In this document: positions 1 to 4,906 of the stretch, piece after piece
Position numbering within the stretch: the first letter of the stretch is position 1
How the letters are laid out: each line of letters starts with the position of its first letter
Source of the DNA: a virus
Lineage: Duplodnaviria; Heunggongvirae; Uroviricota; Caudoviricetes
Direction: 5' to 3' (one strand)
Length of the DNA: 4,906 bases
Virus record (IMG/VR): IMGVR_UViG_2657245112_000028
Program-made: the position numbers and the translations under genes
Notes under the pieces: model-generated
Told to the model about the DNA's origin: nothing
Databases searched by the model: none
Seen by the model: only the letters and a program-made list of their open reading frames with translations

Positions 1-38
1 TATAAATTCTGATTAGCCAGGTAACACAGTGTTATGAC

Positions 39-66
39 AGCCCGCCGGTTCAGGCGGGCTTTTTTG
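39..66 (+). terminator. Rho-independent terminator ending the upstream gene
   Basis: GC-rich inverted repeat agcccgcc (39-46) / ggcgggct (53-60) with a 6-nt loop, immediately followed by a T-run (61-65). Sits just upstream of the stf ribosome-binding site. Confidence 0.75.
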
Positions 67-76
67 TGGGGTGAAT

Positions 77-3037
77 ATGGCAGTAAAGATTTCAGGTGTA
101 CTGAAAGACGGCACAGGAAAACCGGTACAGAACTGCACAATCCAGCTGAAAGCAAAACGTAACAGTACCACGGTGGTGGTGAACACGCTGGCCTCAGAAA
201 ATCCGGATGAAGCCGGGCGTTACAGCATGGACGTTGAGTACGGTCAGTACAGCGTTATTCTGTTGGTGGAAGGCTTCCCGCCGTCACATGCCAGGACCAT
301 CACCGTGTATGAAGATTCCCGACCCGGTACGCTGAATGATTTTCTCGGTGCCATGACGGAGGATGATGCCCGTCCTGAGGCACTGCGCCGTTTTGAACTG
401 ATGGTGGAAGAGGTGGCGCGTAACGCGTCCGCGGTGGCACAGAACACGGCAGCCGCGAAGAAGTCAGCCAGCGATGCCAGCACATCAGCCCGTGAGGCGG
501 CAACCCATGCGACTGATGCTGCAGGCTCAGCACGCGCAGCCAGCACGTCAGCCGGACAGGCCGCGTCGTCGGCTCAGTCAGCGTCTTCCAGCGCAGGAAC
601 GGCATCAACAAAGGCCACTGAAGCATCAAAAAGTGCTGCCGCTGCAGAGTCCTCAAAAAGCGCGGCGGCCACCAGTGCCGCTGCGGCGAAAACGTCAGAA
701 ACGAATGCGGCAGCGTCACAACAATCAGCAGCCACTTCTGCATCCACCGCGACCACGAAAGCGTCAGAAGCTGCCACCTCAGCCCGGGATGCGTCGGCTT
801 CAAAAGAAGCGGCAAAATCATCAGAAACGAACGCATCATCAAGCGCCAGTAGTGCCGCTTCCTCGGCAACGGCGGCAGGAAATTCCGCGAAGGCGGCAAA
901 AACGTCCGAGACGAACGCTAAGTCTTCTGAGACGGCAGCGGGACAGAGCGCCTCAGCTGCGGCAGGCTCAAAAACAGCGGCTGCGTCGTCTGCCAGTGCC
1001 GCGTCAACAAGTGCCGGGCAGGCCTCAGCCAGTGCCACCGCCGCCGGAAAATCGGCAGAAAGCGCCGCATCATCCGCTTCAACAGCCACAACGAAGGCTG
1101 GCGAAGCCACTGAACAGGCCAGCGCAGCAGCGAGTTCTGCTTCCGCAGCGAAGACATCCGAAACGAACGCGAAAGCGTCGGAAACCAGCGCAGAATCCTC
1201 AAAAACGGCTGCCGCATCGTCAGCCAGTTCGGCGGCGTCATCGGCATCATCGGCGTCTGCTTCAAAAGATGAGGCGACCAGACAGGCGTCAGCAGCGAAG
1301 AGCAGCGCCACGACGGCATCCACGAAGGCGACAGAGGCAGCTGGCAGTGCGACGGCGGCAGCTCAGAGCAAAAGTACGGCGGAATCCGCGGCAACGCGCG
1401 CCGAGACAGCAGCTAAACGGGCAGAGGATATTGCATCCGCCGTGGCGCTTGAGGATGCGAGCACGACGAAAAAGGGGATAGTACAGCTCAGCAGTGCGAC
1501 TAACAGCACTTCCGAGTCACTGGCGGCAACGCCAAAAGCCGTTAAGGCCGCGTATGACCTGGCTAACGGGAAATACACCGCACAGGATGCAACGACAGCA
1601 CAGAAAGGGATCGTTCAGCTCAGCAGCGCGACCAACAGCACATCTGAAATGCTGGCGGCAACGCCAAAGTCGGTAAAGGCAGCCTATGACCTTGCTAACG
1701 GGAAATATACCGCTCAGGACGCTACGACAGCACAAAAAGGAATTGTCCAGCTCAGTAGTGCAACCAACAGCGCATCTGAAACGCTTGCCGAGACACCGAA
1801 AGCAGTGAAAGCAGCTAATGATAATGCGAATGGTCGGGTACCTTCTGCCCGTAAGGTGAATGGTAAGGCGCTTTCAGCGGATATAACACTGACGCCGAAA
1901 GATATTGGTACGCTTAACTCAACAACAATGTCATTCAGCGGTGGTGCTGGTTGGTTCAAATTAGCAACGGTAACCATGCCACAGGCGAGTTCTGTTGTTT
2001 CAATTACGTTGATTGGTGGCGCGGGATTTAACGTGGGGTCACCTCAACAGGCAGGTATATCTGAACTTGTTTTGCGTGCAGGTAATGGTAATCCGAAGGG
2101 GATTACTGGTGCTTTATGGCAGCGCACATCGACAGGGTTTACAAATTTTGCCTGGGTCAATACATCTGGTGATACTTACGATATTTACGTTGCAATCGGA
2201 AATTATGCGACTGGTGTAAATATTCAATGGGATTATACCAGTAATGCCAGCGTGACGATTCATACGTCACCAGCATATTCTGCTAATAAGCCGGAAGGGT
2301 TAACGGACGGTACAGTTTATTCACTCTATACGCCATCAGAGCAGTTTTATCCGCCTGGCGCACCAATCCCGTGGCCATCAGATACCGTTCCGTCTGGCTA
2401 TGCCCTGATGCAGGGGCAGACTTTTGACAAATCTGCATACCCGAAACTTGCAGCCGCTTATCCGTCAGGCGTGATCCCTGATATGCGTGGCTGGACGATT
2501 AAGGGCAAACCCGCCAGTGGTCGTGCCGTATTGTCTCAGGAACAGGACGGCATTAAATCGCACACCCACAGCGCCAGCGCATCCAGTACGGATTTGGGGA
2601 CGAAAACCACATCGTCGTTTGATTACGGCACTAAATCCACGAATAACACCGGGGCTCATACGCACAGTCTGAGCGGCTCTACAAGCTCGGCCGGAGCACA
2701 CTCGCACGTTGATGGTCGCAGGTTTAATACAAGCACTTTTAAAGACACCTATCAGTATGGTTCTACAGCTGTCGGAAGTAACTCATACCAGGTACAAGGG
2801 GCGGTTGGTCTGGGCATTGGCACGATGGCGAATACGAACTCTGCTGGCGCGCATACCCACTCACTGTCCGGCACTGCTGCAAGCGCAGGTGCACACGCAC
2901 ATACTGTCGGTATTGGTGCTCATACGCACTCCGTTGCGATTGGCTCACATGGACACACCATCACCGTTAACGCTGCTGGTAACGCGGAAAACACCGTCAA
3001 AAACATCGCATTTAACTATATTGTGAGGCTTGCATAA
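77..3037 (+). CDS. stf: Side tail fibre protein (lambda Stf family), 986 aa from ATG 77 (ORF track opens at GTG 71)
   Basis: N-terminus [20 protein letters not shown]... matches the lambda/lambdoid Stf N-terminus as I recall it. Purine-rich SD-like gtggggtg lies upstream of ATG 77. Architecture is N-terminal attachment domain, A/S/T-rich shaft, three tandem 44-aa fibre repeats, then a His-x-His-rich C-terminal tip. Stop TAA at 3035-3037 overlaps the tfa start (TAATG). Confidence 0.92.
422..1440 (+). repeat. Low-complexity Ala/Ser/Thr-rich shaft region of stf with recurring K(T/S)SETNA quasi-repeats
   Basis: About 340 codons dominated by A/S/T. The motif (A)KTSETNA(K/A)(S/A)S recurs at about 691-720, 826-850, 898-930 and 1150-1180. 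The GC-rich codon bias produces long spurious ORFs in other frames. Confidence 0.7.
1469..1820 (+). repeat. Three tandem in-frame 132-bp (44-aa) phage tail fibre repeats inside stf
   Basis: [12 protein letters not shown](T/A)SE(S/M/T)LA(A/E)TPK(A/S)[21 protein letters not shown] occurs three times. The K-G codons sit at 1472, 1604 and 1736, giving an exact 132-bp period. The third copy diverges after AVKAA. Resembles the 'phage tail fibre repeat' family (from memory). Confidence 0.85.
2561..2956 (+). other. His-x-His motif cluster (7 motifs) in the stf C-terminal tip, a putative metal-binding needle domain
   Basis: HTH 2561-2569, HTH 2657-2665, HSH 2699-2707, HTH 2852-2860, HAH 2894-2902, HTH 2921-2929, HGH 2948-2956, mostly within G-A-H-T-H-S contexts. 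Confidence 0.6.
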
Positions 3038-3450
3038 TGGCATTCAGAATGAGTGAACAAGCACGGACCATAAAAATTTATAATCTGCTGGCCGGAACTA
3101 ATGAATTTATTGGTGAAGGTGATGCATATATTCCGCCTCATACAGGTCTGCCAGCAAACAGTACCGATATTGCACCACCAGATATTCCTGCTGGCTTTGT
3201 GGCTGTTTTCAACAGTGATGAGGCATCGTGGCATCTCGTTGAAGACCATCGGGGTAAAACGGTTTATGACGTAGCGTCAGGGGACGCGTTATTTATTTCT
3301 GAACTCGGTCCGTTACCGGAAAATGTTACCTGGTTATCGCCGGAAGGGGAGTTTCAGAAGTGGAACGGCACAGCCTGGGTGAAAGATGCAGAAGCAGAAA
3401 AACTGTTCCGGATCCGAGAGGCGGAAGAAATAAAAAACAGCCTGATGTAG
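3037..3450 (+). CDS. tfa: Tail fibre assembly protein Tfa, N-terminal 137 aa, ended by an in-frame amber (TAG) codon
   Basis: [93 protein letters not shown]... is near-identical to lambda-type Tfa as I recall it. The start ATG overlaps the stf stop (translational coupling). TAG at 3448-3450 falls where lambda-type Tfa has CAG (Gln). Confidence 0.85.
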
Positions 3451-3621
3451 GTAGCCAGTGAGCATATTGCGCCACTTCAGGATGCTGTAGATCTGGAAAT
3501 CGCAACGGAGGAAGAAACCTCATTGCTGGAAGCCTGGAAAAAGTATCGGGTGTTGCTGAACCGTGTTGATACATCAACTGCACCTGATATTGAGTGGCCT
3601 ACGAACCCTGTCAGGGAGTAA
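3451..3621 (+). pseudogene. tfa: In-frame 3' remainder of tfa downstream of the amber codon, encoding the conserved Tfa C-terminal domain
   Basis: Same frame as 3037-3450, open for 56 codons to TAA at 3619-3621. Encodes [56 protein letters not shown], the conserved C-terminal region of Tfa proteins. No plausible internal restart codon with an RBS. Confidence 0.7.
3456..3576 (+). repeat. Direct repeat copy A (tfa 3' segment), about 89% identical to 4505-4625
   Basis: Ungapped alignment of 3456-3576 with 4505-4625 (offset 1049 bp) gives about 13 mismatches in 121 bp, with an identical ~40-bp core (caggatgctgtagatctggaaatcgcaacggaggaagaaa). Confidence 0.9.
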
Positions 3622-3635
3622 TCATTGGGATTATG

Positions 3636-3684
3636 CCGCAGCACGTCTTAAGCAAGAACGTGCTGCGGTTGGATGCTATTTTTT
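3636..3684. terminator. Stem-loop between convergent tfa (+) and methyltransferase (-) genes; possible bidirectional terminator
   Basis: Perfect 10-bp inverted repeat ccgcagcacg (3636-3645) / cgtgctgcgg (3659-3668) with a 13-nt loop. On the + strand a T-run (3679-3684) follows after a 10-nt gap. The arms are flanked by A-rich sequence on the minus strand. Confidence 0.45.
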
Positions 3685-4344
3685 CCCTGAAGCGGAAAAC
3701 ATTACTACAGTACCTTGAACCTTGGTTTTAACATTCTCGAAATGCTCTGAGAGTATATGTGTTAAGCCTTCTTCGGAATCTTTTGTGTTTGAAAAGATGC
3801 CTTTCTGATTGTAAATGCGCATCAGTTTTTGACCGAAGCTATTGTGCACAACTCCATCGCCAAGAATTGTGGCTCCGTATAGAGTTCCATCGTCAGTTAA
3901 GGCCTGCGCCGCATTGCGTATTACACAGCTTTTTGTAGATATATTTCCAGGCAGGCAGTGAAGAAGGTAAAACATGGAAATGGAATCAAATTGACCATGT
4001 AACGCCGCGGGATAAGGTTCAAAAACATCATGGCTAATTTTATGTTTAATTTTTGATTCCCCAGCCCTTGTAGATGCCGCGTTCAGGCTAGCTTCGTTCA
4101 AATCCATTAAAGATATCAGACTACTCTCAGGTACGTGAGTAAGGTAAAACCCAGTTCCAACACCAATATCCAGATGGTTGTTACCTAAATGTTCCAGAAA
4201 GTGTGGAAGAAGGTGTTCCTTTGTAGGACATCCCCATGCAAGCCGATTTGATACTCCCAAAACCCACCAGTCATAAAGCTTTAGGGTAAGTGGTGTGTAA
4301 ATTTTAGCCCCATCATCTGTGTTTTTTTTCATTAATTTCACCAT
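3676..4344 (-). CDS. Class I SAM-dependent methyltransferase-like protein (222 aa; possibly 218 aa from the ATG at 4330-4332)
   Basis: Rossmann methyltransferase motifs in canonical order: motif I HLDIGVGTG (aa 57-65); acidic post-I residue in LMDLNE about 17 aa later; motif II-like FDSISMFYLLHCLP; motif III-like LTDDGTLYG. Lies in a visibly AT-rich island, convergent with tfa. A GGTGA SD-like element sits 5 nt upstream of the second ATG (M5). Confidence 0.65.
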   Translation of the reverse strand: MVKLMKKNTDDGAKIYTPLTLKLYDWWVLGVSNRLAWGCPTKEHLLPHFLEHLGNNHLDIGVGTGFYLTHVPESSLISLMDLNEASLNAASTRAGESKIKHKISHDVFEPYPAALHGQFDSISMFYLLHCLPGNISTKSCVIRNAAQALTDDGTLYGATILGDGVVHNSFGQKLMRIYNQKGIFSNTKDSEEGLTHILSEHFENVKTKVQGTVVMFSASGKK

Positions 4345-4400
4345 GTTATAGTTTTATTTGTGAATTAAATCAATTATGGCGATGAATTACAAGGGGTTAA
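4345..4400. promoter_or_regulatory. AT-rich divergent intergenic region, likely holding promoter(s) for the methyltransferase (-) and tfa-like ORF (+); includes the AAGGGG RBS for ORF 4401
   Basis: 56 bp of very AT-rich sequence between divergently oriented ORFs. AAGGGG at 4391-4396 lies 4 nt upstream of ATG 4401. No -35/-10 pair could be assigned with confidence. Confidence 0.3.
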
Positions 4401-4733
4401 ATGCTGCCGCAGCATAGCGATATTGAAATAGCCTGGTATGCTTCGATACAACAGGAGCCGAATGGCTGGAAGACCGTCACCACACAGTTCTACATCCAGG
4501 AATTCAGTGAGTATATTGCGCCACTGCAGGATGCTGTAGATCTGGAAATCGCAACGGAGGAAGAAAGATCGTTGCTGGAGGCATGGAATAAATATCGGGT
4601 ATTGTTGAATCGAGTTGATACATCAGTAGCTCTGGGTATGAAGCTGTTTGTAACTCATGTTACAGTAACAGTCATTACTATCTCGAAGGTGCAAAATGCT
4701 GAGAGATCCCCTCATAATTTCCCCAAAGCGTAA
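4401..4733 (+). CDS. Tfa-like remnant/chimeric ORF (110 aa): 5'-truncated divergent tail fibre assembly gene with an unrelated C-terminal tail
   Basis: Residues 37-75 ([38 protein letters not shown]) repeat the Tfa C-terminal domain seen at 3466-3576. An in-frame TAA lies immediately upstream of the ATG, so the N-terminal part of any ancestral gene is missing. After RVDTS the sequence diverges from the TAPDIEWP ending. Has a good RBS. Confidence 0.45.
4505..4625 (+). repeat. Direct repeat copy B (tfa-like 3' segment), partner of 3456-3576
   Basis: See copy A. Same orientation (direct, not inverted). The two copies bracket the methyltransferase island. Confidence 0.9.
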
Positions 4734-4906
4734 CCATGTGTGAATAAATTTTGAGCTAGTAGGGTTGCAGCCACGAGTAAGTCTTCCCTTGTTATTGTGT
4801 AGCCAGAATGCCGCAAAACTTCCATGCCTAAGCGAACTGTTGAGAGTACGTTTCGATTTCTGACTGTGTTAGCCTGGAAGTGCTTGTCCCAACCTTGTTT
4901 CTGAGC
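4712..4906 (-). CDS. Possible 3' end of an unidentified minus-strand gene running off the window (C-terminal 64 aa: ...[44 protein letters not shown])
   Basis: Minus-strand frame is open for 64 codons from the window edge to a TGA (complement of 4712-4714), while all + frames here are full of stops. No recognisable family, and the start is outside the window. Confidence 0.3.

Follow-up and report, generated by a model that had tools for sequence, protein, structure and literature searches.

The C-terminal portion of the side tail fibre protein Stf (amino acids ~758–988) is, with a probability that we put at about 90%, a module of the T4 gp37 type, in which seven metal sites would lie along the axis of the trimer and the tip would determine the choice of receptor. 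In the window, i.e. the whole 4906-nucleotide stretch of DNA analysed here, a lambdoid prophage is represented by its tail-fibre end. In its ORF list stf (71..3037, plus strand) encodes 988 amino acids from a GTG codon at 71; RefSeq WP_000279167.1 is the same protein with its start at the ATG codon at nt 77.

The ORF translation of Stf contains seven HxH motifs: HTH at amino acid 831 (nt 2561–2569), HTH at 863 (2657–2665), HSH at 877 (2699–2707), HTH at 928 (2852–2860), HAH at 942 (2894–2902), HTH at 951 (2921–2929) and HGH at 960 (2948–2956). The original prediction had named seven such motifs, and their order and outer coordinates (2561–2956, amino acids 831–962) match the translation exactly. 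It had also spread them along the last ~140 residues, mostly in a GAHTHS context. The clustering near the C-terminus holds, although the motifs span 132 residues and lie within the last 158; likewise GAHxH is the context of five of the seven, but the exact string GAHTHS occurs only three times, and the remaining two motifs read KSHTHS and GSHGHT. Stf has 17 histidines in total, 14 of them inside HxH motifs, and every histidine beyond residue 731 belongs to one.

Relationship of the Stf C-terminus to the T4 gp37 tip

When the last 255 residues of Stf were compared with all PDB sequences using phmmer, the receptor-binding tip of T4 gp37 (2XGF) was matched with E = 7.8e-88; the match pairs residues 13–255 of the query (243 residues) with residues 15–242 of the chain and places each HxH opposite an HxH. 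This structure is reportedly the one described by Bartual et al. in 2010. The sole other PDB match of this query was the short tail fibre 9cuy (E = 3e-8), which was limited to the collar, the domain that gp12-like short fibres share with Stf. By tblastn, identity to T4 records was 64.5–64.9% across 95% of the query, and the module was present in 402 phage records, including those of T4-like myophages, lambda, P2-like phages and Yersinia phages; a protein search returned 1344 relatives.

For pairwise alignment, gp37 was taken from a T4 genome and its residues were numbered back from the C-terminus, a numbering validated by the published iron ligands H929 and H931, by Y932 and by G964 before the fourth motif (PMC6957217). 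The 14 histidines of the Stf motifs align in this comparison to gp37 His883/885, 915/917, 929/931, 966/968, 980/982, 989/991 and 998/1000. Spacing from one HxH to the next is 32, 14, 51, 14, 9 and 9 residues in Stf versus 32, 14, 37, 14, 9 and 9 in T4, the difference being limited to the interval that contains the tip (51 versus 37). At the sequence level, the earlier suggestion that Stf ends in a gp37-type tip is therefore strongly backed by the homology to 2XGF, with 14/14 histidines aligned.

Published limits for the domains of gp37 place the stem at residues 882–931 and 960–1009 and the tip at 932–959 (PMC6957217). The corresponding segments of Stf, all on the plus strand, begin with the first part of the collar or knob (amino acids 758–829; 2342..2557), equivalent to gp37 811–881 with 83% identity and one gap. 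The descending arm of the needle stem (amino acids 830–879; 2558..2707) carries HxH 1–3 and is equivalent to gp37 882–931 with 82% identity; the ascending arm (amino acids 922–971; 2834..2983) carries HxH 4–7 and is equivalent to gp37 960–1009 with 70% identity. Both arms are 50 residues long and ungapped against gp37. The C-terminal strand that leads back to the collar (amino acids 972–988; 2984..3034) is identical to gp37 1010–1026 at 16 of 17 positions (94%), again ungapped, and it is kept in 8/8 aligned phage fibres, in seven of them as identical sequence and in YenM12 as MNYIVRLA.

Pfam models were matched along the protein. The prophage tail-fibre N-terminal domain (PF08400, phage_tail_N) was found at amino acids 3–136 with 235 bits, and for amino acids 3–96 the PDB entry 9e7m (94 residues, 'Tail fiber protein') was a match at E = 1.7e-50; we take this entry to be the N-terminus of Ur-lambda Stf. 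Three Phage_fiber_2 repeats were also found in Stf, along with Collar (PF07484) at amino acids 763–810 with 45 bits, and Phage_fiber (PF03335), a GxHxH-containing 14-mer whose best stretch is amino acids 858–871; at 26.2 bits Stf passes the whole-protein gathering cutoff of this model (20 bits).

Conservation across homologues follows the histidines. In an alignment of 20 homologues, 10 of the 14 show no variation and the remaining four reach at least 90% conservation, with neighbouring residues varying around them, while the stretch between HxH 3 and HxH 4 has no consensus and the tip is hypervariable. Of 96 homologues whose needle is complete, 86 combine a single FDYGTK repeat with seven HxH, the arrangement of T4 and of the Stf studied here, and six combine two FDYGTK repeats with eight HxH, the arrangement of lambda; the number of HxH equals six plus the number of FDYGTK repeats in 92 of the 96. 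An added repeat on the down-strand is paired with an added IGAHxH on the up-strand, and this paired lengthening is what would be predicted of a hairpin-like needle that grows only by whole layers.

Among the closest known systems are T4 gp37 and Ur-lambda Stf/Tfa. With the T4 tip, Stf shares the collar, the predicted six-stranded needle, the C-terminal strand (70–94% identity by segment) and the register of seven HxH, together with a gp38-related chaperone gene downstream; it differs in that gp37 forms the long fibre of a myophage, whereas Stf belongs to the side fibre of a lambda-type siphophage, and in that the chaperone is gp38 in T4 but of the Tfa type here. With Ur-lambda it shares the N-terminal tail-attachment domain, the J-lom-stf-tfa gene order and a nearly identical Tfa, and the C-terminal modules are 71% identical. 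Lambda Stf nevertheless has one extra needle layer and another tip sequence, its shaft is shorter than that of the Stf described here, and its tfa lacks the amber truncation seen in the window.

tfa and the state of the prophage

Directly downstream of stf lies tfa (3037..3621, plus strand), which encodes a tail fibre assembly chaperone (Pfam Caudo_TAP). The original prediction had invoked chaperones of the Tfa/gp38 type, and this agrees with the gene order and with homology to T4 gp38, residues 12–132 of the window Tfa aligning with gp38 1–119 at 34% identity (E = 1e-17). However, tfa is interrupted by an amber codon at nt 3448–3450, where codon 138 of 194 has changed from CAG to TAG (the Gln138 codon is CAG in both PhiR26_1 and lambda), and RefSeq lists the gene as a pseudogene with an 'internal stop'. 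The predicted product has 137 rather than 194 residues; it is without the C-terminal part that is conserved in the Caudo_TAP family, but retains the entire gp38-homologous part. As judged from its sequence, the function of the truncated Tfa is doubtful. Only two of 585 nucleotides differ between this gene and the intact tfa of PhiR26_1, one of them creating the amber stop, and from this small difference the decay would appear to be recent.

Further downstream the window contains a gene for a SAM-dependent methyltransferase (3676..4344, minus strand) and a C-terminal Tfa fragment, tfaX-like (4401..4733), both assigned from the ORF list and Pfam. Nucleotides 1–4698 are 100% identical to the chromosomes of E. 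coli O111:H11, O103 and related STEC, and at least 80% of the window is present in 547 of 5426 complete genomes. In the RefSeq annotation of the identical O111:H11 locus the gene order is tail genes L, C40 peptidase (pseudogene), tail assembly protein, J, lom, stf, tfa (pseudogene), methyltransferase and partial tfa, which includes the J-lom-stf-tfa order of the lambdoid tail module; beyond the partial tfa, the O111 locus continues with ompT, envY, ybcH and nfrA, marking the DLP12 prophage site.

The amber codon in tfa, together with the stop inside the C40 peptidase tail gene, marks the prophage as defective, and because of the broken tfa and the other pseudogenes of this degraded prophage the Stf fibre is probably not assembled by it. 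An alternative to a working needle is that the locus is a decaying remnant, in which the HxH motifs are inherited, Stf is unfolded or unused and the motifs have no present function. We consider this a genuine possibility, though the lesser one. The CAG-to-TAG change at codon 138 of tfa speaks for it, as do the stop in the upstream peptidase gene (at the position of lambda gpK), the location of the prophage at the DLP12 site beside ompT, envY and nfrA, and an IS4-like element that adjoins the tfaX-like fragment in the window. Against this, the 988-residue stf ORF is intact with 14/14 HxH histidines retained, the truncated Tfa keeps its full gp38-homologous part, and STEC genomes hold up to 39–45 places that match the window, which suggests that other Stf/Tfa-bearing prophages in STEC could provide Tfa in trans or recombine with the cassette described below. 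Whether or not the locus is a remnant concerns the present use of the fibre and not the identity of the module.

The proposed metal-stabilised needle

As a gp37-type module, the Stf C-terminus would comprise a collar domain, a small tip at the distal end and a needle, long and thin, in which three chains are intertwined. Every chain would run down the needle with HxH 1–3, pass through the tip and return with HxH 4–7. Each of seven levels would then have a single metal ion on the three-fold axis, bound octahedrally by the six imidazoles that the HxH motifs of the three chains turn inwards. These ions would serve as internal rivets or registration points for the trimer with no contact to the receptor; receptor choice would be set by the 42-residue tip on an exchanged DNA cassette. 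An AlphaFold2 monomer model of amino acids 734–988 (20-sequence alignment) was uninformative, with a mean pLDDT of 42.9, a pTM of 0.14 and almost no secondary structure, as expected of an obligately intertwined trimer.

The precedent for such sites is structural and genetic. The gp37 needle contains seven coordinated iron atoms along its length, and the substitutions H929A and H931A are lethal, giving no plaque formation (PMC6957217). Octahedral six-His sites built from three symmetry-related HxH are described for gp37, P2 gpV, the phi92 spike and R-type pyocin fibres, and a role proposed for them in folding is to bring the three chains into register and stabilise them, which the authors state is not experimentally proven (PMC6116203). 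A similar folding role in Stf would be in keeping with this proposal. Proteins with a single such site, namely the P2 gpV and phi92 spikes and R1/R2 pyocin fibres (with Fe) and T4 gp12 (with Zn), have in common with the needle the three HxH on a three-fold axis forming an octahedral six-His site (PMC6116203), but where the needle has a column of seven sites they possess just one, the folds around that site are different and there is no sequence homology across the needle. The Stf trimer would be expected to bind seven axial metal ions, with iron anticipated.

The same fold might be built around another metal in place of iron (zinc or nickel, for instance), or its sites might be only partly occupied; we consider this unlikely. 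Sequence alone cannot specify the metal, and the HxH site of T4 gp12 was modelled with Zn, albeit after refolding with a zinc salt (PMC6116203). All of the natively purified six-His HxH sites cited (gp37, P2 gpV, phi92 spike and R1/R2 pyocin fibres), however, held Fe (PMC6116203), and the stem of Stf is 70–82% identical to that of gp37 with the same ligand set. Far less credible still is that the HxH cluster is a compositional or repeat artefact, i.e. a His-rich low-complexity tail of no structural meaning: although A, S, G and T abound in the last 200 residues of Stf and short DNA repeats encode GAHTH, such an origin was ruled out by residue shuffling (seven or more HxH in 0/50,000 shuffles of the last 158 residues, with a mean of 1.15 and a maximum of 6, and in 0/20,000 shuffles of whole Stf, with a mean of 0.27 and a maximum of 4), by histidines that are invariant in homologues while their neighbours vary, and by the match to the 2XGF crystal structure (E = 1e-87). 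The GAHTH-encoding repeats are just 12–15 nt long and 74–93% alike, so that the motif is kept at the protein level.

An exchanged tip cassette within a constant scaffold

Between the two arms of the stem lies the distal tip subdomain (amino acids 880–921, 42 residues; 2708..2833, plus strand), presumably the receptor-contacting end of Stf. Alignment with the 28-residue T4 tip (932–959), which contains the OmpC/LPS contacts, found no homology, giving eight identities and 20 gap columns.

The tip sits on a stretch of DNA that has been exchanged among related fibres. Comparison of stf with PhiR26_1, mEp332 and SPF_0923 showed 93–100% DNA identity on both sides (from nt ~2360) and 40–77% identity inside a segment at ~2660–2890 on the plus strand, encoding the distal stem and tip (amino acids ~866–940), and megablast matches were broken into two pieces around it. 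The bounds of this cassette fall just after the coding box of HxH 2 and just before that of HxH 5; spanning this interval, it would carry the distal stem, the tip and with them the receptor specificity. Tétart and Krisch reportedly described how T-even adhesins recombine at their His-box motifs, with which the position of these bounds agrees. The Stf proteins of PhiR26_1, mEp332 and SPF_0923 and the fibres of E. coli prophages (clusters P0001–P0019) have the same architecture but differing tip cassettes. PhiR26_1 has a related tip of equal length, as well as an intact tfa, and its tip cassette is 86% identical at the protein level, the others being less so. Of 5426 complete E. coli genomes, 263 contained the tip DNA of Stf.

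The receptor of T4 is OmpC, and the OmpC/LPS-binding residues of the gp37 tip are I933–Y953 (PMC6957217); the receptor of lambda Stf is likewise OmpC (PMC12617516). As the tip of Stf cannot be aligned with that of T4, residues I933–Y953 are without counterparts in Stf, and the receptor assignment of T4 cannot be transferred to a non-homologous tip. The lambda tip likewise lacks homology to that of Stf. We tentatively propose, at somewhat under even odds, that the 42-residue tip on its cassette is a distinct receptor-specificity module found in ~5% of the complete genomes of E. coli, chiefly those of STEC, that it recognises a receptor unlike the OmpC/LPS site of T4 and lambda, and that the HxH-coding boxes act as the recombination joints. 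The literature yielded no receptor for the related tips of phages PhiR26_1 and mEp332, the papers retrieved being unrelated ones on a Pseudomonas PhiR26 and on qPCR, and a paper on Gifsy-1 Stf held nothing on the needle. The mismatch between the tips of Stf and T4 bears on receptor specificity and not on membership of the needle fold.

A gp37-type needle in Stf is an already known feature. Similarity between the C-terminus of lambda Stf and the gp37 tip has long been established and has been restated (PMC12617516), the HxH iron sites of T4 are published and their conservation in lambda has been described (PMC11705849), Pfam holds a model of the repeat (PF03335) and the RefSeq protein occurs in hundreds of genomes. 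Our result thus confirms a standard gp37/Stf needle at the end of an STEC prophage fibre and has little value as a discovery. What the alignment does provide is a separation of the constant scaffold (collar, stem and HxH motifs) from the exchangeable cassette, which is information for the construction of chimeric Stf proteins in phage or cosmid delivery to STEC. Since tfa is broken in this copy, expression work with it must supply an intact Tfa.

Needle layers and a mosaic cassette in Stf

Among homologous needles the number of FDYGTK repeats and the number of His-x-His (HxH) motifs rise together, the HxH count being equal to six plus the FDYGTK count in 92 of the 96 complete needles from the homologous fibre proteins (P0001–P0120) and phage loci (L001–L008). 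The lambda fibre and some T-even fibres have one additional needle layer. In the fibres of P2-like and Yersinia phages the HxH motifs number only five. DNA identity of stf to several lambdoid phage stf genes falls from 93–100% on either side of window positions 2660–2890 to 40–77% within them. This mosaic cassette lies between the sequences encoding HxH-2 and HxH-5 (motifs numbered from the N-terminus), which suggests that the distal stem and tip of Stf have been exchanged via recombination at the conserved His-box sequences.

Stf N-terminus and shaft

Residues 3–96 of Stf (window 71–358) match a PDB chain of 94 amino acids entitled 'Tail fiber protein' (9e7m/9mgh; E = 1.7e-50), which we take to be Ur-lambda Stf's N-terminal collar, and the region of Phage_fiber_2 repeats matches fibre protein S of phage Mu (E ~1e-7; 5yvq/8ju3). 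The shaft segment (amino acids ~120–455; window ~430–1440) is long, of low complexity and rich in Ala, Ser and Thr; it gives rise to many long but spurious open reading frames, out of frame with stf or antisense to it (e.g. 474..1481 + and 574..1323 –), none of which is a gene.

Lesions in tail genes

The chaperone gene tfa (window 3037–3621, +) carries a CAG-to-TAG amber stop at codon 138 of 194 (3448–3450); RefSeq marks it as a pseudogene, noting an internal stop. It differs from the intact tfa of temperate phage PhiR26_1 at only 2 of 585 nucleotides. A C40 family peptidase tail gene in the lambda gpK position, upstream of the window in the same prophage (L009, 556–1299), also has an internal stop, so at least two tail genes of the prophage are defective.

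Methyltransferase, tfaX-like fragment and IS element

Downstream lies a class I SAM-dependent methyltransferase gene (window 3676–4344, –; phrog_2132, unknown function), the PhiR26_1 counterpart of which is annotated as YbcY-like, followed by a C-terminal Tfa fragment (tfaX-like; 4401–4733, +). This is also the arrangement of ybcY–tfaX in the K-12 prophage DLP12. In its last ~220 bases (~4686–4906) the window matches the terminus of an IS4-like (ISVsa5/IS10-type) element, and the match of otherwise identical STEC genomes to the window ends at nucleotide 4698; together these results indicate an IS insertion adjoining or within the tfaX-like fragment in this strain.

Follow-up and report, generated by a model that had tools for sequence, protein, structure and literature searches.

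A lambda-type tail fiber assembly gene very probably inactivated by a recent amber mutation in a decaying Escherichia coli prophage

The 4,906-nt stretch of DNA analyzed here (IMG/VR record IMGVR_UViG_2657245112_000028), referred to as the window, reads from its sequence like the right-hand end of a lambdoid prophage. At its left edge, a scan picked out a terminator-like hairpin with a T-run (39 to 70, plus strand), positioned downstream of a lom homologue and before stf. The stem of this hairpin (39 to 60) has eight base pairs, seven of them G-C, and is followed by TTTTTTGTGGG; in matching genomes, the lom-family gene ends just upstream of it. Next comes an intact stf gene for the side tail fiber (77 to 3037, plus strand), an open frame of 986 amino acids (aa) with the Pfam domains phage_tail_N, Phage_fiber_2 (three copies), Collar, and Phage_fiber. 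In the genomes identical to the window, stf is likewise an intact CDS, with locus positions 3041 to 6001 corresponding to window positions 77 to 3037. The three Phage_fiber_2 repeats are encoded by a 132-nt tandem repeat (1470 to 1785; 2.4 copies, 82% match). Upstream of it, Stf contains an Ala/Ser-rich low-complexity stretch of ~300 residues, and repeated GAHTHS/HxH motifs are found near its C terminus.

The gene of interest, tfa, follows directly, its ATG (3037 to 3039) overlapping the stf TAA (3035 to 3037) as TAATG; the same stf-tfa order is seen in lambda and in phage PhiR26_1. Convergent with tfa is a gene for a ybcY-like class I SAM-dependent methyltransferase of 222 aa (3676 to 4344, minus strand; WP_000239881.1; Pfam Methyltransf_12/23/25/11). 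A 45-aa ORF at 3594 to 3731 (WP_001309429.1, hypothetical according to PGAP), which overlaps the ends of both tfa and the methyltransferase gene, looks like an over-call.

Beyond the methyltransferase gene lies a second, tfaX-like tfa remnant (4401 to 4698, plus strand; ORF 4401 to 4733) matching positions 75 to 121 of the Caudo_TAP profile. PGAP describes it as 'tail fiber assembly protein, incomplete, missing N-terminus', and the PhiR26_1 record gives it as a 102-aa 'tail fiber assembly protein'; its N-terminal part is unrelated to that of tfa. The two genes share a direct repeat of 128 nt (88% identity; 3449 to 3576 versus 4498 to 4625), which corresponds to the Tfa C-terminal module and lies on both sides of the methyltransferase gene. 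We considered repair of the stop codon described below by recombination with the remnant and rejected it: since the repeat begins at 3449, one base past the mutated T at 3448, an exchange would not remove the TAG.

The final 208 bases of the window (4699 to 4906) belong to the outer end of ISVsa5, an element of the IS10 type. All genome matches stop at 4698, and positions 4680 to 4906 match copies of 'IS4-like element ISVsa5 family transposase' at 98 to 99%. The ISVsa5 end starts CTGAGAGATCCCCTCATAATTTCCCC, directly after ...GTGCAAAATG at 4698, and truncates the ORF of the tfa remnant. None of 5,426 complete genomes carries an insertion at the 4698 site, and the uninterrupted sequence is seen in the matched locus; the two O111:H11 genomes that match at 100% harbor ~40 ISVsa5 copies elsewhere. 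An O111:H11-like isolate with many copies of this element is the most likely origin of the window. In PhiR26_1 (PV340555.1, 4501 to 8978), a block of stf, tfa, methyltransferase, tfa remnant, and hydrolase is followed by ompT (omptin). As PhiR26_1 is deposited as a complete phage, ompT and its neighbors can travel as right-end cargo of lambdoid phages of this type.

Turning to tfa itself, translation of positions 3037 to 3621 gives 137 aa, a TAG at 3448 to 3450, 56 sense codons, and a TAA at 3619 to 3621, exactly as a sequence-only reading of this DNA had described. Pfam, alignment, and PGAP annotation all point to an ancestral frame of 194 codons (3037 to 3621, plus strand), which we regard as a pseudogene for a tail fiber assembly protein. 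The run of 56 stop-free codons has a probability of ~0.064 of arising by chance at the base composition of the window, and the open run after the TAG is by itself weak evidence; it is homology that is decisive. With Gln restored at the stop, Tfa scores 151.4 bits against the Pfam family Caudo_TAP (PF02413) over profile positions 1 to 130 of 131, compared with 42 bits over positions 1 to 76 of 131 for the still translatable N-terminal fragment of 137 aa (3037 to 3447, plus strand), both above the curated cutoff of 22.1 bits. The TAG at codon 138, set in the context AUG UAG GUA with G as the next base, takes away profile positions 77 to 131. The orphaned stretch behind it, 56 in-frame codons plus TAA (3451 to 3621, plus strand), encodes the conserved Tfa C-terminal helical module and accounts for ~109 of the 151 bits.

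The same region stands out in a structural relative. Residues 126 to 191 of the restored query align to residues 112 to 174 of TfaMu, protein U of phage Mu (PDB 5YVQ; E = 1.2e-9), the one relative of solved structure that sequence comparison turned up, and the TAG removes nearly all of this alignable stretch. As residues 138 to 191 are gone, the translated product is without a complete C-terminal helical (trimerization) module. The Pfam scores and the TfaMu alignment bear out the earlier suggestion that the peptide downstream of the TAG is the conserved C-terminal region of Tfa. By descent, tfa is best classed as a member of the lambda-type Tfa family whose product is incomplete.

What the truncation would mean for the protein can be gauged from the domain roles set out in the section of PMC9608196 that summarizes North et al. 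2019. According to that summary, Tfa proteins are built from modules: a variable N-terminal domain for fiber binding and a conserved helical domain at the C terminus, which mediates trimerization and fiber assembly. Since the TAG removes the module to which that section assigns trimerization and assembly, the 137-aa product, although retaining the variable, fiber-binding part, can probably no longer act as a chaperone.

To establish the ancestral state of codon 138, we aligned six tfa sequences. The column in question (412 to 414) reads TAG in the window, O103 RM8385, and O111:H11 88.0502 and CAG in O26:H11 11368, PhiR26_1, and lambda; column 412 is window position 3448, where a C-to-T change turned Gln-138 (CAG) into the amber codon (3448 to 3450, plus strand). 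The homologues thus confirm the proposal of the sequence-only reading that a Gln codon at this position was altered by a single C-to-T transition. At the nucleotide level, tfa is 94% identical to lambda orf-194, 99.7% identical to PhiR26_1 tfa, and 99.8% identical to the intact tfa at the same locus of O26:H11 str. 11368 (WP_000885569.1, 194 aa), from which it differs over 585 nt solely by the C-to-T change at 3448. An intact orthologue at the same locus, one base different at the stop codon, is the hallmark of a nonsense-mutation pseudogene. We also considered, and rejected, a Tfa subfamily that naturally ends at 137 aa: the homologues carry CAG, exact CAG records number 240, and with Gln restored the Pfam match runs over almost the whole profile.

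Divergence around the mutation is minimal. Over positions 1 to 4698, the window is identical to O111:H11 88.0502 (NZ_CP077567.1; 100% identity) and differs from O26:H11 11368 at three positions. The two differences outside tfa, at window positions 128 and 293, are missense changes in the Stf N-terminal domain (codons 18 and 73; Gln versus Glu and Arg versus Gly, respectively). Within the 168 nt after the TAG, there are no further mutations. Such a mutation-free stretch fits a recent event, while taken alone it would also be compatible with continued selection on the downstream frame. Since only three differences over 4,698 nt separate the window from the CAG sibling, the intactness of the downstream frame is explained by the C-to-T change being recent.

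How common is the TAG allele? A 61-nt probe centered on the TAG codon had exact matches in 14 of 5,426 complete E. coli genomes, always at a single location per genome, and the same probe with CAG matched exactly in 240 records; genes related to this tfa were found in 3,618 genomes. The 1,790 records in the '95-99%' band of the TAG probe represent one to three mismatches and are not to be read as the CAG allele alone. Carriers of TAG belong to O103, O111:H11, and their relatives and come from different laboratories, hosts, and countries, including USDA RM8385, the CDC 2013C and 2014C strains, CFSAN027343, the Japanese strains 2313 and OkiPb, and a South Dakota bovine O111:H11. In the NCBI, ENA, and Logan collections, the exact 137-aa protein is present on 59 contigs (for example, of O111:H11 CVM9545 and DEC8C), compared with at least 1,000 contigs for the intact 194-aa protein. 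TAG is a rare, derived minority allele that is reproducible across assemblies, and the lineage carrying it is a small group of cattle- and human-associated E. coli. Given their shared locus and near-identical haplotype, the 14 carriers probably trace back to a single origin. Nor is the feature itself new, as RefSeq annotation by PGAP already flags the gene in O103 RM8385 and O111:H11 88.0502 as 'tail fiber assembly protein, pseudo, internal stop'.

The genomes matching the window also show the prophage as a whole. It is integrated at a tRNA-Arg gene with intD and ends beside ompT and envY, which is the argU/DLP12 site. In both O111:H11 88.0502 and O26:H11 11368, ISCro1, a member of the IS66 family, interrupts the gene of the S49 head protease; the IS66 region spans positions 25490 to 29516 of the 88.0502 locus and 26420 to 30446 of the O26:H11 11368 locus. 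Both siblings furthermore have an internal stop in the gene of a K-like C40 peptidase (88.0502 locus, 37909 to 38652; 11368 locus, 38839 to 39582). In 88.0502, this stop was read directly, as TGA after ...DKWQ; for O26:H11 11368, the annotation is our only source. Relative to lambda K, the TGA probably derives from CGA, which would be another C-to-T transition. An IS3 copy sits near the terminase gene in both siblings, and in 88.0502 it lies between iss and terminase. Not on the list of lesions shared with 11368 are two features of 88.0502: a group II intron (ltrA) has entered its IS3 copy, and ISVsa5 interrupts a porin gene. Further disruption in the 88.0502 locus covers positions 12234 to 14654.

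A further pseudogene annotated in O111:H11 88.0502, unrelated to the prophage, is the chitoporin gene chiP (NZ_CP077567.1, locus 48309 to 49715), which has a TAA at codon 294. An amber-specific pattern in this genome was rejected, the other inspected stops being TGA (K homologue) and TAA (chiP).

Being common to a TAG sibling and a CAG sibling, the IS66 and K lesions are older than the change in tfa. Lambda needs K but can form plaques without stf and tfa (PMC10695390). Judged by these lesions, the whole prophage appears to be dead, with particles apparently no longer makeable. The earlier proposal that the prophage is defective for side-fiber assembly holds as far as a defect is concerned, yet the split head protease and the K stop make the damage broader than claimed. 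Because the amber codon would have arisen in an element already incapable of making particles, neutral decay is the simplest account of it.

Other explanations of the TAG have to be set against this one. A sequencing or assembly error, with a true C at 3448 and an intact tfa, had been raised by the sequence-only reading, and a single base apart from an otherwise identical intact allele is indeed the pattern that an error would produce as well. However, T at 3448 recurs in 14 independent complete assemblies and the 137-aa product on 59 contigs, which excludes such an error, and the site (ATG TAG GTA) is no homopolymer; we assign this explanation a vanishingly small probability. Conditional or leaky expression, in which a suppressor tRNA or a near-cognate tRNA-Gln would read the amber codon often enough to supply functional full-length Tfa, has more appealing features: Gln at UAG would yield the exact ancestral protein, the downstream frame is still intact, as is Stf itself, and E. 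coli is known to read through UAG at a low level by means of near-cognate tRNAs. The notion that a supE host would restore the ancestral Gln is accordingly sound in principle, but glnV and glnX carry wild-type CTG anticodons in NZ_CP077567.1, the genome identical to window positions 1 to 4698. Specifically, of the tRNA-Gln genes in its metT operon, the two CUG-type genes (glnV and glnX) read ctg and two others ttg, and supE (glnV with a CUA anticodon) is absent from this genome, in a host suppressor check that covered supE only. The window and the whole 49-kb prophage are devoid of tRNA genes, which rules out a prophage-borne suppressor tRNA. The distribution of the allele also argues against conditional expression, as TAG is rare and derived (14 versus 240 exact CAG records) and marks no conserved recoding site; whereas a programmed read-through signal should be a stop conserved among homologues, this one is confined to 14 near-identical genomes. 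With the head protease split and K truncated, no particles could be made and a restored Tfa would have no task left to perform, and the intact downstream frame finds its explanation in the recency of the mutation (three differences per 4,698 nt relative to the CAG sibling). On balance, functional read-through seems very unlikely to us, and the suggestion that the gene is conditionally expressed is not supported.

Alternatively, the 137-aa fragment might be functional on its own and kept for that reason, either by binding Stf or the cell surface or by hindering the folding of the fibers of superinfecting lambdoid phages. Its reading frame is unremarkable, retains the native start codon, and is coupled to stf, and according to the title of North & Davidson 2021, as cited in PMC9608196, Tfa proteins also bind host surfaces. 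The N-terminal domain is the part that binds the fiber in the Tfa family, according to the domain summary in PMC9608196. Against a retained function, we see no sign of selection, the allele being limited to a few near-identical genomes; the fragment is missing the trimerization module; and late-operon genes of a repressed, defective prophage would not be expected to be much expressed. We consider a selected function of the fragment highly improbable. There is likewise only a slim chance that the fragment is made and acts alone, as a dominant-negative trap for the Stf of superinfecting lambdoid phages or through surface binding, or that rare Gln read-through provides enough chaperone for recombinant or helper phages to use the intact Stf.

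We are thus left, with high confidence, with a plain and recent nonsense-mutation pseudogene in a decaying prophage. The most plausible course of events is that a lambdoid prophage residing beside ompT, at the argU/DLP12 site, carried a lambda-type stf-tfa pair, and that in one sublineage of O26/O111/O103 E. coli a spontaneous C-to-T transition changed tfa codon 138 from CAG (Gln) to TAG. Translation would then stop after 137 residues, keeping the variable N-terminal part and losing the conserved C-terminal helical module, which in the Tfa family drives trimerization of the chaperone and so the folding of the trimeric side fiber. Essential head and tail functions had been lost before the change in tfa, making this mutation probably neutral, and the TAG allele would persist by descent rather than as a regulatory device.

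The interest of the case lies in a clean and datable instance of prophage decay with a known order of events: an IS66 insertion and a nonsense mutation in K came first, the tfa transition later. In addition, the TAG allele could mark a small O103/O111:H11 subgroup. No new mechanism is revealed; this is ordinary gene decay and, as such, adds little beyond bookkeeping.

Several known systems lend themselves to comparison. The allele of O26:H11 11368 (WP_000885569.1) shares locus, neighbors, and integration site and differs in having CAG and thus 194 aa. PhiR26_1 (PV340555.1) has the same order of stf, tfa, methyltransferase, tfa remnant, hydrolase, and ompT, again with CAG and a 194-aa Tfa; its record is that of a complete phage genome, with K-12 MG1655 given as the host, in contrast with the defective window-type prophage.

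A similar arrangement exists on the map of E. coli K-12, where the end of the cryptic prophage DLP12 reads tfaD-ybcY-tfaX next to ompT. The two share the tRNA-Arg/intD site, the gene names essD, rrrD, rzpD, quuD, ybcN, ybcO, and rusA, and a methyltransferase gene plus a tfa remnant beside ompT and envY. Compared with K-12 DLP12, the prophage described here is far more complete, its head and tail gene sets being full and its stf intact.

The N-terminal domain of TfaMu is not alignable to the tfa product; the modular design of a variable N-terminal and a conserved C-terminal part is nevertheless common to both. Lambda Tfa (orf-194, NP_040605.1), like the window gene, has a 194-codon frame (94% identity over 585 nt), belongs to Caudo_TAP, and directly follows stf with overlapping stop and start codons. 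The two differ at codon 138, which is CAG (Gln) in lambda and TAG in the window, leaving residues 1 to 137 only, and in their surroundings, as the window tfa sits in a chromosomal prophage and is followed by a methyltransferase gene and a tfa remnant, whereas lambda instead has ea47. The closest analogy is the stf frameshift of laboratory lambda PaPa, for which the relevant passages of PMC9608196 and PMC10695390 cite Hendrix and Duda 1992. There too a point lesion abolishes the side fibers, the stf-tfa module remains recognizable, and the loss is tolerated because the module is dispensable; yet lambda PaPa is a viable phage with a frameshift in stf, whereas what appears to be a nonviable prophage carries the nonsense codon in tfa described here.

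Follow-up and report, generated by a model that had tools for sequence, protein, structure and literature searches.

Tfa proteins consist of a variable N-terminal domain and a conserved C-terminal domain, according to the passage of PMC9608196 that cites North et al. (2019). Horizontal exchange of tail fibre and tfa genes and the shuffling of motifs among unrelated phages are attributed to Haggard-Ljungquist (1992) and Sandmeier (1992, 1994) in the passage of PMC3945230 that cites them, and the same article deals with relaxed homologous recombination by phage recombinases. The gene layout considered here is itself already known. It is annotated in the cryptic prophage DLP12 of E. coli K-12 MG1655 as tfaD-ybcY-tfaX (b0561-b0563), at the same site (argU ... 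ompT-envY-nfrA), in the same gene order and in the same orientation. The level of identity between the K-12 sequence and positions 3183-4630 of our window is 97.7%; the window is the whole stretch of 4906 nt that was analysed (IMG/VR record IMGVR_UViG_2657245112_000028). Several differences can be noted: in K-12, stf and the 5' end of tfa are lost, ybcY is a pseudogene, and tfaX switches to another tfa allele at approximately 4600 and contains an in-frame TGA, while appY takes the place of the alpha/beta hydrolase gene behind it.

The phages PhiR26_1, ev243, 2G7b (Nesevirus) and Turner contain the same ybcY-tfaX-hydrolase-ompT-int block with 98-99% identity. However, ev243 and 2G7b have another tail fibre module, with a 119-nt tfa stump that begins at window position 3502, in Turner, tfa and the hairpin are separated by an invertase block, and none of the four phages has the amber codon or the IS10 described below. 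Phage lambda possesses stf and tfa of the same type, and its tfa 3' end and hairpin are about 83% identical to those of the window; unlike the window, it contains only one tfa 3' end and lacks ybcY. In tail fibre shuffling systems, a conserved tfa segment is likewise common to otherwise different modules, and reassortment takes place inside this segment. The locus differs from these systems in that illegitimate joints define the tfaX relic and neither a recombinase nor an invertase takes part in the window. The finding is a real but ordinary one, explained in kind by what is known, and its importance beyond annotation is slight; that tfaX is of chimeric origin may be a new statement, though this is a detail of annotation.

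Positions 1-4698 of the window are 100% identical to the chromosomes of E. coli O111:H11 and O103 and 99.9% identical to that of O26:H11 strain 11368. The gene order in the reference genomes is gpJ, lom, stf, tfa, methyltransferase, partial tfa, alpha/beta hydrolase and ompT, followed by the host genes envY, ybcH and nfrA. The window represents the right-hand arm of a lambdoid prophage located at the argU/DLP12 site of E. coli. The window itself contains, in this order, stf, tfa, a terminator hairpin, ybcY on the minus strand, tfaX and an IS10 end. The lambda-type side tail fibre gene stf is located at 77-3037 on the plus strand (the longest ORF opens with a GTG at position 71), and the Pfam domains phage_tail_N, Phage_fiber_2 and Collar were found in its product; at the identical locus, RefSeq describes the stf CDS as "prophage tail fiber N-terminal domain-containing protein". 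The IS10 end (ISVsa5-type, IS4 family; 4699-4906) is inserted just after tfaX, outside the island bracketed by the repeats, and is missing from the related, otherwise identical reference genomes. Some IS10 matches reach 14-17 nt into the flank, which was put down to chance similarity of the flanks rather than to a true extension of the element.

The resident tail fibre assembly gene, tfa (3037-3621, plus strand), overlaps the stf stop codon with its start. Both its domain content and its position are those of a tfa gene; its frame, however, is interrupted, and the gene is a pseudogene here. The ORF stops at 3450, with an in-frame TAG at 3448-3450 (codon 138) that is present in the window and in the O111 and O103 strains. 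RefSeq flags the identical tfa of O111:H11 with "internal stop", while the gene is uninterrupted in O26:H11 11368. Translated through the stop, tfa encodes a Tfa protein of 194 aa, in which residues 1-137 match phrog_105 (E 1e-68) and both halves match Caudo_TAP.

A first-pass annotation of the window had described direct repeats with about 89% identity and an identical core of about 40 bp, 1049 bp apart and with a methyltransferase gene between them, and this geometry was confirmed in full. Repeat 1 (3456-3576) and repeat 2 (4505-4625), both read on the plus strand, are identical in 108 of 121 positions (89.3%) without gaps, in direct orientation and with an offset of 1049 bp, and the methyltransferase gene ybcY (3676-4344, minus strand) lies between them. 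The longest exact run that they share is 40 nt (3478-3517 and 4527-4566); by an arithmetic estimate, the chance expectation of such a repeat in 4.9 kb is about 1e-17. An independent repeat search returned the same pair (family D4; 3449-3576 and 4498-4625, 128 nt, 88%), which is the longest dispersed repeat within the window. In the ungapped comparison, the similarity breaks off sharply at about 3455/4504 on the left and at 3576/4625 on the right.

The assignment of the repeats to the 3' segments of tfa genes stood as well, with the correction that the first of these genes is not intact here, owing to the amber codon mentioned above. Both repeats are in frame and correspond to the C-terminal portion of the Pfam profile PF02413 (Caudo_TAP), of which positions 79-130 are matched by the translation of 3451-3618 (E 1.2e-26) and positions 75-121 of 131 by the tfaX ORF (E 1e-17). 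Repeat 1 is the resident tfa segment encoding the conserved C-terminal domain, and repeat 2 is the corresponding segment within the tfaX relic, from a different tfa allele. Twelve codons differ between the repeats, and nine of these changes are synonymous, which argues that both sequences diverged while they still belonged to working tfa genes. On the strength of this codon comparison, repeat 2 is a foreign second tfa 3' end, as had been supposed, and neither a local duplicate nor a degenerate form of repeat 1. The second copy of many phages remains colinear past the natural stop codon of tfa and across the terminator hairpin, with 91% identity to window positions 3456-3670; this is expected if a whole tfa 3' end was joined from another phage together with its downstream arm.

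The tfaX ORF opens at 4401 (4401-4706/4733) and is a chimera of a foreign 5' part and a tfa 3' part. The 5' part (4401-4504, plus strand) corresponds to the first 35 or so codons of a 79-aa prophage gene of the phrog_3893 family, which is unrelated to tfa. The phrog_3893 match covers tfaX residues 3-37, and the N-terminal 36 aa are 53% identical to the N-terminus of an intact 79-aa ORF of the Klebsiella phage Kp4882-3 (E 9e-12). The 125 homologues of the 79-aa protein that were detected come from enterobacterial prophages, in which the gene is located after tail fibre or spike genes and variable cargo (gtr, acyltransferase, reverse transcriptase) and before the S24 peptidase gene and int. From residue 37 onward, the tfaX product matches the Tfa C-terminal domain. 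The joint between residues 1-36 of the phrog_3893 type and the Tfa part (CCAGGAATTC/AGTGAG, at approximately 4500-4505) is thus a non-homologous gene fusion, and since it is constant in all IMG/VR, phage and genome loci inspected, it arose once, in a single illegitimate event. The other edge of repeat 2 in the window, at 4625, is an abrupt non-homologous joint to the hydrolase-ompT cargo block. The beginning of this block, unrelated to tfa, takes up positions 4626-4698 of the plus strand; the tfaX ORF reads through it, and the last 14 or so codons of tfaX are replaced by unrelated sequence.

The tfaX product has no fibre-binding N-terminal domain, and there is no stf upstream of the gene. The state of the frame was compared in 119 distinct loci: approximately two thirds of them keep a frame of 86-89 aa that ends in the natural C-terminus of Tfa. 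Another 15% or so resemble the window, where the tfa part is cut at 4625 and the frame reads into unrelated sequence. In about 17%, the frame is damaged by stops, frameshifts or a 7-bp deletion, and at least seven kinds of such lesions were counted. Variants in the non-tfa N-terminal part are 7 synonymous and 14 non-synonymous, with two stops among them. From this pattern of variation, tfaX reads as a decaying relic. The PHROGs database holds it as family phrog_2341, and RefSeq annotates the tfaX counterpart as an incomplete pseudogene in the reference genomes and lists it as a CDS in K-12. The gene would be better annotated as a chimeric pseudogene, composed of the 5' end of the 79-aa gene and the 3' end of tfa, than as a tail fibre assembly protein.

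To describe the distribution of the locus, the hairpin, ybcY and the 5' part of tfaX (window positions 3636-4504) were taken as the core of a cassette, which was scored as present at a coverage of at least 80%. The core was found in 3798 of 5426 complete E. coli genomes (approximately 70%) with 95-100% identity, occupying 4957 places in them, up to four per genome. Viable phages have the cassette as well, among them PhiR26_1, ev243, 2G7b and Turner. On its right side, at least eight different 3' ends or downstream blocks occur behind the constant start of repeat 2. They include the window type, a complete tfa end with the hairpin, a second allele that ends in WPEEPDTM and a stop codon, and the K-12 hybrid. 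The tail ending in WPTSPAE and a stop codon was found with both repeat 2 alleles, which points to homologous exchange within the conserved part of tfa.

On the left side, at least six types of joint were distinguished. A full tfa is present in 47 of 121 distinct IMG/VR loci, whereas in the others homology starts at 3502 (26 loci), 3524 (17 loci), 3476 (5 loci) or, at the hairpin, 3630/3636 (22 loci); these loci are mutually related, and their counts are not counts of independent events. The joints inspected are fusions to the end of a membrane protein gene (ev243 type), to a truncated pin invertase gene (the pin'::'tfa fusion of the class at about 3524) or to other unrelated sequence. As judged from the sequences they connect, the left joints are illegitimate, and each class probably represents one event and its descendants. 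The earlier idea of a mosaic boundary at the conserved tfa 3' end therefore holds for the variety of right-hand ends and the reassortment of alleles behind it, but not for the joints that define the locus, which are non-homologous. Overall, the locus is an example of textbook-style lambdoid mosaicism, with the conserved chaperone-domain segment, the terminator hairpin and the cargo slot as recurring borders of modules.

We consider it likely that the repeats are the conserved C-terminal-domain segments of two tfa genes, the resident one and the one that survives in the chimeric relic tfaX, and that they came together in the formation of the cassette as follows. The ancestral lambdoid phage would have had the order tfa, terminator hairpin, ybcY in the usual cargo slot and the 79-aa gene, which would normally precede the S24 peptidase gene and int. 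One non-homologous join, from about codon 35 of the 79-aa gene to about codon 141 of the tfa of another phage, would have brought in the right arm of that phage, so that a further tfa 3' end came to lie on the right side of ybcY. The resulting hairpin-ybcY-tfaX cassette would then have spread through the lambdoid prophages of E. coli. Its right partners would have changed by homologous exchange in the conserved tfa segment, giving new tfa tails and cargo blocks, and its left partners by replacement of tail fibre modules via illegitimate joints, often leaving a tfa stump. In the lineage of the window, repeat 2 would have been cut at 4625 and joined to the hydrolase-ompT block, with a later insertion of IS10 at 4699. 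In this scenario, the repeats would have no function as repeats. The pre-fusion arrangement, ybcY together with an intact 79-aa gene, was not found in the 3846 E. coli genomes with the cassette or in IMG/VR; nor was it found in 14 loci of species-representative genomes, where the Enterobacter homologues have no tfa or 79-aa gene nearby, or in the neighbourhoods of the 79-aa family, where the cargo is of other kinds. The order of events given here is thus a reconstruction.

The first-pass annotation had also supposed that recombination between the repeats could delete the island and make the locus unstable or variable, and that related prophages might contain empty sites with a single fused tfa 3' end. 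A synthetic junction representing a crossover between repeat 1 and repeat 2, with hydrolase-type downstream sequence, was searched for with a coverage threshold of at least 80%, and it was present in 0 of 5426 complete E. coli genomes; in the best matches, only the intact tfaX side was covered. IMG/VR was scanned with an exact pattern that combines a left edge of the tfa type with a right half of the repeat 2 type, which gave 0 contigs, as against 97 for the control with a left edge of the tfaX type. For the deletion or empty-site junction predicted with a "type C" downstream context, no single-piece match with more than 97% identity outranked the intact loci; since the two pieces flanking the intact island were joined in it, this search is not discriminating. 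No fixed repeat-mediated deletion was observed in genomes of which 3798 have the cassette. Deletions that remove ybcY do exist; they are five unrelated illegitimate events, and their end points are other than the repeats. In locus L103, stf is fused to 4447; in L152, 1907 is fused to 4190; L150 has a joint at 4421; phage Ayreon has an internal deletion; and in an O2:H6 strain, 4430 is joined to the ompT region, an arrangement also described for uropathogenic strains (bioRxiv 10.1101/594564). Evidently, a repeat of 121 bp with 89% identity, of which 40 bp form an identical core, does not recombine efficiently enough for deletion variants to be left among about 5400 genomes.

A comparison of the similarity between the two repeats runs counter to these results. 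Repeat 2 is at least 94% identical to repeat 1 in 0 of 50 loci with a full repeat 1, as against 24 of the 64 loci in which repeat 1 is truncated or absent (Fisher's test, 1.6e-7); the 114 distinct loci are phylogenetically linked and not independent, and therefore this test is only suggestive. The contrast would fit a purging of near-identical repeat pairs. Phage Red recombination is reported to act on DNA with 12% divergence, at a rate about 100-fold lower, and lambda is known to exchange stf-tfa DNA with the Rac and Qin prophages (PMC3945230). Thus, the locus exhibits no sign of instability among genomes, while a rare deletion, at low frequency within a culture, is possible.

These observations bear on the reading initially proposed, in which ybcY and the second 3' end arrived together by a homologous crossover at the conserved end of tfa, and in which the island is apt to be deleted through its repeats and hence variable in populations. 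It accords with the foreign origin of repeat 2, with the reassortment of repeat 2 alleles and tails, including the K-12-type hybrid that switches allele at about 4600, with the tolerance of Red for 12% divergence and the exchanges of lambda with Rac and Qin, and with the contrast in repeat similarity. Nevertheless, we regard it as rather unlikely, because both edges of repeat 2 in the window are non-homologous joints: the left one fuses an unrelated 79-aa gene and is constant in all loci, and the right one, at 4625, is likewise non-homologous. The left breakpoints at 3476, 3502 and 3524 are illegitimate as well. Moreover, neither the deletion junction nor the hybrid could be detected, the cassette persists in 70% of genomes at 95-100% identity, and all of the observed ybcY deletions have other end points. 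It can also be imagined that the two tfa 3' segments serve as portable homology arms, so that a single crossover of either arm with the tfa of any co-infecting lambdoid phage would transfer ybcY to a new left or right genome arm, and arm pairs that are too similar would be purged by deletion. Such arms could explain the presence of ybcY in 70% of E. coli genomes, and purging would account for the lack of loci that combine a full repeat 1 with a repeat 2 of at least 94% identity to it. In a weaker variant of this reading, the 89-aa TfaX chimera would have a function, for example in interfering with the fibre assembly of other phages; we consider this reading distinctly unlikely.

If tfaX were a functional short Tfa-like paralogue, the repeat would reflect constraint at the protein level on both genes. 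The open frame in approximately two thirds of distinct loci, the existence of phrog_2341 and the CDS in the K-12 RefSeq record agree with this, but we find it quite improbable in view of the missing fibre-binding domain, the excess of non-synonymous variants with stops among them, the independent stops, frameshifts and 7-bp deletion, the replacement of the last 14 codons in the window and the RefSeq label of incomplete pseudogene. A tandem-type local duplication of the resident tfa 3' end, with subsequent divergence and insertion of ybcY between the copies, could account for the direct orientation and for the duplicated unit that in some phages reaches through the terminator hairpin. It is very improbable, given that the divergence is mainly synonymous (9 of 12 codons), which is unexpected for a dead duplicate, that tfaX itself evolves nearly neutrally, and that a fragment of a different gene lies to the left of repeat 2. 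The invertase block between tfa and the cassette in phage Turner and the pin'::'tfa class of joints at about 3524 call to mind a remnant of an invertible tail fibre switch with alternative tfa genes, of the Mu G, P1 C or e14 P type. The repeats are direct, however, the window contains neither an invertase ORF nor a second stf 3' end, and the sequence to the left of repeat 2 is not of tail fibre origin; a switch is thus extremely improbable. Cargo borne by a transposon or insertion sequence was considered too, but the repeats are 121 nt of coding sequence with 89% identity, and no transposase gene lies between them. The transposon, invertible-segment and local-duplication readings were rejected on these grounds.

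The G+C-rich hairpin with a run of T at 3635-3669 (plus strand; fold of -28.6 kcal/mol, z = -4.2) is assigned as the tfa terminator and forms the left edge of the conserved cassette. A simple terminator scan does not detect it. Beyond it lies ybcY, which encodes a class I SAM-dependent methyltransferase of 222 aa (Pfam; phrog_2132). The GC content of ybcY is 37-43%, compared with 48-50% for the 3' part of tfa. An extra gene on the minus strand, deviant in GC content and missing from lambda, ybcY resembles the morons in the sense of Hendrix and colleagues, with its opposite strand, lower GC content and position after the terminator of the late operon. No internal stop was found in ybcY in any of 120 distinct loci, and its variants are 27 synonymous and 26 non-synonymous; on these data, we read it as a selected cargo gene that is intact and under purifying selection in most E. 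coli prophages, unlike the pseudogene copy of K-12. A promoter-like site, TTAACC-16-CATAAT, is located upstream of ybcY (4373-4400, minus strand) in a consensus scan, in which such sites are not enriched over shuffled sequences, and a minus-strand terminator for ybcY was not found in the window. The interpretation of YbcY as a DNA methyltransferase or a defence protein is unsupported: all NCBIfam matches are below the cut-off, and the sole PADLOC match is negligible. YbcY is weakly similar to small-molecule O-methyltransferases, e.g., UbiG and juvenile-hormone acid methyltransferase (E ~1e-3). Outside the phage context, ybcY homologues with 61-67% identity are present in Enterobacter chromosomes and Klebsiella plasmids.

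A second, degraded copy of the int'–'tfa–hairpin–ybcY arrangement is located at positions 11560–12687 of the compared locus L091, where it directly follows the first prophage's attR/argU fragment; such a second copy was also found in loci L098 and L104. The sequences of these three loci indicate tandem prophages at argU, with the cassette present in both. In an O2:H6 strain (locus L200), the same int'–'tfa–ybcY–ompT arrangement is the sole remnant.

The slot directly upstream of the 79-aa gene and the S24 peptidase gene contains cargo that varies among prophages, including gtrABC, acyltransferase, and reverse-transcriptase genes (contexts L192–L199), and appears to be a general hot spot for cargo. 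The 79-aa protein itself is misnamed "DNA polymerase V" in the sources.

Codon 138 of the resident tfa is an in-frame TAG (3448–3450), which truncates the protein immediately ahead of the conserved C-terminal domain. This stop codon is common to the O111:H11 and O103 strains and is absent in O26:H11 11368; therefore, the side-fibre chaperone of the prophage is probably dead in the lineage carrying it. In the stf gene, three tandem 132-nt units (1452–1847) match the Pfam Phage_fiber_2 repeat, the levels of identity to the first unit being 79% and 61%. Numerous shorter, alanine/serine-rich repeats are located at 550–1340 of the window.

The end part of an IS10/ISVsa5 copy (4699–4906), inserted 73 nt 3' of repeat 2, is missing at the same place in otherwise identical genomes; O111:H11 genomes contain about 40 copies of this element. 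In one IMG/VR contig (L089:1–250), the end of an IS66-family element is exactly at the joint between repeat 2 and the hydrolase block (4624/4625 of the window), which may be either a coincidence or a hint of an IS-mediated origin of the joint.

The ORF at 3594–3731, annotated in RefSeq as a 45-aa "hypothetical protein", covers the terminator hairpin as well as the 3' end of ybcY and is probably spurious. E. coli lambdoid sequence, 97–100% identical, was also found in records labelled Bacillus and Planococcaceae (contigs L203 and L209), B. thuringiensis plasmid (HM037272.1), and Campylobacter phage (MW057783.1), most likely as a result of assembly or sample contamination.

Follow-up and report, generated by a model that had tools for sequence, protein, structure and literature searches.

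The region studied here raises the question of what a single enzyme-like gene is doing between two tail fibre assembly sequences, on the strand opposite to both, and on what kind of substrate its product could act. The gene lies in a window of 4,906 nucleotides (the whole stretch of DNA analysed) from a virus of the Caudoviricetes. The initial annotation had described a 222-aa ORF on the minus strand, carrying four class I methyltransferase motifs and located in a low-GC island, and had seen in it a moron with a probable non-DNA substrate, a possible part in phage-host conflict, and the best candidate in the region for an undescribed function.

The homology to sequenced prophages indicates that the window is the distal part of the late operon of a lambda-like prophage. 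Indeed, positions 1-4698 are 99.98% identical to the prophage that occupies the DLP12 site in E. coli O103 RM8385; there, the genes follow in the order L, K, I, J, lom, stf, tfa, methyltransferase, tfa fragment, alpha/beta-hydrolase, ompT, envY, ybcH and nfrA. The side tail fibre gene stf (71-3037, plus strand, 988 aa) carries the Pfam domains phage_tail_N, Phage_fiber_2 and Collar and is annotated as a prophage tail fibre in RM8385; it is the final structural gene of the late operon ahead of tfa. The tail fibre assembly gene tfa (3037-3621, plus strand, Caudo_TAP), which RefSeq lists as an 'internal stop' pseudogene, is inactivated by an in-frame TAG at 3448-3450. This stop replaces, by a C-to-T change, the CAG codon present in phage PhiR26_1, and is the product of one of the only 2 differences that separate the two tfa sequences over 585 nt.

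On the other side of the island, positions 4401-4698 (plus strand) hold a tfaX-type fragment that corresponds to the 3' portion of another tfa allele (Caudo_TAP, E 1e-17, profile positions 75-121 only) and is listed in annotations as a partial protein for tail fibre assembly. In the window this fragment is truncated by an IS element, of which the terminal part is present at 4699-4906 (IS4-family ISVsa5, IS10-like; 98-99% identical to copies annotated as ISVsa5). Homology to RM8385 ends at 4698, and the ISVsa5 part, which runs into the window end, is outside the mobile cassette described below. Between the two tfa sequences, the only long ORF of positions 3622-4400 is the ybcY-type class I SAM-dependent methyltransferase ORF (3676-4344, minus strand, 222 aa). 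The low-GC character of the island was borne out, with 40.6% GC for 3622-4400 and 40.8% for the ORF itself (GC3 35.9%), versus 47.4% for tfa and 55.1% for stf, and the 56-bp spacer upstream of the ORF, described as AT-rich, has a GC content of only 26.8%.

Comparison with databases leaves little of the idea that this is an undescribed gene: by sequence identity it is ybcY of the DLP12-type prophage, already named and catalogued. The same gene is recorded in RefSeq as WP_000239881.1 ('class I SAM-dependent methyltransferase') and in PHROG 2132 (function unknown), which the protein matches over 218 of 218 profile positions (E 8e-157). A K-12-derived locus, tfaD', ybcY', tfaX', matches window positions 3183-4630 at 97.4% DNA identity. 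In K-12 DLP12, ybcY is annotated as a frameshifted pseudogene, whereas the copy in the window is intact; conversely, the downstream tfaX is interrupted by the ISVsa5/IS10-like element in the window, unlike in K-12 DLP12. Phages ev243, 2G7b and PhiR26_1 encode exactly the same protein (100% identity), and PhiR26_1 labels it 'putative uncharacterized protein YbcY'.

The four motifs that had been read from the protein fall, in the order given, on strands of the predicted fold. In the AlphaFold2 model (pLDDT 89.5, pTM 0.86), a seven-stranded beta sheet with flanking helices is present, as in class I Rossmann-fold methyltransferases, with HLDIGVGTG on beta1, LMDLNE on beta2, FDSISMFYLLHCLP on beta4 and LTDDGTLYG on beta5. 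Four Pfam models score above their gathering thresholds, namely Methyltransf_12 (37.6 bits versus 30), Methyltransf_23 (28.8 versus 27), Methyltransf_25 (27.7 versus 27) and Methyltransf_11 (24.6 versus 21.2). The cofactor site was tested against the class I convention, in which an acidic residue of beta2 serves the ribose and an acidic residue after beta3 the adenine; G61, G63 and G65 (the GxGxG of motif I, after beta1), D81 (end of beta2) and D106 (after beta3) are all invariant in the family alignment. Profile and structure searches thus confirm the class I fold but reach no characterised subfamily. Scores against the NCBIfam equivalog models are well under the respective cut-offs (RquA 16.9 bits versus 175, CpaM 17.4 versus 180), no UbiE or UbiG NCBIfam model is reported for the protein, so that it does not class with the quinone methyltransferases, and a search of a viral structure library brought no added information.

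Orphan DNA methylases are common in phages, and cargo next to tail fibre genes often includes defence genes. The protein could thus be conceived as a DNA methyltransferase (orphan, anti-restriction or epigenetic) or as part of a defence or counter-defence system, as the initial annotation had in part proposed, and PADLOC does return a match to mad2. That match is nevertheless partial and at noise level (E 0.0033, 14.3 bits), and it is the only one. Pattern searches found neither [DNS]PP[YFWH] nor PCQ in the protein, in agreement with what had first been noted; the position of motif IV reads YLLHCLPG rather than the signature of N6A/N4C methylases, and with PCQ absent, the lone 'ENV' at residue 203 is located in the C-terminal strands, outside a C5 context. 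The AlphaFold2 model has no target-recognition or other extra domain, no DNA methylase is found among the top 50-60 structural matches, and no nuclease partner lies nearby. Neighbouring genes are not conserved over 80 loci and most homologues are lone chromosomal genes, which further argues against a defence system. A DNA or defence function is hence very improbable and already largely refuted; the view that DNA is the less likely substrate stands, and the proposed role in conflict finds no support.

We examined the expression signals of ybcY as read from the DNA. The annotation is probably four codons too long, the true start being the ATG at 4332-4330 (M5), which would yield a product of 218 aa: homologues measure 218-224 aa, all aligned members have M5, and the alignment with PHROG 2132 begins at residue 5. 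A putative Shine-Dalgarno sequence, GGTGA (4342-4338), precedes this ATG by 5 nt. The divergent spacer at 4345-4400 (minus strand) holds two candidate promoters. In the first, a -35 element TTGATT (4373-4368) and a -10 element TATAAC (4350-4345) are separated by 17 nt, an exact combination that occurs a single time in the window (4345-4373, minus strand) with 0 expected by chance; the same hexamers are given for the ybcY promoter by Shimada et al. (PMC3946193). In vitro, the spacer of the 97%-identical K-12 allele is bound in SELEX by sigma-70 RNA polymerase (RpoD holoenzyme), and an H-NS site has been reported there (PMC3946193). A generic promoter scan, which gave no excess of promoter-like sites, indicated the second candidate, TTAACC (4400-4395) and CATAAT (4378-4373) with 16-nt spacing. 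We note that the -10 element of the first candidate directly abuts the annotated ATG of ybcY; either the ybcY mRNA would be nearly leaderless, or the second candidate is the working promoter.

At its other end, ybcY faces tfa across a hairpin (3635-3668), the convergent stem-loop of the first description. Its folding energy is -30.7 kcal/mol on the plus strand and -25.4 kcal/mol on the minus strand (z = -4.8 and -4.4), with 0 of 200 shuffled sequences as stable, and it is a probable terminator shared by tfa and ybcY. A scan for canonical terminators made no call at this position, which we relate to the sequence itself: the loop of the perfect 11-bp stem exceeds the limit of the scan, and the T-run begins 9 nt past the stem. 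With these signals at its two ends, ybcY would be a transcription unit separate from the late operon, on the opposite strand.

The carriers of ybcY show how the gene travels. The island is flanked by a direct repeat of 128 nt, made of sequence from the 3' end of tfa, with the left copy at 3449-3576 and the right copy at 4498-4625 (both on the plus strand, 88% identical). Comparison of carriers delimits a travelling unit of ~1 kb (~3636-4625) that comprises the hairpin, ybcY, the promoter spacer and the tfaX fragment, the latter being co-linear with ybcY in all carriers examined. In phage Kati, in E. coli ECMA0423 (two copies) and in Shigella flexneri, homology to the window extends from 3636 to 4625-4630, the right edge of the cassette. 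Position 3636 is the first base of the hairpin stem, and 4625-4630 is the end of the right repeat. In phage ev243 homology begins at 3502, within the left repeat and after a different tail module, while in phage ev099, whose tfa is 97.8% identical, the methyltransferase is absent and homology ends at 3599. Since the edges of the cassette fall in or beside the repeated tfa 3' segment across carriers, this repeated end is the recombination seam for the exchange of cargo.

The same comparison bears on whether ybcY belongs to the core of these phages. The ORF was found, at 95% identity or more, in 3,832 of 5,426 complete E. coli genomes (71%), in 4,877 places and with up to four copies per genome. 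It is also present in 15 phage records, which include the isolates ev243, 2G7b, PhiR26_1, PhiR29, PhiR30, PhiR49, PhiR68_2, Kati and Turner. When we considered the 38 phage records that hold at least 80% of the tfa segment, 9 carried ybcY, and Lambda, HK629, HK630, 2H10, ev099, mEp332 and mEp460 are among the phages that lack it. Thus, ybcY is an optional, variable cargo of lambda-like prophages. The gene being optional rather than a conserved core gene, its interpretation as a moron and not a structural gene stands, in keeping with the promoter hexamers, the hairpin, the difference in GC content (40.8% versus 47-55%) and the presence/absence pattern among phages. As a genomic object, ybcY is an ordinary, catalogued moron; what holds of the initial interpretation is the moron and the non-DNA methyltransferase, and what does not is the undescribed gene and its defence role.

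An optional gene may also be carried to no effect, and in E. coli ybcY could be a neutral hitch-hiker, an intact, H-NS-silenced passenger of the tfaX/ompT cargo region that has no phenotype, even if its product is catalytically competent. The H-NS site reported at the promoter is in line with such silencing, and the frameshift in K-12 has no known consequence. The sole phenotype reported for a ybcY mutant is the lack of an effect on Hha toxicity (PMC2408971). Alleles within E. coli differ by 0-3 substitutions per pair, so that dN/dS does not measure selection within this species, and truncated variants exist. Nevertheless, most carriers by far have an intact ORF (6,589 sequences belong to the full-length cluster, P0002), and the gene is retained by viable phages of limited genome size. 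The promoter region is kept in all aligned carriers, and in one lineage, strain ECMA0423, its -10 element is improved to TATAAT. Moreover, sequence comparisons place the wider family under strong purifying selection, with dN/dS values of ~0.10-0.11 versus enterobacterial orthologues, for every one of which dS is near or past saturation. On balance, a neutral passenger seems to us rather unlikely, and we retain the reading of ybcY as a functional moron.

The family to which YbcY belongs is large and widespread. A word-indexed search gave 2,296 matches, at least 590 matches come from species-representative genomes, and an exhaustive search of clusters at 50% identity gave ~197 below E 1e-30 and ~799 below 1e-10. 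Members are found across phyla, among others in Enterobacterales, Pseudomonas, Dyella, Vibrio, Legionella, Nostoc, Acidobacteria, Oceanobacillus, Pseudarthrobacter and Plesiocystis, as well as in lichen-forming fungi, and nearly all are ~220 aa in length. They share a signature that consists of an N-terminal Y-x7-YDWWVL..SN..AW.C.T, the YLLHCLPG loop after beta4, and an HN.FG.KLM..YN.KGIF.N insert. Named distant relatives were considered as a lead and set aside; their sources give just 'class I SAM-dependent methyltransferase' or an automatic 'UbiE' label. The gene is mostly a stand-alone chromosomal gene of many bacteria, which indicates that its function is not phage-specific, and the phage copy would have been captured out of this widespread chromosomal family.

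We kept 80 loci for neighbourhood analysis, in 76 of which, non-identical to the window copy, the protein is 41-68% identical. Clustering of 998 ORFs from these loci identified no conserved partner, which suggests a self-sufficient, stand-alone enzyme. The neighbourhoods differ from genus to genus, and neighbours that recur among the 80 loci are either generic (MCP, SDR, LysR-size, ABC-F-like, GST and response regulator genes) or reflect lineage-specific synteny. The Salmonella Typhimurium homologue, STM1638 (56% identity), adjoins rydC and cybB; that of Enterobacter is placed after liv transporter genes, that of Yersinia is near a cellobiose PTS, and that of Aeromonas is flanked by transposases. 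Further functional leads were discarded. A logic like that of BioC/BioH, in which a methyl ester is formed and an esterase acts with it, was considered because the E. coli prophage cargo and the Enterobacter locus each have an alpha/beta-hydrolase close to the methyltransferase gene, yet the two hydrolases are dissimilar (20% identity over 100 residues, E 0.005, not significant) and neither recurs elsewhere; the phage hydrolase has 494 aa and a signal peptide. A choline/betaine link was suggested by a BetT-type choline transporter beside the gene on plasmid pEA29 of Erwinia amylovora, but BCCT transporters are absent from the other loci examined, and the neighbour of ~685 aa that recurs in Pseudomonas and Erwinia proved to be a methyl-accepting chemotaxis protein. 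Lastly, the enrichment of tfaX in a Tn-seq experiment under itaconate stress (PMC5064937) is unvalidated and uninformative for ybcY, because the background was K-12, where ybcY is a pseudogene.

Other mobile elements carry the gene as well. Homologues with 65-67% identity are present on ~600 Klebsiella plasmids; on a hypervirulence plasmid the gene directly adjoins rmpA, rmpD, rmpC and peg-344 (BAH65943.1 of pK2044, 65% identity), and on an IncF plasmid it clusters with genes for a transcriptional repressor, a GTP-binding protein and the zinc metallochaperone ZigA. The rmpA-adjacent gene figures among the markers of liver-abscess or hypermucoviscous isolates (PMC5126061, PMC9846069), and as a marker linked to rmpA it was found in 100% of liver-abscess isolates versus 2-11% of sputum/urine isolates (PMC5126061). 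On pEA29 the homologue is 53% identical. In Escherichia albertii it lies within an NleG/OspG/Cdt island. A relative in the vap island of Prescottella equi, pVAPA_0470, is 32% identical and has degenerate SAM-binding motifs; it is kept in all three vap island types and has been ascribed 'a potential regulatory role' (PMC5434932).

Host-interaction loci thus recur beside the family: lom and ompT in E. coli phages, rmpA, rmpC and peg-344 in Klebsiella, the NleG/OspG/Cdt island in E. albertii, and pEA29; the same list includes the degenerate, possibly regulatory relative of P. equi. These associations are suggestive and could be mere linkage. If the YbcY family spread horizontally as an enzyme for the methylation of lipid head-groups in the envelope, or of a metabolite of host origin or related to stress, and measurably aided colonisation or virulence, this would explain why the gene recurs beside such loci on unrelated mobile elements; we hold such a direct contribution to be doubtful.

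As to what kind of METHYLTRANSFERASE is at hand, we weighed the main substrate classes, and tested the two most suggestive resemblances, Rt-PmtA and PfPMT, with verified sequences. An RNA (tRNA or rRNA) or protein methyltransferase seems unlikely. The 218 residues account for the core and a lid, leaving no RNA-binding extension, and no partner is present; no NCBIfam RNA-methyltransferase model is matched at even E 0.01, nor is there a match to rRNA methylases of the AMR type. In addition, the patchy spread on plasmids, prophages and islands is unlike that of housekeeping RNA modification enzymes.

The fold resembles those of small-molecule and lipid methyltransferases (PmtA, JHAMT, PMT and UbiG), and YbcY is a member of none of these families. 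One specific possibility is that it is a phospholipid or phospho-base N-methyltransferase, similar to PmtA or PMT, which would methylate phosphatidylethanolamine or a related amine and so alter the envelope of the lysogen. The best Foldseek match is indeed an R-type PmtA (PDB 8ys9; E 9e-12, TM 0.62-0.68), and the adjacent cargo genes lom and ompT encode envelope factors. R-type PmtA and YbcY have a similar length, a class I core and an N-terminal helical lid with a YD motif, but they are only 16% identical and differ in the phosphate-binding residues. PmtA uses Tyr10 as general base, Tyr17 and Arg29 to anchor SAM, and His117, Ser120 and His147 to bind phosphate (PMC11446283). When the family profile was aligned to Rt-PmtA by hhalign (96% probability, E 3e-9), the alignment was limited to residues 53-181, the common core; the N-terminal catalytic segment remained unaligned, and His117 and Ser120 were replaced by Tyr126 and His129.

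The comparison with PfPMT (PDB 3uj6) gave a similar picture, at a probability of only 76%. The invariant His129 falls on the catalytic His132 of PfPMT, and the spacing Y16-x7-Y24 equals that of Y19-x7-Y27 in the latter enzyme, whose Tyr19/His132 dyad and C-terminal substrate lid are the hallmarks of PMT. The Tyr region, however, is unaligned, and YbcY ends ~50 residues short of the C-terminal lid domain. The His after beta4 is also aligned in juvenile hormone acid O-methyltransferase (JHAMT, PDB 7ec0), with LLHC in YbcY versus ILHL and LHW in PfPMT and JHAMT, both of them small-molecule class I enzymes with 13-21% identity to YbcY. Many unrelated methyltransferases score as high as these, and for both PmtA and PMT the alignments stop short of the diagnostic N-terminal region. 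Methylated phosphatidylethanolamine is not known from E. coli. Taken together, a PmtA- or PMT-like activity appears improbable; the alignments restricted to the core rather suggest a protein that would methylate N or O on a small substrate, either polar or amphipathic, and that stands outside every characterised family.

The conserved residues allow a tentative mechanism to be drawn. A cytoplasmic enzyme would bind SAM through G61/G63/G65, D81 and D106, and would methylate an N or O nucleophile, S being less likely. The acceptor could be held by three elements particular to the family, namely by the N-terminal lid (Y16, Y24-D25-W26-W27, N33, W37 and C39), by the loop after beta4 (Y126, H129 and C130) and by the insert between beta5 and beta6 (H167-N168 and Y178-N179-K181). 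The most likely acceptor would be a small molecule or a lipid head-group rather than DNA. The lysogen would most likely gain a metabolic or stress-related benefit, the phage or virion not being served directly.

We therefore favour, as the likely explanation, a ybcY that is carried as a moron, would be transcribed from a sigma-70 promoter of its own under the influence of H-NS, would share the hairpin with tfa as terminator, and would encode an active, stand-alone methyltransferase of a non-DNA substrate, to the benefit of the lysogen. The interest of the gene lies in its family, which is deep and strongly conserved, and which prophages as well as the virulence or fitness plasmids of important pathogens have mobilised time and again. 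Identification of the substrate would annotate thousands of genes together and would tell if the rmpA-linked copy contributes in hypervirulent Klebsiella or is a bystander there. As K-12 is a natural null, gain-of-function metabolomics would be simple.

Among known systems, STM1638 and BAH65943.1 are genuine members of the family, which carry all signature motifs and are lone genes like ybcY, but which are chromosomal and plasmid-borne, respectively, with no tail fibre context. In its genomic setting ybcY is comparable to the lambdoid morons, such as lom and bor of lambda and ompT of DLP12-type prophages, which are also compositionally distinct inserts in or after the late operon, variably present among phages and transcribed separately from their own promoters to their own terminators. 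These known morons are envelope proteins with described roles, whereas YbcY is predicted to be a cytoplasmic enzyme.

A single C-to-T change, where phage PhiR26_1 has CAG, introduces an in-frame TAG into tfa at 3448-3450 and thereby inactivates the prophage's tail fibre assembly gene; the two versions of the gene differ at only 2 of 585 nucleotides. RefSeq likewise marks tfa as inactivated in the O103 strain RM8385. The same gene gives a full-length match to the Rfam family IS009 (RF02111; 3380-3578, plus strand, 223.7 bits), which lies wholly within the tfa coding sequence and spans the left 128-nt repeat. We suspect that this family models a conserved segment of prophage tfa rather than an independent RNA gene. 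Repeats were also seen in stf, where tandem units of approximately 132 nt with 80% identity (1472-1821) correspond to Phage_fiber_2 repeats (13 protein letters not shown), and are preceded by a long low-complexity stretch rich in Ala, Ser and Thr (approximately 400-1440).

At the 3' end of the methyltransferase gene, a 45-aa ORF on the plus strand (3594-3731) overlaps both the hairpin and the end of ybcY. It is annotated as 'hypothetical protein' by RefSeq and as 'nucleocapsid protein' in K-12-type records, but very probably does not represent a real gene. The E. coli ECMA0423 lineage (L016, L019) carries two copies of the cassette, and upstream of the methyltransferase both have the consensus -10 hexamer, TATAAT, in place of TATAAC.

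The right end of the window (4699-4906) is the terminus of an ISVsa5 element (IS4 family, IS10-like) inserted in the tfaX fragment. The O103 prophage, otherwise 99.98% identical, does not have this insertion and runs on into a frameshifted alpha/beta-hydrolase gene, followed by ompT. This cargo gene, always located between tfaX and ompT, is intact in phages ev243 (L003, 3971-5455) and PhiR26_1 (L004, 1614-3098), where it encodes 494 amino acids with an N-terminal signal peptide, and frameshifted in RM8385. Like that of the neighboring ybcY, its product is uncharacterized.

Some records labelled as Bacillus or Campylobacter also contain E. coli lambdoid sequence, with 94.6-100% identity at the protein level for the 'Bacillus sp.' MAG PUUB54_bin.016 (L017) and B. 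thuringiensis CT-43 plasmid HM037272 (H131), and at the DNA level for Campylobacter phage CJLB-4 (H85). Contamination or mis-binning of these public records is the likely explanation.

Relatives of ybcY are found on virulence plasmids. On the Klebsiella pneumoniae hypervirulence plasmid pFRPDR_1, a 65% homologue (L099, 7995-8648) adjoins rmpA, rmpD, rmpC and peg-344; among the matches listed, most records of Klebsiella plasmids hold two matching places each. A divergent member of the family, pVAPA_0470, is located in the vap island of Prescottella equi pVAPA1643 (L098, 7001-7717). Its SAM-binding motifs are degenerate (GVGTG is replaced by GARSA and HDVF by IGSV, and the beta2 Asp is lost), and the family-specific C-terminal motifs are retained. 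pVAPA_0470 may thus be a non-catalytic relative, in keeping with the 'regulatory role' that the literature suggests for it.

Follow-up and report, generated by a model that had tools for sequence, protein, structure and literature searches.

The open reading frame (ORF) at positions 4401–4733 is an allele of tfaX (b0563), a known remnant gene of DLP12-type lambdoid prophages, and is very probably a scar without function, left by illegitimate recombination between lambdoid phages and interrupted here by IS10. The DNA in which it lies, a 4,906-nucleotide viral stretch referred to below as the window, corresponds to a contig in a draft E. coli assembly (GCA_000948715.1, JXVQ01000188.1) and carries the right arm of a DLP12-like lambdoid prophage, and the ORF is located in it between a ybcY methyltransferase gene and a hydrolase/ompT cargo. 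The frame is a mosaic of four parts, which meet at three boundaries: the start signals and first codons of a small phage gene of the phrog_3893 type, a fragment of a tail fiber assembly (tfa) gene, a stretch of non-coding DNA and the end of an insertion sequence. The features of the window are as follows.

77–3037: stf, the tail fiber gene ahead of tfa
3037–3621, plus strand: full-length tfa of the tfaD type, with a probably inactivating TAG at 3448–3450; repeat partner of the tfa fragment below
3676–4344, minus strand: ybcY-type class I SAM-dependent methyltransferase gene (Pfam methyltransferase domains, RefSeq annotation)
4401–4733, plus strand: the composite ORF, an IS10-fused tfaX (b0563) allele of 110 amino acids (K-12 match, position, exact protein in NCBI)
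4375–4487, plus strand: head, with the Shine-Dalgarno (SD)-like AAGGGG (4391–4396), the ATG (4401) and codons 1–29, homologous to the 5′ end of a phrog_3893-type gene
4488–4505, plus strand: 5′ junction zone of 18 nt, in which homology to both parents is ambiguous
4506–4630, plus strand: tfa fragment, codons 36–77, encoding the C-terminal trimerization domain (Pfam, PDB, repeat with 3457–3580)
4631–4698, plus strand: 3′ tail, codons 78–99, taken from the AT-rich non-coding flank of the alpha/beta-hydrolase and ompT block
4699–4906, minus strand: terminus of IS10/ISVsa5 (IS4 family), beginning CTGAGAGATCCCC, which supplies codons 100–110 and the TAA of the ORF

The ORF is an allele of tfaX

The reading frame is as originally described: translation yields 110 amino acids on the plus strand, an in-frame TAA stands directly before it (4398–4400), and AAGGGG lies 4 nt ahead of the ATG. 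In K-12 MG1655 the gene order is tfaD, ybcY (a pseudogene), tfaX (b0563), appY and ompT, all within the "cryptic prophage DLP12". Because the window has the same neighbors (tfaD, ybcY, tfaX, ompT), and because protein comparison found the 61-residue K-12 TfaX to be 100% identical to the first 61 residues of the window ORF, the latter is an allele of this gene. By the RefSeq annotations of O103 RM8385 and K-12, the ORF occupies the orthologous slot of a DLP12-type prophage, with ybcY on one side and the ompT region on the other. In addition, the native 101-residue allele matches phrog_2341, its dedicated PHROG (E = 5e-56, positions 1–87 of 88), so that position, sequence and PHROG match all identify the ORF as a tfaX/phrog_2341 member. 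The locus was already known, as a cryptic-prophage remnant, as tfaX in K-12 and as a RefSeq pseudogene; the uninterrupted copy of O103 RM8385 is labeled "tail fiber assembly protein; incomplete; missing N-terminus", and the PGAP pseudogene "tail fiber assembly protein, missing N-terminus" begins at the equivalent of position 4494. NCBI holds the exact 110-residue protein (PDU47632.1 and others), from a few isolates.

The K-12 gene (formerly ylcE) is thus orthologous to the window ORF, with the same ybcY–ompT position and an identical RBS, start and first 61 residues. It differs in having a TGA at codon 62, followed by a normal Tfa ending (..RVDTSVAPDIEWLIQP) and then appY, whereas the window allele has an intact W62, runs into the hydrolase/ompT flank from about 4630 and is interrupted by IS10. 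We found no functional study of tfaX in the literature, in which the gene appears as a landmark of the appY promoter island and in SELEX tables.

The ybcY-type gene is divergent from the ORF, with a 56-bp spacer between them. It is an intact 222-codon ORF in the window and in phages, whereas the K-12 copy is a pseudogene. The SD spacing is better for a second Met five codons into this ORF (MKKNTDD...), so the start as annotated may lie 4 codons too far upstream. Together with the alpha/beta-hydrolase gene and ompT, ybcY forms cargo between the tail fiber genes and int in phages PhiR26_1, 2G7b, ev243, Turner and others (cargo-bearing segments: L004, 2837–6675; L003, 2837–6668), and the neighborhood of ompT in K-12 matches this lambdoid phage cargo region.

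Disrupted alleles and variable 3′ ends suggest that tfaX is dispensable

A census of 14 sequences comprised 13 tfaX copies and a stub in phage Ayreon. The intact 101-residue allele accounts for 6 of the 13 copies, while 5 carry a premature stop, and for four of these five the source is a phage genome record with a host entry. In K-12, PhiR68_2 and Kati a TGA stands at codon 62, with a second stop at codon 33 in Kati, and a 7-bp frameshift deletion is common to 2G7b and PhiR49_1. The alleles have three unrelated 3′ ends, and further junction variants occur among database proteins (P0008, P0064, P0065). Within the 3′ tail, the substitutions seen (V91A, F83I, T93A) are all non-synonymous. Because of these three 3′ ends and the independent nonsense and frameshift alleles, including those of phages with hosts, the ORF looks dispensable, which supports the earlier view that it is probably non-functional.

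Several observations count against its being a mere scar: the share of intact copies in the census, the occurrence of the 101-residue allele on at least 1000 contigs and in several deposited phage genomes, the conserved start and SD sequence, and the existence of a PHROG of its own. These favor TfaX as a functional small chimeric protein, whose Tfa helices would join or poison Tfa trimers and so modulate fiber assembly or a co-infecting phage. A precedent exists in StfE2 of prophage e14, which is likewise a chimeric ORF derived from rearranged tail-fiber-region genes of a cryptic prophage and which acts in phage defense (PMC12529663). However, StfE2 arises by programmed site-specific inversion (PinQ) and has a demonstrated anti-T2 phenotype (PMC12529663), whereas tfaX would be the product of a one-off illegitimate recombination and has no nearby invertase or inverted repeats and no known phenotype. 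We consider a functional TfaX improbable. The nonsense and frameshift alleles in phage records that list hosts argue against it, as do the three 3′ ends, of which that of the window is translated non-coding DNA in which the observed variants are only non-synonymous. Furthermore, the head would be a truncated piece of a predicted fold that needs the missing two thirds, and the AF2 model of the 110-residue product, made from the single sequence, has low confidence (pLDDT 52.7) and was left out of the fold comparison.

Evidence on expression bears on the same question. Genomic SELEX in K-12 showed in vitro binding of RNA polymerase holoenzyme to the spacer between ybcY and tfaX, which speaks for a functional product; this spacer is also H-NS-marked in K-12, and a promoter with the sequence ATGGCA-15-TTAAAT has been predicted in it (PMC3946193). 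The predicted −10 hexamer falls at 4397–4402, over the ATG, and a transcript from that promoter would therefore be without the start codon; this and the H-NS mark speak against a functional product. A promoter and terminator scan of 3550–4906 returned 2 promoter-like sites, as compared to 3.1 expected from shuffled sequence, and no terminators. Expression of a small product is possible, although the evidence for it is thinner than that for non-function. A more specific proposal, which we hold to be less probable still, is that the chimera is an expressed accessory protein that co-assembles with Tfa C-domains and interferes with the fiber maturation of competing phages. If this were true, the broken alleles would be losses where the protein is not needed.

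The start signals and first codons belong to a phrog_3893-type gene

Our preferred reading, that tfaX is a recombination scar, is founded in part on the origins of its parts. In the head, the phage Ayreon copy of the small gene is identical to the window at 102 of 113 nucleotides over 4375–4487, and a Citrobacter copy (L006) at 77 of 87 over 4401–4487; beyond 4487 identity drops to background. Along the junction, identity to the small gene is approximately 90% as far as 4487, and from 4506 onward identity to tfa is 92%. In the zone between (4488–4505), identity is 6/14 to 8/18 with the closest phrog_3893-type genes (Ayreon, Citrobacter L006) and 8/16 with tfa. At the protein level, residues 3–37 of the ORF match positions 2–36 of phrog_3893, a PHROG of unknown function (E = 3.9e-7), and residues 29–77 match PHROG families of tail fiber assembly proteins (E = 1e-12 to 3e-15). 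The ORF thus contains the N-terminal ~36 residues of phrog_3893; the rest of the ~80-residue length, including the C-terminal ..NEWIEWYVTTFRDVSTQEGENRTFQLFNPNGGL, is absent, and homology stops at codons 29–35. It is therefore not a phrog_3893 protein, of which it has the head only.

Residues 1–36 were searched exhaustively against 1.84 billion representatives with phmmer, which gave 17 matches. These were short ORFs that start with the peptide, two deletion fusions that carry the head (a terminase::tfaX fusion, P0066, and an out-of-frame stf::tfaX fusion, P0067) and one distinct family of 63–117 residues, in which the head is followed by ...RFVQELSKVNWNWTMKQANEWIEWYV...; in P0068, P0069 and P0071 a head of 59–69% identity is followed by ...RFVQELSKVNWNWTMKQANEWIEWYVTTFRDVSTQEGENRTFQLFNPNGGL. 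The head (29–35 residues) is thus the N-terminus of a full-length conserved protein of another family, at 59–87% identity. No full-length Tfa parent of residues 1–36 was found in either a word-indexed search of 5.8 billion proteins or the phmmer search, the candidates among the longer matches being rejected as deletion fusions or members of the different family. The loose resemblance of residues 1–35 to the W..NG.W region of Tfa proposed in the original prediction is consequently unsupported, as these residues belong to the phrog_3893 family, and the search that it called for, for the parental allele, turned up no Tfa with this head; the 5′ breakpoint lies at 4488–4505. Because the N-terminal ~35 residues are the head of a phrog_3893-type gene, the "strong RBS" and the ATG would likewise come from the small gene; as judged from the alignments, both are inherited from it and still in their normal place.

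The idea that the whole ORF derives from a single divergent tfa allele that lost both its ends, and that residues 1–35 are a degenerate piece of the Tfa N-domain, could draw on the central domain, which is certainly Tfa, and on a MAFFT alignment that threads these residues onto Tfa residues 31–90 with few matches, but it is effectively refuted already, and hardly credible, given the ~90% identity of the head DNA to the other family, its background-level identity to tfa and a Tfa profile (Caudo_TAP, below) that leaves residues 1–30 uncovered.

In many temperate phages the intact ~80-residue parent gene stands at this position, namely after the tail fiber gene (plus tfa and, often, a minus-strand dinI) and before int/att. 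Examples are HK225, Erwinia Midgardsormr38, E. coli vB_EcoS-716R3 and Citrobacter prophages, and in HK225 the order is tail fiber, tfa, dinI (minus strand), gp28, invertase, attP. With phrog_3893 proteins such as HK225 gp28 and Midgardsormr38 ORF33, the window ORF has the RBS, the start, the first ~29–35 codons and the position in common; those proteins differ in having the full predicted a1-b-a2-a3-b-b fold and, usually, an adjacent UmuD-like gene, whereas the chimera keeps the first 35 residues, about the first third. The AlphaFold model of the parent protein (pLDDT 85) is confident only as a whole a1-b-a2-a3-b-b unit, and its order of elements is winged-helix-like. Foldseek of this model against the PDB gave no significant match (best E = 0.12), winged-helix domains dominating the top of the list as a hint only; the protein that contributed the head is possibly of the winged-helix type.

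The label "DNA polymerase V" that the small gene often bears has no visible basis. Behind the small gene there is usually a UmuD-like/Peptidase_S24 gene of ~108–129 residues, with overlapping stop and start, and ahead of it often a divergent dinI (loci L007, 6001–6632; L021, 3001–3566; L019, 2956–3569; L020, 3004–3303). The pair could be an SOS-linked two-gene module. In vB_EcoS-716R3 (L019, 94–1578), a retron-type reverse transcriptase gene and a fragment of a Pin-like recombinase gene lie just upstream of the intact phrog_3893/UmuD-like pair, a cluster of defense-type cargo in the same b-region slot.

The core of the ORF encodes the trimerization domain of Tfa

The Tfa C-domain core that had been noticed in the ORF is borne out by a match to Pfam PF02413 (Caudo_TAP) over residues 31–77 (E = 1e-17), which covers positions 75–121 of the 131-position profile and leaves positions 1–74 unmatched. 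Residues 123–166 of phage Mu Tfa (5YVQ_B), the only solved relative, align to residues 32–75 of the ORF (E = 1e-7). At the nucleotide level the core is one copy of a direct repeat of 128 nt (3449–3576 and 4498–4625, 88% identical) that it forms with the upstream tfa; the core interval itself, 4506–4629, is identical to 3457–3580 at 108 of 124 positions (87%). An invertible segment of the Pin/Gin type was considered as well and rejected, since the tfa-like copies are direct rather than inverted and the window contains no invertase.

The ORF therefore has the C-terminal helical domain in common with the Tfa proteins of lambda, K-12 (TfaD) and Mu. Unlike lambda-type Tfa, it lacks the N-terminal fiber-binding domain (~100–135 residues; ~135 in lambda-type Tfa), for only 35 residues precede the C-domain and these match phrog_3893 and no Tfa. 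The complete Tfa ending (..APDIEWP..) is also missing, being replaced by unrelated DNA from ~4631, and the ORF does not lie directly behind a fiber gene, as lambda-type tfa genes do, since the real tfa and the minus-strand methyltransferase gene lie between it and stf. Without N-domain, C-terminal ending or adjacency to a fiber gene, it does not count as a Tfa in function.

In Tfa, a variable N-domain binds the fiber, and the conserved C-terminal helical domain mediates trimerization (PMC9608196). It had been speculated that the translated fragment could interact with the fiber, in view of the loss of exactly this domain from the upstream tfa. The loss is real: the TAG at 3448–3450 is confirmed, and the prophage's own Tfa is probably inactive in the lineage of the window. 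The speculation fails, because the domain retained in the ORF is the one that mediates trimerization and not the one that binds fibers. A trimerization module unlinked to a fiber-binding domain would not be expected to complement the upstream tfa, and at most the product could associate with other Tfa C-domains. The amber codon is codon 138 of the upstream gene, immediately before the conserved C-domain; the same TAG is present in O103 RM8385, and phage PhiR26_1 has CAG (Gln).

The conserved segment also overlaps the Rfam small RNA model RF02111 ("IS009"), with cmscan scores of 223.7 bits at 3380–3578 in the upstream tfa and 107.4 bits at 4424–4627 in the tfaX copy; the gathering score is 117, which only the former exceeds. 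That the segment is an sRNA gene rather than coding sequence is nonetheless most unlikely: the tfaX copy falls short of the gathering score, the model maps base for base onto the coding region of the Tfa C-terminus, about half of it is unpaired in the consensus structure line, and most changes between the K-12 and window alleles in this region affect synonymous positions in codons. The conservation is accounted for by a protein domain of strong significance, so the IS009 matches here probably reflect protein coding.

The 3′ end combines flanking DNA with an IS10 terminus

The divergence reported after RVDTS is a real breakpoint, located after RVDTS(VA) at ~4630. A MAFFT hint that the tail might be a highly diverged tfa end was rejected: its local alignment score was 7, compared to a shuffle mean of 7.7 ± 1.3, and a fraction of 0.88 of the shuffles reached it. 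By the same measure the 3′ end of K-12 tfaX is tfa-like (score 15 versus 7.9; 0 of 2000 shuffles reach it). The tail is instead continuous with the intergenic DNA that leads toward the minus-strand hydrolase gene and ompT in O103 RM8385 and in phages PhiR26_1 and 2G7b. At this position the K-12 and phage 204576 alleles have the normal Tfa ending, which in K-12 stands behind the TGA. The native allele of the window type ends in ...KVQNVY*, at 101 residues.

Homology of the window (3400–4906 compared) to ~1,290 E. coli genomes ends at 4698, and 4690–4906 matches a region annotated "IS4-like element ISVsa5 family transposase" on 1,175 plasmids. A three-way alignment of a Tn10 copy, the native allele and the window puts the switch at 4698|4699, from which point the window is identical to the Tn10 copy. 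Both the terminal sequence of IS10 and its transposase frame are present, the C-terminus of the transposase (...HGYALGKL) being encoded on the minus strand at 4712–4906. The insertion exchanges the native VY* (the last two codons and stop) for 11 IS codons, giving 110 residues, and the stop TAA at 4731–4733 is thus IS-derived. The original prediction, which described a single 3′ divergence, missed the IS10 to which the last 11 codons and the stop belong. Compared with IS10/ISVsa5, the IS of Tn10, the window has an identical end and transposase C-terminus, but only 208 bp of the element, as the contig breaks inside it. This junction occurs in three draft assemblies, whose contigs all end inside the IS, whereas a search of 5,426 complete E. 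coli genomes did not find it.

A complete IS10 measures 1.3 kb and generates a 9-bp target duplication. The 9 bp before the IS10 end, 4690–4698 (TGCAAAATG), would be the target-site duplication; they match the known IS10 hotspot consensus, NGCTNAGCN, only in their first half. The Tn10-internal flank of the same IS end (TGCTAATTG) resembles TGCAAAATG at 7 of 9 positions, which is why the BLAST matches to plasmids run a few bases past the end of the IS.

Proposed history of the locus

The order and mechanism of the events that led to this mosaic can be inferred from the arrangements in related phages. A common order in lambdoid and related temperate phages is tail fiber, tfa, minus-strand cargo (dinI or ybcY), plus-strand phrog_3893-type gene, further cargo and int/att. 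A crossover would have joined two such genomes, one broken within codons 30–35 of the small gene and the other shortly before the C-domain codons of tfa, and produced a phage with the intact stf–tfa–ybcY of the first and non-essential accessory (b-region) DNA of the second. The ORF at the junction would have been an in-frame chimera, in which the head of the small gene, with its own RBS and ATG, was fused to the Tfa trimerization domain. The alleles of phage 204576 (89 residues) and K-12 appear to preserve this stage, with a complete Tfa ending. A second rearrangement at ~4630 would then have replaced the Tfa ending with the hydrolase/ompT flank and given rise to the widespread 101-residue allele, and the insertion of IS10 at 4698|4699 would have come last, in a few isolates.

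The original view of the ORF as a remnant of a different tfa allele, truncated at both ends by rearrangement, therefore holds for the core, a 5′-truncated tfa fragment that has lost its 3′ end, and not for the N-terminus, which is the phrog_3893 head. Similarly, the 3′ divergence does result from rearrangement, although from two events, the junction at ~4630 and the IS10 at 4699, rather than one.

Phage Ayreon represents the arrangement without the tfa graft, in that the DNA downstream of tfa runs straight into the leader of the head. Its locus (L005, 3161–3660) consists of a 32-codon remnant of the tfa 3′ end, then the last 11 codons of ybcY and then a decayed phrog_3893 stub. The Ayreon side tail fiber appears, by eye and from its Citrobacter counterpart, to end in a self-chaperone of the Peptidase_S74 type.

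Significance

As a known cryptic-prophage remnant, this locus carries little weight for biology at large. What our analysis adds is its precise anatomy: the ORF is assembled from four parts, and its start signals derive from a small, unrelated phage gene. Three warnings for annotation follow from it: the last residues of the 110-residue "phage tail protein" entries in GenBank are encoded by IS10, nothing here supports calling the ~80-residue parent family "DNA polymerase V", and Rfam IS009 overlaps tfa coding sequence. For the lambdoid phages themselves, the chain of recombination scars in Ayreon shows that the tfa C-domain sequence is a recurrent recombination joint.
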